A stretch of DNA of 64,000 bases, from NCBI GenBank assembly GCA_947259365.1, contig CAMYMC010000042.1, positions 19,954-83,953 on the forward strand. The letters run 5' to 3'. The DNA comes from an uncultured Acidimicrobiaceae bacterium. Its GTDB lineage: Bacteria; Actinomycetota; Acidimicrobiia; Spongiisociales; UBA5794. The position numbers and the translations under genes were made by a program. Positions 1 to 64,000 of the stretch are shown here, piece after piece. The notes below the pieces were generated by a model. That model was not told the origin of the DNA and searched no databases. It saw nothing but the letters and a program-made list of their open reading frames with translations. Position 1 is the first letter of the stretch. Each line of letters begins with the position of its first letter.

Positions 1-851
1 ACGGGGGGACCTATCGCCTCGCCACCCACGTCTACACGAGGTTCGGCGTCGAATTCACCTTCGCCGACACCGCAGACGCCGGAGCCGTCGCCGCCGCCAT
101 CCGCCCCGCCACCCGGCTCATCCTCACCGAGACGCCGGCCAACCCGACGCTCAAGCTCACCGACATCGCCGCGGTGTCCGAGCTCGCCCGCGACCGTGCC
201 ATACCCCATGCGGTCGACAACACGTTCCTCACGCCGTACTACCAGCGGCCGCTCGAGCTCGGCGCCGACATGTCGATCCACTCGACGACGAAGTACCTCG
301 ACGGCCACAACGCGACAGTGGGCGGCGCGGTCGTCCTCGGCTCCGAGGACCACACCGAGCGGGTCCGGTTCGTCCAGAACGCCACCGGCACGATCATGTC
401 CCCGTTCGTCGCCTGGCTCACGCTGCAGGGGATCAAGACCCTGAGCGAGCGGATGGACCGCCAGTCGGCAACTGCTGCGGAGATCGCCGGCTTCCTGGAG
501 GCGCACCCGAAGGTCGACCGCGTCGCCTACCCCGGTCTCGAGTCCTTCCCCCAGCATGAGCTGGCGAAGCGGCAGGCCTCCGGGTTCGGGGCGATGCTGT
601 GGTTCGAGGTCGTCGGCGGCGTCGAGGCTGGAAAGCGGCTGATGGACGCACTCGAGGTGTGGACGCTCGCCGAGAACCTCGGGTCGGTGGAGTCGCTCGC
701 CACCCATCCCGTGACGATGACCCACGCGATCATGCCGCCTGAGGAGCGAGAACGGGTCGGCATCACCGACGGCCTCGTCCGGCTCTCCGTCGGTCTCGAG
801 GACCCCGAGGATCTCATCGCCGACCTCGACAAGGCCCTCGCCGCGGTCTGA
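1..851 (+). CDS. PLP-dependent Cys/Met-metabolism enzyme (cystathionine gamma-synthase / O-succinylhomoserine sulfhydrylase family), 5'-truncated by the window edge
   Basis: Frame 3 reads through from nt 3 (GGTYRLATHVYTRFGVEFTF...). Conserved C-terminal region of the MetB/MetZ family (SIHSTTKYLDGH, MSPF, ATHP). Stop at 849-851. Confidence 0.8.
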   Translation, partial: GGTYRLATHVYTRFGVEFTFADTADAGAVAAAIRPATRLILTETPANPTLKLTDIAAVSELARDRAIPHAVDNTFLTPYYQRPLELGADMSIHSTTKYLDGHNATVGGAVVLGSEDHTERVRFVQNATGTIMSPFVAWLTLQGIKTLSERMDRQSATAAEIAGFLEAHPKVDRVAYPGLESFPQHELAKRQASGFGAMLWFEVVGGVEAGKRLMDALEVWTLAENLGSVESLATHPVTMTHAIMPPEERERVGITDGLVRLSVGLEDPEDLIADLDKALAAV

Positions 852-987
852 GCACGCCGACAAGAGCCCATCATGTGTCGGAATCCCTACATTGATGCCC
901 GACGCTGGGCTGTGGGTTGAACGCGTAGTGCGTTCGCGAGCTAGCATCGCTTGCGGTGTGGGCACCGACTGAGAGGGAGGGAAAGCC

Positions 988-1560
988 ATGCGACGCCTCA
1001 AACACGTTCTCGCGCTCGCTGCAGCCCTGCTGCTGACGAGCACGGCCGTCGCCATCGCCGCGCCGGGAGCCTCGGGTTCCGAGGTCGGCAAGGGACTCGC
1101 GGAATCGCGGAGGGCCACGAAGCAGTTCCACGACCCAGCAGCTGCGGAAGTCGCGGGGTACGTCGACACCGAGGAGTGCGTTGGCATTCCCGGCGTGGGC
1201 GCCATGGGCGTCCACTACGTGAACTTCGGCCTGGCATTCGACCTCGTCGTCGATGCGGCCCAGCCCGAAGTGCTGCTCTACATCCCGTCGGGCAACGAGC
1301 TACGGCTGGTCGCGGTCGAGTACTTCGTGCCGGCCCTCGCCAACAGCCCCGCCGGGCCGGTGCCGTGGTTCGACCACGCCCCGCCAGTTCTCGGGTTCTT
1401 CAACGCCGCACCGAGCCTGTGGGGCCACACGTTCGAGGGCCCGATGCCCGGGCACGATCCGACGATGCCGTGGCACTACGAGCTCCACGTGTGGAACTGG
1501 CAGGGCAACCCGCACGGGGTGTTCAGCGACTTCAACCCGAGCCTGAGCTGTCCGGCCTGA
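988..1560 (+). CDS. secreted hypothetical protein (signal peptide)
   Basis: RBS GAGGGAGGGAAAG before the ATG. N-terminal signal peptide LALAAALLLTSTAVAIAAP. No recognisable domain. Confidence 0.55.
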   Translation: MRRLKHVLALAAALLLTSTAVAIAAPGASGSEVGKGLAESRRATKQFHDPAAAEVAGYVDTEECVGIPGVGAMGVHYVNFGLAFDLVVDAAQPEVLLYIPSGNELRLVAVEYFVPALANSPAGPVPWFDHAPPVLGFFNAAPSLWGHTFEGPMPGHDPTMPWHYELHVWNWQGNPHGVFSDFNPSLSCPA

Positions 1561-1643
1561 TCGACGAGGAGCCTCCGGAGAGCGGGAGGGACCCCCTCCC
1601 GCTCTCTTCGCGCCGGTGAGGAGGTAGCGGTTCGGGATCGGCC

Positions 1644-2288
1644 TCAGCCGGCGAGCCCGATCTCGAAGGTCCCGTCTGCGGTCCCGCCGTCGTCGAAGGT
1701 GACGACGTAGGTGCCGCTCAACGACGGGTCCTCGGTGATCACGCCGTCCGCCTGGAACGAGGCGATGCCGGCTGCGGGGACCTCCGCGGCGAGGATCTGG
1801 ATCCCGGTGGGCCCGGCACTGAACGAGATGGGCCCGAAGGTGGCGGACTGGATCCCGCCGGCACCCGAGAGCAGCTCGAAGGCGTCGAAGGCCCACTCCT
1901 CGGGGTCGGGGTCGGCGAGGCCGAACACGTTGCCGCCGAGGTCCATGGCCACGATGATGCCGTCCTCGAGCACCTCGAGTTCGAACTCGATCGGTCCCGA
2001 AGAGCCGAAGGTCGTGTTCGTCCATGTTCCGCTCCAGATCCCGGCGAAGCTCTCGATGAGGCCGAGGATCGGATCGGCGGCGGGCGCCGTCGTCGCCGGG
2101 GCCGCCGTCGTCGTCGCGGCTGCCGTCGTCGCCGGGGCCGCCGTCGTCGCCGGGGCCGCCGTCGTCGCCGGGGCTGCTGTCGTCGCCGGAGCCACCGTCG
2201 TCGTCACGACGTCGGCGTCGTCGTCTCCGCACGCGGAGGCGACGAGCAGCATCGCGACGACAGCCACGTAGAGAGATCGGACGGACAT
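1644..2288 (-). CDS. lipoprotein with Ala/Thr/Pro-rich tandem linker (APATTA x5), hypothetical
   Basis: Signal peptide plus lipobox (LLVASAC). Low-complexity TTAAPATT repeats, then a Gly-rich beta-like domain. Confidence 0.6.
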   Translation of the reverse strand: MSVRSLYVAVVAMLLVASACGDDDADVVTTTVAPATTAAPATTAAPATTAAPATTAAATTTAAPATTAPAADPILGLIESFAGIWSGTWTNTTFGSSGPIEFELEVLEDGIIVAMDLGGNVFGLADPDPEEWAFDAFELLSGAGGIQSATFGPISFSAGPTGIQILAAEVPAAGIASFQADGVITEDPSLSGTYVVTFDDGGTADGTFEIGLAG

Positions 2289-2352
2289 CGGGGCACTCCT
2301 CTCGTCGGCACGGCGTGACCGCCGCCGGCCACGTTACCCACCCGCCGCGATG

Positions 2353-2784
2353 TCACCCCGGCGCGGTCCGGGACCGGCCGCCTCCCGCAGTCCGCAGCCG
2401 GTGGGTGGATGTCACGACGAGTGCCACGGAGACGGCGAAGCCCGTAGCGAAGAGCCAGCGCGGCTGGTCCAAGAACACCGCGCTGTGCGCGGTCAGCGCC
2501 GGCGCGGCGGAGAAGAGCACCACCGGAAGGGCGACGCGGGCAGGAGCGACCCCGGCCATGTCGGGAAAGAGCCCCACGACGACGGCGTCGAAGACGAAGA
2601 GGCCGGCCACGACCCAGCTCAGCACGCTCGTCTCCGGCGAGGCGTCCTCGAGCACGAAGGCGACGACGGCGAGCAGCGCCGCCAACAGCGCCACCAGGAG
2701 CGCCGCCGTCGCCGCCGGACGGGCCACGACGGCGGCGTTGATGCGCTCGATATGCTCGGCACCGGACGACGGGCTCGGGGTCAA
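2353..2784 (-). CDS. small integral membrane protein (3-4 TM), probable TTG start overlapping the cysK stop
   Basis: Hydrophobic helices (ALLVALLAALLAVVAFVL; VLSWVVAGLFVFDAVVVGLF; ALPVVLFSAAPALTA; FATGFAVSVALVV). No ATG in the N-terminal part. A TTG at 2782-2784 overlaps the cysK TGA (TTGA coupling). Confidence 0.4.
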   Translation of the reverse strand: MTPSPSSGAEHIERINAAVVARPAATAALLVALLAALLAVVAFVLEDASPETSVLSWVVAGLFVFDAVVVGLFPDMAGVAPARVALPVVLFSAAPALTAHSAVFLDQPRWLFATGFAVSVALVVTSTHRLRTAGGGRSRTAPG

Positions 2785-3734
2785 TCGCCCAGCCCCTGCT
2801 CCCGCATCCAGTCGTCGTTGAAGATCTTCGAGAGGTAGTTGCGCCCCGAGTCCGGCAGGATGACGACGACGAGCCTCGAGTCGTCCTCGGCGGCCACCCG
2901 CAGCGCCCCGGCCACCGCCATCCCACACGACCCCCCGACGAGCATCCCCTCGACGGCGGCGAGCCGACGGGTCATCTCGAACGCGTCGCGATCGTCCACC
3001 TGCTCATAGCGGTCGACGACGGCGGGGTCGAACGTCACCGGCCAGAAGTCCTCGCCGACGCCCTCGATGAGGTAGGTGTGGACGTCGTCGTCGGTCTCCG
3101 CCGTGTAGATGGAGCCGACCGGATCGACGCCGACGACCTCGAGGCCGGGCTTCATCGACTTGAGATACATCCCGGTCCCGGTGATCGTCCCGCCGGTGCC
3201 GACCCCGACGGCGAGCACGTCGACCTCCCCGTCGGTCTGGCGCCAGATCTCGGGACCGGTGGAGTGGGCGTGGGCGTGAGGGTTCGCCGGGTTCGAGTAC
3301 TGGTCCGGCCGGTAGGCGTTCGGGATCTCACGCGTCAGGCGCTCGGCGACCGCGTAGTACGAGCGGGGGTCGTCCGGCTCGACGTCGGTGGGACACACGA
3401 CGACCTCGGCACCGTATGCCCTGAGCAGGTCCTGTTTCTCCTTCGATTGCTTGTCGGCGATGACGGCGATCATGCGGTATCCCTTGATCGCCGCCGCCAT
3501 CGCCAGCCCCACGCCGGTGTTCCCGCTCGTGGGCTCGACGATGGTGCCGCCGGGCTCGAGCCAGCCGTTGACCTCCGCTCGTTCGATCATCGCGAGGGCG
3601 ATGCGGTCCTTCACCGAGCCGCCGGGGTTGAGGTACTCCACCTTGGCGACGAGGTTCCCGGGGGGATGGATCCTGCCGAGGCGCACGAGGGGCGTGTTGC
3701 CGACCGCAGCGACGATGTCGTCGTGGATCTCCAT
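2781..3734 (-). CDS. cysK: cysteine synthase (O-acetylserine sulfhydrylase, CysK/CysM family)
   Basis: 317 aa. PLP fold type II motifs (GNTPLVRL, KVEYLNPGGSVKDR, GNTGVGLA, GVGTGGTITG). ATG at 3734. Confidence 0.85.
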   Translation of the reverse strand: MEIHDDIVAAVGNTPLVRLGRIHPPGNLVAKVEYLNPGGSVKDRIALAMIERAEVNGWLEPGGTIVEPTSGNTGVGLAMAAAIKGYRMIAVIADKQSKEKQDLLRAYGAEVVVCPTDVEPDDPRSYYAVAERLTREIPNAYRPDQYSNPANPHAHAHSTGPEIWRQTDGEVDVLAVGVGTGGTITGTGMYLKSMKPGLEVVGVDPVGSIYTAETDDDVHTYLIEGVGEDFWPVTFDPAVVDRYEQVDDRDAFEMTRRLAAVEGMLVGGSCGMAVAGALRVAAEDDSRLVVVILPDSGRNYLSKIFNDDWMREQGLGD

Positions 3735-3799
3735 GTGCCAGAGGGTAGGCGGGCCGGCCAGGGCGACAGCCGCCGGGCTCGGCCGGGTGGCGGCGGCGC

Positions 3800-5476
3800 T
3801 CACACGATTCCGGTGAGCTGCCAGAAGGGAACGACCGCAGCGATGAGCATCACGATCCCAACGAGGTCGAGGACCGCGCCCTTGCGCAGGATCTCGCGCA
3901 CAGTGAAGAGCTCGGTGCTGTAGGCGAGCATCGTCGGCGGCGTCCCGATGACGAGGGCGAAATCGACCGACGAGGCGATGGCGACGACGCCCACGAGCAG
4001 CACCGGGCTCACCCCGACGAGTCCGGCGAGGGGGATCGCGAGCGGGATGAGCGTGGCCGCCGACCCCGTGTTCGACGCCACCGTCGTCAGACCGAGCGTG
4101 ACGGCCGCGACCGCAGTCACGGCGAGGAGCGTCGGCCAGTCGGCGAGGGCGCCGAGCCGGGTGACGAGCCAGTCCGAGGCGCCCGTCTCCACCATGTGCA
4201 CGCCGAGGGTGAGCCCGCCGCCGAAGGTCAGCAGCGTCGGCCACGAGATCCGCTGGAGGTCTTCCGGCTCGACGAGCCCGACGGCGAACAGCGCCACGGC
4301 GCCGGCAAGGGCGACGATGCCGGGCGAGATGCCGTGCCATGCCTGCGTCAGCCAGCCGGCGAAGACCGCTCCGAAGACGGCGAGGACGGCCCACTGGCGC
4401 CGGTCGAGCCGCTCGAGCCCCGAGCGCTGCTCCACAGCTGCCCGTCTCGCGTCCGCGAAGCGGTCGGCATCGACGCTGACGCTGCTGACCAACCAGAGGT
4501 ACCCGGCCATCACCGGAAGGAAGAACACGACCATCGGCAGCCCGAAAGCGAACCATCGCAGGAAGGTGATCTCGCGCCCGGCGACACTGCCGAGGAAGTC
4601 GATGGCGAGGAGATTGGCGGGGGTGCCGATCGCGCTGCCGACACCGCCGATCGTGGCGGCGTAGGCGATGCCGAGGACGATTGCCTTGCGGTAGCCGAGA
4701 TTCACCAGCGGGGCGGTGACGGCCATTGCGATCGGCAGCAAGACGGCCACGGCCGCGGTGTTCGACATCCACATCGACATGAACGCCGAGATCGCGACCA
4801 TCGCGGCGAACAGCGACGCCGGGCTTCGCCCCGCTCCGGCAACGACGGCCACGGCGGCGAGGCGGTCGAGTTCGACCCGGCGCATCGCCTCGGCCATGAG
4901 GAACCCGGCGAAGAACAGCACGATGATCGGGTCGAAGAACGGGGCGAGTGCGGCCCGGGCGCTCGCGACCTCCGCGAAGGTCAGGACGACCGGGATCAAG
5001 AGACCGGTGACGAACAGCGGCACCGCCTCGGAGACCCACAGGACGATGACCGCGGCGAGGAGGCCGAGCACGACCCCGACGTCGGTGGGCGGTCGCCGCA
5101 CCGCGACGAAGGCGCCCGGACCGTCTTCACCGAGGACGGGGACCGCCTCCCGGGAGCCATCGGCGAGGACGAGTGACACCTCGACCTCGCCCAGGGTCAC
5201 GACCCGTCCCGTCACCGCCACCTCGACGCGGAGGGGATCGTCCACCGGGACGCCTCCCGGAAGCCCGGCGTCGACGGCGACACCGCCGCTGATCCCGTGC
5301 ACCGCCTGCACGGCGTCACTCCCTACCTCGACCGGGCCGGACACGACGACGTCATCGCCGATCGCGATCTCGAAGGAACCGGGCCCCGGGTCCCACGACG
5401 CCGGCGCCGCGGCCCCGGCGAGGATCGCGGCGACGGCCGCAAGGGTCACGAAGAGGGCTCTGCGCGACGGCGACAT
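3800..5476 (-). CDS. DASS/SLC13-family anion permease (sodium:sulfate/dicarboxylate symporter-like) with about 120-aa N-terminal extracytoplasmic domain
   Basis: Many TM helices. Duplicated SNT hairpin motifs (MSNTAAVAVLLPIA; VASNTGSAATLIPLA). Signal-like N-terminus MSPSRRALFVTLAAVAAILAGAAAP. Same strand as cysK and 65 nt upstream of it. Confidence 0.7.
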   Translation of the reverse strand: MSPSRRALFVTLAAVAAILAGAAAPASWDPGPGSFEIAIGDDVVVSGPVEVGSDAVQAVHGISGGVAVDAGLPGGVPVDDPLRVEVAVTGRVVTLGEVEVSLVLADGSREAVPVLGEDGPGAFVAVRRPPTDVGVVLGLLAAVIVLWVSEAVPLFVTGLLIPVVLTFAEVASARAALAPFFDPIIVLFFAGFLMAEAMRRVELDRLAAVAVVAGAGRSPASLFAAMVAISAFMSMWMSNTAAVAVLLPIAMAVTAPLVNLGYRKAIVLGIAYAATIGGVGSAIGTPANLLAIDFLGSVAGREITFLRWFAFGLPMVVFFLPVMAGYLWLVSSVSVDADRFADARRAAVEQRSGLERLDRRQWAVLAVFGAVFAGWLTQAWHGISPGIVALAGAVALFAVGLVEPEDLQRISWPTLLTFGGGLTLGVHMVETGASDWLVTRLGALADWPTLLAVTAVAAVTLGLTTVASNTGSAATLIPLAIPLAGLVGVSPVLLVGVVAIASSVDFALVIGTPPTMLAYSTELFTVREILRKGAVLDLVGIVMLIAAVVPFWQLTGIV

Positions 5477-5591
5477 CCGCCCCGAGTCTCGCACGTCGCC
5501 TCTCCGAGCATCGGGCGGCCGCCGCCGCCGGCGCCGTTCCACGCCGGCCAATTTCCTTGCAGCGGGTCACGGTCACGGTATCTTGTGCCGA

Positions 5592-7331
5592 ATGCGACCA
5601 CACTTGGTAGTCAGACTGCTACTGACCGCGATTGTCATCACGACGGCGACGCCGGCGGTGGCCGGACCGCTCCCCCCGGGCGGGTCCTTCGTCGACGACG
5701 ACGGGAACATCCACGAAGGGAGCATCGAGGCGATCGCCGCCGAGAACATCACCCGGGGCTGCAACCCGCCCGCCAACGACCGGTACTGCCCGTCGGGGAC
5801 GGTGACCCGCGGCGAGATGGCGGCGTTCCTCGTCAGAGCGCTCGGACTGGTCGACGACGGCGGTGGCGACCTCTTCGTCGACGACGACACGTCGATCTTC
5901 GAGGGCGACATCGACCGAATCGGCGCCGCCGGGATCACCCGGGGCTGCAACCCACCGGCCAACACCGACTACTGCCCCGACGACCCGGTCACCCGCGAGC
6001 AGATGGCCGCGTTCTTGGTCCGCGCCTTCGGGTACACCGACCCCGGTGCCGGCGACTGGTTCGTCGACGATGACACGTCGATCTTCGAGAGCGACATCGA
6101 CCGGCTTCGGGTCGCCGGCGTGACACTGGGCTGCAACCCACCGGCCAACGACCGGTTCTGCCCCCGCGACCCGGTACTGCGCGACCAGATGGCGTCGTTC
6201 CTCACCCGGGCACTCGGGCTGACACCGATGGTGCCGCCACCCCGCCCCGTGGCCGTCCTCGAGACCGTCGTCACCGGCCTGTCATCGCCGACGTACCTCA
6301 CCTCGCCGCCGGGCGATCAACGGCTCTTCATCGTCGAGAAACGGGGGACCGTTCGCATCTTCGAGAGCGGCGCGCTTCGGCCCGGGTTCTTCCTCGACGT
6401 CCGAAGCGACACCCTCAACGGCGGTGAGACGGGGCTGCTCTCGCTCGCCTTCCACCCCGAGTACGCGACGAACGGGCGGTTCTACGTGTACCAGAGCGGC
6501 TCCCTCCAACCGGGGGGCAGCGGCCACCATACGAGCTACATCTACGAGTACTCGGTGTCCGCCGACCCGTACGACGCCGACGAATCCTCCCGTCGCGAGA
6601 TCCTCGCCGTCGACCAGCGCGCCCCCAACCACAACGGCGGCCAGATCGAGTTCGGACCCGACGCCATGTTGTGGATCGGCCTCGGCGACGAGGGCGGCCA
6701 GGACGACACCTACGGCAACGGGCAGGACCTCGACACCCTCCACGGGGCCATGCTCCGCATCGACGTCGACGCCGGCTCGCCGTACGCGGTGCCGTCGGAC
6801 AACCCCTTCGTCGGCGCGGCGGGGCGCGACGAGATCTGGGCCTACGGGCTACGCAATCCCTGGCGCTGGGCCTTCTACGGCGGCGATCTGTACATCGCAG
6901 ACGTGGGCCAGAACGCAAGGGAGGAAGTCAACGTCGTGTCGCTGGCCGCCGGTGCCGGGTCGAACTTCGGATGGTGCGACTGGGAGGGCACCCGCAGCCA
7001 CGCCGGTTTCGCCAACTGTCCCGGTTCCGCCTCGGGGGTGACGTTCCCCGTCGCCGAGCTCAGCCACTCGGCCGGGAACTGCTCGATCACGGGCGGACGC
7101 GTGTACGACGGGAGCGCCCTCCCCGACCTCGTCGGTCACTACTTCTACGCGGACCTCTGTCGCGGCCACCTGCTCAGCTTCGAATGGGCCGGGGGCGCGG
7201 TCACGAACGCCAAGGACTGGACCGGAGAGCTCGGCACGATCGGGGGCATCTGGTCATTCGGCTCGGACTCGGACGGCGAGCTCTACATCGTGCGGGGAAG
7301 CGGCACGGTGCTCCGGCTCGCCGCCGGATGA
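5592..7331 (+). CDS. secreted PQQ-dependent sugar (glucose/sorbosone) dehydrogenase beta-propeller with three N-terminal SLH-like repeats
   Basis: Signal peptide. Three 62-aa repeats F.DDD..I.E..I..I...GIT.GCNPPAN..YCP...VTR.QMAAFLVRA matching the SLH consensus. C-terminal SGDH motifs (GLLSLAFHP, NHNGGQIEFGPDAMLWIGLGDEG, GLRNPWRWAF). Confidence 0.75.
   Translation: MRPHLVVRLLLTAIVITTATPAVAGPLPPGGSFVDDDGNIHEGSIEAIAAENITRGCNPPANDRYCPSGTVTRGEMAAFLVRALGLVDDGGGDLFVDDDTSIFEGDIDRIGAAGITRGCNPPANTDYCPDDPVTREQMAAFLVRAFGYTDPGAGDWFVDDDTSIFESDIDRLRVAGVTLGCNPPANDRFCPRDPVLRDQMASFLTRALGLTPMVPPPRPVAVLETVVTGLSSPTYLTSPPGDQRLFIVEKRGTVRIFESGALRPGFFLDVRSDTLNGGETGLLSLAFHPEYATNGRFYVYQSGSLQPGGSGHHTSYIYEYSVSADPYDADESSRREILAVDQRAPNHNGGQIEFGPDAMLWIGLGDEGGQDDTYGNGQDLDTLHGAMLRIDVDAGSPYAVPSDNPFVGAAGRDEIWAYGLRNPWRWAFYGGDLYIADVGQNAREEVNVVSLAAGAGSNFGWCDWEGTRSHAGFANCPGSASGVTFPVAELSHSAGNCSITGGRVYDGSALPDLVGHYFYADLCRGHLLSFEWAGGAVTNAKDWTGELGTIGGIWSFGSDSDGELYIVRGSGTVLRLAAG
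5688..6245 (+). repeat. 3 x 186-bp in-frame tandem repeat encoding the SLH-like modules
   Basis: TTCGTCGACGA(C/T)GAC... recurs at 5688, 5874 and 6060. High nucleotide identity between the copies. Confidence 0.8.
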
Positions 7332-7350
7332 CCGGCGCCGGCTCGGGCGA

Positions 7351-8064
7351 TCAGAACTGACGGTATGGCGTGGGTCTCGGCACGCCGGGCTCGCCCCCGG
7401 GGCGGGCCGACAGCAGCCAGACGGCCATCCACTCGACCACCCAGTAGACGCCGTAGCCGATGAGCACCCCGACGGTCGGCGGTCCGACGACGAGGACGCC
7501 GTACCCGGCGATCAGCCCGGCCGGCGCCTCCTCGCCCCAGAGGAGAGCGAACGGAACGGGGGCGACCGCGGCGATGGCGGAGAGGGCGAGGTTGCCGCCC
7601 GTGGCCCCGAGGACGAATAGCGCGATCCCGGTGACGGCGGCGAGGCCCCACAGCACGATCCCGGCCCGGCCCCGAAGCCAGGGCTGCGAGAACCGGGTCC
7701 CCAGCGTGACTGCAGCCCACATCAACCTGCGTCTGACGAGGGGCACGCCGAGATCCTCGAGCGCTTCGAGGAAGATGCGGTCGGCCGACTTCCGCGACAC
7801 CGGCGGAGCGAGACGCGCACCGGAATCCACGAGGTGGTCGTGGAGTAACGCCGCCGCCGTGTGACGGCCGTAGCCACTGGCGAACCATCGCAGCGGCCAC
7901 GGCACCGAGGCGAGATCGGTCCCCGGTAGATCCTCCGGGGTCACGATGTATTCGCCCGAGGCCGCGACGTAGCGGAACGGCCGGACGAGGCGGAACCGGC
8001 GATCGCTCACTTGGGCGAGCACGATTTCGGCCTCGACGTCCGCTTCAACGGCGAAGAACGGCAT
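7351..8064 (-). CDS. hypothetical protein with DUF1353-like N-domain and C-terminal TM helices
   Basis: Motif TDLASVPWPLRW...AALLHDHLV resembles DUF1353. Hydrophobic C-terminal helices. Confidence 0.45.
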   Translation of the reverse strand: MPFFAVEADVEAEIVLAQVSDRRFRLVRPFRYVAASGEYIVTPEDLPGTDLASVPWPLRWFASGYGRHTAAALLHDHLVDSGARLAPPVSRKSADRIFLEALEDLGVPLVRRRLMWAAVTLGTRFSQPWLRGRAGIVLWGLAAVTGIALFVLGATGGNLALSAIAAVAPVPFALLWGEEAPAGLIAGYGVLVVGPPTVGVLIGYGVYWVVEWMAVWLLSARPGGEPGVPRPTPYRQF

Positions 8065-8151
8065 GGTGGCCCCCCGGCTCGGATCGACGAGGCGCAGCGT
8101 ACCGGTGGGACACGTCGGGGTCGGTGCAGCGTGCGCCAGCGATGCGGGTGC

Positions 8152-8934
8152 TCACCCGAGCGCTCTGAGGTAGAGCGCTTCGACGTCCTCCGCCGGCGAG
8201 ATGCCCATCGTCTCTCGCAGGAGCGTGCTGATCTCGTCGTAGACCCTCACGGCCTCTGCCCGGTTGCCTCCGGCGAGGTGGCACTCCATGAGCCGGGCAT
8301 ATCCCGACTCGCGATACGGAGCGAGGTCGACGGACCGCCGCGCGGCATGGACGGCGGCTCGCGGATCGTCGCTGAGCAACCACGCCGCGGCGAGGGTGCC
8401 GTAGGTCCGGACCTGCATCTCGTGGAGCTCGCGACGCATGGAATCGACCCACGGGCCGGTCTCTCCGGGGAGGAACGGCCGGCGCAGGATGGCAGATGCC
8501 ACAGTGGCATCGGCCCACGCCGTGGGCCCGTCACCACGTCGGACCGCACCCTCGGCACGGTCGAGCGAGTTCACCGCCACTCTCAAGTCGATCCACGTGC
8601 CCTCGGGCAGCCGTAGCTCGTGAGCCCCGTGGCGGGTCTCCAGGCCTCCGGCGGCGTCGAGCCCGGCACGACCGATGAGCCTCCGCAGCTTCGAGACGAT
8701 CGCGCTCAGCGAGGAATCCCAGGCCGGAGGGAGCTCGTGGTGCCACACCACGTCGGCGAGTTCGTGACGCTCGACGCGCCGTGGTGCCGATGCGAGGTAC
8801 ACGAACGCCAGTCGCCCCTGCCGACCCGGGAAGGCCGACGCCTCGATGACTGCGTCGGCCGTCTCGATCATGACCCGACCCAGCAGGTAGATCCGTGTCA
8901 CGTGACCTCCAAACAATCGCCAAGGATCCGACAA
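8152..8934 (-). CDS. SARP-family transcriptional activator (OmpR-type winged helix + BTAD)
   Basis: N-terminal IYLLGRVMIE...LAFVYLA winged-helix signature, followed by a TPR-like BTAD domain. About 260 aa, like DnrI/ActII-ORF4. Confidence 0.65.
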   Translation of the reverse strand: MSDPWRLFGGHVTRIYLLGRVMIETADAVIEASAFPGRQGRLAFVYLASAPRRVERHELADVVWHHELPPAWDSSLSAIVSKLRRLIGRAGLDAAGGLETRHGAHELRLPEGTWIDLRVAVNSLDRAEGAVRRGDGPTAWADATVASAILRRPFLPGETGPWVDSMRRELHEMQVRTYGTLAAAWLLSDDPRAAVHAARRSVDLAPYRESGYARLMECHLAGGNRAEAVRVYDEISTLLRETMGISPAEDVEALYLRALG

Positions 8935-8981
8935 TGTTCGCCCGGTAGCCTCGCGCCGACGCCGAGTCCAGGAGGGTCGAC

Positions 8982-9143
8982 ATGGCGGACGATACAGCCA
9001 AGATCATCGAGTGCCCCTGCGGGGCCATCATCGAGGGCTCCTCCGATGATGACGTCGTGACCAAGGCACAAGACCATGCCAAGGCGACTCACGACATGGA
9101 GTTGTCCCGCGACCAGGCGCTCTCGATGGCGCGCCCGGCCTGA
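8982..9143 (+). CDS. DUF1059-like small protein (53 aa), absent from the ORF track
   Basis: MADDTAKIIECPCGAIIEGSSDDDVVTKAQDHAKATHDMELSRDQALSMARPA. ECPCG...HAKATH pattern of DUF1059. RBS GGAGGG 6 nt upstream. Confidence 0.5.
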   Translation: MADDTAKIIECPCGAIIEGSSDDDVVTKAQDHAKATHDMELSRDQALSMARPA

Positions 9144-9154
9144 GAAGGACGTCG

Positions 9155-9367
9155 ATGCCCTTCGTCACGATCAAGGCGCCCGAGGGCTCCTTCACACCCG
9201 CCGAGCAACAGCGCATGATCGACGGGGTCACCGAAGCGATGGCCGCGGGCGATGGCGAGAGCCTCCGCGACAAGATGCGGGTGATCTACGAGAAGGTGGT
9301 CGCCGGCCGCCGGCCCATCGGCGGCACCCCCAACCGAACACCGGCGCCGACGACCGCAGCCGGCTGA
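9155..9367 (+). CDS. tautomerase-family (4-oxalocrotonate tautomerase-like) small protein
   Basis: Starts MPFVTIK (catalytic Pro1 after Met removal). About 70 aa. Confidence 0.5.
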   Translation: MPFVTIKAPEGSFTPAEQQRMIDGVTEAMAAGDGESLRDKMRVIYEKVVAGRRPIGGTPNRTPAPTTAAG

Positions 9368-9415
9368 GGCGCACCAGGAGCGATCGGCGGCCGTGCCGGG
9401 GCGGCCCGAGAGGGC

Positions 9416-9838
9416 CTACTCCACGAGCGATCCGCCGATCGCTCGCGACCTGCCGCGGAAGTGGGCCACGGCGTCCCCGGCCGCGTCGGTGACGACGATG
9501 TCGTAGATCCCCGACCGCCCGAAACGCGCCGTCTCCCGCCCGACGGCGATGAGCCGGTCGCCGAGCCGGGCCGATTTCACGAACGTGATGTCGGCGCCGG
9601 AGGCGACGGACCGCTCGCCGTACGAGTTGCAGGCGTAGGCGAACGCGGCATCGGCAAGGGTGAAGATGAACCCGCCGTGGCAGAAACCGTGACCGTTGAC
9701 CATGTCCTCCCTCACCGTCATCGTCACGGTCGCCGCGCCCGGTGCCACGTCCTCGATGACGAGGCCGAGGCCCTGCGCGGCCCGGTCCTCCTCCCACATC
9801 GCCGTGGCGCTTGCGGCGGCGAGCTCGGCTGGCGTCAT
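9416..9838 (-). CDS. hotdog-fold thioesterase (PaaI/PaaD-like)
   Basis: NGHGFCHGGFIFTLADAAFAYACNS motif. Start at MTPAEL (ATG at 9838); the longer ORF upstream is low-complexity. Confidence 0.7.
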   Translation of the reverse strand: MTPAELAAASATAMWEEDRAAQGLGLVIEDVAPGAATVTMTVREDMVNGHGFCHGGFIFTLADAAFAYACNSYGERSVASGADITFVKSARLGDRLIAVGRETARFGRSGIYDIVVTDAAGDAVAHFRGRSRAIGGSLVE

Positions 9839-9947
9839 CGGTTCGGGCACGGGCGGCGAGGGTAGCCGGGCACGCTCCTCCGTGCCGGTCCCCGCCCCCC
9901 CGGTGTCGGCCTCGAACGCTCGAGGCGCGGGAGACTCAACCGGTTGT

Positions 9948-9974
9948 GTACCCCTCCCCCTGTGGGGTGGGTGC
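9948..9974. promoter_or_regulatory. CsoR operator (GC-rich pseudo-palindrome) with a downstream TAGCAT -10-like element
   Basis: GTACCCCTCCCCCTGTGGGGTGGGTGC resembles the M. tuberculosis CsoR operator CCCACCCCCAGTGGGGTGGG. Lies 44 nt upstream of csoR. Confidence 0.6.
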
Positions 9975-10017
9975 GCTAGCATGACCACGAGACGACAGCG
10001 GCGGCAGGGAGGCCCGG

Positions 10018-10320
10018 ATGAAAGAGGAGCACAAGAGAGCCGCGCTGAACAGGTTGAAGACGGTACGCGGCCATCTCGACGCCGTCATCGGCATGGTTGA
10101 CGATGAGCGGTACTGCCCGGACGTCATGAAGCAAGTCTCGGCGCTCCAGGGCTCGCTCGAGAAGGTGAACCGAGTGCTCCTCCAGAACCACGTCGAGACG
10201 TGCGTGCTCGATGCCGTCGAGGAGGGGCGGTCCGCCGAAGTCGTCGACGAGTTGATGGAGACGCTGCGCTACACCCCGGCCGTGACCGGACCCATCCACG
10301 AGGAGCATCAGCACACATGA
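10018..10320 (+). CDS. csoR: CsoR/RcnR-family copper-sensing transcriptional repressor
   Basis: LKTVRGHLDAVIGMVDDERYCPDVMKQVSA...ETC: Cys/His metal ligands of the DUF156 family. Confidence 0.85.
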   Translation: MKEEHKRAALNRLKTVRGHLDAVIGMVDDERYCPDVMKQVSALQGSLEKVNRVLLQNHVETCVLDAVEEGRSAEVVDELMETLRYTPAVTGPIHEEHQHT

Positions 10321-10520
10321 CCGAACTGACCCTGTCGGTGCCCGACATCCATTGCGGGCACTGCAAGACATCGATCGAGGGCGCCGTCGCCCAGCTCGAG
10401 GGCGTCGACCGCGTCGAGGTCGCGATCGAACAGCGCACCGTCGAGGTCCGATTCGACGAGCCCGTGACGAAGGAGGCGGTCGTCGCCGCCATCGAGAACC
10501 AGGGCTACGAGGTCGACTGA
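10317..10520 (+). CDS. copZ: copper chaperone CopZ (HMA domain)
   Basis: [21 protein letters not shown]; ATGA overlap with the csoR stop. Confidence 0.8.
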
Positions 10521-10533
10521 CATCGCCCCCGCC

Positions 10534-12687
<2,154 letters not shown>

Positions 12688-12754
12688 GCGCCATCCGGCG
12701 AGCCGGGAAGCCGTCGCGCCTGCCATGGCCCCTGGCTCCCGGTACCCTGGGGGC

Positions 12755-13615
12755 ATGGACCCGATCCACAAGTTGCGCCGTCCGATGCTGCGACGGCCGA
12801 GGGCAATCATCGCGTTCGAGGGCTGGAACGACGCCTGCGACGCCGCCTCCGGGGTCGTCACGTACCTGCTCGGTCAGTACAACGTCGACGAGCCCTTCGC
12901 CGTCCTCGAGCCGGACGAGTTCTTCGACTTCCAGGCGCACCGGCCCCAGGTCGCCATCGGCGAGGGCGGCACCAGGTCGCTGACGTGGCCGACGACACGG
13001 TTCTATGCGATCGAGCTGCCCGACGACGACCGCGACCTCGTCCTCGTCGTCGGTGAGGAGCCGAGTCACCGCTGGAAGACCTTCAGCCGTTCGATCACGT
13101 CGCTGCTCGCCGAGATGGGGGTCGAGCAGGCCGTGCTTCTCGGCGCCTTCATCGGTCAGGTGGCGCACACGAAGCCGGTCCCGGTCATCGGCGTCGCCAC
13201 CGATCCCGGCCTCGTCCTCCGCCACGGCCTCGTGACATCGAGCTACGAAGGCCCCACCGGGATCGTCGGTGTCCTCCAGGAGGCGTGCCGGGAGGAGGGG
13301 CTGCCCACGGTGAGCCTCTGGGCGGCCACCCCCCACTATCTGGCGGCGAACCCGAACCCGAAGGCCATGCTCGCCCTGACGAAGAAAGCCGGAACGGTCC
13401 TCGACCTCGGGATCGACACCAGCGAGCTCGAGAAGGTCGTCGAGGAATTCCTGGCGAGGGTCTCCGCGGCGGTCAGCGCCTCGGAGGAGTTCACCTCGTA
13501 CGTTGCCCAGCTCGAGCGCGACGCGGACCGCACGCCCCAGATCGGCGAGATCGACGCCGGCGTCACCGACGAGCTCGTCAACGAGATCGAGGACTTCCTC
13601 CGCGAGCAGGGCTGA
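12755..13615 (+). CDS. PAC2-family (proteasome assembly chaperone-like) protein
   Basis: IIAFEGWNDACDAAS...GEEPSHRWK...GPTGIVG motifs typical of the actinobacterial PAC2 family. Confidence 0.7.
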   Translation: MDPIHKLRRPMLRRPRAIIAFEGWNDACDAASGVVTYLLGQYNVDEPFAVLEPDEFFDFQAHRPQVAIGEGGTRSLTWPTTRFYAIELPDDDRDLVLVVGEEPSHRWKTFSRSITSLLAEMGVEQAVLLGAFIGQVAHTKPVPVIGVATDPGLVLRHGLVTSSYEGPTGIVGVLQEACREEGLPTVSLWAATPHYLAANPNPKAMLALTKKAGTVLDLGIDTSELEKVVEEFLARVSAAVSASEEFTSYVAQLERDADRTPQIGEIDAGVTDELVNEIEDFLREQG

Positions 13616-13629
13616 GTAGCCCGGCGCCG

Positions 13630-14103
13630 CTACCCGTCGGTGGGGCGCCGCCGGTGCGTGTCTCGAGGAATCTCCTTGCTGCCTGCCTCGAGTTCGCGGT
13701 CGTCGCGGGCCACCTGGGCGAGCGTGGCGCTCGCGAGCTCGTTCACCAGGGCGGAACGAGCTGCGCTCCACACCCAGTGGAGCGCACAGACGTTGTCCCA
13801 ACGACAGGGGCCGTCGCGCAAGGCACATTCCCCCGTCTCCAGCGACCCCTCGACGGCCTCGACGATCTCGAGGATCGTGACGTCGTCGGGATCACGGGTG
13901 AGGGCATACCCGCCTCCCCGACCGGGTCGCGATGTGACGAGACCGGCGCGCTGGAGCGCTTGGAAGACCTGGTGGAGAAACCCCTGGGGGATGATCATCG
14001 CCTCGGCGACATTCCCCGCAGTGCTCCGCGATCCGTTGTTGTTCGCGAGATAGACGAGGCCCCGGATGGCGTAGTCAGTGCGTCGGGTGGGAACGAGTTT
14101 CAC
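13630..14103 (-). CDS. Rrf2-family transcriptional regulator with three conserved Cys (probable Fe-S)
   Basis: N-terminal wHTH (DYAIRGLVYLA). CALRDGPCRWDNVCALH cysteine triad as in NsrR/IscR. Confidence 0.75.
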   Translation of the reverse strand: MKLVPTRRTDYAIRGLVYLANNNGSRSTAGNVAEAMIIPQGFLHQVFQALQRAGLVTSRPGRGGGYALTRDPDDVTILEIVEAVEGSLETGECALRDGPCRWDNVCALHWVWSAARSALVNELASATLAQVARDDRELEAGSKEIPRDTHRRRPTDG

Positions 14104-14144
14104 GTCTGGGTAGAAATGTACACAACTTCAGGAAAGAAATCCCG

Positions 14145-14158
14145 GGTTACGTAGGTAA
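14145..14158. promoter_or_regulatory. inverted repeat GTTACGTAGGTAAC in an AT-rich divergent promoter region (candidate Rrf2 operator)
   Basis: GTTAC...GTAAC arms. Unusually AT-rich 14104-14165 between the Rrf2 and GGDEF genes. Confidence 0.35.
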
Positions 14159-14279
14159 CGGCGCGGCGTCGGAGCGCGTGACCGGTCATGAGCCTGGGGG
14201 CGCCGGTGAAACCCTCAACGGAGCTCCCATACGGCCGACATAGAACGGGACCGCGCCGAATGGCCCTCCGGGGTACTGG

Positions 14280-15350
14280 ATGATCGTTGCCGAACGCCCT
14301 CACAACGAGCCAGGACGGCTCGCCGAGTTGCGGGCCCTCGACGTGCTGGACACCTTGCCCGAGCAGGGCTACGACGACATCACCTTCCTCGCCTCGCAGA
14401 TCTGCGCCACGCCGATCGCACTCGTCAGCCTCATCGACGACGACCGGCAGTGGTTCAAGTCCCGGGTCGGGCTGGAGACAGAGGAGACCCATCGTGACCT
14501 GGCGTTCTGCGCCCACGCCATCCTCGAACCAGAAGACGTCCTCGTCGTCCCCGATGCCGCCCGCGACGAGCGGTTCGCCGCCAACCCCCTCGTCACCGGC
14601 GACCCGAACATCCGCTTCTACGCCGGGGCGCCCCTCATGAGCAGCTCTGGCAATGCGCTCGGCACGCTGTGTGTGATCGACCGCGTCCCCCGCGAACTGA
14701 CCGAGGACCAGCAAACCGCGCTGCGTGCACTGTCCCGTCAGGTGATGGCTCAGCTGGACCTGCGCCGGCTCGTGCGGGACCTGGAGTCGTCCGTCCGGGA
14801 GCGGGACACCTACCAGTCTCTGCTCGAGGACTACCAGCGGCAGCTCGAGGAGAGCCTCGCTTCGGCGACCGCGCGAAGCCTGACGGATCCGCTCACCGGG
14901 GTCAACAACCGGCGAGCGTTCGAAGAGCGCCTCGCCGAGGAGCTGCAACGCAACCGGCGCTCCGGCACCACCCTGTCGCTGGCGCTCATCGACGTCGACC
15001 ACTTCAAGTCCTACAACGACACGCTGGGGCACTCGGCCGGCGATGCGGCGCTCGAGCGCCTGGCGGCGACGCTCGTCGACACGAGCCGGTCGACCGATTT
15101 CGTCGCCCGGTATGGCGGGGAGGAATTCGCCGTCCTCCTCCCCAACACCGATGCCGAGGGCGGGTACATCCTCGCCGAGCGGTTCCGCAAGGCGGTCGAG
15201 TGCGCGCAGTGGCCGCACCGCGCCATGACGGTGAGCATCGGCGTCGCCACCTCCGCCGCCGCGATCGCGCCCGACGAGCTGATCACGACGGCCGACGAGG
15301 CGCTGTATCGGGCAAAGGAGAGGGGTCGCAACCGCGTCGTAGCCGCCTGA
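14280..15350 (+). CDS. GAF-domain diguanylate cyclase (GGDEF; GGEEF active site)
   Basis: N-terminal GAF domain. RYGGEEF, DHFKSYND. Confidence 0.85.
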   Translation: MIVAERPHNEPGRLAELRALDVLDTLPEQGYDDITFLASQICATPIALVSLIDDDRQWFKSRVGLETEETHRDLAFCAHAILEPEDVLVVPDAARDERFAANPLVTGDPNIRFYAGAPLMSSSGNALGTLCVIDRVPRELTEDQQTALRALSRQVMAQLDLRRLVRDLESSVRERDTYQSLLEDYQRQLEESLASATARSLTDPLTGVNNRRAFEERLAEELQRNRRSGTTLSLALIDVDHFKSYNDTLGHSAGDAALERLAATLVDTSRSTDFVARYGGEEFAVLLPNTDAEGGYILAERFRKAVECAQWPHRAMTVSIGVATSAAAIAPDELITTADEALYRAKERGRNRVVAA

Positions 15351-15454
15351 CGGTCCCCTCGGGCTTCCGACGCTCGACGCGCGCCTCCGGTTGCACCGGC
15401 GTCGGCGGGTCTCTCGACCGTCGGCGCCCGGGCCTGCGCTACCGTTGCCCGCCG

Positions 15455-15847
15455 ATGTCTCAGCTCCAAGCCATCAAGTGGGTGCACCTGCTCGCCGTTG
15501 CCACGTGGACGGGGGGCTTGATCACGCTCGCCGCGCTCGTCCCGGTCCTGCGGCGGCAGGGCGCGGAGACCGGGACCTTGCGGGCGGTGGCACGCCGGTT
15601 CGGCGTCGTGTCGTGGATCGCGCTCGGGGTCGCCGTCATCACCGGTGTCTGGCAGGTGACCGAGCTCGACCTCCCCTGGACCGACGGCACCCTCAACCTC
15701 AAGCTGAGTCTCGTCGGCGTCGCCGCTGTGCTCGCCCTCGTGCACCAGCTCACGGCGAGGCGGACCTCGCCCGCCGTGAGAGGCATGCTCCAGGGCCTCA
15801 TCCTCGTCGTGAGCATCGCGGTCTTCGGGGTTGCCGTGACTCTCTGA
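15455..15847 (+). CDS. small integral membrane protein (4 TM), hypothetical
   Basis: MSQLQAIKWVHLLAVATWTGGLITLAAL...; hydrophobic helices throughout. Confidence 0.5.
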   Translation: MSQLQAIKWVHLLAVATWTGGLITLAALVPVLRRQGAETGTLRAVARRFGVVSWIALGVAVITGVWQVTELDLPWTDGTLNLKLSLVGVAAVLALVHQLTARRTSPAVRGMLQGLILVVSIAVFGVAVTL

Positions 15848-15848
15848 C

Positions 15849-16979
15849 TCAGAGTGCGGAGGCGACGACGTCGAGCAATCGATCGACGTCGGCGTCGGTC
15901 GTGAAGAGGTGGGGGGCCACCCTCATCGAGTCGCCGCGCATGCTCACGTACACCCGGGCCTTCTGCAGATCCTCCATCAGCCCCGGGGGTACGCCATCCG
16001 GGAAGCGAACCCCCATCATGTGGGCGACCCGTGTCGCCTCCGGTGCCGGGTCGAGGCCGAGGGCGGCCGCCTCCTCTTCGACTGTGGCGTTGATCGCCCC
16101 CAGCGTGGCGGTGATCTCATCGAGCCCCCAATCGAGGAGCTGATCGAGCGCCGCCCGCAGCATCGGCATCGCGATGAAGTCGCCGAACTCGCCGACGTCG
16201 TACCGCCGGGCGCCCGGCTGGAACGACGTCGTGTAGTCGACGAGCCTCGAGAAGTCGGAAGAGCCTTCCCGCGGCAGCCAGCCGAATTCGATGGGGACAC
16301 CCGCTCGCTGGTCCTCGGCCGCCCAGAGGTACCCGGTCCGGTACGGCCCCAGCAACCACTTGTAGCCGACCGTGATGAGGAAGTCGGGGCGAACCGTATC
16401 CACGTCGAGCCTGCGGGCGCCCGCCGACTGGGACGCATCGACGACGAGGGCGGCCCCCGCGCCACGAGTGGCCTCACCCACGGCAACGAGATCGACGAGG
16501 GAGCCGTCCGTCCAGTGGCATTCCGGCACGGCGACGACGGCGGTTCGCCCATCGATCGCGTCGAGGATCGCCGGCGTCCACGCCCCAGTCGGCCGCGGCA
16601 CCGTGACGAGATCAGCGCCGGTCAGCTCCGCCACCCTCCACCACGGGTAGATGTTGGACGGGAACTGCTCGGCGAGCACAACGACGGTCTGGCCGGCGCG
16701 GATCGACACGTTGGCGGCGGCGACGGAGATCCCGTAGCTCACCGAGGGGATGAGTGCCACGCCGTCGGGATCGGCGCCGATGACCCGCCCGAATCGCTCC
16801 CGCACCGCCTCGGCGGGCGTGAAGAAGTCGTCAGGGACGACGTTCCACGGGTGCTCCTTGGCGGCGAGACCCTCGCGGCCTGCGGCCGTCACGGCCCTCA
16901 GCTGCGGCGTGAGGTAGGCGCAGTTGAGGTAGGCGACATCGTCGGGCAGATCGAACAACGATCGCTGATTGGGGATCAT
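15849..16979 (-). CDS. aminotransferase class V-fold PLP-dependent enzyme
   Basis: ITVGYKWLLGPYRTGYLW; fold-type I PLP Lys region. Confidence 0.7.
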   Translation of the reverse strand: MIPNQRSLFDLPDDVAYLNCAYLTPQLRAVTAAGREGLAAKEHPWNVVPDDFFTPAEAVRERFGRVIGADPDGVALIPSVSYGISVAAANVSIRAGQTVVVLAEQFPSNIYPWWRVAELTGADLVTVPRPTGAWTPAILDAIDGRTAVVAVPECHWTDGSLVDLVAVGEATRGAGAALVVDASQSAGARRLDVDTVRPDFLITVGYKWLLGPYRTGYLWAAEDQRAGVPIEFGWLPREGSSDFSRLVDYTTSFQPGARRYDVGEFGDFIAMPMLRAALDQLLDWGLDEITATLGAINATVEEEAAALGLDPAPEATRVAHMMGVRFPDGVPPGLMEDLQKARVYVSMRGDSMRVAPHLFTTDADVDRLLDVVASAL

Positions 16980-17037
16980 CGGCGAGGTCGGCCTCCACCG
17001 GAGGAAGCCCCGGCCTGGGCCGGCCGGGGCTCGCTGG

Positions 17038-17130
17038 TCACTTCTTCCGCTTGTGCCGATTCGCCTTCAACCGCTTGCGGTACTTGTGCTTCGACATCTT
17101 CTTGCGGCGCTTCTTGATCAGCGAGCCCAT
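17038..17130 (-). CDS. ribosomal protein bS22 (30-aa, Lys/Arg-rich), absent from the ORF track
   Basis: MGSLIKKRRKKMSKHKYRKRLKANRHKRKK resembles mycobacterial bS22 (MGSVIKKRRKRMSKKKHRK...). Confidence 0.7.
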   Translation of the reverse strand: MGSLIKKRRKKMSKHKYRKRLKANRHKRKK

Positions 17131-17250
17131 GTATCAGACCTTCGTGTCACGGATGTTGGAAACCTGCCGCCGCGCTTCGCGGGGAGGCGGCGGGGCGCCC
17201 ATAGGTTCGCGTGCGACGGCGGGAACCGCAAGCCACCCTATGATCGCGCG

Positions 17251-17991
17251 ATGCCACCGGTCATCGGGATCACGACGCGTCCCCGCACGATCGCCACCTC
17301 CGGCGGCCAGCTCGGAGCCGACACGCTACAGCACACCTACCGCGACTCCGTGGCCAGAGGTGGAGGGGTGCCGTTGCCGCTGTCGCCGGTGCGTACCGAC
17401 CACGTCGGCCTCCTCCTCGACCGGCTCGACGGGCTCGTCCTCACCGGCGGCGGTGACGTCGCCCCCGAGGCCTACGGCGGTTCGCGCAGCGAGGCGACAT
17501 ACGGCATCGACGACGAGCGCGACGCCTTCGAGTTCGCCCTCGCCATTGGGGCGAAAGAGCGACGGATGCCGGTGCTCGCCATCTGCCGAGGCCTCCAGGT
17601 CGTCAACGTCGCCCTCGGTGGCACCCTCATCGAGGACATCCCCTCCTTCAACGGATCGAGCCACCATGCGGTGCGCGGCGACGGCGTCTTCACCCCGCAC
17701 CAGCAGGTCACGCTCGACGAGGGATGCCTTCTCGCCCGCGTCGTCGGGTCGACCCGCCTCCACGTCAACTCGATCCACCATCAGGCCATCCAGGACGTCG
17801 CCGCCGGCTTGCGCGTCGTCGGCCGCAGCGCCGACGGCATCATCGAAGCGGTCCAGGCCGAGGACGACACCTGGCCGTTGCTCGCCGTGCAGTGGCATCC
17901 CGAGTACCTCGGCGATGCCGGTGACGAAGCCTCCCGCGCTCTCTTCTCCGCCCTCGCCGGGGCGGCGAGCGGGGCGCGTTCGGTGGGCTGA
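17251..17991 (+). CDS. class I glutamine amidotransferase-like hydrolase (gamma-glutamyl-GABA hydrolase/PuuD, peptidase C26 family)
   Basis: LTGGGDVAPEAYG; AICRGLQVVNVALGGTL; WHPE. Confidence 0.7.
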   Translation: MPPVIGITTRPRTIATSGGQLGADTLQHTYRDSVARGGGVPLPLSPVRTDHVGLLLDRLDGLVLTGGGDVAPEAYGGSRSEATYGIDDERDAFEFALAIGAKERRMPVLAICRGLQVVNVALGGTLIEDIPSFNGSSHHAVRGDGVFTPHQQVTLDEGCLLARVVGSTRLHVNSIHHQAIQDVAAGLRVVGRSADGIIEAVQAEDDTWPLLAVQWHPEYLGDAGDEASRALFSALAGAASGARSVG

Positions 17992-18035
17992 ACGGCGCGG
18001 CCCCGCTCACGCCGCGCCTCGCCTACCGTGGCCCG

Positions 18036-18473
18036 ATGCGAGCCGTCTTCGTGTGTGCCGGCAACATCTGCCGCTCCCCCATGGCGGAGGCCATCGCCCG
18101 CTCCGCCCACGCCGACACCGGGTGGGAGTTCGCGAGCGCCGGGATCGCAACCGTCGCCGGTCGCCCGCCGACACCAGATGCCCTCGCCGCCCTCGCCGAA
18201 CTCGGGATCGACGCCTCCGATCTGCGCTCGAAGCACGTCGACGGCGAGCGGGTCCAGACCGCCGACCGCATCTACGGCATGGAGCCGTCCCATGTCGAGT
18301 GGGTCCGGAGGCGGTGGCCGGATACGGCGGGGCGGGTTGCGCTCCTCGACCCTACGGGAGCACCGATCCACGACCCCTACGGGCGTTCCTACCCGACGTA
18401 CGTCACAACCCGTGACCGCATCGTCGCCGCATTGGCGCGGCGTGCCGTCGAATGGACCCCGACGCTCAGCTGA
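18036..18473 (+). CDS. low-molecular-weight protein-tyrosine phosphatase
   Basis: P-loop VFVCAGNICRSPMAEA (CX5R). Confidence 0.8.
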   Translation: MRAVFVCAGNICRSPMAEAIARSAHADTGWEFASAGIATVAGRPPTPDALAALAELGIDASDLRSKHVDGERVQTADRIYGMEPSHVEWVRRRWPDTAGRVALLDPTGAPIHDPYGRSYPTYVTTRDRIVAALARRAVEWTPTLS

Positions 18474-19311
18474 TCCCGTGGCGGGCCATCGCAGGCTCGA
18501 GCACACGGCCTCCGCCGCCGAGCCCGGCGTCGAGGGCCGACCTCACTGCAGAGACGGTCTCCTCCGTGCACACGGCGAGGGCACTCGGCCCCGCCCCGCT
18601 CCACGAGGCGTGGAGCGCGCCCGCCTCCAGCGCCGCCGCCATGAGCCGGCCCGTCAGCGGTGAGAGCTCCCGTCGGGGGACCTCGTGGATCTCGTCGTAC
18701 CCGGCTGCGGCGAGTGCTGTCGGGTCCGCCGTCCTGAGGCCCTCGATGAGGAACCCGACCCGCGCCAGGTTGCGGGCGACTGCCGCGAGTTCCACGGTTG
18801 CGGGCAGCGCAGCACGGGCCAGATCGGTGGGCAGCTTGTACTCGGGCACTGCGATGAGGATCCGCAGCGCCGGCGACATCTCGAGGTGACGCCACCTCCC
18901 TGCCGGGCTGGCGAGCACGAGCCCCCCGTAGACGGCGGCGGCGGCGTTGTCGGCATGTCCCTCGAGCCGGTTCACGATGTCGAACAGCTCTCCGTCGCCG
19001 CACGGCTCATCGAGTGCGCGCCGAGACGCCGCCGCGGTCGCCGCGGTCACCGCCGAGGACGACCCGAGGCCCTTGGAGCGGGGGATGGCGTTGTCGATCT
19101 CGATCCGCATCGGGCGACCGACCGCCAAAAGGGCCGCCCGCACGACGAGGTCGTCCTCGCCGGGGAAGGTCGTTTCCCCGTCCTGGCGGATCTCCCAAAG
19201 CCCAGCCGGCTCGGCCCGCACCCGGCAACGCAGGTCGAGAGCGAGGGCGATGCAGTCGAAGCCCGGGCCGAGGTTCCCGGACGACGCCGGGGCGGAGGCG
19301 ACGCCGCTCAT
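18466..19311 (-). CDS. thrB: homoserine kinase
   Basis: GHMP kinase motif PRSKGLGSSSA; 281 aa; ATG at 19311. Confidence 0.8.
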   Translation of the reverse strand: MSGVASAPASSGNLGPGFDCIALALDLRCRVRAEPAGLWEIRQDGETTFPGEDDLVVRAALLAVGRPMRIEIDNAIPRSKGLGSSSAVTAATAAASRRALDEPCGDGELFDIVNRLEGHADNAAAAVYGGLVLASPAGRWRHLEMSPALRILIAVPEYKLPTDLARAALPATVELAAVARNLARVGFLIEGLRTADPTALAAAGYDEIHEVPRRELSPLTGRLMAAALEAGALHASWSGAGPSALAVCTEETVSAVRSALDAGLGGGGRVLEPAMARHGIS

Positions 19312-20219
19312 GGCGGCGGTGTCTCCAGCTCGACGAAGATCTGGGTTGCATCCGGCACCGCTGCGCGCACGCGCGCCTCGATGTCGTCGATGGCCGCCTC
19401 GACCTCGGCACCGCTGAGTAGCGGATCGAGTTCGACGTCCATGTTGACGAGGATCTCCGTCGACGACAGCTGCATCGTGAGGAGGCGCCCGATCGACCGC
19501 ACCCGGGGAACCGCCAGCGTCGCGGTGCGGATGAGGGATCGCTCGCGGCGGGTGGCGGCCTCGCCGACGAGGAGCGCCTTCATCTCCAGGGCCAGGATCC
19601 AGGCAACCGAGGCGAGGACGACCGCGATCGCAATCGAAGCGACGCCGTCCCACTGCGACCACCCCGTGTAGTGGGAGAGGAGCAGGCCGGCGGCGGCGAT
19701 GGCGACCCCCACGGTGGCCGCGATGTCCTCGAAGACGACGACGAGGAGCGCCGGGTCTCGCATGTCGCGCACCGTCGCCCACACGGAGCGGCTTCCCCGC
19801 ACCCGGTTGAACGACGCGAGGGCGGGCCGCAGCGCCAGCACGATCTCGAAGACCGCGGCGGCGGCGAGCACGGCGAGGCTGAAGACCAGCCCTTGCTGCT
19901 CCTCGGGATGGCGGATGCGTTCGAGACCCTCGATGAACGCGACGACCGCCCCACCGACGAAGAGGAAGACGGCGACCATGAAGCTCCAGAAGTAGAGCTC
20001 CTTGCCGCGCCCGAACGGGTGCTGTGTCGTCGGGGCATACCGGGACACGGCTGCCCCCCTGAGGAGGAAGAGCTGGTTACCGGTGTCGGCGACGGAGTGG
20101 AAGCCCTCGGCAAGCATCGCCGAGCTGCCGGAGACGGCGGCCGCGATGAACTTCACCACAGCGATGAGGCCGTTGGCGGTCAGCGCCAGAAGAACGAGGG
20201 TGCGGGACTCGGCGGCCAT
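19308..20219 (-). CDS. cation diffusion facilitator (CDF) family metal efflux transporter
   Basis: 6 TM plus C-terminal cytoplasmic domain. HSVADTGNQ motif. Overlaps the thrB start. Confidence 0.75.
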   Translation of the reverse strand: MAAESRTLVLLALTANGLIAVVKFIAAAVSGSSAMLAEGFHSVADTGNQLFLLRGAAVSRYAPTTQHPFGRGKELYFWSFMVAVFLFVGGAVVAFIEGLERIRHPEEQQGLVFSLAVLAAAAVFEIVLALRPALASFNRVRGSRSVWATVRDMRDPALLVVVFEDIAATVGVAIAAAGLLLSHYTGWSQWDGVASIAIAVVLASVAWILALEMKALLVGEAATRRERSLIRTATLAVPRVRSIGRLLTMQLSSTEILVNMDVELDPLLSGAEVEAAIDDIEARVRAAVPDATQIFVELETPPP

Positions 20220-20311
20220 GGCGCACCGGAGGCTAGCCCTGCGATCGTCCTCGCCTCTCTCCCTGAACACCGCCCGCGGGCCGGCGCCCCATCCGGGCGT
20301 ACGATCTCGCC

Positions 20312-21223
20312 ATGGCGCTCACCACTGGCCGCGGGCTCCGGATCGCGTACGAACTGACGGGCGACCCCTCCGGCCCCCACGCCCTGATCGTCTCCGGCCT
20401 CGGCCGCCAGCTCATCGAGACGGCGATCGGGCTGCGCGAGATGCTCGTCGCCGCCGGCCTCGGAGTCGTCCGGTTCGACAACCGGGACGTCGGCCTCTCC
20501 ACCCACCTCGACGGCAAGATCGATCTCAGCAAGGTCCGCCGCAACATCGACGCCGGGTTGGCTCCGGAGGTTCCATACCGCCTCGAGGACATGGCCGACG
20601 ATGCCGTTCGCGTCATCGACGAACTCGGGGTACATCGCGCCCACGTCGTCGGCTTCTCGATGGGAGGCGCGATCGGCCAGGTGATGGCGGTCCGCCACCC
20701 CGACCGTGTTGCCACGTTGACGTCGATCTCGTCGACGACGGGCGACCCCACGGTCGGACAACCGGACGCGGCGGGGAAGCGAGCACTCTTCACAGCGCCT
20801 CCACCCGATCCCGAAGCTGCGATCGACACGCTGGTCGAGGCGCGGCGGGTCATCGCGTCTCCGGGCCAATTCGTCGAATCCGAAGCCCGCGCCCTCGTCG
20901 CCGCCGCCGTCCGCCGAGCCTTCGACCCCGCCGGCACGGGGCGTCAGCTCGCCGCGTTGTGGGCGGCGGGCAACCGCACGGGATCGCTGCGTCGCGTCGT
21001 CGCGCCGACGCTCGTGATCCACGGTGACGCCGACCGCCTCGTCGATCCGTCGGGGGGCCGAGCCACCGCCGCTGCGATCCGCGGTGCCCGGCTCGTCGAG
21101 ATCGTGGGCATGGGCCACGACCTCCCGGCCGAATACCTCGATCGCGTCGGTCGTGAGATCCTCGCCCACATCGTCGCGGGAGAAGAATCGGGCCCGGCGA
21201 GTCGGCACGGTGCAGGCGGGTAG
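20312..21223 (+). CDS. alpha/beta hydrolase
   Basis: GFSMGG nucleophile elbow; HGDADRLV. Confidence 0.75.
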   Translation: MALTTGRGLRIAYELTGDPSGPHALIVSGLGRQLIETAIGLREMLVAAGLGVVRFDNRDVGLSTHLDGKIDLSKVRRNIDAGLAPEVPYRLEDMADDAVRVIDELGVHRAHVVGFSMGGAIGQVMAVRHPDRVATLTSISSTTGDPTVGQPDAAGKRALFTAPPPDPEAAIDTLVEARRVIASPGQFVESEARALVAAAVRRAFDPAGTGRQLAALWAAGNRTGSLRRVVAPTLVIHGDADRLVDPSGGRATAAAIRGARLVEIVGMGHDLPAEYLDRVGREILAHIVAGEESGPASRHGAGG

Positions 21224-21235
21224 CCTCGCGGCTCC

Positions 21236-22141
21236 ATGACCGCCGTCATCGAGACCCGGGGGCTCACGAAGTACTACGGCACCGTTCGCGGTGTCGACGA
21301 CCTCGACCTCGTCGTCGAGAAGGGCGAAGTCTTCGGCTTCATCGGGCCGAACGGTGCGGGGAAGTCGACGACGATCCGCCTCTTCCTCGATTTCATCCGC
21401 CCCACCGCCGGCGCCGCCCGCGTGCTCGGGCTCGACACGAGGGCCGATTCGATCGAGATCCGCCGCCGCGTCGGCTACCTCCCCGGCGAGCTCGCGATGT
21501 ACGAACGGATGACGGGACGGGAGATGCTCCGTCACTTCGCCGCGCTGCGGCGACTCGACGGCCTCGGCGAGGCAGTCGAGATCGCGGAGCGCTTCGATCT
21601 CGACCTCGACCGCCGGATTCGCTCCTACTCGTCGGGGAACCGCCAGAAGCTCGGCCTCGTCCAGGCCTTCATGCACGGCCCGGAGCTGCTGATCCTGGAT
21701 GAGCCCACCAATTCGCTCGACCCCCTCATCCAGCAGGACTTCTACACGATGGTGGACGAGCTCCAGGAGGAGGGGCACACGTTCTTCGTCTCCTCCCACG
21801 TCCTCCCCGAGGTGGAGCGGATCGCCGACCGGGTCGGCATCATCCGCCGGGGCAGGCTCGTCGTGACCGAGACCGTGGCCGAGCTGAAGGCGAAGGCGGT
21901 GCGTCGTCTCGAGCTGTACTTCTCCGAGCCGGTCGGCGACGATGCGTTCGCAGCATTGCCGTCGGTGCGCGCGGCCGTCTCCCACGATGGTGGACGGGCC
22001 ATCGAGCTCACGATCACCGGCAGCGTCGACCCCGTCGTCAAACTCGCCTCCCGCTACGAGGTCGAGCGGCTCGTCTCGCGCGACGGTGAACTCGAGGAGG
22101 CGTTTCTCGCCTACTACGAGGAGGACGGCCGTGCTCGATAG
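21236..22141 (+). CDS. ABC transporter ATP-binding protein
   Basis: Walker A GPNGAGKST; signature SSGNRQKLGL; Walker B LLILDEPT. Confidence 0.9.
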   Translation: MTAVIETRGLTKYYGTVRGVDDLDLVVEKGEVFGFIGPNGAGKSTTIRLFLDFIRPTAGAARVLGLDTRADSIEIRRRVGYLPGELAMYERMTGREMLRHFAALRRLDGLGEAVEIAERFDLDLDRRIRSYSSGNRQKLGLVQAFMHGPELLILDEPTNSLDPLIQQDFYTMVDELQEEGHTFFVSSHVLPEVERIADRVGIIRRGRLVVTETVAELKAKAVRRLELYFSEPVGDDAFAALPSVRAAVSHDGGRAIELTITGSVDPVVKLASRYEVERLVSRDGELEEAFLAYYEEDGRAR

Positions 22142-22934
22142 CGTCTTCGCCAGGCGCATCTGGGAACGGCGTACCGGCTACGTCTGGTGGCTGCTCGGAC
22201 TCGTCGCCCTCATCGGGATCACTGTCGCCTTCTGGCCAACGATCCAGCGGGACACCGACGCCCTCGGCCAGCTCTTCGAGTCGTTGCCGCAGGGCTTTCT
22301 CGCCATCTTCGGGGCCGACGACATCGAAACCCTCTTCACGGCCTCCGGGTTCATCAACAGCCGCATGTACTCGAGCGTCGGGGCGATCATCGTGGTGTTC
22401 TTCGCCATCTCGATGGGGACCCAGGCCGTCGCCGGCGAGGAGGACAAGCGCACGCTGGATCTGCTGCTCGCCCAGCCGGTGTCGCGGCGCTCCGTCGTCC
22501 TCGAGGGCTTCTTGGCGATGGTGGTGATGACGGCGGGTCTCGCCGCAGCGGTCTTCCTCGTCCTCGTCGTCTGCGACCCGCTCGTCGGCCTCGATCTCCC
22601 CCTCGAAGGGCTCTTCGCCGCCACCGTCGGCGTGGTGCTCCTCGCCCTCGTGTTCGGGTCCCTCTCGCTGGCGGTGGGCGCGTTCTCCGGCAGCCGGGCG
22701 CTGGCGATCGGGGTCGGGGCCGGGGCGACCTTCGGGACGTTCTTCATCAACGGGCTCGCCCCCCTCGTCGACGCCATTGCGTGGACCCAACGGCTCACCC
22801 CGTTCTTCTGGTTCCTCGACTCCCGGCCTCTCGACAACGGCTTCTCGTGGCACTTCCTCGTCTTGGCTGCCGTGGTCGCCGTCTTTGTCGCCGGTGCGGT
22901 GTGGGGGTTCGAGCGTCGCGATGTCTCGGTGTGA
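22131..22934 (+). CDS. ABC-2 family transporter permease
   Basis: GTG start overlapping the ATPase stop; 6 predicted TM helices. Confidence 0.7.
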   Translation: MLDSVFARRIWERRTGYVWWLLGLVALIGITVAFWPTIQRDTDALGQLFESLPQGFLAIFGADDIETLFTASGFINSRMYSSVGAIIVVFFAISMGTQAVAGEEDKRTLDLLLAQPVSRRSVVLEGFLAMVVMTAGLAAAVFLVLVVCDPLVGLDLPLEGLFAATVGVVLLALVFGSLSLAVGAFSGSRALAIGVGAGATFGTFFINGLAPLVDAIAWTQRLTPFFWFLDSRPLDNGFSWHFLVLAAVVAVFVAGAVWGFERRDVSV

Positions 22935-22958
22935 GGCGGCCGGGCATCGCCCGGGGCC

Positions 22959-23666
22959 GTGGCACCGATGACAGCTCGATACCCATCGGTCGCACCGGGC
23001 GCCGTCCCGTGGCTGAGTGTCGAACAGATGGTCGAAGCCGACCGGCTCGCCGTCGACGAGTTCGGCATCGATCTCCTCCAGATGATGGAGCACGCCGGCT
23101 CGGCGCTTGCCGAACTGACCCACCGTCTCTTCCCCACCGGGAGGATCGCCGTGGCGGCCGGCGGCGGGAACAACGGCGGCGGCGGGCTCTGCGCGGCGCG
23201 GCACCTCTCCAACCGAGGACGGGCCGTCACCGTCGTCATCACCACTGACCGGCCCGGGGCGGCCGCCGCCCATCATCTCCGGACCCTGGAGGCCATGGGA
23301 GTCGCCCTCACCGCCGAGCCGGGACCCACCGAGATCGTCGTCGATGCCATGGTCGGGTACGGGCTCGCCGGCCCGTTGCGAGGCCGGGTGGCAGAGGTGG
23401 CGGGCTGGATCGGGCGCCGCCACGTCATCTCGCTCGACTTTCCGTCGGGGCACGGTTTCGCAGGCGCGGTCGCCGCCGACGCCACGCTGACGCTCGCCCT
23501 GCCGAAGGAGGGGCTCCGCCACCTCCGGCCGCTCTGGCTCGCCGACCTGGGGCTGCCGGCGGCGCTCTGGGAGCGGATGGGCCTCGCCGTTGCCCCGGTG
23601 TTCGCTGCCGGTCGGATCGTGCGAATCGACGGCGACGCAATTCCCGTTCCGCGAGATTCCGGATAG
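22959..23666 (+). CDS. NAD(P)H-hydrate epimerase (YjeF N-terminal domain)
   Basis: AAGGGNNGGGGL; DAMVGYGL. Confidence 0.75.
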   Translation: MAPMTARYPSVAPGAVPWLSVEQMVEADRLAVDEFGIDLLQMMEHAGSALAELTHRLFPTGRIAVAAGGGNNGGGGLCAARHLSNRGRAVTVVITTDRPGAAAAHHLRTLEAMGVALTAEPGPTEIVVDAMVGYGLAGPLRGRVAEVAGWIGRRHVISLDFPSGHGFAGAVAADATLTLALPKEGLRHLRPLWLADLGLPAALWERMGLAVAPVFAAGRIVRIDGDAIPVPRDSG

Positions 23667-23696
23667 GCTCCAACCACCAGGTCGACCGGACGGACG

Positions 23697-24422
23697 GTGA
23701 TGGTCGCAGCGAGCTTCAAGTGGAAGGGCCGCGAGGGCCCGATGGAACTGCGGATTTCGGGAACGACGTTCCGCCCGTCGACGATTTCCTCGCTGCTGGC
23801 CAAGGCGCTGCGCATCGATCCCGGCGACGTCGTCGTCGACGTCGGGTGCGGCTCCGGCATCCTCGCCATCGTCGCGGCCAAGCTCGGAGCCGCTCATGTC
23901 CACGCCGTCGACGTGAGCCCGGATGTCGTCGAGGTGGGCACCGCCAACGCCACCGATCATGGCGTGGCGGAGAGAATCACCTTCTACCAGGGGAGCTTCT
24001 TCTCGCCCCTGCCGCCGGACCTCGAGGCGGACGTCATCATCGGCGACGTGTCCGGAATCCCCGATCGCCTCGCCGACGAGAGCGGGTGGTTCCCCACGAA
24101 GGGAGGCGGCGGCCCGCGAGGATCCGAGGTGCCGATCAAGATGCTGGAGGAGGCCAGGCGCGTGCTCAAGCCGATGGGCCGCCTCTTCCTTCCGACCGGC
24201 ACGCTCCAGGACGAAGCGGCGATCCTCTCCGCAGCCAGGGCGGCCTTCGGCAAGGTGAAGAAGCTCGCCGAACAGGTGATCCCCTTGCCCGGCGGTCTGG
24301 CCGGCAGCGCCGCCGTTCGCGACTTGGAGTCACAAGGTGTCATCAGCCTGACCACCCGCGGCTCCCGGTTCGTGTGGACCGCGAGGGTGTGGGAAATCGG
24401 CCCGAGCCCCGGCGGGGCCTGA
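23697..24422 (+). CDS. class I SAM-dependent methyltransferase
   Basis: VVDVGCGSGILA motif I. Confidence 0.75.
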   Translation: MMVAASFKWKGREGPMELRISGTTFRPSTISSLLAKALRIDPGDVVVDVGCGSGILAIVAAKLGAAHVHAVDVSPDVVEVGTANATDHGVAERITFYQGSFFSPLPPDLEADVIIGDVSGIPDRLADESGWFPTKGGGGPRGSEVPIKMLEEARRVLKPMGRLFLPTGTLQDEAAILSAARAAFGKVKKLAEQVIPLPGGLAGSAAVRDLESQGVISLTTRGSRFVWTARVWEIGPSPGGA

Positions 24423-24433
24423 GGGAGCCTCCG

Positions 24434-25681
24434 CTACCGGTTGCGCGTCATGAGCTCGGAGAGACCGTCGCGGCCGCGCCTCGGATCGAGGAGCACCGAG
24501 GCGTGGGCTACCGAGTCCCTCCCGAATCGATCGCGTAGCGCGTCGATGTTCGAGTCGAGCCGGATCCGTTCGAGCTCGCGCGGGCTGCCGGCGCGCCGGA
24601 GCGCGCCGCCGTCGAGCCCGGGTAGCGGGAGTTCGAGCTGGACGTGGGGGTCGACCCGCAGCCCGGACACCGAGATCCCGAGGAGCCGTACCCCGCGGCC
24701 GCCGGCGACGGCGAGCCCGCGAGCGAGCAGCTCGCACGAGACGTCGTAGAGGGCGCCGGTCGTCGCCACCGGCGCCCGCAACGTGGTGGAGCGAGTGATC
24801 GACTGGAAATCCGAGAACCGGATGCGGACCGTGATCGTCCGCCCCGCCCGGTGCTTCGCGCGCAGCCTGGCGGCGACCCGATCGGCAATTGTCGCCAGCA
24901 CCCTGCGATACGTGTCCGGGTCGGTGACGTCCCGCCCGAACGTGCTCTGGGAGCCGACCGAGCGCGCCCGTCGGTCGAGCTCGAGCACCCGGGGGTCGCG
25001 GTTCCAGGCGAGGGCGTGGAGGTGGCGGCCGGTTGCGTTACCCAGCCGGTTCTTCAGGGAGGCGAGCGAGGCGACAGCGACGTCGCCGATCGTCTCGAGA
25101 CCGAGCTCGGTGAGCTTCGCCTGCATCACAGGGCCGGCGCCCCAGAGATAGCGCGTAGGGAGGCGGTGGAGGAAACGAAGCTCGCTGGCGGGGTCGACGA
25201 GCACGACCCCGTCGGGCTTGGCGACCTGGCTCGCCACCTTGGCGAGGAACTTCGTCCGCGCTCCCCCGACAGACAGCGTCAACCCGGTCTCGGCGAGCAC
25301 CGCGGCGCGCACCGCCACCGCGATGTCCCCCGTCGAGCCGAAGAGACGGTGGGCGCCGGCGACACCGAGGAATGCCTCGTCGATCGAGACCTGCTCGACG
25401 TTCGGGGTGAAACGTCGGCAGATCTCGAAGACACCGTCGCTGACCTGCCCGTAGTCGCCGAACCCGCCGGAGACGACGACGGCGCGCGGGCACATTCGCC
25501 GAGCCCGGCCGGTCGGCATCCCGGACCGGACGCCGAAGCGGCGTGCTTCGTAACTGGCCGAGAGCACGACGCCTCCACCGACGATGACCGGCTTGCCCGC
25601 CAGCGCCGGGTTGCGGAGCTGCTCGACCGAGGCGTAGAACGCATCGAGATCGACATGGAGGATGTCCGCGCTCATCCTCAT
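24434..25681 (-). CDS. dinB: DNA polymerase IV (Y-family)
   Basis: ILHVDLDAFYASVE; SIDEAFLG; 415 aa from the MRMSAD start. Confidence 0.85.
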   Translation of the reverse strand: MRMSADILHVDLDAFYASVEQLRNPALAGKPVIVGGGVVLSASYEARRFGVRSGMPTGRARRMCPRAVVVSGGFGDYGQVSDGVFEICRRFTPNVEQVSIDEAFLGVAGAHRLFGSTGDIAVAVRAAVLAETGLTLSVGGARTKFLAKVASQVAKPDGVVLVDPASELRFLHRLPTRYLWGAGPVMQAKLTELGLETIGDVAVASLASLKNRLGNATGRHLHALAWNRDPRVLELDRRARSVGSQSTFGRDVTDPDTYRRVLATIADRVAARLRAKHRAGRTITVRIRFSDFQSITRSTTLRAPVATTGALYDVSCELLARGLAVAGGRGVRLLGISVSGLRVDPHVQLELPLPGLDGGALRRAGSPRELERIRLDSNIDALRDRFGRDSVAHASVLLDPRRGRDGLSELMTRNR

Positions 25682-25730
25682 GTCCTCATCGTGGCGTGCC
25701 GGTGTGACACGAAAGCGAAGCCGGCGCACC

Positions 25731-26522
25731 TCAGGCGTCGAGGATTCGCACCTCGTCGCGCACCACCGTTCCCCCGATACCGGCGACCTCCGGGTTCCAC
25801 ACCAGCTCGATGCACGACGGGTGGCCGATCTCGTCGCCCTGGAAGATCGTGAGCCTCCCCCTCTCCTCGCCGGCATCGAGGAGGGCCGCGGCGAGGGCGA
25901 CCGCGGCGCTGCCGGTAGCCGGGTCTTCGGGCACACCGGCGCCGGGAGCGAAAAAGCGCGCCCTCACCCTGTCGTGGGCGCGGGCGAAGACGAGCGTCCC
26001 GAACACCTCGGCGAGCACGCCGAAGTCGGGGGACATCGCCGGCAGCGTCGCGGCCTCGTCGTACTCGAGGACGAGGTACTCCTTGGGCATCTCGACGAGC
26101 CAAGCGCGCACCGACGGGGGAAGGCCGGCCCTCGCCGGGAGGTCGACGGCCCCTGCGTCGCTCACCGGTTGGCCCAGCGACGCGTCCACCCAGACGAGGT
26201 CTCCATCGACGCGGATCCCGACCTCACCGACACCGCAGCGGAGGGCATCGAGGTCCATCGGACCGAGCACGTTCATCACCCAGGCCGTCCCGACGAGCGG
26301 GTGCCCGGCGAACGGCAACTCCATCGCGGGTGTGAAGATCCGCACGTACGGGACCGGGTCCTGCCCCCATACGACGAAAGTCGTCTCCGAGAAGCCGAGG
26401 TCGGCAGCGATCGACTGCATCGCCCCGGTGTCGAGGCCGGTGCAGTCGTTGACGACGCCCAGGTGGTTGCCGCCTTCCTCACCCCGGGTGAAGACCCGAA
26501 GCACGTGACAGGGTCGAGACAC
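25731..26522 (-). CDS. PhzF-family phenazine-biosynthesis-like isomerase
   Basis: VFTRGEEGGNHLGVV; DAP-epimerase-like fold family. Confidence 0.7.
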   Translation of the reverse strand: MSRPCHVLRVFTRGEEGGNHLGVVNDCTGLDTGAMQSIAADLGFSETTFVVWGQDPVPYVRIFTPAMELPFAGHPLVGTAWVMNVLGPMDLDALRCGVGEVGIRVDGDLVWVDASLGQPVSDAGAVDLPARAGLPPSVRAWLVEMPKEYLVLEYDEAATLPAMSPDFGVLAEVFGTLVFARAHDRVRARFFAPGAGVPEDPATGSAAVALAAALLDAGEERGRLTIFQGDEIGHPSCIELVWNPEVAGIGGTVVRDEVRILDA

Positions 26523-26600
26523 CAGCGGAGCCTACCGACGCGGCCGCGACCGGGCCGGGCCCGGCGCCCCTCCGAGTCCGGCGGCTACCGTGCGCCGGCC

Positions 26601-26834
26601 ATGTTCGCCCAGGACGCAGTCGACATCCTCGGTCTCGACACGCTCCTCGCCCAGATGATCCTCGCCCTCGGCGCCGCCATGGTCCTCGGAAACGGCTACG
26701 CGATCTACATGCACAAGAAGGGGAAGGCGCCGGCGCGAGCTGAGGGCGAGTTCCGAGCGACCCGAGCCTGGTGGCTGTTCGGCGTCGGGGCGGTCATCAC
26801 CGTCTGGGGCGCGGCGAGCCTCATCACCGGCTGA
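26601..26834 (+). CDS. small membrane protein (77 aa, 2 TM)
   Basis: Two hydrophobic helices; 13 nt upstream of the next gene. Confidence 0.45.
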   Translation: MFAQDAVDILGLDTLLAQMILALGAAMVLGNGYAIYMHKKGKAPARAEGEFRATRAWWLFGVGAVITVWGAASLITG

Positions 26835-26846
26835 GAGGAGAATGCG

Positions 26847-27677
26847 GTGCCGGCGTGGATCTGCCGAACCTGCGCGAACCAGCACACCGACACGGCCGAG
26901 CCTCCTCCGAGCTGTGCCATCTGCGAGGACCCGCGCCAGTATGTCGGCTGGGAGGGCCAGCGATGGGCGACGCTCGACGAGCTCGAAGCCGAGGGCCACG
27001 CCTGCGACATCCGGCCCCTGGAGCCGGGACTCTACGGCGTCGGCGTGACCCCGCAGCTCGCCATCGGCCAGCGGGGCCTGCTCGTCATCACCGGCGCCGG
27101 CAACGTCCTGTGGGATGTCCCCGGCTATATCGACGACGCCGCGATCGCGACGGTGCGCGGGCTCGGCGGCATCGACGCCGTCTCGGCGTCACATCCCCAC
27201 TTCTACGGGGCCATGGTCGAGTGGGCCCATGCCTTCGACGCCGCGATCGTCCTCCCCGCGGCCGACCGGGAATGGGTGCAACGACCGGACCCGGCAGTGC
27301 GCCACTACGAGGACACCGCGCACCTCGCCCCCGGCGTCACCCTCGTCCGCTGCGGCGGGCACTTCGACGGCAGCGCCGTCCTCCACTGGACGGGTGGAGC
27401 CGGCGGCGCCGGCGTCCTGCTCAGCGGGGACACGCTGACCGTCGTCCAGGATCGGGACTGGATCTCGATCATGTGGAGCTACCCGAACCTCGTCCCCCTT
27501 GATCCGTCCACGATCCGTGACGTGCTCGGGCGGGTCGACGCCCTCGCATTCGATCGTGTCTACGGCGGCTGGTGGGGCCGCGTGGTTCGCCGCGGGGCCA
27601 AGGAGAAGGTGAGGCGATCGATCGAGCGCTACCTTCGCATGATCGAGAGCGAGGCAACCGGTGGCGGGGAGGCGTGA
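26847..27677 (+). CDS. MBL-fold metallo-hydrolase with N-terminal CxxC...CxxC zinc ribbon
   Basis: CRTCANQH...CAICED; HPHFYG metallo-beta-lactamase His motif. Confidence 0.65.
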   Translation: MPAWICRTCANQHTDTAEPPPSCAICEDPRQYVGWEGQRWATLDELEAEGHACDIRPLEPGLYGVGVTPQLAIGQRGLLVITGAGNVLWDVPGYIDDAAIATVRGLGGIDAVSASHPHFYGAMVEWAHAFDAAIVLPAADREWVQRPDPAVRHYEDTAHLAPGVTLVRCGGHFDGSAVLHWTGGAGGAGVLLSGDTLTVVQDRDWISIMWSYPNLVPLDPSTIRDVLGRVDALAFDRVYGGWWGRVVRRGAKEKVRRSIERYLRMIESEATGGGEA

Positions 27678-27727
27678 CAGAAGCGGGCCGGGCGGCGCTC
27701 CACCGACCCGGTACAATCGACGGGCCC

Positions 27728-27801
27728 GCGGGTGTAGTTCAACGGTAGAACGTCAGCTTCCCAAGCTGAAGACGGGGGTTCGACTCCCCTCACCCGCTCC
27801 A
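27728..27801 (+). tRNA. tRNA-Gly (anticodon CCC)
   Basis: GCGGGTGTAGTTCAACGGTAGAACGTCAGCTTCCCAAGCTGAAGACGGGGGTTCGACTCCCCTCACCCGCTCCA. 7-bp acceptor stem, anticodon loop TTCCCAA, TPsiC arm GGGGGTTCGACTCCCCT, encoded CCA. Confidence 0.9.
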
Positions 27802-27872
27802 CGTCGCGAGCCGCCGCAGACGTGCCGGGCGCCGGTAGGCTCGCGGCGCCGGCCGGCCGGTAGCGACCACAC

Positions 27873-28442
27873 ATGATCTTCTCGGACCACACCATCAAGG
27901 AAGCGGTTGCCCTCGGCCGCATCGTCATCGACCCCTTCGACGAGTCCATGGTGCAGCCGTCCAGCGTCGACCTGCGGTGCGACCGCTTTTTCCGGGTCTT
28001 CGAGAACCACCGCTACCCGCACATCGACCCGAAGGCGCCCCAGGAGGATCTGACGACGCTCGTCGAGGCATCCGAGGACGAGCCGTTCATCCTCCACCCC
28101 GGCGAGTTCGTCCTCGGGACGACGCTCGAGGTCATCGGGCTCGGCGACGACGTCGTTGCCCGGCTCGAGGGCAAGTCGAGCTTGGGGAGGCTCGGGCTGC
28201 TCATCCACAGCACCGCCGGCTTCGTCGATCCCGGGTTCAAGGGCCAGGTGACGCTCGAGCTCTCGAACGTCGCCAACCTCCCCATCGCCATCTACCCGGG
28301 CATGGCGATCGGCCAGGTCAGCTTCTACGAGCTGACGACACCGGCCGACAACCCGTACGGATCGGCCGGGCTCGGCTCGAAGTACATGGACCAGACCGGC
28401 CCGACGCCGAGCCGCATGCACGAGAACTACGAGGAAGGATGA
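27873..28442 (+). CDS. dcd: dCTP deaminase
   Basis: [11 protein letters not shown]...; [11 protein letters not shown]; dUTPase-like fold. Confidence 0.85.
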
Positions 28443-28521
28443 TGGGCGCGCCGGCGGCGACTCTCGCCCAGCGTGCCTGCCCGGCGTCGCCGCTCGCGGC
28501 ACGCGATGAGGAGGGTGCACG

Positions 28522-29712
28522 GTGAGGGCACTGGTGCTGGGAACCGGCATGCAGGGCCGGGCCGCGATCCATCATCTCGCACGCAGCACGTCCGTCACCG
28601 AGGTCACAGCCGCCGACCGGGACCCCGACGCCATCGCCGCGATGCGAGAGCTGGTGCCGGACACCGACAAGGTGCGCCCCGAACGGCTCGACGTCGGCGA
28701 CCGGGAAGCCTTGGGAAAGGTGCTCTCAGGCGGTTTCGACGTCGTCGTCGACCTGCTGCCGGTGGCGCTCAGCGGACTGGCTTCGGCGGCGGCAGTCGAG
28801 GCCGGTGTCCACTGGGTGAACGCCAGCTACCCGACCGACGACCTCCGCCGTCTCGGCCCCGCTGCCGAGGAGGCCGGGGTGATCCTCCTCCCCGAGCTGG
28901 GCATGGACCCGGGCGTCGATCTCGTGTTGCTGGGCGACGCGGCGCGCCGGTTCTCACGCATCTCCGCGGTCCTCAGCTACGGAGGCGGGATACCGGAGCC
29001 CGAGGCGGCGGACAACCCGCTCCGTTACAAGATCAGCTGGACCTTCGAGGGCGTTCTCCGCTCGTATCGCCGCGCCGGCGTCCTGGTGCGTCACGGCGAC
29101 GTGGTCCATGTCTCGGACCGGGAGCAGTTCGCACCGGAGCATCTCCACGAGGTCAACGTCGAGCGAGTCGGCCCGCTCGAGGCCGCCCCCAACGGCGACG
29201 TCCGGCCCTACCTGGCGGCGCTGGGCCTCGAGCCGGAGGCGATGGCCGCCGCCGGGCGCTTCACGTTGCGCTACCCCGGCCACGCGGCGTTCTGGCGCCC
29301 GCTCGTCGACCTCCATCTCCTCGACGAGGAGCCCGTCCGCGTCGACGGGACGCTCGTCGATCGCAGGCGGTTCCTCGCCCGGGCGCTCGAGCCCCACCTC
29401 CAGTACGGCCCCGACGAGCGTGACCTCGCCATCTTGCGGGTCGAGGTGGCAGGGACCCGCGAAGGCCGCGAGGAGCGAGTCATCACCGAGGTGGTGGACC
29501 GCCGCGACCTCGAGACCGGGCTCACCGCCATGGGGCGCCTCGTCGGCTTCTCGGCATCCATCGGCGCACAGATGATCGGACGCGGTGAGATCCGGGAGCC
29601 GGGCCTCCGATCGCCGCTCACCGACGTGCCCGCCGGCGCCTTCCTCGAGGCGCTGGAGGCCGAGGGTGTCCACGTCCTGCGAAGCGTCGTGCCCGACACC
29701 GGCACCGGCTGA
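28522..29712 (+). CDS. saccharopine dehydrogenase family NAD(P)-binding oxidoreductase
   Basis: N-terminal Rossmann VLGTGMQG; about 400 aa. Confidence 0.65.
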   Translation: MRALVLGTGMQGRAAIHHLARSTSVTEVTAADRDPDAIAAMRELVPDTDKVRPERLDVGDREALGKVLSGGFDVVVDLLPVALSGLASAAAVEAGVHWVNASYPTDDLRRLGPAAEEAGVILLPELGMDPGVDLVLLGDAARRFSRISAVLSYGGGIPEPEAADNPLRYKISWTFEGVLRSYRRAGVLVRHGDVVHVSDREQFAPEHLHEVNVERVGPLEAAPNGDVRPYLAALGLEPEAMAAAGRFTLRYPGHAAFWRPLVDLHLLDEEPVRVDGTLVDRRRFLARALEPHLQYGPDERDLAILRVEVAGTREGREERVITEVVDRRDLETGLTAMGRLVGFSASIGAQMIGRGEIREPGLRSPLTDVPAGAFLEALEAEGVHVLRSVVPDTGTG

Positions 29713-29856
29713 GGCCGCTCCCCCGTCACCGCGAACGGCTGCGGCCGACGAGCCGGCCGGCTCCTCCCCGGGGTCTTCGGTGCGGCGACCGAGCTGACGG
29801 TCATGCCTCGGTCCCGCCGCGTACGATCGAGGGGCACAGCACCGAGGGAGCACACA

Positions 29857-31086
29857 ATGTTCGACGTCCTTCTCTCCGACCATGAACGCGAGATCAAACA
29901 ACGCGCCCGCGCCTTCGTCCGGGACGAGATCGACCCCGAGTTCCTCCGCGACCTCGACCGGGAGGTCATCACCTTCCCCCACGGCTTCCACCGCAAGGTC
30001 GCCGGTGCCGGGCTCTACGGCATCCGGTTCCCCGTGACCCACGGGGGCCTCGGCATGGGGTGGACCGCGGAGGTTGCCGCCCTGGAGGAGATCGGCCCCC
30101 TGGGCATGGTCCTCGGGTGCCAATACTCGATGCCGTCGATCGTCGGTGAGGCGCTCGTCCACTTCGGCACCGACGACCAGAAGGCGCGGTTCCTCGAGCC
30201 GATGTTGCGGGGGGAGCTCATCGCCGCCGAGGCCCTCACCGAGCCCCGGGGGGGATCGGACTTCTTCGGTGCCACGACGATCGCCCGCCGCGACGGAGAC
30301 GAGTGGATCATCTCCGGGGCGAAGCGGTTCATCGTCGGCGCAGAGGGAGCCGACTTCTTCCTCGTGTACGCGAAGACCGCGCCGGACAACCCGCCCCACG
30401 AATCGCTGTCGGTGTTCCTGGTGGAGAGGGACCGCGGCGTCGACGTCGAGCACGTCTTCGGCCTCATGGGGGCGCGGGGCGGCGGAACCGGGCGAATCAC
30501 CTTCCTCAAGGTGCGGGTGCCGCACGAGAACCTCGTCGGGCGCGTCAACGGCGGGCGCGAGGTGTTCGACCGCATGATGATCCCGGAGCGGATGACCTCC
30601 GCGGCGGCGTGCCTCGGCGGCGCCAGGGCCGCCATCGACGTCGCCGCCGACTACTCGATGAAGCGCAAAGCGTTCGGGCGCCCGATCCGCCGGTTCCAGG
30701 CCGTGAGCCACAAGGTGGCCGACTCCGTCACCAAGCTCGACGCGGCGCGCGGGCTCGTCTGGGCGGCGGCAAAGACCATCGACGCCGGGCTGGCTCACCG
30801 CCGCCTGGTGAGCGAGGCGAAGAAGTTCTGCACCGAGACGGCGTGGGACGTCGTCAACGACGCGATGCAGATCATGGGAGGCATCGGCTACACCGACGTG
30901 TACCCGATCGAGCGGATGCTGCGAGACACGAGGCTGGCGATGATCTGGACGGGGACCTCGGAGATCATGGCCAACCTCATCCAGCACGAGTACTACGACG
31001 AGCTCGCGGATGCGATGAAGCACCGCAGGGACGTCGAGGCCGATGCCCTCCACGCCGACGCGGTCGCGGAGAAGGTCTACGAGTAG
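29857..31086 (+). CDS. acyl-CoA dehydrogenase
   Basis: RBS GAGGGAGCACACA before ATG 29857. ACAD motifs ([12 protein letters not shown]). Confidence 0.85.
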
Positions 31087-31100
31087 CGTCGGGGCGGCCC

Positions 31101-32114
31101 TCAGAGCGAGACGACGGACGGGAACACGGCGACGGCGACGGCGACGGGGATCAGCAACGTCACCACGGCCACCGACCATCCGGTGATGCCGACGGGACGG
31201 GCCAGCGCTCTCAGCGGCTCCGTCACCATCACCGGGCGTCCTGAGCGCACCGACCTGGCAACGAGCACGAGCGCGACCAGAGCCATTGCCCCGAGCGCAG
31301 CGAGCATGACGAGCAACGCCCCGCCCCAGCGGATCGACGCGTTCGTTCCGGCCTGGATGCCGTCGGAGGCGAAGGCAACGTTGGCGACGACGATGAGCCC
31401 GTTCCACAGGGCGTGGGCGCCGATCGCGGTCGACCACGCCGCCGCCAGCCCGACGAGCGGCCTGTCCGGACGGGTGCGCCGCTCGTACCAGGCGAGGCTG
31501 ATGAGCGAGGCCCCGAACAGGTGGAGCCCAGCCCCAGCCGACCTGATGAGCGCGACCGGGAGCCAGCCGACACCGGAGACGGCGAGGCCGGTCGAGGCGT
31601 AGAGGAGGTTCTCCACGGCGGCGAATCCGGCGCCGGCGGCGGCGCCGAAGAGGAAGGCCTCGTGACGGCTGCGGGGACGACGCATCAGCGCTCCGAGCGG
31701 CTTCAGCGTCTCCTCGGCAAGCGGGGCGACGATGGCGGCTTCGACGAAGACGAACAGCGCCCATCCCGTCAGCAGCCTCTCCGGGACGCCGCCAGCCCCG
31801 GCCTCACCGAGCCCGGCCTTGAACGCGTCGGCGAAAGGAGTGACGACGGCCAGCACCGCCGCCGTGAGAACCCCCGCCGCCATGATGACGAGCACCGGCA
31901 CGAGGGTCCCCCCGATGATGGCGGAGGCCGTGAGGCGCCTGCGCTCGCCTCCTGGCCCGGCGACGGCGATCGCCAGGAACAGTGCGGTGACCGGCGCACC
32001 GGCGGCGGCAACGACGAGGGTCCCCCACCCGACGTCGTTCCCACCGGCCAGGCCGGCGATCATCGCTGCCGCGGTGACGACGAATGCGATGGCGAATCTC
32101 TTGAACGGGCTCAT
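31101..32114 (-). CDS. PrsW-family intramembrane metalloprotease
   Basis: 8 TM. EExxK (PLAEETLKP), FGAAAGAGFAAVEN, HALWN motifs of PrsW/CPBP-related proteases. The ATG at 32114 overlaps the stop of the upstream giant ORF. Confidence 0.7.
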   Translation of the reverse strand: MSPFKRFAIAFVVTAAAMIAGLAGGNDVGWGTLVVAAAGAPVTALFLAIAVAGPGGERRRLTASAIIGGTLVPVLVIMAAGVLTAAVLAVVTPFADAFKAGLGEAGAGGVPERLLTGWALFVFVEAAIVAPLAEETLKPLGALMRRPRSRHEAFLFGAAAGAGFAAVENLLYASTGLAVSGVGWLPVALIRSAGAGLHLFGASLISLAWYERRTRPDRPLVGLAAAWSTAIGAHALWNGLIVVANVAFASDGIQAGTNASIRWGGALLVMLAALGAMALVALVLVARSVRSGRPVMVTEPLRALARPVGITGWSVAVVTLLIPVAVAVAVFPSVVSL

Positions 32115-35100
32115 TCCCACTCCTCCAGAATCTCCCCGAGCCGGCTGAGCCTGCCGCCCACCCGGGCCCGGCTCCGCTCGAGCGCAGAGCCGGCGGCGAG
32201 CAGGACGGCGGCACCGACGGCGCCGACGATGAGCCAGGTCCCGCCGGCGAGGCCGCGGCGGGCACCTTCGACGACCGGGATGGCAACCGAGAGAACGATC
32301 GCAGTGGTGACGAGCGCCAGGCCGAGGATCGCCCGCCGCCGCACCGCGGTGGCGGCGCCCCACGCAAGCAGGGCGAACCCTTCGGCGGCGACGAGAACGC
32401 CGTAGCCGAGGCCGGTGAACATACTCCACATCGCCAGCGTCGGCGGGACGGCCATGACGAGCCATTCGAGCGCTCTGAGCAGCTTCGCCCAGCGCCCCCG
32501 GGCTCGGCCTGCACTGCGCTCGAGCTCGATGACGGCGAGGACGACGATGCCGATCGGGATCACCGTGCCGTGGAGGCCGAGCGAATTGACCTCACCGGCG
32601 ATGAGCAGCGCCGCGGCGAGCCACGTGACGAGTGCGCCCTGGATGAGAGTGACCCGCCGTGTGCCGGCGCCAAAGGCGGCAACGGAGCCACCGGCGACGG
32701 CGAGGGAGATGCCGACCTCGAACGACAGGAAGCCGAAGGCGGCGGCCGCGGCGACGAGCGAGACGACTCCGAGGGCGAAACCGGCGCCAGACAGCGCACC
32801 CAGGGAGCGGCCCGACCACGGAACGCCGCCGCCCACGGCGACGAGGCCCATGATCGCGACCCCGATGACGGCCGGGGCAACGAGGACGTCGGCGGTGATG
32901 GCGGCCGCGGTGAGGTAGGCGGCGGACACCCCGACGAGGGCGGCCGCCGTGTTGCGGAGCCCGCGGACGAAGGCGCTGGAAGGAGCGAGGGCCGCGGCGT
33001 AGGCGGCGGCGACCGCCGCCACGGTCGCAGACAGGGCGAACGCCCCCGCGTCCTCGTGACTGTTGTAGCCCAGTGCGATCGCGCCCACTCCGGCGACTCC
33101 GGCGGCGCTGCGGAGGGGAACCAACCAGACACGAGCCCGGACCGAACTCCGGGAGTGCACGGCAAGAGAGGAACCGGCGGCGACGATGGCCGCACCGACC
33201 AGGGTGTTGGCCCGGGCGGCGACGGTGAGATCGAACGCCGCCATCAACGCCACCACGGAGGCTGCAGCGAAGACGATCGAAGTGCTCACAACGGTCGCCT
33301 CCACCAACGCGGTGCCCAGCACGCCGATGGCCAGTGCTTCGACCCCGAGGGCAATCCCGAGCACGAGCTCTCCGTCGATGGCGGGAGCGACAAAGGCGGA
33401 GAACACCGCGTAGCCGATGGCGACCTGGGCCACGGCCAGCGGCTGCCACCGCCACAGTGCTGCGACCTGGGACCGTCCGCCGAGGGACGTGAGCCCACCG
33501 AAGACGGCGACGAGGGCGGCGCCGAGCGCAGCCGAGAGCGCGAACCGGGTGCCGGCGTCCGCGCCGAGCGCGGCGTCGGCAAACGAGAGTGCAGCGGTGG
33601 CGAGGGCGGCGCTCACCCAGGCGAGCCGGGCTGCCCGCCCGATAGTGGCGACGACGGCGGTCACGACCGCCTCGACCCCGAGCACGGCGGCGGCGAGCCG
33701 GAACACAGCGTCGGAATCGAACTCGACGGCGCCTGTCACAACCGCGACCGTCAGGCCGACCTGGCCGACGGCGTGGGCTTGAAGGGCCCAGCGTGCCAGC
33801 CGCCGGGGCACGGCGCGATGACCCGACACCGCCGCGATGACTGCGATGACGCCACTGGCGGCTCCTGCGGCGATGATCCGCGACCCGGGTGCCGGCCAGA
33901 GCCACTCAACTCCCGACCAGCCCGCGGCGACGGCGAACGCGGCCGCAGTCCAGGCCAGCGGGCTCCACAAGGCGGTGTCACGCCGAGCCTCGGCGAGAGA
34001 CGCCGCCGCTGCCGCCGCGACCGCCAGTGTGATCGGCAGCCATCCCCCTCCGGCGGAGACGCCCGCAGCGGCAAAGAGCACGACCGACGCATAGGCGAAC
34101 CCGGCTTCACGGCGCGCCCAGTAGAGGGCCGCGGCGAGAACGGCGCCGGCGAGCAGCACCGTGGAGGCCGTGCCGGCGAACAGGGCGGAGACGATGGCGA
34201 CCCCGGCGGTGCCGAGACCTGCGGCCAGGGTGCCGGCGGCGGGCCGGTGGACGAGATCCCAGCCGTAGCGACCGGGGAGCAGCACGGATCCGAGGGAGAG
34301 GGCGAACGCGAGCGGCATCCACCACACCGGATCCTCGAGGAGGTTCACCCAGCGGCCGGCGACATCACCGTATGCGAACCCGACGAGGACGGACACGGGG
34401 AGCGACACGCCCCCGGTGGCGGTGCCCCATCCGAGAACGGCGAAGCAGCCGGCCGCGACGACGGCGAGCAGCCACACGACCCTGCCGTCGGCGAACCCGT
34501 ACCCGACGATCGCAGGGAGGACGCCCAGCATGACGCCGACGGCGGCCCGGAGCCAGGGTGACGTCAACCCGGGATCGCCGCCGCGACGCCGGTTGAGCAC
34601 GGCAGATGTCGCGACGACGACGGCGGCGATCCCGAACACGAGGAAATGGACGTCCCGGACGGCGAGGCCGACCTCGACCGCACCCAGGGCGGCGGCGACG
34701 GTGGCGAGCGGCCACGAGAGCGAGGTGAGGAACGGCCGCTTCGTGGTCGTTGCCACCACGGCGGTGAGCAGCGCCGCCGAGCCGAACGCCACGCCGGCGG
34801 GGCCGCGGAACGGGGCGGCGACGAGGACGGCACCCAGGGCGGCGGCGTGGGCGGCGACGAGGGCGAGCCTGCACATCACGCCCCGGGACCGTCCGCACAT
34901 CCACAGATTGACCCACGACAGGGTGACGAGTGATGCCGTCAGTCGCCAACCCGGATCGGGGAACACGTCGAATCGGTCGGCGGCGAGGATGACGAGGGGA
35001 TGGGCGGCGGCGACTGCGATGACTGCGGGAGCAAGCCGGATCGCAGGTCCGAGAGCTTCGACGAGAAGCTCCACCAGCGGCGCCCCGCCGCGGGACACAC

Positions 35101-37018
35101 GATGGGCCTCGACGGCGTGGGTGGCCACGATGACGCCCAGTGCGACGAGCACCCCGTCTTCGATCCGGGGATGAACGATGAGCGCCGCGTACACGAACAC
35201 GTGGCCGACGACCCCGGCGGCGAGCACCGCAGTCCTGCCGATGCCGGCGATCGAAACAGCGACGAGGACCGCGCCGACGACGCCGAACGCGACGACATCG
35301 GCCATGGCGGTCCCGTAGGTGCCCCACCCGGATACGGCCCGGCCCGTCATCGCCGTGCCGGCGACGAGTGCGGTCGCCGCGAGCGGTATCCGGACGGGGG
35401 CTGCGACGTCGAGGAGGGCGGCGGTGACGGCCGTCATCAGGATCACGGTGCCGCGGACCCCGAGCGAGGTGACGAATCCGTCGGGCCCGGGGACCACCGC
35501 CATCGCCGCGGCGGCGAAGCCCAGTATCGCTGCCGGGCCGAGCGCATAGGACCGCAGCGGATCGAACCGGCCCGATGCGAACCGGCCAACAGCACATGCG
35601 ATGGAAAGCCCGCCGAGCGTCTGAGGGATCGCCGCGGTCGGGACGAGGCGGATCACTCCGGCACCGATGGCGACGAGCGGAGGGATCCACAGCTCCACGG
35701 CCTGGTGGACCCGCCCGAACCCGACGGGCGCCAGCTCCGCGGTCACCGTGCGAACCGAGCTCGAGATCCCACGGGCGACGGTGAGCCCCGAGACGAACCC
35801 CCACCCGATGACGGCGGTGACGGGGTCGATCGTGGCGAGGCCGAGCCCGATGAACCCGGCGATGCGGGCAACGTGGACGACAAGGACGCTGCGACCTCCT
35901 ACGACCCGGTCCAGCGCCCAGATCCCGATGCCGTACGCCACCAGCCCCAGCCCGAGCCACGATGGATCGAGTCCGATCGTCGGCGTGAGACCGAGGGAGA
36001 TGCCGACCGAGACGTATGAAAGGGTCCGCAGCACGGGGGAGATGTCGCGGCGGAGCCGGACCGGGAGGCCCGCCCAGGCGAAGCCGGTGTCGGACGCGAC
36101 CCACAGCACCGCGGCGGTGAGCAGTGAAGCGACGATGATCGCCGGGGCGAGGTCGGTCAGGCCGGGATCAGCGAGGCCGGCCACCCTCGCGTCGTTGAAG
36201 GCAAAGACGAGGGAGAGGACGAGGACGGCGGGCGCGGCGACCGACGCCATCCGCACGGTGGGAGCGGCCAGCGGAGCGAGCGCAGGGACGGTGCGCATCC
36301 TGGAGGCGAGCGCCATCGAGATCGCGATGGCGCCGAGGACGGTGAACAGTTGCGGCGCGGACATGCCGTGCTCCCAGAAGAGGCCGAGCGCTCCGGCAGC
36401 CGCCCAGATCATCGGCGCAGCGAGGTACGCGTAGATGCGCTCACGCCGCGCCAGTCGGTGATAGACGGTGGCGGTCACCACTCCGACGACGGCGTAGGCG
36501 GGCCACCTGGCGGGTCCGTTGACGTCGGGCGGCCACATCGACCCGTCGCGGAAGAGCGCAGACATCATCACCGGGATCGTGAGCCCCCCGATGAGCCCGA
36601 CTGCGGTCGCGGTAGCGGGGAGGTCGCTCCGTCGCCCCAGGTAGTGGGCGAGTCCGAAGAACAGCGCAGGCGTGGCGACGAAGAACACCGGTCGGAGGTT
36701 CTTGACCGTGACGAGGTCGCCGAAGTAGCCGAAGGCGAAGAACACGAAGATGACGAGGATCGCGAGCAGGACGCCGAGGTAGGTGAGGGCATTAGCGGCG
36801 AAGTCGGCGCTGAACGCCCGCCATGTCCTCTTCATCCGGTCGGCGACGCTCGATCTCGCCTTCTCCCAGCTCCGGCCGGATCCCGGCCCGCCGGCCGGTC
36901 CCCCTGCCGGCCGGCGGACTCGGGCACCCTGCCGTCCGTCGACGGGGTCGGCGATCTCGCCTGGCGCCTTCCGTGGAGATGTCTTCGCCGATGTCTGGTG
37001 CGGGGATGTGTCGTGCAT
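32111..37018 (-). CDS. giant polytopic integral membrane protein (about 1635 aa, >35 predicted TM helices), hypothetical
   Basis: One uninterrupted ORF. Ala/Val/Gly/Leu-rich with regularly spaced hydrophobic helices; only the first about 60 aa are hydrophilic. Start uncertain (ATG 37018 or Met62 at about 36835). Opposite-strand ORFs here are shadows. Confidence 0.6.
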   Translation of the reverse strand: MHDTSPHQTSAKTSPRKAPGEIADPVDGRQGARVRRPAGGPAGGPGSGRSWEKARSSVADRMKRTWRAFSADFAANALTYLGVLLAILVIFVFFAFGYFGDLVTVKNLRPVFFVATPALFFGLAHYLGRRSDLPATATAVGLIGGLTIPVMMSALFRDGSMWPPDVNGPARWPAYAVVGVVTATVYHRLARRERIYAYLAAPMIWAAAGALGLFWEHGMSAPQLFTVLGAIAISMALASRMRTVPALAPLAAPTVRMASVAAPAVLVLSLVFAFNDARVAGLADPGLTDLAPAIIVASLLTAAVLWVASDTGFAWAGLPVRLRRDISPVLRTLSYVSVGISLGLTPTIGLDPSWLGLGLVAYGIGIWALDRVVGGRSVLVVHVARIAGFIGLGLATIDPVTAVIGWGFVSGLTVARGISSSVRTVTAELAPVGFGRVHQAVELWIPPLVAIGAGVIRLVPTAAIPQTLGGLSIACAVGRFASGRFDPLRSYALGPAAILGFAAAAMAVVPGPDGFVTSLGVRGTVILMTAVTAALLDVAAPVRIPLAATALVAGTAMTGRAVSGWGTYGTAMADVVAFGVVGAVLVAVSIAGIGRTAVLAAGVVGHVFVYAALIVHPRIEDGVLVALGVIVATHAVEAHRVSRGGAPLVELLVEALGPAIRLAPAVIAVAAAHPLVILAADRFDVFPDPGWRLTASLVTLSWVNLWMCGRSRGVMCRLALVAAHAAALGAVLVAAPFRGPAGVAFGSAALLTAVVATTTKRPFLTSLSWPLATVAAALGAVEVGLAVRDVHFLVFGIAAVVVATSAVLNRRRGGDPGLTSPWLRAAVGVMLGVLPAIVGYGFADGRVVWLLAVVAAGCFAVLGWGTATGGVSLPVSVLVGFAYGDVAGRWVNLLEDPVWWMPLAFALSLGSVLLPGRYGWDLVHRPAAGTLAAGLGTAGVAIVSALFAGTASTVLLAGAVLAAALYWARREAGFAYASVVLFAAAGVSAGGGWLPITLAVAAAAAASLAEARRDTALWSPLAWTAAAFAVAAGWSGVEWLWPAPGSRIIAAGAASGVIAVIAAVSGHRAVPRRLARWALQAHAVGQVGLTVAVVTGAVEFDSDAVFRLAAAVLGVEAVVTAVVATIGRAARLAWVSAALATAALSFADAALGADAGTRFALSAALGAALVAVFGGLTSLGGRSQVAALWRWQPLAVAQVAIGYAVFSAFVAPAIDGELVLGIALGVEALAIGVLGTALVEATVVSTSIVFAAASVVALMAAFDLTVAARANTLVGAAIVAAGSSLAVHSRSSVRARVWLVPLRSAAGVAGVGAIALGYNSHEDAGAFALSATVAAVAAAYAAALAPSSAFVRGLRNTAAALVGVSAAYLTAAAITADVLVAPAVIGVAIMGLVAVGGGVPWSGRSLGALSGAGFALGVVSLVAAAAAFGFLSFEVGISLAVAGGSVAAFGAGTRRVTLIQGALVTWLAAALLIAGEVNSLGLHGTVIPIGIVVLAVIELERSAGRARGRWAKLLRALEWLVMAVPPTLAMWSMFTGLGYGVLVAAEGFALLAWGAATAVRRRAILGLALVTTAIVLSVAIPVVEGARRGLAGGTWLIVGAVGAAVLLAAGSALERSRARVGGRLSRLGEILEEWE

Positions 37019-37123
37019 GTCCCTCTCCGGGCTTCGTGTCCCGATCCTGCGACACCCCGGCAGGCCCGGCTATCGGGGGTTCCCCCCACGATCGGCCGCC
37101 GCAGACGGGTCAGGCCGACCGGT

Positions 37124-37183
37124 GGGGGACGTCCCCCCTGTCGAATACTCCGGCTGCAGCGCACGATGACCGGGACGTCCCGG
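37124..37183. promoter_or_regulatory. pair of perfect 14-bp palindromes GGGGGACGTCCCCC (37124-37137) and CCGGGACGTCCCGG (37170-37183) in the divergent intergenic region
   Basis: Shared GGGACGTCCC core, 46 bp apart, between the giant membrane protein gene (-) and the sensor kinase gene (+). Confidence 0.5.
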
Positions 37184-37330
37184 AGAGGAGGGATGCATGC
37201 ACCAACGCCTGCCCGATGACGACCGCCGATACGATCGACACCGCCGCGGCGACCGGCCCGCAGACAGAAGCGGCCCGGGCCGAGTGTCGCCGACCGGGGG
37301 GTCGTCCCGTTGAGCTCCCGGCAGGCCGCG

Positions 37331-38536
37331 ATGCCGGGAGCCGGGCACGGCGCGGATGGGGCGACGCCGCACGGGGCGGTCCGGTGGGTAACGTTCGCAC
37401 CACGGATGACGGGGACGGAGAACACGCCGCCGACCTCGACCCTCGACGTCGATGCGACGTTGCGGTGGGTCGTCGTCGCGTTTCGCGCGCTCTCCTGGCT
37501 GTGGATGCTGGGGCTCGTCATCACCGCGCTCGTCACCGACGAGGGCGTGCGACCGGCAGTGGCCACGATCGCCATCGTCCTCGCCACGGTGTGGACGGCG
37601 CTCACCGCCCTGATGGCGGCGAGCCGGCGCCTCGCCAACCCCGTGTTCGTCGGCACCGACGCGGTCGTCGGCCTGCTCATCGGCGGGGCGTCATGGGCGG
37701 CTGACGCCGAGCGCTTCTTCCACGGGGGAATGCCGATGTCGGCCATCCTCGTGGTCGCCTTCGCCTTCGGGTTGCGGGGTGCCCTTCCGCTGTCCGTGGT
37801 CATCGCCGCCGAGCAGTTCCTCATCCAGATCGGCGAGCCGGGCGGCCTCAGCGGTGCCATCGGCAGCGTTGTGTTCCCGATCTTCGCCATCGTCATCGGC
37901 GTTGCCTTCGACACCCTGCGGCGCAACGAGGAGCTCCGGGTCGAGGCGGAGCGGAGACTCGTGCTCGAGCAGCGGGAGCGGGCGCGGCACGCAGAACGCG
38001 CTGACCTCGCCAACCGGCTCCACGACTCCTTGCTGCAGACGCTCCAGGTGATACGCACCGACGCCGACGACACCGAACAGGTGCGGTACCTCGCTCGCCG
38101 CCAGGAGCGCGAGCTCCGTCACACGATCGACGAGTTCCGCAGCCCCCACCGGAACAGCTTCCGCGCCGCCCTGCTCACCGCCGCCGACACGATCGAGGAC
38201 ACGTACCGGGTCGAGGTCGACGTCGTGATCCGTGACGACGCCGAGATGGACGACAGGCTCGAGGCCGTCGTCGAGGCGGCGAGGGAGGCGCTGACGAACT
38301 CGGCGAAGCACTCCGGCGCCGATCGCATCGACATGTACGCCGAGGCCGGATCCGCGGAGGTGCAGGTGTTCGTCCGGGACCGGGGGAAGGGCTTCGACCT
38401 GTCCAACGGCCCGGGCGGCGGCGGGCTCGAGCACTCGCTGGCCAGCAGGGTGGCTGCGGTCGGCGGCGAGGTGCGGGTGAGCACGGCGCCGGACGAGGGC
38501 ACCGAGGTCGCCATCCGGTTGGGCGCGGAGACATGA
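37331..38536 (+). CDS. intramembrane-sensing histidine kinase (5 TM N-terminus, HisKA_3 + HATPase_c)
   Basis: ERADLANRLHDSLLQTLQ H-box (NarL-type); HATPase G-boxes. No periplasmic domain. Start ambiguous (TTG 37310 / ATG 37331 / ATG 37406). Confidence 0.7.
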   Translation: MPGAGHGADGATPHGAVRWVTFAPRMTGTENTPPTSTLDVDATLRWVVVAFRALSWLWMLGLVITALVTDEGVRPAVATIAIVLATVWTALTALMAASRRLANPVFVGTDAVVGLLIGGASWAADAERFFHGGMPMSAILVVAFAFGLRGALPLSVVIAAEQFLIQIGEPGGLSGAIGSVVFPIFAIVIGVAFDTLRRNEELRVEAERRLVLEQRERARHAERADLANRLHDSLLQTLQVIRTDADDTEQVRYLARRQERELRHTIDEFRSPHRNSFRAALLTAADTIEDTYRVEVDVVIRDDAEMDDRLEAVVEAAREALTNSAKHSGADRIDMYAEAGSAEVQVFVRDRGKGFDLSNGPGGGGLEHSLASRVAAVGGEVRVSTAPDEGTEVAIRLGAET

Positions 38537-39201
38537 CGGAGCGCAAGCGGGTCTTCCTCGTCGACGACCACGACACGACGCGCCTCGGTGCCCGTCACTA
38601 CCTCGAGGAACGGTTCGACATCGTCGGCGAAGCCGATCACGTCGATGCCGCCATCGAGTTGATCACGGAACGTCAGCCCGATCTCGTCCTGCTCGACGTC
38701 CGTCTCCCCGGAGGCGGAGGCCGTGCGGTGGTCGACGCCGTCCGGCGGACCCATCCGGACATCAAGTTCCTTGCGTTCACCATGTCGACGTCACGCGACG
38801 ACGTCGTCAGCCTCCTCGAGGCCGGGGTCGACGGGTACATCACGAAGGGCACGTACGGTTCCGAGCTCCCCGACCTCGTCGAGCAGGCGCTCGCCGGAGG
38901 CAATCCCATCTCCCGTGACGTCGCCGCGTACCTGCTCGACATCGACGAGGGGATCGTCGAGGCGTCGGGTATCGAGCGGCTCACACCGCGCGAACGCGAG
39001 GTGGTGAACCTGATCGCCCGGGGCTACACGTACCGGGAGACGTCGAGCCGGCTCGGCATCGCCGTCAAGACGCTGGAAAGCCACATCCACCGCATCTTCG
39101 AGAAGCTCGGCATCGCCAGCCGCCACGAGCTCGCCGCCCTGGCCTACGACGCCGGGTTCATCCGTCCCGACGACGATCGGAACGGCGACGCCGCGGACTA
39201 G
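38533..39201 (+). CDS. NarL/LuxR-family response regulator
   Basis: REC domain (VFLVDDHD...LLDVRLPGGGG) plus LuxR HTH (LTPREREVVNLIARGYTYRET). ATGA overlap with the kinase. Confidence 0.85.
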   Translation: MTERKRVFLVDDHDTTRLGARHYLEERFDIVGEADHVDAAIELITERQPDLVLLDVRLPGGGGRAVVDAVRRTHPDIKFLAFTMSTSRDDVVSLLEAGVDGYITKGTYGSELPDLVEQALAGGNPISRDVAAYLLDIDEGIVEASGIERLTPREREVVNLIARGYTYRETSSRLGIAVKTLESHIHRIFEKLGIASRHELAALAYDAGFIRPDDDRNGDAAD

Positions 39202-39366
39202 TCCGTCTGTGCACCGGGGAAATGGCCCCGGTGCGGGTTCAAGTCGTCACCCCCGCACTGCCGATGTTTGAGGTAACAACCTGGGCGGTGTTCCACTCCA
39301 CCGGAACACACAACGGAGGTCCCCTTCCCTCCGACTCCTCCTCAGAGCGGCCGCCCGGGAGTGAGA

Positions 39367-39395
39367 AAACAGCCCCACCCTCCCGGGGCTGTTTT
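39367..39395. terminator. bidirectional intrinsic terminator AAAA-CAGCCCC-ACCCTCCC-GGGGCTG-TTTT
   Basis: 7-bp GC stem flanked by A4 and T4, between the convergent response regulator and dnaB genes. Confidence 0.65.
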
Positions 39396-39437
39396 CGCGT
39401 GGCGGATGACGGATCCCGCGCCGCCGACACGCCGCGT

Positions 39438-40799
39438 TCACATGAGGGGGGTGTCGCGGCCCATGTCGGAGAAGAGGGTGAACTCGGGGAGGAACGTCAT
39501 CTCGATGCGCCCCGTCGCGCCCTGACGGTGCTTGGCGACCTGGAGCTCGGCGACACCTTTCGTCTCCATGGCTTCGGGGTGGTAGTACTCGTGGCGGTAG
39601 AGGAACATCACGACATCGGAGTCCTGCTCGATCGCGCCGGACTCGCGGAGATCGGCGAGACGGGGGCGTTTGTCCTCCCTGGCCTCGAGCGACCTGTTGA
39701 GCTGGGAGACGGCGATGATCGGGACGTGGAGCTCGCGGGCGAGGTTCTTCAGCCCCCGGCTGATGATGGCGATCTCCTGCTGGCGGTTCTCGCCGCCTGC
39801 GGAGCTCATGAGCTGGAGGTAGTCGACGATGACGAGGGACAGGCCGGGCTTGCGCCGCATCCGGCGGCACTTGGCCCTGATCTCGGTGACAGTGAGACCG
39901 GGGGAGTCGTCGACGAAGATCGGCCGCTTGTAGAGCACGCTGGCCGCGTTCGAGAGCTTCGTGAAGTCGCTCTCGGTGAGCTTGCCGGTGCGAAGTCGCT
40001 GGGAGTCGATGCGGCCCTCGGCACACAGCATCCTCGTCACCACTTCCTCGCGGCTCATCTCCAGCGAGAAGATGGCGACCGGCTCGTCCTGGACGGCGAC
40101 CCGCTGCGCGATGTTGAGGGCGAGCGCGGTCTTGCCCATCGCCGGCCTGGCAGCGACGATGACGAGATTCGTCGGATGGAGACCGGCGAGCTTGCGATCG
40201 AGATCGCGGAACCCGGTGGAGATGCCGGTCACGTCGCGCCCGAGCCGGTTGCGCTCCTCGGCCTGTTCGATGGCGGGCCCGAGCAGCGGGTCGATGGGGG
40301 CGAGGCCATCGCCGACGCGACGCTCGGCGACGGCGAAGACGGCCTGCTCCGCCTGGTCGAGCACGTCGTTGATCCCGGTCTCGGTGGCCGTGGCGATCGA
40401 GACGACGTCGCCGCCCGCCCGCATGAGCCGGCGGCGCAACGCGTGCTCCTCGACGATCGCGGAGTAGTGCTCGATGTTCGACGTCGTCGGCACCTGGTCG
40501 ATGAGGTCGGTGAGATAGGCGACGCCACCGACCCGCTCCAGCATGTCGGTCCTCCGCAGCGCCTCGGCGACGGTGACGGCGTCGATCGGCTCGTTGGCGT
40601 CGAAGAGGGAGATGACGGCGGCGAAGATCGCCTGATGCGACGGCTTGTAGAAGTCCTCGGGATGGAGCTTCTCGAGGGCGACGTTGGCGGCGTCGGAAGA
40701 GAGGAGCACGGCGCCGAGGACCGACACCTCGGCCTCGACGCTGCTCGGCGGCACCCTGCTCCCCTGGCCGGCGGTGGGCCGCTCAACGACCGACGTCAT
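39438..40799 (-). CDS. dnaB: replicative DNA helicase DnaB (no intein)
   Basis: N-terminal domain PPSSVEAEVSVLGAVL; Walker A GARPAMGKTA; 453 aa. Confidence 0.9.
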   Translation of the reverse strand: MTSVVERPTAGQGSRVPPSSVEAEVSVLGAVLLSSDAANVALEKLHPEDFYKPSHQAIFAAVISLFDANEPIDAVTVAEALRRTDMLERVGGVAYLTDLIDQVPTTSNIEHYSAIVEEHALRRRLMRAGGDVVSIATATETGINDVLDQAEQAVFAVAERRVGDGLAPIDPLLGPAIEQAEERNRLGRDVTGISTGFRDLDRKLAGLHPTNLVIVAARPAMGKTALALNIAQRVAVQDEPVAIFSLEMSREEVVTRMLCAEGRIDSQRLRTGKLTESDFTKLSNAASVLYKRPIFVDDSPGLTVTEIRAKCRRMRRKPGLSLVIVDYLQLMSSAGGENRQQEIAIISRGLKNLARELHVPIIAVSQLNRSLEAREDKRPRLADLRESGAIEQDSDVVMFLYRHEYYHPEAMETKGVAELQVAKHRQGATGRIEMTFLPEFTLFSDMGRDTPLM

Positions 40800-40882
40800 C
40801 TGCCCTCCTGGCCCATGGGGGATTCGCTTCCCCTCCCTCGGTCCTCATCATGCGCGCTGGGTGTGACACGTATTCCGCAAAC

Positions 40883-40910
40883 AGCTTCGGCGCGAGCGCC
40901 GGGGAAGCTG
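40883..40910 (-). terminator. possible hairpin (CAGCTTC...GAAGCTG with internal GGCGCGAGCGCC) downstream of rplI / in the dnaB leader
   Basis: Nested palindromes. Only a weak T-tract (TTTG) on the minus strand. Confidence 0.3.
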
Positions 40911-41031
40911 CAGCGAGTGTACGCGGCGCCGCCGAGCCTCCTCGCCGGGCCGGGTCGGTTTTGTTTCGCGCCCCGTGGTCAGATTTCCCGGACTCGGGCC
41001 GGGAGCGGCCGTCGTGGCGAGAACCGGTGGC

Positions 41032-41478
41032 TCAGGCGGGGATGACGTCGAGCGTCACGTGGAACTGCACCTCGGGATGCGGTTGCAGTAAGACCTCGTG
41101 GAGGCCGATCTCCTTGATCGAAACGGCGACGGCGATGACGGAACGCTCGACCTCGACGCCGGTGAACTTCTTGATCGCCTCGGCGATGTCCGGGGGACCG
41201 ATCGAGCCGAAGAGTCTGCCCTCGTCTCCGGCGCGGGCGGCAACGACGACCCTGGTTCCGACGAGCGCCGTTGCCAGCTGCTCGGCCTCGAGCCTCGCCC
41301 TCCGCTCCGCCTCCTCCCGCGCCTTGCGTAGACCCTCCGCCTGACGGAGCGCACCCGCTGTGGCTTTGATGGCGTAGTTGCGCGGCATGAGGTAGTTGCG
41401 GGCGTAGCCGGCAGCGACGTCCACGACGTCGCCCTTGACGCCGAGTTCGGGAACGTCACGGACGAGGATGACCTTCAT
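41032..41478 (-). CDS. rplI: 50S ribosomal protein L9
   Basis: [34 protein letters not shown]. Confidence 0.9.
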
Positions 41479-41738
41479 TGCGTCACCGTCGCGTATGGCA
41501 GGAGCGCCATCTCCCGTGCGCTCTTGATCGCGACCGCCACCGCCCGCTGGTGGGCCGAGCACGCGCCGGTCACCCGCCGGGCCCGGATCTTGCCCCGGTC
41601 CGACATGTACCTGCGCAGCATTGCGACATCCTTGTAGTCGATCGTCGACGACTTCGACGTGCAGAACTCGCACACCTTCTTCTTCGCCCGGGCGTCGGCG
41701 CCCGGGCGCCGCCGCCGCGTTCGCTTGCTGGGAGGCAT
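41475..41738 (-). CDS. rpsR: 30S ribosomal protein S18
   Basis: CEFCTSK...[19 protein letters not shown]; overlaps the rplI start. Confidence 0.9.
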
Positions 41739-41760
41739 CGTCTCTCCTCGTCTCCGCCCG

Positions 41761-42216
41761 CTAGAAGGGCGCCTCGTCGGGGCCGAAGTCGTCTCTCGCC
41801 ACGGGCGCCGCCGGCACTTGGCGACCGCCGTCGTCGGAGCCGCCCCCCGCCCAGTCGCTGCGAGGCGTGCGCGTCACCGCTGCGGTGGCCCATCGCAGCG
41901 AGGGGCCCACCTCGTCGATGCGGACCTCGACGACCGAGCGCTTCTCGCCCTCTTGGGTCTCCCACGACCGCTGCTCCAGTGACCCTGTGACGATCACACG
42001 CATCCCCTTCTGGAGCGACTCGGCGACGTTCTCGGCCATCTCACGCCACACCGTGCCCCCGAAGAAGCTCGTCTCCTCCTGCCATTCGTTGTTGCGATCC
42101 CGCCACCGCCGGTTGACGGCAAACCGCAGCCTCGCCATCGCAACCCCGCTCGGGGTGAAGCGGAGCTCGGGATCGTCGACGAGGTTCCCGACCAACGTCA
42201 CGCTGTTCTGTGTCAT
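41761..42216 (-). CDS. ssb: single-stranded DNA-binding protein
   Basis: OB fold [19 protein letters not shown]; acidic C-terminal tail [10 protein letters not shown]. Confidence 0.9.
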
Positions 42217-42304
42217 CGCTTGTGCTCTCTCTGCTCTCTCGGCGCCACCCGCTGTCGTGCGATCTCGACGAGTGTCTCGAACGCCTGTGACACGAACGCC
42301 GCCG

Positions 42305-42592
42305 CTATTTGTCGCCCCGCCGCAAGATCTTGTGCCGGACCACCGTGTCGAGCAGGCCCAGTGCCCTGTCGAGCCGGGCAACCAGCTCGTGGCCTCCCTC
42401 GAACGCCACCACCGAGTAGTACCCCTCGTGGATGTGGTCGATCTCGTAGGCGAAGCGGCGCTTCCCCCAGAAGTCGGTGGACGTGACCGCACCATCGGCG
42501 GCGATCGCGTTCTCCACCTCCTCGACGTGGGAGCGGACGTCCGGTTCGGCCAGCTCGGGCCGGTGGATCATCATCAGCTCGTACGAACGCAT
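42305..42592 (-). CDS. rpsF: 30S ribosomal protein S6
   Basis: MRSYELMMI...; strong RBS AGGAGGTG 8 nt upstream of ATG 42592. Confidence 0.9.
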
Positions 42593-42712
42593 CGCTCGAA
42601 TCACCTCCTGTGGACATTCGCCGTGCGAAAGGCCCCCGGCCGCGCCGGGAGCAGGGGTCCGTGAGCCGGCGAGAGTGTAGACGCTGGCCGGGGGTGCCGG
42701 GCCGCCGCCGGC

Positions 42713-43276
42713 TCAGCGAACGACGAGACCGGTGCCGGCGTCGACGAACGAGAGGGCTCCCGCGGGCGCCTCCACGGCATAGCGGAAGGGGACGCCGGGG
42801 CTGTACGACGGGCACGGCTCGGCGACGCAAGGGACCATCGTCGTCGAACCGACGAGGACGCCGGCATCGTCGAACCAGGCGATGTCGAGGTCGATGAGGG
42901 TGTCCTTCATCCAGAAGCTCCCCGGACGCTCCGACTCGAACACGAACAGCATGCCGCCGAGGTCACCGAGGTCCTCGACCCACATGAGCCCGCGACCCCG
43001 TGTCTCACGGGTGTCGGCGACGGCGACGAACAGCTCGACGTCGCCGATGGTGATCGTGGTCCTCTCCAGCCCGGCGAGCTGCGGAGGGCTGGGCGATGTC
43101 GTCGTCGCGGGGGTCGTCGTCGCGGGCGATGTCGTGACGGGAGACGTCGTCGGGGCCGCCGTCGGCACCGGGGACGTGGTTGCCGGGGGCGTCGTCACTC
43201 GTGTGGCGGGCGCCGAATCGGGCGTAGCCGCACAGGCGGCGGCGAACAGGACAAGGACGGCGACGGCGCGAGGCAT
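42713..43276 (-). CDS. DUF192-domain lipoprotein with Thr/Pro-rich linker
   Basis: Lipobox LFAAACA. (TTSP)n linker. DUF192 motifs (GLMWVED...GMLFVF...FWMKDTLIDLDIAWFD). Confidence 0.65.
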   Translation of the reverse strand: MPRAVAVLVLFAAACAATPDSAPATRVTTPPATTSPVPTAAPTTSPVTTSPATTTPATTTSPSPPQLAGLERTTITIGDVELFVAVADTRETRGRGLMWVEDLGDLGGMLFVFESERPGSFWMKDTLIDLDIAWFDDAGVLVGSTTMVPCVAEPCPSYSPGVPFRYAVEAPAGALSFVDAGTGLVVR

Positions 43277-43329
43277 CGGCGCAGGTTATTGGATCCCCGG
43301 AGTTGGGGAACTTCTCCGGCTGCGCCCGC

Positions 43330-44235
43330 CTACCGCTCCATCGCCTCGTCGGCGAGGAGGTGGTCCGCCGCCTGTGGGCGTGACGTGAGGTCGCGCAGGA
43401 CCTCGAGGGACTCCGCCGGCATGTGATACGTCTCGTCTTCGCCGGGGAAGTCGCCGCTCTGGACGTCAGCGAAGTACCGCGTCATCGCCTCCACCGCGTC
43501 GTCGGCGAGCCGGGCGTACTGGCGCACGAACTTCGGGAGGTCGTCGCCGCCGCCGAGGCCGAGCAGGTCGTGGAACACGAGCACCTGGCCATCGCAGTGC
43601 ACACCGGCGCCGATCCCGATCGTCGGCACCGGGATCTCGGCCGTCACCATCTCGGCGACGACGTCGGGCACGCCCTCGAGGACGATGGAGAAGACACCTG
43701 CGTCGGCGAGCGCCTTTGCATCCGAGATCATCTCGTACGCAGCCGAGGCGCGCTTCGCCTGGACCCGGAACCCGCCCATGGCGTGGACGCTCTGCGGGGT
43801 GAGGCCGATGTGGCCCATGACCGGGATCTCGGCGTCGAGGACGGCGCGGACCATGGGGAGGCGCTTCCTCCCACCCTCGAGCTTGACCGCCTCGGCTCCG
43901 CCCTCGCGAATGAACCGGCCGGCGTTGTGCACCGTCTCCTCGATGGAGGTGTGGTAGCTCAGCCACGGCATGTCGCCGACGATGAGCGCCGACGGCTTCG
44001 CCCTTGCGACGGCGGCGGTGTGGTGGACCATCTGGTCCACGGTCACCGACAGCGTGTCCTCGTGGCCGAGGACGACGTTGGCGAGTGAGTCCCCGACGAG
44101 GACGATGTCGGCCCCGGCCCGGTCGGCGATCTGCGCCGAGGGGAAGTCATACGCGGTGACCATCCGGAGCTTGTCCCCGCCCTTGCGGGCGAGCACCTTC
44201 GGGGCGGTCATCTTGGCGGACATGATGCGGGTCAT
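43330..44235 (-). CDS. panB: 3-methyl-2-oxobutanoate hydroxymethyltransferase
   Basis: RMVTAYDFPSAQIAD; VKLEGG; GHIGLTPQS. Confidence 0.9.
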   Translation of the reverse strand: MTRIMSAKMTAPKVLARKGGDKLRMVTAYDFPSAQIADRAGADIVLVGDSLANVVLGHEDTLSVTVDQMVHHTAAVARAKPSALIVGDMPWLSYHTSIEETVHNAGRFIREGGAEAVKLEGGRKRLPMVRAVLDAEIPVMGHIGLTPQSVHAMGGFRVQAKRASAAYEMISDAKALADAGVFSIVLEGVPDVVAEMVTAEIPVPTIGIGAGVHCDGQVLVFHDLLGLGGGDDLPKFVRQYARLADDAVEAMTRYFADVQSGDFPGEDETYHMPAESLEVLRDLTSRPQAADHLLADEAMER

Positions 44236-44359
44236 CCTTTCTCCCCACCTCACCGGGTTGGGGGACTTCGCGTTCGTCCGTCTCCGGAGCGCCCGCCCAA
44301 GTGGCATCAGCCGCCTTCTGGTCGCCCGTGCCGGCGAAACGGCTCCCGCCATGGGAACG

Positions 44360-45559
44360 TTAGCCGGACCCGTTCGATTCCGTCCCGGACGATGACCCCT
44401 CGCCGTAGCGCAGCGCCGTCGCGACGAGGATCGCGGCGAGCTCCTCAACCGAGGCCAGATCAACCCATTCGATGGCCGAGTGGAGCCCCTCGCCGGCCGG
44501 GCCGACGACGACGGCGTCGACGCCCGCCGCCGCCAGCAGCGCCGCATCGGTCCAGAACGGCACCCCGATCGGGCTGGGGTCGAGGCCCCGGTCGGCGAGC
44601 ACGGCTCCGATGCACGTCGCCAGCGCACCCCCGGCGAGGGTCGTCAGCGGCGTCCGGGCCAGGCCGCGAGTGATCGACGAGGAGAAGCCCGGGTCGGCGG
44701 AGGGAGCCGCGATGAGGGCATGCATCTCCGCATCGATGACAGCGAGCGTCTCACCGGGAACGGTCCTCCGCTCGACGAGGAGCCGGCACGACGCCGGGTA
44801 CACGCTGAGCTCCGTCCCGCCTTCGATGACCGAAGCGTGGACCGAGGGACGCCCGACGAGGGCGTCGGCGGGGCGCTCCCGCAGCTCCCGTTCTAGAGCG
44901 TCGAGCCCGGCGAGGACCCGGCCCATGTGCACGATGGCGTCGATGCCGTCCTCCGGCCTGCTCCCGTGGGCGGCGCGACCGACCGTCTCGATCTCGTACT
45001 CGACGAACCCGCGATGTGCGGTGGCGAGGCGGAGCCCGGTCGGCTCGGCCACGATGGCCCCGTCGGGCCGCACCGTCTCGAGGAGCGCCTCGGTGCCGAT
45101 GCTGCCGTATTCCTCGTCGCACACCGCCGCGACGACGACGTCACCGGGCGGAGGGACCCCGCCGTCGACGAGGGCCTTGGCCGCGGCGAGCATCGCCGCC
45201 AGGGCACCCTTCATGTCGTGGGCGCCTCTGCCGTAGAGGCGGCCGTCGTGAATCCTCGGCGTGAACGGATCCTCGACGCCTTCGACCCCCACGGTGTCGA
45301 GGTGGCCGTTCCACATGAGCGACCGGCCCGGTCCCGCCCCCGGCAGAGTGGCGACGACGTTCGGCCTCCCCGGCGCCACCTCGACGAGTGCGACCGCAAG
45401 CCCGAGCACCTCGAGCTCGGAGGCGACGAATCCCGCCAGCTCCGCCTCGCCGGCGCCGCCTGCACCCAGCGACGGGTTCGTCGAGTCGATGGAGACGGCG
45501 GCGGCAAGCGTCTCCGCCAGATACCCGACGTCGATCGGAGGCGGCGTGGCCCGGCTCAC
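44360..45559 (-). CDS. M20-family metallopeptidase (ArgE/DapE-like)
   Basis: GHLDTV, DMKG, EEYGS metal-binding motifs. GTG start overlapping the upstream MFS gene. Confidence 0.75.
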   Translation of the reverse strand: MSRATPPPIDVGYLAETLAAAVSIDSTNPSLGAGGAGEAELAGFVASELEVLGLAVALVEVAPGRPNVVATLPGAGPGRSLMWNGHLDTVGVEGVEDPFTPRIHDGRLYGRGAHDMKGALAAMLAAAKALVDGGVPPPGDVVVAAVCDEEYGSIGTEALLETVRPDGAIVAEPTGLRLATAHRGFVEYEIETVGRAAHGSRPEDGIDAIVHMGRVLAGLDALERELRERPADALVGRPSVHASVIEGGTELSVYPASCRLLVERRTVPGETLAVIDAEMHALIAAPSADPGFSSSITRGLARTPLTTLAGGALATCIGAVLADRGLDPSPIGVPFWTDAALLAAAGVDAVVVGPAGEGLHSAIEWVDLASVEELAAILVATALRYGEGSSSGTESNGSG

Positions 45560-46869
45560 CCGGGAATTGTCGTCGGCGGAACAGCCGGCTGCGGCGGCCC
45601 GGGGAACATCCGGCCCTTCTCCGTCCACGCCACCACCGCGATCGCCAGCACGCCGGCGGCGAGGAAGCCGAAGGCCATCGGCCGCACCGTGCCGTCGAAG
45701 GCGCGGTCGATGACCGACCCGATGAGCGCGGCCACCCCCGTCGAGACCGTGCCGATGACCGCCGACGCCGTCCCGGCGACCGCCCCGACGGGGCCCATCG
45801 CCACCGTGTTGAAATTCGGGATGAGGAGGGCGTGGGTGGCGAGAGTCGCCGCCAGCATCGGGAGAAAGACCCAGAACGGCGGCGCCCCACCCGTGGCGAG
45901 CGCCACGACGACGAGGGCGGTGCCCAGCCCGACGTACGCGACGAGGACGACATGGACCATCCGTACCGTCCCGAACCTGCCCACCACGGCTGCGTTCGTC
46001 AGCATGGCGCCGCCCATCACTGCGGCGATGCCTCCGAAGATGAACGGGAACTGATCGCCGCGACCGTAGACGTCGGACCAGATGAGCTCCGAGCTGGCGA
46101 GATAGGAGACGAAGACGCCGAAGAGCAGCGTCATCGCCGCCATGTACCCCATCGTCAGCCGGCTCGTGAACACGATGCGGGCCGCCCGGGCGATCCCGTC
46201 GAAGCGGAGCTGGATCCGGTTTCGCGGGTCGAGAGTCTCGGGGAGACGGCGAGCCCACAACCCGATGGCGGCCACGTAGAGCACGCAGAACCAGAACACC
46301 CAGCGCCACGGTCCGACGGCGACGAGGACCGCCCCGAGGCTCGGGGCGAGGATGGGAACGAGGATGAAGACGGCCATGACGAACGACATGGCCCTTGCCA
46401 TCCGGTCGCCCTCGTAGACGTCTCGCACCATCGAGATCACCACGACGCGGGGAGCGGCGGCGCCGAGGCCCCACACGAACCTCGCAACGAGCACGAGCTC
46501 GAGCGATGGGGCGAGGGCGGCCGCCACCGCGCCGACGGCGAAGACGGCAAAGCCCGTGTAGAGCACCGGACGGCGCCCGAATCGGTCGGCGAACGGGCCG
46601 TACACCACCTGGGCGAGGGCAAAGCCGAGGAGGAACGCAGTGACGACGCCGGCGGCCTCGGTCGAGTCGGGTGCGAGACCGTACTCGGCGCGAATGTCGC
46701 CGAACGCCGGCAGGACGACATCGATCGACAGCGCCGAGAGCGCCATCATCAACGAGAGGATCGCGACGAACTCGGCGCGACCGAGCCGTCCCCTCAGCTC
46801 CGTCTCCGTCCTCGCGATGGCAACCTCGTCTCGCTGTGAGCTCTCGAGTCCCGACCGATCGCCCGGCAT
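45556..46869 (-). CDS. MFS transporter (Bcr/CflA-like)
   Basis: 12 TM. GPFADRFGRRPVL motif A. Confidence 0.8.
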   Translation of the reverse strand: MPGDRSGLESSQRDEVAIARTETELRGRLGRAEFVAILSLMMALSALSIDVVLPAFGDIRAEYGLAPDSTEAAGVVTAFLLGFALAQVVYGPFADRFGRRPVLYTGFAVFAVGAVAAALAPSLELVLVARFVWGLGAAAPRVVVISMVRDVYEGDRMARAMSFVMAVFILVPILAPSLGAVLVAVGPWRWVFWFCVLYVAAIGLWARRLPETLDPRNRIQLRFDGIARAARIVFTSRLTMGYMAAMTLLFGVFVSYLASSELIWSDVYGRGDQFPFIFGGIAAVMGGAMLTNAAVVGRFGTVRMVHVVLVAYVGLGTALVVVALATGGAPPFWVFLPMLAATLATHALLIPNFNTVAMGPVGAVAGTASAVIGTVSTGVAALIGSVIDRAFDGTVRPMAFGFLAAGVLAIAVVAWTEKGRMFPGPPQPAVPPTTIPG

Positions 46870-46930
46870 GCGGCCGCACCGGAGACCACAGCGTACGGTG
46901 TTGCGCCGCGCCGCAAACCGCGACACCGGA

Positions 46931-48916
46931 TCAGTCGCCGACCGACCTCGAGAACCGGACCATCCCGGTGACGAACGCCGCCATGGCGAGGACAAGACCG
47001 GCGGCGAGGACGAGCGACGGCAGCAGCGACGACGGCCGCTCCCGCTCGGCGATGACCTCGACCGGCGGCAGCACGCCGGCCTCGGCGACGGGTGCAACCG
47101 GCGGCACCTCCGGGGTCGCCTCGGCTGGGGCCGGCGGCGGCGACGCACCCGGCTCGACGACGAGGTCCCCGACCATGCCCCCGTCGGCGTGGCCCGGGAT
47201 GTTGCACACGAACCCGAACGCCCCGGTCGCCTCTGGCACGGTGAAGGTGATCGCGCCGCTCCCGCCGGCGTCCACGAAGACGAACACACCCAGGTCGGGG
47301 ATGTCGATGTTGTGTGGAGCCACGCCTGCGTTGCGGAGCCGGAGCGTGACCTCCGCACCGGCGGGGACCGTGATGGACGATGGGGTGAAGGCGAACTCGG
47401 TCGACTCGACGTCGACGACGATCGGTTGGGGGACGGAAGCCGCCGTTGCCGCCGCCACGGCGGGCACAGGCGTCGTCGCCGGTAGGGGAGCGAACGGCGA
47501 GGTGTTGCTCCGGAGCCTGAGCAGCTCACTCGCCGCGTAGAGACCCGTCGCCGTGTCGAAGTATTCGGTCACGACCTCCCAGCGGCCGTCGTCGACGTCG
47601 AAGGCCACCTCCTCGAGGAGGACGGGCGGCAGCGACGTCCTCGGCACCGCGGGGTGCCCGAGATCGTCCGCGGAGGCTGCATCGATCTCGACCGAATCGA
47701 GGATCGACGCCGGGTCGGGCACCGCGCGCATCATCCCGGAGCTGCTCACGACGGCGTCGATGAAGGAGGCGAGCGTCGCCTCGATGGTCGTGGCTTCGCG
47801 GGTCCCGGTGCGCAGCACCCGGTACGCGTGGAGGGCGCCGACGAGGGTCCCGACGTCCCCGGTGGTGAGCACCCCGGCGTCGGCGAAGACGGCGCGGTCC
47901 CGCTGGTACGCCCCGAGAAGCCGCCGTGCCGTGGCGTCGAGCACCGCGTCGCGGTCGCCGGCGCCGGTCACCGCGGCCAGCTCGGCGAGGCCGCGCACGA
48001 CGTGGGCGCGCTCGACGCTCGACGCCGGCACCAAGGCGGCCAGCCGGCCAGCGAGGCCGTCCGCCGAGGCAAGGGCATCGCGGCGCGAGGCGGGATCGTC
48101 AACGAGGGCCGCATACCGCGTCAGCGCCAGGATGCCCTTCGCCAGTTCGTCCACTCGCTCCGGCTCGGTCACCGCGAGCGCCTCGAACAACGACTCGGCT
48201 CCGGAACGGAACCAGGACGCGAAGGCCTCGTCGGCGTAGACGCCCCCGTACGGCGAATCCGGGGTGAGGAGGAGACCGAGTTCGGACAACGCCCGCAACA
48301 TGAGGTACTGGTCGACGAGCCGAGGCGGCGACTCCAGCGGCCGCACTTCGCCGTCGGCCCAGTCCACCGCTCCGTAGAACCCGTCTTCGCGAATCATGTT
48401 CACCATGGCGAAGTCAGCCTGGGCCTTCGCCTCGGTGAGATAGAGCTGGGCCCGGAGCCGGCCCAACGAACCCGCCGCGGAACCGGGATCGCCGTCGTCG
48501 GCGGCGAGGACTCTCGCCGCTTCGACCTCGGCGAGGATGGCCATCGCCTGGGCATGCGGCGTGATCTCGGTCTCGAGCTCGGTCCACGGCTCGGTGCCGC
48601 CCGACCCCGCCGGCTGACCGCCTGCGTACACCGCCTGGAGGAAGACTGCGCCGTCGGGCACGGCGGCAGTGTCCTCACCGGGAGCTGCTGCCTCTGCCAT
48701 CCGCGCCACGAACGACGCCGGCGGTTCGAACGGCACACCGAGGCCCGAGCCGAGGGCCACGTGGTCGATGAGGTAGCGGCCGTACCAGAACCCATTCCAC
48801 AACGCCGTCTCCTCCCGGCCTGATTCGGCCTGGTCGCCAGCGGCGGCCGCCGAGGGAAAGGAGAGAAGGCCGGCCACGACGGCCGCCGTCACTGCCATGC
48901 GCGGTACTCGTTGCAT
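46931..48916 (-). CDS. membrane-anchored protein: signal peptide, about 500-aa alpha-helical domain, C-terminal cupredoxin (type-1 Cu) domain, Pro-rich linker, C-terminal TM
   Basis: Cupredoxin ligands H (VAPHNID), C/H (FVCNIPGH), M (GGMVG). C-terminal helix LLPSLVLAAGLVLAMAAFVTGMV. ATG 48916 (alternative 48898). Confidence 0.65.
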   Translation of the reverse strand: MQRVPRMAVTAAVVAGLLSFPSAAAAGDQAESGREETALWNGFWYGRYLIDHVALGSGLGVPFEPPASFVARMAEAAAPGEDTAAVPDGAVFLQAVYAGGQPAGSGGTEPWTELETEITPHAQAMAILAEVEAARVLAADDGDPGSAAGSLGRLRAQLYLTEAKAQADFAMVNMIREDGFYGAVDWADGEVRPLESPPRLVDQYLMLRALSELGLLLTPDSPYGGVYADEAFASWFRSGAESLFEALAVTEPERVDELAKGILALTRYAALVDDPASRRDALASADGLAGRLAALVPASSVERAHVVRGLAELAAVTGAGDRDAVLDATARRLLGAYQRDRAVFADAGVLTTGDVGTLVGALHAYRVLRTGTREATTIEATLASFIDAVVSSSGMMRAVPDPASILDSVEIDAASADDLGHPAVPRTSLPPVLLEEVAFDVDDGRWEVVTEYFDTATGLYAASELLRLRSNTSPFAPLPATTPVPAVAAATAASVPQPIVVDVESTEFAFTPSSITVPAGAEVTLRLRNAGVAPHNIDIPDLGVFVFVDAGGSGAITFTVPEATGAFGFVCNIPGHADGGMVGDLVVEPGASPPPAPAEATPEVPPVAPVAEAGVLPPVEVIAERERPSSLLPSLVLAAGLVLAMAAFVTGMVRFSRSVGD

Positions 48917-49229
48917 CGGAGACCCGGGTGCTCGTCGGTTTCGTCCGGACACGATGCCGCAGCAACGGGCCGCCGCTGCAGAGCCCTTGGACCCGGATTC
49001 GGAGGCCACCACCCCATCCGATCGGACGAGGCCCGACACTCGGCAGGGTCGTCCAACGGGTCGGCCGTGCCCGTTCGCCCGGACGAGGGCGGGTCTTAGG
49101 TCCCTGACCGACCAAGTTCCGCCTCGGCCGAAAAGACGATGACGCGGAGACGAAGAGTCGGATATCGGACTGAGCCGCGGTTCCGGATGATGACGCCAGG
49201 CATCGAACACGACCACAGGGAGGTTTGAA

Positions 49230-50429
49230 ATGCCATCTCGACGGCTTCCGGGCCATCGCAGAGCCGTCTTCGTGCTGGCCATGGTGGTCGGCCTCATCGC
49301 CGCGCTCGCCGTACCGGCGTTTGCGAGCCACGGCTCGACGACGATCGACGTCGGCATCGCCAACGACGGAAGCACGGGGCGCGACAACTACGACGATTCG
49401 GACATCTCCGTGCTCGCAGGAACACCGATCACGTTCTTCTTCGACAACGGATTCCACAACGTCGTCTGGACCTCGGCGAACCCGGGTGGTCTCGCCGACT
49501 CCCCGGCGGCACCCGGTGGTGACGCGGTCGGGTCCAGCTTCACCGTGACGCCCACGGTCGCAGGAACGTACATCTACTTCTGCTCGATCCATACCAACGC
49601 TGCGACGGCGCTCGCTGCCACGGACTTCGGCGCCGGCCGGCCGGCCGAGATGTACGGTCGCATCGCGGTGACCGCCGACAGCACGCCGCCGGTGTGGGGC
49701 GCAGGATCCGCGACGGCGACCGCCGTTAGCGCCAGCCAGATCGATCTGACGTGGCCGGCGGCAACCGACGACTCCGGGTCCGTCCAGTACGAGGTCTACG
49801 AGGCCCAGGGCGCAACCCAGCCCGCCAAGCCCGGGGCGCCCGTCGCCACGGTCGGCGGCACCAGCACCTCTCGGACCGGCCTCAGCGCCGGCGTCCACTA
49901 CTGGTACTGGATCACAGCCGTCGACGGGACGGGGAACGCAGCAAGTCCCGATCAGCAAGCGGATGCTACGACCAGCTCCGTCGCAGCATTTGCGAACACC
50001 CAGCAGACGATCCAGTTCTCGGTGAATCCGGCGCTGTCGATCAACGTGACCCCGTCGCTGCTCGACCTCGGGACGCTCAACCCGTTGACGAGCCCGACCG
50101 GCACGGGTCAGGCGACCGTCAACGTCGAGTCGAACGACTCCTGGTCGCTGAACCTTCGCTCGATCGGCGCGGACGGCGTGTCCGGAGGTGCCGACGACGC
50201 GTTCTTCACCTCCGGCGGCAACCAGATCCCCGTCTCGCGGGCGACCTGGGACGATCCGGCGAGCGGTGGCGGACCGGCGGCGCTCAGCGACACCGATGCC
50301 GTCGTCGTGACCGGCCAGCCCGCAGGGGCATCGGCGGTCACGATCGACTACTCGATCACGCTCCAGAGCACGGACCCCGCAGGGACGAACTACGAGACCG
50401 TCATCCTCTACACCGTGACCCAGCCCTAG
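49230..50429 (+). CDS. secreted cupredoxin-domain protein with fibronectin type III domain
   Basis: RBS CAGGGAGG. Signal peptide. FHNVVW...YFCSIH...EMYG copper-site residues. FN3 (IDLTWPAATDDSGSVQYEVYEA...YWYWITAVD). Confidence 0.65.
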   Translation: MPSRRLPGHRRAVFVLAMVVGLIAALAVPAFASHGSTTIDVGIANDGSTGRDNYDDSDISVLAGTPITFFFDNGFHNVVWTSANPGGLADSPAAPGGDAVGSSFTVTPTVAGTYIYFCSIHTNAATALAATDFGAGRPAEMYGRIAVTADSTPPVWGAGSATATAVSASQIDLTWPAATDDSGSVQYEVYEAQGATQPAKPGAPVATVGGTSTSRTGLSAGVHYWYWITAVDGTGNAASPDQQADATTSSVAAFANTQQTIQFSVNPALSINVTPSLLDLGTLNPLTSPTGTGQATVNVESNDSWSLNLRSIGADGVSGGADDAFFTSGGNQIPVSRATWDDPASGGGPAALSDTDAVVVTGQPAGASAVTIDYSITLQSTDPAGTNYETVILYTVTQP

Positions 50430-50445
50430 GAGGCGAACGACGCAG

Positions 50446-51387
50446 ATGAGACGCCCACTAGGAGTGACTGCAGCACTTCTCGTGATGGCCTCGCTGGTGA
50501 TGGGATCCGCGGCGGCTGCAGATAACGCCGTGGATCCCATCGTCGACTTCGCCGTCAGCCCTTCCCGGCTCGAGCTGAGGGTCGAGCCGGGTGACGCGCT
50601 GGAGGTGCCGATCGAGGTGCTCAACCGGGGGACGACGCTGACGCTCGACACGTACGTCGAGGACATCGGCATCCCCCTCGGCGAGCTCGTCGACCCCGAC
50701 GAGCTCGCCTTCACCGCGAGCCGGTGGGTGACGTTCGCCGCACCGACGCTGGCCGTGGAGCCGGCGGCGACCGGGCAAGCCCTGTTGCGGATCGCGATCC
50801 CCGAGACGACCCCGTCCGGGGGCTACCACGCCTTCGCGTTCTTCCAGAGCCGGCCGATCGAGGGTGGCCACGGCATCGTCCCCGCAGGCCGGATCGGGAT
50901 CACCCTCCTCCTCGAGGTCGCCCCCGGCGACAAGGAGCTGGTTCGCGCCGCCAGGGTCAGCGAGGAGAAGCTCTCCGTTCGCTGGAACGGACCGTTCGAC
51001 CCCGACGTCGTGGCGAGGACCACGATCGACAACACCGGCGAGGCGCACCTCGTCACCGGTGGCGTCCACACCTACCGGCGGTGGCCGGGCACCGCCGCAG
51101 CCGACGTCCGTGTCGGGCCGCACACGACGCTACGGGGGACGAGGCACACGTTCGAAACGACGTGGGATGCGGTGCCCCTCATCGGCAAGGTCACATTGAC
51201 GAGCGAGCTCGTCTACCAGGTGACGCCCGACGACCTCCCCGTGATTCTGACCCAGCACACGATCTGGATCATCCCGTGGCACCTCATCGGCGTCCTGCTC
51301 GCCGCCGCCACGATGGCCGTCTTCGTCATCCGGCGGAGACGGAACCGCACAACACAGATTCCATGGAGAGAAACGGAGTTCGCATGA
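50446..51387 (+). CDS. surface protein with signal peptide and C-terminal TM anchor plus RRRRNR stop-transfer, hypothetical
   Basis: Beta-rich about 250-aa ectodomain; C-terminal WHLIGVLLAAATMAVFVIRRRRNR. Confidence 0.5.
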   Translation: MRRPLGVTAALLVMASLVMGSAAAADNAVDPIVDFAVSPSRLELRVEPGDALEVPIEVLNRGTTLTLDTYVEDIGIPLGELVDPDELAFTASRWVTFAAPTLAVEPAATGQALLRIAIPETTPSGGYHAFAFFQSRPIEGGHGIVPAGRIGITLLLEVAPGDKELVRAARVSEEKLSVRWNGPFDPDVVARTTIDNTGEAHLVTGGVHTYRRWPGTAAADVRVGPHTTLRGTRHTFETTWDAVPLIGKVTLTSELVYQVTPDDLPVILTQHTIWIIPWHLIGVLLAAATMAVFVIRRRRNRTTQIPWRETEFA

Positions 51388-51872
51388 AGAACCGGTTGAC
51401 CATCCTTGCCGGGGTGACGGGGGTGCTTCTGGGGCTGTTCCTGGTCGGCACGGCGTGGGCGGCGACGACGACGGTCTCGCTCACCGTCGACAACAAGTTC
51501 GTCCCCGGGAGCCCCACCATCGAGGTCGGCGACACGGTCACGTTCACCTGGGACGGAGGCTTCCACGACGTCGTCTTCGCCGACGGCGTGAGCTCGGGCA
51601 CACCCGTCGGGGACGTCGGAACGACGTTCTCCCGAACGTTCGAGGCGACCGGAACCTACCCGTACGTCTGCACCGTCCACGAGGCGCTCGGCATGACGGG
51701 CACGATCACCGTGCTCGTCGCCGCCGGAGGCGGCGGTGCGGGAGGCGGCGGTGGCGGTGGCGGACAGCAGCTTCCCTTCACCGGGCCCGAGGACGGCATC
51801 CTCCCGATCGCGGGCGCGGCGCTCGTCGTAGCCGGCAGTCTTGTCCTCCTCCGGCTGAGGCGGGCCGGCTGA
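51384..51872 (+). CDS. plastocyanin-like cupredoxin with C-terminal LPFTG sortase sorting signal
   Basis: Signal peptide. Type-1 Cu ligands H61 (GGFHDVVF), C96-x2-H99-x4-M104 (YVCTVHEALGM). Gly-rich spacer, LPFTG at aa 130-134 (nt 51771-51785), hydrophobic helix and RLRRAG tail. Confidence 0.75.
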   Translation: MKNRLTILAGVTGVLLGLFLVGTAWAATTTVSLTVDNKFVPGSPTIEVGDTVTFTWDGGFHDVVFADGVSSGTPVGDVGTTFSRTFEATGTYPYVCTVHEALGMTGTITVLVAAGGGGAGGGGGGGGQQLPFTGPEDGILPIAGAALVVAGSLVLLRLRRAG

Positions 51873-51875
51873 GCA

Positions 51876-52724
51876 ATGCGTGACCCGTGGGTCGACGCGA
51901 CGGCGACACTGCCGGCCTACCGGCAGCCGACCGCGCCGCGTCGCCACCTCGTGCGGGCCAGCCTCGCCGCCCTCGCCACCGGGATGATCGTCCTCGGCCT
52001 CGGGCTCATGGCGCTCCCCGCCTTCGAGGAGGCGGCCGGCCAGTGGCAACAGCAGGAGCTCGCCACCGAGCGAGACGCCAGCATCACCCGCTACGGAAAC
52101 GCCCTCGCCGCCGCGTACGACGTGGTCGTCTCCGACTTCGAAGACCCCATCGTGGCCTTCGAGATCGGGGCGCTGCCCCGGGCTGCGGACGGGATCATCG
52201 TCGAGCTCGCCCCGGCGACACTGCCCGAGACGGCGTCACCGCCGCTCCCGCCGCCCCCGGCGGCAGGCCATGCACCCGCGTCGGGACCGGCAGCGGCAGC
52301 AGAGCCGGCGCTCGCGTTCGACAACGTCACGATCCGCATCCCCACCATCGGGGTCGACCAGGCCGTCGTCGAGGGGGTCGGGCGCGCCGACCTCAAGGTC
52401 GGGCCGGGGCACTACCCGGGGACGGCGCTCCCCGGTCACACCGGAAACATGGTCATCTCCGGGCACCGCACGACGTACACGAGGCCGTTCCACGACGTGG
52501 ACCTCCTCGCTCCAGGCGACCCGATCATCATCGACGTACCCTCCGGCTCGTTCCGCTACGTCGTCGAGCGGCAGTACGTCGTGGAAGCGACGGATCTCTC
52601 GCCGCTGCTCGCCACCGAGGAGGCGACGCTCACGCTCACGACCTGCACCCCGAAGGGCAGCGCCCGGAAGCGACTCGTCGTCGTCGCCCGGCTTGACGGG
52701 CCGCCGGTGGACGTGACCACGTGA
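51876..52724 (+). CDS. class E-type sortase (transpeptidase)
   Basis: N-terminal TM anchor. Catalytic His (MVISGHRTTY), Cys (TLTLTTCTP), Arg (RLVVVARL). 3 nt after the LPFTG gene. Confidence 0.75.
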   Translation: MRDPWVDATATLPAYRQPTAPRRHLVRASLAALATGMIVLGLGLMALPAFEEAAGQWQQQELATERDASITRYGNALAAAYDVVVSDFEDPIVAFEIGALPRAADGIIVELAPATLPETASPPLPPPPAAGHAPASGPAAAAEPALAFDNVTIRIPTIGVDQAVVEGVGRADLKVGPGHYPGTALPGHTGNMVISGHRTTYTRPFHDVDLLAPGDPIIIDVPSGSFRYVVERQYVVEATDLSPLLATEEATLTLTTCTPKGSARKRLVVVARLDGPPVDVTT

Positions 52725-52754
52725 CGCACCGACCACCCCGGGTCGCACCTACCC

Positions 52755-54491
52755 TTGGCGCCGATGGATGAGGGCACCTTCACCGGGGACTCCGGGCGCC
52801 TCCAACCTTCGTGGTGGCGCGACCTCGGCACGTGGGCGCGGGTGTCGCTCGCCGGGGTGCTCGCCGCCGGCCTACTCGCCATCGGCCTCGGGTGGTTCAT
52901 CCCCCGCGAGGTGGAGCAGCAGTTCCTCGAAGCCCAGATCGAAGAGGACCAGGCCGTCCTCTCCGCGCTCATGAGCACCCAGACGCTCGTCGCCGGAGGC
53001 GCGCCGGACATCGAGGTCCTCGACGCGTTCGTCGAGGAGGCCGTGCTCCGCGGCGACTTCGTCCGGGTGAAGCTGTGGTCGCCGGGAGGACGCGTCCTCT
53101 ACTCGGACGAGCACGCCCTCATCGGGCGCACCTTCCCCCTCGGTGAGGACCTCGGCCACGCCGCGATCAGCGGGCCCGTTTCGCATATCTCGAACCTGTC
53201 GGCCGACGAGAACGTCTTCGAGCGCGACCTCGGCCCGACGCTCCTCGAGACGTACCTCCCGGTGCTCGTCGACGGCGAGGTGGTCGCCCTGTGGGAGGTG
53301 TACCACTCCCTCGACGGGCTCAACAACGCCGTCTCCGGGGTGCGGCTCGCCGTGTGGATCAGCGTCGGGGCGGGGCTGGCGATCCTCGCGCTCTTCATGG
53401 TCTCTGCCTTCGGCAACCTCATCGCCACCGTCCAGCGCCGTCGCCGCGAGGCCGAGGCCCGCTCGGCCGAGCTGGAGACGCTGCTCGAGGTGGCCCGCAC
53501 CACCTCGGAGAGCCTGGACCCGGACGATGTCGCGCAGCGGGCGGTGCGCCTCCTCTACGAGACCGGCGGCTATCACTGCGTGGCCCTCACCCGCACCGAC
53601 GCCGAAGGCGGAGTCGTCCTCCTCGGCCTCGCCGGCGACGAGACCTGCGCCGCCGAGGGCCACGGCGCCGACGCGTCCGAATGCGACCCGCAGATCGCGA
53701 CGGCCGATTCCGAAGGCGGCCTCCTCACGCTCGTCGCCTGCAGCCACGCCGCGACGGCAGGGCACGGCAGCGGGCCGGCCGTCATCCAGGGGGCGGTCGA
53801 GGAGCTGCGCCTCGGCGTCGAACGGGCCGAGCTGTACCACCGGGTGGAGGCGAGCAGAGCCCAGCTGCGTGACGTCATGGACAAGCTCGTGTCGGCTCAA
53901 GAGGAGGAGCGGCAGCGCATCGTCGGCGAGGTCCACGACGGGCTCGGCCAGGACCTCCATCGCGTCCTCTTCGGGATCAGAGGGCTCATCGCCGCCACTC
54001 CCGAGGAGGTCGACACCGAGCTTGCGTCCCTCGAGGAGCTCGTCAACCAGTCGAGCCGCCGGCTGCGAAGGCTCCTCGCCGAGCTGCACCCGTCGGTCAT
54101 CGAGGACGTCGGGCTCGCCGCCTCGCTGCGGGGGCTCGTGGAGCGGATGAGCGAGGACTACGGGCTCCACGTCGAGCTCCAGATCGAGGGATTCTCCGAG
54201 CCGCCCGTCGACGTGCGCCTCTCGGCGTTCCGCATCGCCCAGGAGGCGCTGCAGAACATCGTCAAGCACTCCGGCACCCTCAACGGAGAGCTCACGGTCA
54301 CGCGGGAGAACGGGGTCCTCGCCTTGCGGGTCGCCGACTTCGGCAAGGGCATCGAGGAGGACCCAGGCGCCGGACTCGGCCTGTGGCTCATGCGGGAACG
54401 CGCCGAGGCCCTCGGGGGAACGCTGTTGGTGAACTCTGGGCCGATGGGCACCATCGTCGACGCCCGCTTCCCGGTGGGAGCCGCGGTATGA
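52755..54491 (+). CDS. sensor histidine kinase: 2 TM with about 160-aa extracytoplasmic domain, Cys-rich GAF-like domain, HisKA_3, HATPase_c
   Basis: H-box EERQRIVGEVHDGLGQDL; G-boxes. Five Cys in the cytoplasmic linker domain. Confidence 0.8.
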   Translation: MAPMDEGTFTGDSGRLQPSWWRDLGTWARVSLAGVLAAGLLAIGLGWFIPREVEQQFLEAQIEEDQAVLSALMSTQTLVAGGAPDIEVLDAFVEEAVLRGDFVRVKLWSPGGRVLYSDEHALIGRTFPLGEDLGHAAISGPVSHISNLSADENVFERDLGPTLLETYLPVLVDGEVVALWEVYHSLDGLNNAVSGVRLAVWISVGAGLAILALFMVSAFGNLIATVQRRRREAEARSAELETLLEVARTTSESLDPDDVAQRAVRLLYETGGYHCVALTRTDAEGGVVLLGLAGDETCAAEGHGADASECDPQIATADSEGGLLTLVACSHAATAGHGSGPAVIQGAVEELRLGVERAELYHRVEASRAQLRDVMDKLVSAQEEERQRIVGEVHDGLGQDLHRVLFGIRGLIAATPEEVDTELASLEELVNQSSRRLRRLLAELHPSVIEDVGLAASLRGLVERMSEDYGLHVELQIEGFSEPPVDVRLSAFRIAQEALQNIVKHSGTLNGELTVTRENGVLALRVADFGKGIEEDPGAGLGLWLMRERAEALGGTLLVNSGPMGTIVDARFPVGAAV

Positions 54492-55126
54492 CGCCGGTGA
54501 CCATCATGATCGTCGACGACCACCCGGTCCTCCGCCAGGGCTTGCGCTTCATGCTGCAGCACTCCGAGGAGGTCGAGGTCGTCGCCGAGGCGTCCGACGG
54601 CGAGGAAGCGCTCATCAGACTCGCCGAGTCCCAGCCAGACGTCGTGCTCCTCGACGTGAAGATGCCCGGCATGGACGGGCTCACGACCCTGGAGCTGATC
54701 CGGGACGCGTGGCCCCAGCTGCCGGTTCTCATCCTCTCCATGTACGACGACCCCGAATACGTCGAACAGGCGCTCCACACCGGCGCCGCCGGCTATCTCC
54801 TCAAGACGGTCGCACCCGATGAGCTTGTTCGGGCGGTCGGGGCCGCCGCAGGCGGCGCCGGCTACCTCCAGGCCGAGATCACGAGACCGGTCCTGCGGCG
54901 CTTCGCCTCGTTGACGCCGACCGACATCAAGGTGACCCTGTCCGCCCGGGAGAGGGAGGTGCTCCAGCTCGTCGCCGACGGGATGTCGACGAAACAAGCC
55001 GCGGTCGCTCTGGAGATCTCGGAATCGACGGTAAAGACGTACCTCCGTCAGCTCTTCGACAAGCTCGGCGCCACACATCGCGCCCACGCCGTCGCCCTCG
55101 CCCTCCGCCATCGCATCATCGAGTGA
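54488..55126 (+). CDS. NarL/LuxR-family response regulator
   Basis: REC domain (IMIVDDHP...LLDVKMPGMDG) plus LuxR HTH. ATGA overlap with the kinase. Confidence 0.85.
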   Translation: MTPVTIMIVDDHPVLRQGLRFMLQHSEEVEVVAEASDGEEALIRLAESQPDVVLLDVKMPGMDGLTTLELIRDAWPQLPVLILSMYDDPEYVEQALHTGAAGYLLKTVAPDELVRAVGAAAGGAGYLQAEITRPVLRRFASLTPTDIKVTLSAREREVLQLVADGMSTKQAAVALEISESTVKTYLRQLFDKLGATHRAHAVALALRHRIIE

Positions 55127-55209
55127 GGCGCGGCGAGACGGCCGTCCCGGCCGTGTGGCACCGGGGACGCCGGGACGCCGTCGGGCAACCGAGCCACTAG
55201 GTTGGCGCC

Positions 55210-55692
55210 ATGGCACGCAAGGACATCACGATGAGCGACGCCGAGATCCTGGCGTTTCTCGAAGAGGAGCCACCCCACGTCCTCCAGGTCGCATCGACCG
55301 GCCGGGATGGATTCCCCCACCTCGCCCCGATGTGGTTCGTCGTCGACGACAGCAAGATCGTGTTCCGCTCCTTCACGAAGTCGCAGAAGATCGTCAACCT
55401 CATGCGGGACCCGAAGCTGTCGGTCCTCGTCGAGGCGGGCCACGCCTACTCCGAGTTGCGTGGCGTCATGATCCGGGGAGAGGCCCGCCTCGTCACCGAT
55501 CCGGGCTTCGTGCTCGAGCTCTACGGCAAGCTCGCCGCCCGTTACCCCATGACCGGCAGCGAGCCCGTCGCCCTCGCCCCCGACGAGCTCGAAGCGGCAT
55601 TCGGCAGGCACGCGTCCAAGAACACCGCGGTCGTCGTCGAGCCGGTCAAGGTCGCCTCGTGGGATCACCGCAAGCTCGGCGGCGCCTACTGA
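55210..55692 (+). CDS. PPOX-class (pyridoxamine 5'-phosphate oxidase-like) putative F420/FMN-dependent oxidoreductase
   Basis: Split-barrel fold signature; about 160 aa. Confidence 0.6.
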   Translation: MARKDITMSDAEILAFLEEEPPHVLQVASTGRDGFPHLAPMWFVVDDSKIVFRSFTKSQKIVNLMRDPKLSVLVEAGHAYSELRGVMIRGEARLVTDPGFVLELYGKLAARYPMTGSEPVALAPDELEAAFGRHASKNTAVVVEPVKVASWDHRKLGGAY

Positions 55693-55704
55693 CCACGGAG
55701 CCCC

Positions 55705-56565
55705 TCACCCCCGGTCGAGCGCTCCCTCGAGAACAGCGTGGAGCGAATCAGGGGACTCGACCTCGACGACTGCCGTCGACGGCGCGTGCCTCGTCACGTA
55801 CGCCGCCAGGGTTGCCCGCGAGGCATCATCGACGCCGCCTCCGATGAGGAGGGCGGCAAAGCTGCCGGGGTTGAGCAACTCGAGCGCCGATTCGTCGTCG
55901 ACGACGCCCACCGGCTCGTAGCCGAGCTCGCGCAGCTCGGTGGTGACCCTCCTCGTCGTCGCCGGATGACCGCCGACGACGAGGACGCGCCTGCGGGTCG
56001 CCCTGATTCGCAGCGTCAGCCCTCGCAGCGCCAGCACGAGCCTGCGAATCTGGTCGAGGGTCCTGTCGTCGATCAGCCGGCCCGCCTCGAACTTGTCCCA
56101 CGGATCGGAGATCAGCACCTCCGGTTTCTGCACCATGCGCAGGTCGCTGTGGAGCGCGATGTCCCTGAAATGCGCCTGCGCTCTCGCCGTGCCGAGTCTG
56201 CCTCCCGCTCCGAGGACGGCCGCCGGCTTGAGGTTGAGCGGCGAGCGCGGGGGACGGGACGCCCAGTCGATCGCGTTCTTCAGCACGCCGGTCACCGAGA
56301 AGTTGTACTCGGGGGTGGCGACGAGCAGGGCATCGGCGCCATCGATCTGGTCGCGAAGGCGAACGACGGACGCCGGAAAGCCGTGCTCCCGCTCGTCGTC
56401 CTCGTTGAAGTGCGGCAGGTCGCCGATCTCGGCGATCTCGAGGCTCATGTCGTCGGGCATGACCTTGGCTGCAGCCCGAAGCGTCGCCGTGTTGTACGAC
56501 GCCCGGCGAAGGCTCCCCGAGATGCCCAGGATTCGCAGCTGCGTCGTCTCGACCATGCCGTTCAC
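55705..56565 (-). CDS. NADPH-dependent FMN reductase family protein with C-terminal extension
   Basis: LGISGSLRRASYN; flavodoxin-like fold. Confidence 0.7.
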   Translation of the reverse strand: MNGMVETTQLRILGISGSLRRASYNTATLRAAAKVMPDDMSLEIAEIGDLPHFNEDDEREHGFPASVVRLRDQIDGADALLVATPEYNFSVTGVLKNAIDWASRPPRSPLNLKPAAVLGAGGRLGTARAQAHFRDIALHSDLRMVQKPEVLISDPWDKFEAGRLIDDRTLDQIRRLVLALRGLTLRIRATRRRVLVVGGHPATTRRVTTELRELGYEPVGVVDDESALELLNPGSFAALLIGGGVDDASRATLAAYVTRHAPSTAVVEVESPDSLHAVLEGALDRG

Positions 56566-56621
56566 CCTAGGCGGGGCCCGATGGCGCGAAGGGCGGCAAC
56601 TCAGGGTCCCACCGCAGTAGG

Positions 56622-57251
56622 GTGCCCGGCGTCGTGAGCGGGTATGTGAAGACGACGCTCGACGCGACCGATCTCGAATCCGGAGTCGCGTACAAGCTGC
56701 TCATCGGCCTCGTCGTGCCCCGACCCATCGGGTGGATCGGCACGAGATCGGCCGACGGCGGCCGCAACCTCGCACCCTTCTCCTTCTTCAACGCGGTGGC
56801 GTGGCGCCCGCCGACCGTGCTCTTTTCCACCGAGCTCATCACGAAGTACAAGGACACGCTGCGCAACGTCGAGGCCACCGAGGCATTCACCGTCAACGTC
56901 GTGACCGAAGAGGTCGCGGAGGCCATGAACGTCACCTCGGGGACGTATCCCCCCGACGTAGACGAGTTCGACGTCGCCGGGCTGACGGCTGTCGACGCCG
57001 ACCTCGTGTCTGCCCCGATGGTCGCCGAGGCCAAGGCGAACATGGAGTGCCGGATGACCCGGGTGGTGCGCGTCGGTGAGCCGCCGTCCGCGGCGGTCGT
57101 CTTCGGCGAGGTGCTGCGGCTCCACGTCGCCGACGACGTCCTCGACGAGCGCCTCCGCGTCGACCCCGTGGCGCTGAAGGCCGTGGGGCGGATGGCGGGG
57201 AGGGGTTACACGACGACGAGGGACCTCTTCTTCCTCGAGCGGCCGGACTGA
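56622..57251 (+). CDS. flavin reductase-like (FMN-binding split barrel) protein
   Basis: VPRPIGWIGT...APFSFFNAV motif. Confidence 0.7.
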   Translation: MPGVVSGYVKTTLDATDLESGVAYKLLIGLVVPRPIGWIGTRSADGGRNLAPFSFFNAVAWRPPTVLFSTELITKYKDTLRNVEATEAFTVNVVTEEVAEAMNVTSGTYPPDVDEFDVAGLTAVDADLVSAPMVAEAKANMECRMTRVVRVGEPPSAAVVFGEVLRLHVADDVLDERLRVDPVALKAVGRMAGRGYTTTRDLFFLERPD

Positions 57252-57261
57252 GGCGCCGATC

Positions 57262-57669
57262 TCAGCCCGAGAGCCGGTCCCAGGGCACGCCGGCGACGAC
57301 GAGGACGACGGTGACGAACAGCCCGTACCCCATCACCTTGTTCGGCTCGGCTTCGGGATGCGTCCGCGCGTAGCCGAGGGCGAGATGGGCTGCGGCGAGG
57401 GCGGCGAGCATGAAGATGGGGTGGAAGACGGCAATGAACGTTCCTTCGTCCCAGCCGCTGTTGCCGAGATACAGCACGATCCCGATGAGCACCTGGACGT
57501 CGAGAGCGATGACCGCGGCCGAGAAATAGCCCGCTTCCCAGCCCTCTCCCTTGAGGTGGCGGCTCAATGCCAGGCCGGTCCCGGCGACGAGGCCGAGGAG
57601 GACGAGCCAGCGGACCCAGCTGTGGATGTCGACGAGTGTCTCCACGCCATCCCCTTCCACGGGTGACAC
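57262..57669 (-). CDS. small membrane protein (4 TM), hypothetical
   Basis: Hydrophobic helices; start ambiguous (ATG 57669 or internal GTG). Confidence 0.45.
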   Translation of the reverse strand: MSPVEGDGVETLVDIHSWVRWLVLLGLVAGTGLALSRHLKGEGWEAGYFSAAVIALDVQVLIGIVLYLGNSGWDEGTFIAVFHPIFMLAALAAAHLALGYARTHPEAEPNKVMGYGLFVTVVLVVAGVPWDRLSG

Positions 57670-57726
57670 CCCGACATTCTGCGGATCCAGGTCGCCGAGG
57701 GCAAGGAATCCCGCTCTCGCAGCAGG

Positions 57727-59394
57727 TCACGGCCTGGGGATGGCCCGTCCGTTGCAGTCGAGGCCTTCCGCCGGCCGGTACGTGGCGATGACCATGTCGT
57801 CGAGCGTCGTGCCGTCCGGGGCCGTGCGCGTCCGGAAGGTGTTGACCCGGGTGCACGCCCCGATTCGGAACGAGCTCTGCCCGGACTCGGCGACGTCCCA
57901 GTACTTCGTCGAGTAGAACTGCACGGTGATCGACGTGTCGGTGTAACTCGTCCAGATGAGCAGCCCGTACGGGGTGTTGTTGACGACGGCGAGGTCGGGC
58001 GCGGGGAACGACAGCGTCGCTTCCCGCCCGTACGGGTAGCGGCTGATGTAGATCGTGTGGGACCGGTAGGCGTCGAAGTCGAGGCCGGCCAGGAACGCCG
58101 CGTTGAACATCGTCGTGGCGAACTGCGAGATTCCGCCGCCGACGTCGTCGACGAAGTGGCCCTGGCTGATCGTGCCGGCGGCGACGAAACCCTTCTCCCG
58201 CGTCCTGGGTCCGATGAACTCGTTGATGGAGAACACCTCCCCCGGCTCGAGCATCTGGCCCCGGACGAGATCCGCGATGCGATGGATGTTGCTCACCCTC
58301 GACTGGCAGCAGCGGTGCCTCGTCGTGAACTCACCAACGACCTCCTCGATGCCGAGGCTCTCGACACGGGCCCGGCCGCCGTCCGGTTCGGCGAGACGGA
58401 CCGGCAGCTCCACGGTCTCGAGGCCACCAGAGGCGGCGGCGTCGTACATGAGCTCGGTGATACCGGCGTCGGCGGCGCAGCAGCGGTACGCCGGCGTCCC
58501 CAGCTCGAAGGAGACCTCGCCGTCGACGACGTCGAACGTCGGTGGCCCCGGCTCGCTCGTCAGCGGCGCCAGCAGCCGCTCCAGCGAGGGTTCGACTCGC
58601 TCCGGGACGAAGACCGGCACGAGGGTCCCGCCGGACACCACCCCATCGATCCAGGCGCGGACGCTCCCGGCGCCGATGACGGCGGGATGGTCGTTGACGG
58701 CAACACGGAGCGGGACCGCCAGGCGCTGCGCGGCGGCGATCGCGGCATCGAGCTGCAGGTCGGAGATGTCGGTCGGCTCGACGCCCCACGCCACGTCGAC
58801 GGCGTCGGGAGGGTGCGACGGCGCGAGCGCCGCCTCGAGGGCCCTCACGACGAGCCGGTGGTCGAGGTACTGACCCGGAACCGGACGCTGCACCTCGAAC
58901 CCACCGACGACGCCGGTGAACGTCGGCTCGATGGGGACGCTGCGGAGCCGATCGGGGTGGGATTCGACGAACGTGCGGGTCGCCGACGGATCGACGAAGA
59001 ACTCCATCTCGAGGTCCTCGCCCTCGTACCAGGAACGGACCCACGACCGGAAGTCGTCGACGACGCCCGGACCGGAGCCGACCCTCATCGCCGCCGCCGC
59101 GATGGCCTCCCGGTCGTAGCGAAGACCCAGCTCCCCCGCGCCAGCAGTGATCGTCAGACCCGGTAGGTGCAGCTCGATGTCCTCGGCCAGCCGATCAGCG
59201 CCGATTCCGTCGATGGCGCGTTCGAGGTCGGCGGCACCGAGGCCGCCGATCGCCCGACCTTCGAGCGTCACGTTGCGGGGCACCTCGGCATCGGTCACGG
59301 CCCGGTCGACGATGTACGCCCCGCCCACGAGGAGCACCACCAGCGGTGGAACAGAAAAGATCGCGATGACGAGCGATCGCACGAGCCGTCGCAT
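57727..59394 (-). CDS. VanW-family protein (N-terminal TM anchor)
   Basis: C-terminal VanW motifs (YRSHTIYISRYPYGREATLS, NNTPYGLLIWTSYT); 555 aa from MRRLVRS. Confidence 0.7.
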   Translation of the reverse strand: MRRLVRSLVIAIFSVPPLVVLLVGGAYIVDRAVTDAEVPRNVTLEGRAIGGLGAADLERAIDGIGADRLAEDIELHLPGLTITAGAGELGLRYDREAIAAAAMRVGSGPGVVDDFRSWVRSWYEGEDLEMEFFVDPSATRTFVESHPDRLRSVPIEPTFTGVVGGFEVQRPVPGQYLDHRLVVRALEAALAPSHPPDAVDVAWGVEPTDISDLQLDAAIAAAQRLAVPLRVAVNDHPAVIGAGSVRAWIDGVVSGGTLVPVFVPERVEPSLERLLAPLTSEPGPPTFDVVDGEVSFELGTPAYRCCAADAGITELMYDAAASGGLETVELPVRLAEPDGGRARVESLGIEEVVGEFTTRHRCCQSRVSNIHRIADLVRGQMLEPGEVFSINEFIGPRTREKGFVAAGTISQGHFVDDVGGGISQFATTMFNAAFLAGLDFDAYRSHTIYISRYPYGREATLSFPAPDLAVVNNTPYGLLIWTSYTDTSITVQFYSTKYWDVAESGQSSFRIGACTRVNTFRTRTAPDGTTLDDMVIATYRPAEGLDCNGRAIPRP

Positions 59395-59433
59395 GGGGCG
59401 GGATGGTAGGGGGAACCCCCCCTTGTTCAATAC

Positions 59434-59468
59434 ATATCGATTCGATATAGTTATATCGGATCGATATA
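59434..59468. promoter_or_regulatory. two AT-rich palindromes ATATCGATTCGATAT and TATATCGGATCGATATA (candidate PadR operators)
   Basis: Located 14-48 nt upstream of the PadR ATG in an otherwise GC-rich genome. Both share the ATATCGA half-site. Confidence 0.55.
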
Positions 59469-59481
59469 ACATGGACCGATC

Positions 59482-59979
59482 ATGATGGATCTCGCCGTTC
59501 TCGGACTGCTCCACGAGGGGCCGCTCCACGGATACCAGGTACGACGCCGGCTCCACGAGCTCGGGTTCCGCCGGGTGTCCTTCGGCTCGCTCTACCCGGC
59601 GATTCGCCGGCTCGAGGGACGGGGGTGGATCGCGGCGAGGCGCGGCAACGGCCGGCGCAAGGAGTACGGGCTCACCGAGGAGGGTCGCCGCGCCTTCGAG
59701 GAGCTGCTCGATGCCGGGGTCGACGACGGCGACGAGCGGAGATTCCGGATCCGGCTCGCCTTCTTCGCCCATCTCGAGCCCCACCGGCGGATCGCGGTGC
59801 TCGAAGAGCGCCGGGCGGTGCTGACCGACCGGCTCGCAGAGCTGCGGCGGAACCGGCGGCGGAGCACGCCGGCCGACCGCTACACGGTGGCGCTGATGGA
59901 GCGCAGCGTGGCGACGACCGAGAGCGAGATCGCATGGCTCGACGGCCTCGTCGCCGCCGAGCGGGCGGGTCGCACGTGA
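59482..59979 (+). CDS. PadR-family transcriptional regulator
   Basis: [17 protein letters not shown]...[13 protein letters not shown] wHTH. Confidence 0.8.
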
Positions 59980-61091
59980 TCGAACGGCACCCCGGCAGAG
60001 ACGAGTCGGCAATGGAGGCAACAGTGGACAGCGTGAAGGTCGCAATCGCCGGAGTCGGCAACTGCGCGAACGCCCTCCTTCAGGGCGTCACGTACTACGA
60101 GAAGGCGGACCCCGACGAGACGGTCCCGGGGCTCATGCACGTCGAGCTCGGCGGCTACCACGTGGGCGACATCGAATTCGTCGCTGCCTTCGACGTCGAC
60201 GCCGCCAAGGTCGGCACCGACCTGAGCGAGGCGATGTGGGCGTTCCCCAACGACACGATCGCCTTCGCCGACGTCCCCGACCTCGGGGTGACGGTGCAAC
60301 GGGGCCCGACCCTCGACGGCCTCGGCACGTACTACCGAGGCGAGATCGAGGAGTCGGACGCACCGGCCATCGACGTGGCCCGGGTGCTCACGGCGAGCGG
60401 CGCCGACGTGCTCGTCTCGTATCTCCCCGTCGGATCACAGCTCGCGACCCAGCACTACGCCGCCGCCGCGCTCGAGGCGGGCATCGCCTTCGTCAACTGC
60501 ATCCCGGTGTTCATCGCCTCGAATGGGGACTGGGGGGCACGCTTCACCGCCGCCGGTGTGCCGATCATCGGGGACGACATCAAGTCCCAGGTCGGAGCGA
60601 CGATCGTCCACCGCACCCTGGCCCGGCTCTTCGAGGACCGGGGCGTGCCCGTCGAGCGCACGTACCAGCTCAACGTCGGCGGGAACATGGACTTCATGAA
60701 CATGCTGGAACGGGAGCGGCTCCAGTCCAAGAAGGTGTCGAAGACCCGATCGGTGACGAGCCAGCTCGACCACGACGTCGCCGCCGGAGACGTCCACATC
60801 GGCCCTTCCGATCACGTGCCGTGGCTCACCGACCGCAAGCTCGCGTTCATCCGGCTCGAGGGGAGCGGCTTCGGCGACGTACCGCTCACCGCCGAGCTCA
60901 AGCTGGAGGTGTGGGATTCCCCCAACTCGGCCGGCGTCGTGATCGACGCCATCCGCTGCGCCCGGCTCGCTCTCGATCGGGGGATCGGCGGACCCCTCGA
61001 GGGCCCGTCGTCGTACTTCATGAAGAGCCCGCCGGTGCAGCACCGCGATGGCGTCGCTCGCGATCTGGTAGAACGGTTCATCGAGGGTTGA
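59976..61091 (+). CDS. ino1: myo-inositol-1-phosphate synthase (actinobacterial/archaeal Ino1 type)
   Basis: Near-colinear with M. tuberculosis Ino1 motifs ([76 protein letters not shown]). GTG 59976 overlaps the PadR stop (alternative ATG 60012). Confidence 0.9.
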
Positions 61092-61202
61092 CACAACGCG
61101 GGTTCAGGGACTCGCGCCGGGTACCGATAGAGCCGACAGATACTGGCGCAACGACGAACATGCGCCCACACTGTCGACAACGACTCAGCCGAGGAGGCCG
61201 CC

Positions 61203-62198
61203 ATGGCTTTGCGCCGTCTCAGTTTCGTGCTCGTATTCGCGCTTCTGGTCGCAGCCTGCGGCGACTCCGCCGAAGAGCCTCCGTCGTCGGTGACGACAGC
61301 CCCGGCGACCACGAGCGCGGCGACCACCGCACCGACTCAGGCGACGACGGCCGCGCCCACGACCACTGCTGCGCCGACCACCGCCGCCCCAGCCGACGCA
61401 ACCCCGGCCCTCCGCTCGGCGCTGAGCCAGGCCACGAACGCGACGTCTGGCCGCATGGAGGGCTCCTTCGTCATGGTCGGCATCGAGGGCGCCCCCGGCA
61501 TCACCGAGATCGTCATGCCGTTCTCCGGCGCGTTCGACAACGAAGCGGGCGCCTTTGCGTTCACGATGGACATGAGCGGCATCGCCGGCGCCGCCGGCGG
61601 CCAGATTCCACCGTCGCTCGCGGACCTCTTCGGCGAGATGGAGATCCGCCAGATCGGCGCTACCGCCTACATGCGGTTCCCGCTCTTCGGCGGCATGTTC
61701 GGGGTCGAGACGGAGTGGCTCGAGATGCCGGCCGACGATTCGGCGGCGACGGTCAGCGGGTTCGCAAGCGCCTCACCGGGGAACCCGGCAGACTTCCTCG
61801 CCGTGCTCGAGGACGCGGACGCCACGATCACCGAGGCGGGCCGCGAAGAGGTGCGGGGTGTCGAGACGACGAAGTACGAGGTCACCTTCGACGTGGCCGC
61901 ACTCCTCGAGACGGCGACGCCCGAGCAGAGGGCGGAGTTCGAGGCGCAGGGCCCGCTCCCGATCGACCAGCTCCCCATGACGATGTGGATCGGTGACGAC
62001 GGCCTCATCCACCGCTATTCGATCGACATCTCCGGTAGCGACATCGGCACTCAGCCCGGGCAGGGATTCGAGCGGATGACGATGAACTTCGAGATGTACG
62101 ACTGGGGTGCCGACGTCGACATCTCCCCGCCGCCCGCCGACCAGGTCACGAACGCCGAGGACCTCGAGTTCTTCGATCCGAGCATCTTCGGCGGCTGA
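61203..62198 (+). CDS. lipoprotein with Thr/Ala/Pro-rich linker, hypothetical
   Basis: Lipobox LLVAACG; TTAPATTSAATTAP linker. Confidence 0.6.
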   Translation: MALRRLSFVLVFALLVAACGDSAEEPPSSVTTAPATTSAATTAPTQATTAAPTTTAAPTTAAPADATPALRSALSQATNATSGRMEGSFVMVGIEGAPGITEIVMPFSGAFDNEAGAFAFTMDMSGIAGAAGGQIPPSLADLFGEMEIRQIGATAYMRFPLFGGMFGVETEWLEMPADDSAATVSGFASASPGNPADFLAVLEDADATITEAGREEVRGVETTKYEVTFDVAALLETATPEQRAEFEAQGPLPIDQLPMTMWIGDDGLIHRYSIDISGSDIGTQPGQGFERMTMNFEMYDWGADVDISPPPADQVTNAEDLEFFDPSIFGG

Positions 62199-62209
62199 TC
62201 GACCGTCGA

Positions 62210-63358
62210 TCAGGGTCGCGGCGCCGCCACCGGCGCGCCGATGTCGACCGGCGCGCGGGCGAGGCGTGCCCTGCCGGTGATGGGCACCTCCGTGATCGTG
62301 GGGGTGGGCCCGCCGAAGTCCACCATCCAGGGCTCCAGGAACCCGTCCCGTGAGACGGATTCGCGGTTGACGACGGCGAGGCTTCCGTCCAGGTCTATCG
62401 ACTCCGCGAACCAGCCCTCCTGCTCTCCTTTGACCTGCACCCTCGCCAGCTCGGCGCCCGTGCTCGACTCGACGACGACGAGGTCGGTATTCACGGGGAA
62501 TCCGGCCTCGTCGTCGACCTGCTGGAAGTAGGCGAGCGTTGCCCCGTCGGGGGCGAGCTCGACGGCCCATTCGCACTGGCGGTCCTCGCAGAAGTCGCCG
62601 GCGTACGGGTCCGCCGCAACGGCGATCTCGTCACCCCCGAGGTCCCAGAAGGTGAAACCGTTGAAGATCTCGGCATACCAGGTCATCGCGATCGTGTCCC
62701 CACCGATCGACACCGGGTCCGAGCCTGATTCCCAGCCGCCGACTCCGCCGAGCACCGTCACGGCGCGCGCTTCGACGTCGTAGTACCGAAGCGTTTCCGC
62801 CATGTCCTCGATGTTGGAGCCCTCTCCCCGGGTGTAGAAGACGCGCAGGCTGCCTTCGATCTCGACGGCGTCGTGGAGGGAGAGGACGTGGTCCGGCTCG
62901 GAGGGGACGAGGAATGCCTCCGCCGTGTCCGACCCCGACCGAATCCACCACACGACACTGGTGCCCGTGCCCGGTCCGAACCTGCCGCGTCGGATCTGGA
63001 AGAAGACACCACCGCGAGCGTCGTCGACGGCGAGGACCACCGGGCCGGTGACCAACTCGGTGACGGATCCGTCGCTCGCGAACCCGAACACGCCGGCGTC
63101 GTTGGCGATCATCAGCGTGGCTGCCGGCCTCGGAACGACCGGCGCCGAGCTGGTGGTCGTCTCGACGGGAGCGATGGTCGACGACGTCGTGACAGAGGTC
63201 TCAGCGCCGGGGGTCGTGCCGGGAGGAGATGTCGGCTGGGTGTCCGGCGTCGTCACCGTCACCGGCGTCGTCACCGGCGTCGTCGTCGTTACGGAACCGG
63301 CCGAACATCCGGCGGCGACGACGCCAACAGCGACGAGGGCGAGCATCCACCTGCGCAT
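62210..63358 (-). CDS. lipoprotein with Thr/Pro-rich linker and beta-rich domain, hypothetical
   Basis: Lipobox VVAAGCS; TTTPVTTPVTVTTP linker. Confidence 0.6.
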   Translation of the reverse strand: MRRWMLALVAVGVVAAGCSAGSVTTTTPVTTPVTVTTPDTQPTSPPGTTPGAETSVTTSSTIAPVETTTSSAPVVPRPAATLMIANDAGVFGFASDGSVTELVTGPVVLAVDDARGGVFFQIRRGRFGPGTGTSVVWWIRSGSDTAEAFLVPSEPDHVLSLHDAVEIEGSLRVFYTRGEGSNIEDMAETLRYYDVEARAVTVLGGVGGWESGSDPVSIGGDTIAMTWYAEIFNGFTFWDLGGDEIAVAADPYAGDFCEDRQCEWAVELAPDGATLAYFQQVDDEAGFPVNTDLVVVESSTGAELARVQVKGEQEGWFAESIDLDGSLAVVNRESVSRDGFLEPWMVDFGGPTPTITEVPITGRARLARAPVDIGAPVAAPRP

Positions 63359-63402
63359 GATCGGGAAAGGTACCGGAACCCGTGCCGCGTTCCCACGATG
63401 CC

Positions 63403-64000
63403 TCAGCCGAGCCGCTCCCGGAGCCAGGCGATGTCAGCGGCCTGGCCGTCTGCGCCCCCCGGGGTCTCCACGACCGTCGGAGCGGCGCCGGCGCGGACGA
63501 ACTCGACGATGAGCTCCGCGGGGATCTCTCCACTGCCCAGCCCTGCGTGGCGGTCCCTCCGGCTGTCGAACGGATCCCGGGAGTCGTTGCAGTGGATGAG
63601 GTCGACCCGGCCGGTGAGCCCCCGCACGAGATCGACGGCCTCGGTGAGATCACCGCCCCCGGCCCAGATGTGGCAGCTGTCGAGACAGACGCCGACGTTG
63701 AACTCGCCGATCTCCTCCCACAGTGGCCCGTAGTTCTCGAGCTCGCGAGTGACCGCGTTCCCACCGCCTGCGGTGTTCTCGATGAGCAGCGGCACTGCCC
63801 AGCCGCCCTCGGCGTACTCGAAGACCTTCCTCCAGCGCTCGAAACCAACCGCAACGTCCTCGTCGTCGCCGACGTGCCCGCCGTGGACGACGACACCGGA
63901 AGCCCCCACCGTCTCGGCCGCTTCCATCGTCTGCGCCAGCGTCTTGCGGCTCGGAATCCGGATGCGGTTGTTCGGCGAGGCCGGGTTCATGATGTAAGGG
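63403..64000 (-). CDS. nfo: endonuclease IV (AP endonuclease family 2), 5'-truncated by the window edge
   Basis: LIENTAGGGN, VCLDSCH, LIHCNDSRDPFDSRRDRHAGLGSGEI match Nfo metal-binding motifs. The N-terminus lies beyond nt 64000. Confidence 0.75.
   Translation of the reverse strand, partial: PYIMNPASPNNRIRIPSRKTLAQTMEAAETVGASGVVVHGGHVGDDEDVAVGFERWRKVFEYAEGGWAVPLLIENTAGGGNAVTRELENYGPLWEEIGEFNVGVCLDSCHIWAGGGDLTEAVDLVRGLTGRVDLIHCNDSRDPFDSRRDRHAGLGSGEIPAELIVEFVRAGAAPTVVETPGGADGQAADIAWLRERLG

Follow-up and report, generated by a model that had tools for sequence, protein, structure and literature searches.

Within the window, the 64-kb stretch of DNA analysed here as a whole, an uncultured member of the Acidimicrobiia carries a gene for a small secreted cupredoxin that ends in a sortase sorting signal, followed directly by a gene for a sortase. 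It is probable, in our estimation, that this cupredoxin is the sole dedicated substrate of the adjacent sortase and the peptidoglycan-linked module of a Csc/WxL-like surface complex, for which electron transfer is the most likely function. The pair had been pointed out in an earlier note on this DNA, which left out the larger conserved envelope cassette of six to seven genes around it (Table 1). The remark made there that cell-wall anchoring of a cupredoxin is rarely reported is consistent with the outcome of full-text literature searches, in which no account of a cupredoxin anchored by a sortase or through LPXTG came up.

Table 1. Features of the cassette and of its cupredoxin and sortase genes; nucleotide positions are counted from the first letter of the window.
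Feature	Position	Strand	Size and description
Divergent envelope protein	46931..48916	-	661 aa; signal peptide MQRVPRMAVTAAVVAGLLSFPSAAAAG, about 470 aa without family match, cupredoxin domain FVCNIPGHADGGM, Pro-rich segment, C-terminal TM helix; Pfam Cupredoxin_1 (E 2.9e-10) and Copper-bind (E 1.2e-6), weak SoxE/sulfocyanin match
Divergent intergenic region	48917..49229	none	313 bp; near-palindrome AGTCGGATATCGGACT at 49156-49171
399-aa secreted protein	49230..50429	+	Signal peptide, cupredoxin domain (H76, C118, H121, M141), FN3 domain, 14-aa linker, C-terminal beta domain; Pfam Copper-bind and fn3; AF2 pLDDT 87.9
C-terminal beta domain of 399-aa protein	aa 262-399		135 aa; conserved W-S-L; ends LYTVTQP
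WxLIP-like protein	50446..51387	+	313 aa; signal peptide, two Ig-like beta-sandwich domains, conserved VWIIPWHL, TM helix, RRRRNR; AF2 pLDDT 87.7
LPXTG-type cupredoxin gene	51384..51872	+	162 aa
Cupredoxin: signal peptide (Sec)	51384-51461	+	aa 1-26
Cupredoxin: copper domain	51462-51713	+	aa 27-110 (84 aa); type-1 Cu ligands H61, C96, H99, M104
Cupredoxin: Gly-rich spacer	51714-51770	+	aa 111-129
Cupredoxin: LPFTG pentapeptide	51771-51785	+	aa 130-134; predicted sortase cut between T133 and G134
Cupredoxin: conserved primed side	within 51786..51869	+	aa 135-141, PEDGILP
Cupredoxin: hydrophobic segment	51798-51851	+	aa 139-156 (18 residues), ILPIAGAALVVAGSLVLL
Cupredoxin: basic tail	51852-51869	+	aa 157-162, RLRRAG
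Cupredoxin: stop codon	51870-51872	+	
Sortase gene	51876..52724	+	282 aa, membrane-anchored; PF04203 E 3e-30; TM helix ~aa 27-49, conserved juxtamembrane segment aa 50-106, Pro/Ala-rich linker, catalytic domain aa 146-275
Sortase: H197	52464-52466	+	Catalytic residue
Sortase: C257	52644-52646	+	Catalytic residue, in TLTTC
Sortase: R266	52671-52673	+	Catalytic residue
Histidine kinase	52755..54491	+	578 aa; Pfam HisKA_3 and HATPase_c; two TM segments around an extracytoplasmic loop of ~155 aa
NarL/LuxR-type response regulator	54488..55126	+	212 aa; Pfam Response_reg and GerE; start overlaps kinase stop by 4 nt

Translation of 51384-51872 gives a precursor that reads MKNRLTILAGVTGVLLGLFLVGTAWA up to the cleavage site and then ATTT...VLVAAGGGGAGGGGGGGGQQ-LPFTG-PEDG-ILPIAGAALVVAGSLVLL-RLRRAG to the stop codon, and a GGAG Shine-Dalgarno sequence lies 7 nt 5' of its ATG. 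The AxA cleavage site at the N-terminus (MKNRLTILAGVTGVLLGLFLVGTAWA followed by A) is kept among homologues. At the C-terminus, the Gly spacer, LPFTG, hydrophobic segment and RLRRAG tail are as the earlier note had listed them, its coordinates of 51771-51872 are exact, and the sortase-substrate architecture it described is borne out by the presence of all three parts of the tripartite sorting signal. Its identification of the passenger as a blue-copper protein likewise stands: the domain matches PF00127 in Pfam, where the cutoff is 21.2 bits, with a score of 39.8 (E 6e-10, aa 38-110), and has all four type-1 ligands. In a set of 51 homologous sequences, all from uncultured Acidimicrobiia metagenome-assembled genomes, H61, C96 and H99 are invariant and M104 nearly so, with the C-x2-H-x4-M spacing of plastocyanin. 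The best solved relatives in a PDB sequence search are plastocyanins and the best NCBIfam domain match is halocyanin; the protein does not reach the equivalog cutoff of the plastocyanin, amicyanin, pseudoazurin or halocyanin model and therefore belongs to none of these named subfamilies. By its ligand pattern, the passenger is a type-1 (blue) copper domain for which copper binding is predicted.

The sorting signal is conserved well beyond its core motif. Across the 51 homologues, P131 and G134 are present in every sequence and T133 in 50, and the motif Gly is followed by P135 in 51/51, E136 in 50/51, D in 35/51, S/T in 43/51 and, at +7, by P in 48/51. Position one of the motif varies (L 23, Q 13, M 9, V 4), so that Leu occupies it in 23/51 and the family signal is better written [L/Q/M/V]-P-x-T-G-P-E-D-S/T-h-L-P than as LPXTG proper. 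The spacer before the motif is hypervariable, from 6 to 63 residues, and the length from cleavage site to C-terminus is 28-32 aa in every homologue. Purifying selection acts on the signal: x-P-x-T-G-P-E is invariant or nearly so while the spacer varies widely. The signal is genuine and not a chance match. When the pattern proposed in the earlier note (LPXTG, TM segment and basic tail) was sought as motif, hydrophobic stretch and basic tail in all six frames of the 64-kb window, the cupredoxin was the sole credible case; the identical scan across ~185 kb of related loci returned orthologous cupredoxins only. Neither PF00746 (Gram_pos_anchor; Pfam, E <= 10) nor TIGR01167 (NCBIfam, E <= 0.01) matched the window cupredoxin, which, since the signal is conserved, is read as a limit of sensitivity and not as counter-evidence. 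Two of the homologues have been named 'LPXTG-motif cell wall-anchored protein' by JGI. Sorting by a PEP-CTERM/exosortase system, as might be suggested by the 'PE', TM segment and Arg tail, was considered and rejected on the conservation of T-G and the adjacency of a sortase in 14/14 loci; the gene tables of the cassette loci hold no exosortase-like gene.

The sortase gene begins 3 nt past the cupredoxin stop codon, in agreement with the earlier note, which had placed it directly downstream, and its H197/C257/R266 triad is intact. Comparison of 14 cassette loci (the window and 13 from other contigs) found the sortase immediately 3' of the cupredoxin in all of them, including a minimal three-gene form (L040), and the window holds no second sortase. 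H197, C257 (in TLTTC) and R266 are invariant in eight cassette sortases and align to those of 5go5. The best NCBIfam class is E (NF033747), at 108.8 bits against a cutoff of 160, followed by class D (92 and 83.5 bits), class C (77) and class F (26.6), and the enzyme lies below all curated class cutoffs; its closest solved structures are the class E sortases 5go5 (E 5e-17) and 5cuw (E 6e-10). An invariant GHY (Y180) aligns with the GHY of 5go5, a correspondence drawn from alignment and not from structure. Strand beta3 of SrtE1 ends at H228, and Tyr229 comes next, at the start of the beta3/beta4 loop; a preference for Ala at P3 has been ascribed, as a proposal, to this class-E Tyr (PMC5148588), and class-E-type enzymes are described as preferring LAXTG. 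The cassette sortase is class-E-like, and its cognate signal has Pro at P3 in 51/51 homologues, with no LAXTG. An extracytoplasmic segment, aa 50-106, is confined to cassette sortases: the sortases that have this cassette-specific N-terminal segment (L043-L046) all come with the cassette, and 76 related enzymes, 46-60% identical in their catalytic domains, occur without it. Because the N-terminal segment tracks the cassette in this way, enzyme and substrate are best regarded as a specialised pair.

The surrounding genes are arranged with equal regularity. Directly 5' of the cupredoxin, in all loci that have upstream sequence, lies the gene for the 313-aa protein, whose stop codon and the start codon of the cupredoxin gene share a 4-nt overlap (ATGA), and in most loci the histidine kinase gene comes right after the sortase. 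Gaps of 16, -4, 3, 30 and -4 nt separate the genes from the 399-aa protein to the response regulator, and such tight or overlapping spacing indicates an operon. Counterparts of the 661-aa protein (530-670 aa, with cupredoxin matches) are likewise divergent in four loci (L034, L036, L039, L041), and the 313-bp intergenic region is presumed to be a shared control region; a promoter scan found no sigma-70 consensus, the scan for terminator consensus was equally blank, and alignment of the region with its L039 counterpart showed sequences too alike to reveal operators. The adjacent two-component system probably controls the cassette. All three cassette cupredoxin domains carry the full His/Cys/His/Met type-1 ligand set, and the cassette seems to hold three copper proteins at the cell envelope, each by a different kind of anchor.

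Anchoring could take place as proposed and the cassette could buffer or deliver copper, for cuproenzyme maturation or copper tolerance, with the kinase as a copper sensor. Copper chaperones use cupredoxin folds, the cassette has its own two-component regulator, and its variable neighbours across loci include Cation_efflux, thioredoxin-like proteins, multicopper oxidases, CtaA and SURF1, all of which would suit such a role; we nevertheless think it unlikely, if far from negligible, as a full type-1 ligand set in all three domains is the trait of an electron carrier and not of an exchange-labile chaperone site. The CsoR-CopA efflux pair of the window (10.0-12.7 kb) lies 39 kb off and is not syntenic with the cassette elsewhere, and a functional link to it was rejected on the same grounds, its distance and its absence from the other loci. 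CtaA and SURF1, which belong to cytochrome oxidase assembly, are found near the cassette in two loci only, a hint of a link to that process; in the window, no oxidase-related gene (CtaA, SURF1 or multicopper oxidase) adjoins the cassette. Extracytoplasmic electron transfer between tethered blue-copper centres is the most likely role of the cassette.

The proposed surface complex parallels the CscA-D/WxL complexes of Firmicutes. The best Foldseek matches of the 313-aa protein in the PDB are to WxLIP of E. faecium (9i25_C and 9i1y; E 7e-11 to 3e-10, TM 0.42-0.49). In sequence, the window protein matched nothing in Pfam or NCBIfam; over all members of its family, Pfam returned weak generic Ig-like matches only, WxLIP_PGBD stayed below threshold (E 0.066-0.09 in five sequences), and the family profile found nothing among PDB sequences. 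Pfam gave no match to DUF916 (PF06030), DUF3324 or WxL. The C-terminal domain of the 399-aa protein keeps the first W-S-L (W305 is invariant), has Y-T-V at the position of the second motif, and has neither the Asp (W-8) nor the Arg (W-6) described for WxL domains (PMC9772566). Membership of the Pfam WxL family was rejected for this domain, as there was no match at E <= 10; no WxL chain was among its best 50 Foldseek matches, and PDB sequence and profile searches with it gave only noise. HMM searches found the same domain family also in stand-alone proteins of ~170 aa and at the far C-termini of giant surface proteins, and on an unrelated contig the gene after that for a small protein of this type encodes a relative of the 313-aa protein (hhalign 99.8%, E 4.5e-28). 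The dichotomy of small and large domain carriers, and their pairing with a WxLIP-like protein, are reproduced as in Csc/WxL. The further small-domain proteins examined for context lie on contigs of ~1 kb, one of which matches the WxLIP-like family weakly at the N-terminus. The likeness suggested here between cassette and Csc/WxL is purely one of fold and architecture.

Instead of to peptidoglycan, the sortase could join the cupredoxin to another cassette protein, the 399-aa or the 313-aa one, at a Lys side chain or at the N-terminus, with a covalent pilus-type hetero-oligomer or short fibre as the product. A dedicated sortase co-transcribed with several surface proteins would suit such ligation, as would the conserved mature N-terminus of the 399-aa protein (x-H-G-x-T-T), the additional Foldseek resemblance of the 313-aa protein to chaperone-usher chaperones, and a weak match of the profile of small relatives of the C-terminal domain to the donor-strand-exchange fibrils TLP-1 and TLP-2 (E 6e-4). 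It is distinctly unlikely nonetheless, in that the sortase is nearest to the housekeeping class E and not to class C, and neither a pilin motif nor a lid motif was seen. The mature cupredoxin has no conserved lysine (there is no K among its invariant residues, and K38 is variable), and self-polymerisation is therefore unlikely; a pilus-type cupredoxin polymer was rejected for this reason.

For attachment to peptidoglycan, which we prefer, a route that would fit the anatomy, conservation, synteny and fold similarities described above begins with Sec export, after which the signal peptide would be cut after AWA26. The precursor would be held in the membrane by its C-terminal hydrophobic segment and RLRRAG tail, Cys257 of the sortase would cut between T133 and G134 to give a thioacyl intermediate, and an amine of the lipid II cross-bridge would resolve it. 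The predicted mature product, of 107 residues (the 84-aa cupredoxin and a 23-aa Gly-rich tether), would then be covalently fixed in the peptidoglycan near the membrane. The 399-aa cupredoxin would be placed at the surface by its C-terminal beta domain, probably docked on the membrane-anchored WxLIP-like 313-aa protein, and the 661-aa cupredoxin protein would be held by its TM helix. That the C-terminus is a plain membrane anchor, with LPFTG left unprocessed and the sortase serving substrates elsewhere in the genome, would agree with the failure of anchor HMMs to recognise the signal, the variable first motif position and the LAXTG preference described for class-E-type enzymes, but it is very improbable, as a TM anchor alone would not hold P-x-T-G-P-E invariant beside a hypervariable spacer in 51 homologues, the sortase stays adjacent in 14/14 loci, the minimal L040 included, and ~185 kb around the cassette sortases holds no further sorting-signal protein.

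Two extensions of the sortase-anchored reading may be entertained. The membrane remnant left after cleavage (GPEDSxLP with the TM segment) might report the efficiency of anchoring to the adjacent histidine kinase, by analogy with the sortase C-peptides of Streptococcus gordonii, for which such signalling is described in work as cited in PMC11326707 and PMC11502775. In a reading that we consider unlikely, the TM-held, peptidoglycan-fixed and outer, WxL-like-docked cupredoxins could make up a blue-copper relay across the monoderm envelope, connecting the respiratory chain with an extracellular donor or acceptor such as Fe(II), Mn(II) or a mineral. Such a relay, if it exists, would do with copper what conduits of multihaem cytochromes do in other bacteria.

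Bacteria that have no outer membrane lack a periplasm for soluble electron carriers, and the known solutions to this problem are lipid anchors, TM anchors and fusion to respiratory complexes. A sortase-fixed cupredoxin, if real, would be a further solution, one that puts the redox centre within the wall and not at the membrane. Through the cassette, the Csc/WxL style of organisation seen in gut Firmicutes would also reach Acidimicrobiia of marine and sediment habitats, where its cargo is copper proteins, and the cassette offers a natural enzyme-substrate pair for the study of sortase specificity, in which a class-E tyrosine is found and yet Pro is invariant at P3, P4 is variable and the primed side is conserved. 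Halocyanin, sulfocyanin and auracyanin are small type-1 copper carriers that lipid or TM anchors tether to the outside of the membrane, because there is no periplasm to hold the carrier; the window cupredoxin differs from them in its predicted covalent link to peptidoglycan, made by a sortase.

As an assembly, the cassette is most readily compared with the CscA-D/WxL clusters of Lactobacillales and Bacillales (Siezen, 2006, PMC1534035; PMC9772566; PMC10599100). Both consist of secreted proteins only, the 313-aa protein and CscA/WxLIP each have two Ig-like domains and are anchored in the membrane by a TM helix, and both include a larger multidomain protein with the docking module, a predicted one in the cassette, last. 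Csc/WxL clusters usually also contain an unusually small LPXTG protein (PMC1534035; PMC9772566; PMC10599100), and the 162-aa LPFTG gene directly after the WxLIP-like gene parallels CscD as an unusually small protein, predicted to be sortase-anchored. The differences are equally clear: CscD is a peptide of 40-60 residues, whereas the LPXTG protein of the cassette is a folded cupredoxin; the passengers of Csc/WxL are adhesin or lectin domains and those of the cassette copper proteins; the cassette, unlike Csc/WxL, has its own sortase and two-component system; and its hosts are Actinomycetota (Acidimicrobiia) and not Firmicutes. The cassette sortase shares with SrtE1 and SrtE2 of Streptomyces (5cuw, 5go5; PMC5148588) the H/C/R triad and the GHY with the class-E tyrosine, but it departs from them in its sub-cutoff class-E score (108.8 bits, below 160), in a signal with Pro and not Ala at P3, in the conserved Pro-Glu on the primed side and in the additional segment of aa 50-106. 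For the substrate, a close parallel is ScLPMO10D (CbpC), a copper monooxygenase of Streptomyces coelicolor that has been shown experimentally to associate with the wall and is anchored by class E sortases (PMC10067821). Like the window cupredoxin, this actinobacterial protein binds its copper in a domain that is joined by a low-complexity linker, rich in Gly and Ala, to a sorting signal, which a hydrophobic segment and a basic tail complete (PMC10067821). Unlike an electron-transfer cupredoxin with its type-1 site, it has the copper-binding histidine brace of an enzyme; it carries LAETG as against xPxTGPE in the cupredoxin family, and it uses general housekeeping sortases where the cupredoxin has an adjacent, dedicated one; it is nonetheless a precedent for a sortase-anchored copper protein in actinobacteria.

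The cupredoxin encoded directly upstream of the sortase is a protein of 162 residues whose translation reads, from the N-terminus, MKNRLTILAGVTGVLLGLFLVGTAWA, ATTTVSLTVDNKF...GGFHDVVF...YVCTVHEALGMTGTITVLV, AAGGGGAGGGGGGGGQQ, LPFTG, PEDG, ILPIAGAALVVAGSLVLL and RLRRAG. A copper domain of the plastocyanin/azurin type occupies residues 38-110 (Pfam, 39.8 bits against a cutoff of 21.2), with the type-1 ligands H61, C96, H99 and M104 and a plastocyanin-like loop, C-x2-H-x4-M; plastocyanins are the top-ranking solved relatives, and the NCBIfam matches to halocyanin, plastocyanin, amicyanin and pseudoazurin are all sub-threshold. The earlier note had placed a sorting signal on this blue-copper protein at 51771-51872, next to a sortase, and both limits are exact, the first being the start of LPFTG and the second the end of the stop codon. 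The motif, the hydrophobic stretch and the RLRRAG tail of a sortase substrate are all read in the translation, and the sortase gene begins 3 nt past the stop. A six-frame pattern search of the 64-kb window for this combination of motif, hydrophobic stretch and basic tail, against a background of 70% G+C, left the cupredoxin as the sole credible case.

Coordinates of cassette features and of other loci in the window
Feature	Position	Strand	Basis or description
LPXTG-type cupredoxin, 162 aa	51384-51872	+	ORF list, translation
LPFTG pentapeptide	51771-51785	+	translation
Sortase	51876-52724		PF04203, E 3e-30
Near-palindrome AGTCGGATATCGGACT	49156-49171		divergent intergenic region
Envelope-related protein, 871 aa	4716-7331	+	C-terminal glucose/sorbosone dehydrogenase domain, long N-terminus without assignment
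CsoR-type metal-sensing repressor (100 aa), just 5' of copper-type P1B ATPase (717 aa)	10018-12687	+	HMA domain in the ATPase
ORF, 1635 aa	32111-37018	-	coding-like codon statistics, no Pfam match
Second histidine kinase and LuxR-type regulator	37310-39201	+	27-30% identity to the cassette pair
VanW-like envelope-related protein, 772 aa	57727-60045	-	peptidoglycan-binding domain

About 50 full-length homologues of the cupredoxin were retrieved from 5.8 billion protein clusters; those that are named all come from Acidimicrobiia MAGs, and two carry the JGI label 'LPXTG-motif cell wall-anchored protein'. Alignment and motif tabulation show a spacer between cupredoxin and motif of 6 to 63 residues, Gly-, Thr-, Ala- or Ser-rich and variable in composition. 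Among the 51 sequences tabulated, the first motif position is L in 23, Q in 13, M in 9 and V in 4, and the canonical LPXTG is found in fewer than half of family members. The remaining positions are P (51/51), mostly F, T (50/51) and G (51/51), followed by P (51/51), E (50/51), D (35/51), S or T (43/51), a hydrophobic residue, L and then P (48/51), counts from which the family signal is read as x-P-x-T-G-P-E-D-S-h-L-P; the signal is under selection. The predicted T|G cleavage site is followed by 28-32 residues, and the C-termini consist of a hydrophobic stretch of ~16 residues and an Arg/Lys-rich end. Curated anchor HMMs did not report the window cupredoxin. Throughout ~185 kb of cassette loci, no protein other than the cupredoxins has a credible sorting signal. 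In one cassette variant on another contig (L046:2620-3060), Gly replaces Glu after TGP in the divergent signal YPYTGPGSLLIP, showing that the primed side of the motif has some plasticity.

The sortase is the only one in the window (tblastn), and its catalytic His197, Cys257 (in TLTTC) and Arg266 are invariant in all eight cassette sortases aligned. Its nearest solved structures are the class E entries 5go5 and 5go6 (E 5e-17), then a class D enzyme, and class E is the top NCBIfam class at 108.8 bits, below the cutoff of 160. The GHY motif (Y180) aligns with that of 5go5 and corresponds to Tyr229 of SrtE1, which has been suggested to make class E enzymes favour Ala at P3 (PMC5148588); the Tyr is kept here, yet the cognate substrate has an invariant Pro at P3. 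Strongly conserved among cassette sortases is an extracytoplasmic segment running from the TM helix to a Pro-rich linker (aa 50-106, nt about 52023-52193; consensus GQWxQHELA...RYxxA...AYDxVxSDFEDALVSFEIGALP), which may serve for docking, as a lid or in the choice of substrate. When metagenomes were scanned with the sortase alignment, 80 loci were retrieved, and the cupredoxin cassette occurs in only four (L043-L046), those that match this segment. The other 76 sortases, 46-60% identical in the catalytic domain, have neither segment nor cassette, and just a few of their loci contain LPFTGADIE- or LAFTG-type neighbours. On this distribution, the cassette sortase is a specialised branch within a broad class-E-like clade.

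Gene tables and tblastn on loci from other contigs place the sortase directly 3' of the cupredoxin in 14 of 14 cassette loci (the window, L001, L002, L003, L004/L034, L005, L036/L043, L038, L039, L040, L041, L042, L045 and L046; L044 repeats the L040 lineage). Every locus with upstream sequence has a gene for a protein of ~313-336 aa directly 5' of the cupredoxin, usually overlapping it, and most loci also have an upstream cupredoxin-FN3 protein (~395-404 aa), a downstream HisKA_3 kinase and LuxR-type regulator, and, in divergent orientation, a cupredoxin protein of 530-670 aa; L040 is a minimal version comprising the 336-aa protein, cupredoxin and sortase. Other neighbours vary, and include CtaA (L036), SURF1 (L034), multicopper oxidases (L041), and Cation_efflux and thioredoxin-like genes (L036, L040), while the flanks in the window are housekeeping genes. 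The gaps between the six same-strand window genes (16, -4, 3, 30 and -4 nt), together with GGAG 7 nt upstream of the cupredoxin gene, indicate an operon; consensus scans for promoters and terminators found none. The near-palindrome ~60 nt upstream of the 49230 start is largely kept in L039, a locus 88% identical, and is a candidate operator for the LuxR-type regulator of the cassette.

Elsewhere in the window, the CsoR-CopA genes form a standard copper-efflux pair; 39 kb separate them from the cassette, and other loci show no synteny between the two. The second kinase-regulator pair is only distantly related to that of the cassette. The 1635-aa ORF has a very high content of Ala, Val, Leu and Gly and is apparently polytopic, and AT skew in its region is unusually high (0.35-0.38).

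The 313-aa protein has no Pfam or NCBIfam match, and its family of ~50 clusters is as restricted in distribution as the cupredoxin. Its AlphaFold model (pLDDT 87.7) has two beta-sandwich domains between a signal peptide and a C-terminal TM helix, an architecture like that of WxLIP (DUF916, DUF3324, TM helix; PMC10599100). The top PDB matches are Enterococcus faecium WxLIP structures, 9i25_C (in complex with a long WxL protein) and 9i1y (E 7e-11 to 3e-10, TM-scores 0.42-0.49), followed by chaperone-usher chaperones; at sequence level, WxLIP_PGBD matches in the family are sub-threshold (E 0.066-0.09). In its model (pLDDT 87.9), the 399-aa protein has a cupredoxin (H76, C118, H121, M141) followed by an FN3 domain and a linker, with a beta domain of 135 aa at the C-terminus. 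A Pfam WxL identity for this last domain was rejected, as it has no Pfam WxL match and the second WxL motif is missing; no WxL chain is among its best 50 Foldseek matches. An HMM search with the domain alone (1.84 billion representatives) found 128 proteins sharing it, many of ~165-185 aa with a signal peptide and the domain alone, and several large (1845, 1748 and 470 aa) with the domain at the extreme C-terminus. This family (P0190-P0307) is widespread, has no Pfam match, and consists of small secreted proteins or the ends of giant surface proteins, the same small/large dichotomy as described for WxL proteins (PMC9772566). On an unrelated contig (L123, 643-2233), a small-domain protein precedes a protein of 309 aa that is homologous to the 313-aa protein (hhalign 99.8%, E 4.5e-28); such a pairing is weakly hinted at on a second contig. 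The small-protein profile weakly matches TLP-1 and TLP-2 (PDB 9ikj, 9ikk; E 6e-4), pond-water fibrils assembled by donor-strand exchange. Past the predicted signal-peptide cleavage, at aa 30-36 of the 399-aa protein, lies a conserved P-A-x-A-x-H-G-x-T-T with a nearly invariant His34; at or beside the mature N-terminus, this His might form an additional metal site or serve as a point of ligation.

For the cassette, the make-up of the sequences, their conservation, the synteny and the similarities in fold are direct observations, and the anchoring steps are inferred from the established biochemistry of sortases (summary in PMC5148588). Following Sec export, the cupredoxin would be retained by its hydrophobic segment and basic tail, the T133-G134 bond would be attacked by Cys257, and a mature cupredoxin of 107 residues would be passed to the lipid II cross-bridge and then built into peptidoglycan. 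Because the tether is short (23 residues in the window protein, 6-63 across the family), the copper centre would lie within the wall near the membrane, not beyond it. The three cupredoxins would have three anchoring modes: a TM helix for one, a sortase link for another, and for the third a domain that docks onto a scaffold anchored in the membrane. The most likely role of the cassette is extracytoplasmic electron transfer, since the full type-1 ligand set is kept in all three cupredoxin domains; copper handling is the main functional rival. Ligation of the cupredoxin to another protein by the sortase is less likely than wall anchoring because the cupredoxin has no conserved Lys, and a signal that is never processed is also less likely, as P-x-T-G-P-E would not stay conserved in a plain TM anchor. 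An improbable elaboration of the electron-transfer reading is a copper-based electron relay that spans the wall; the C-peptide released by cleavage might then feed back to the neighbouring kinase. C-peptide-to-kinase signalling has a precedent in S. gordonii, as cited in PMC11326707 and PMC11502775; the cassette kinase has an extracytoplasmic loop of ~155 aa and so is not of the intramembrane-sensing type.

The claim that wall-anchored cupredoxins are rarely reported agrees with full-text searches, which turned up no sortase- or LPXTG-anchored cupredoxin. Neither the cupredoxin nor the 313-aa or 399-aa protein falls under a curated NCBIfam model. The nearest precedent is ScLPMO10D/CbpC, an actinobacterial wall-anchored copper protein with an LAETG signal (PMC10067821). 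In classical Csc/WxL clusters, CscA/WxLIP and WxL proteins are accompanied by CscD, an LPXTG protein of unusually small size (PMC1534035); the cassette is organised along the same lines, its cargo being copper proteins. Anchoring by a sortase, cupredoxins and clusters of the Csc type are each already known, and this is not a new kind of system; what is new is that a dedicated class-E-like sortase, an extended signal containing Pro, a cupredoxin as substrate and a WxLIP-like scaffold are combined, in Actinomycetota.
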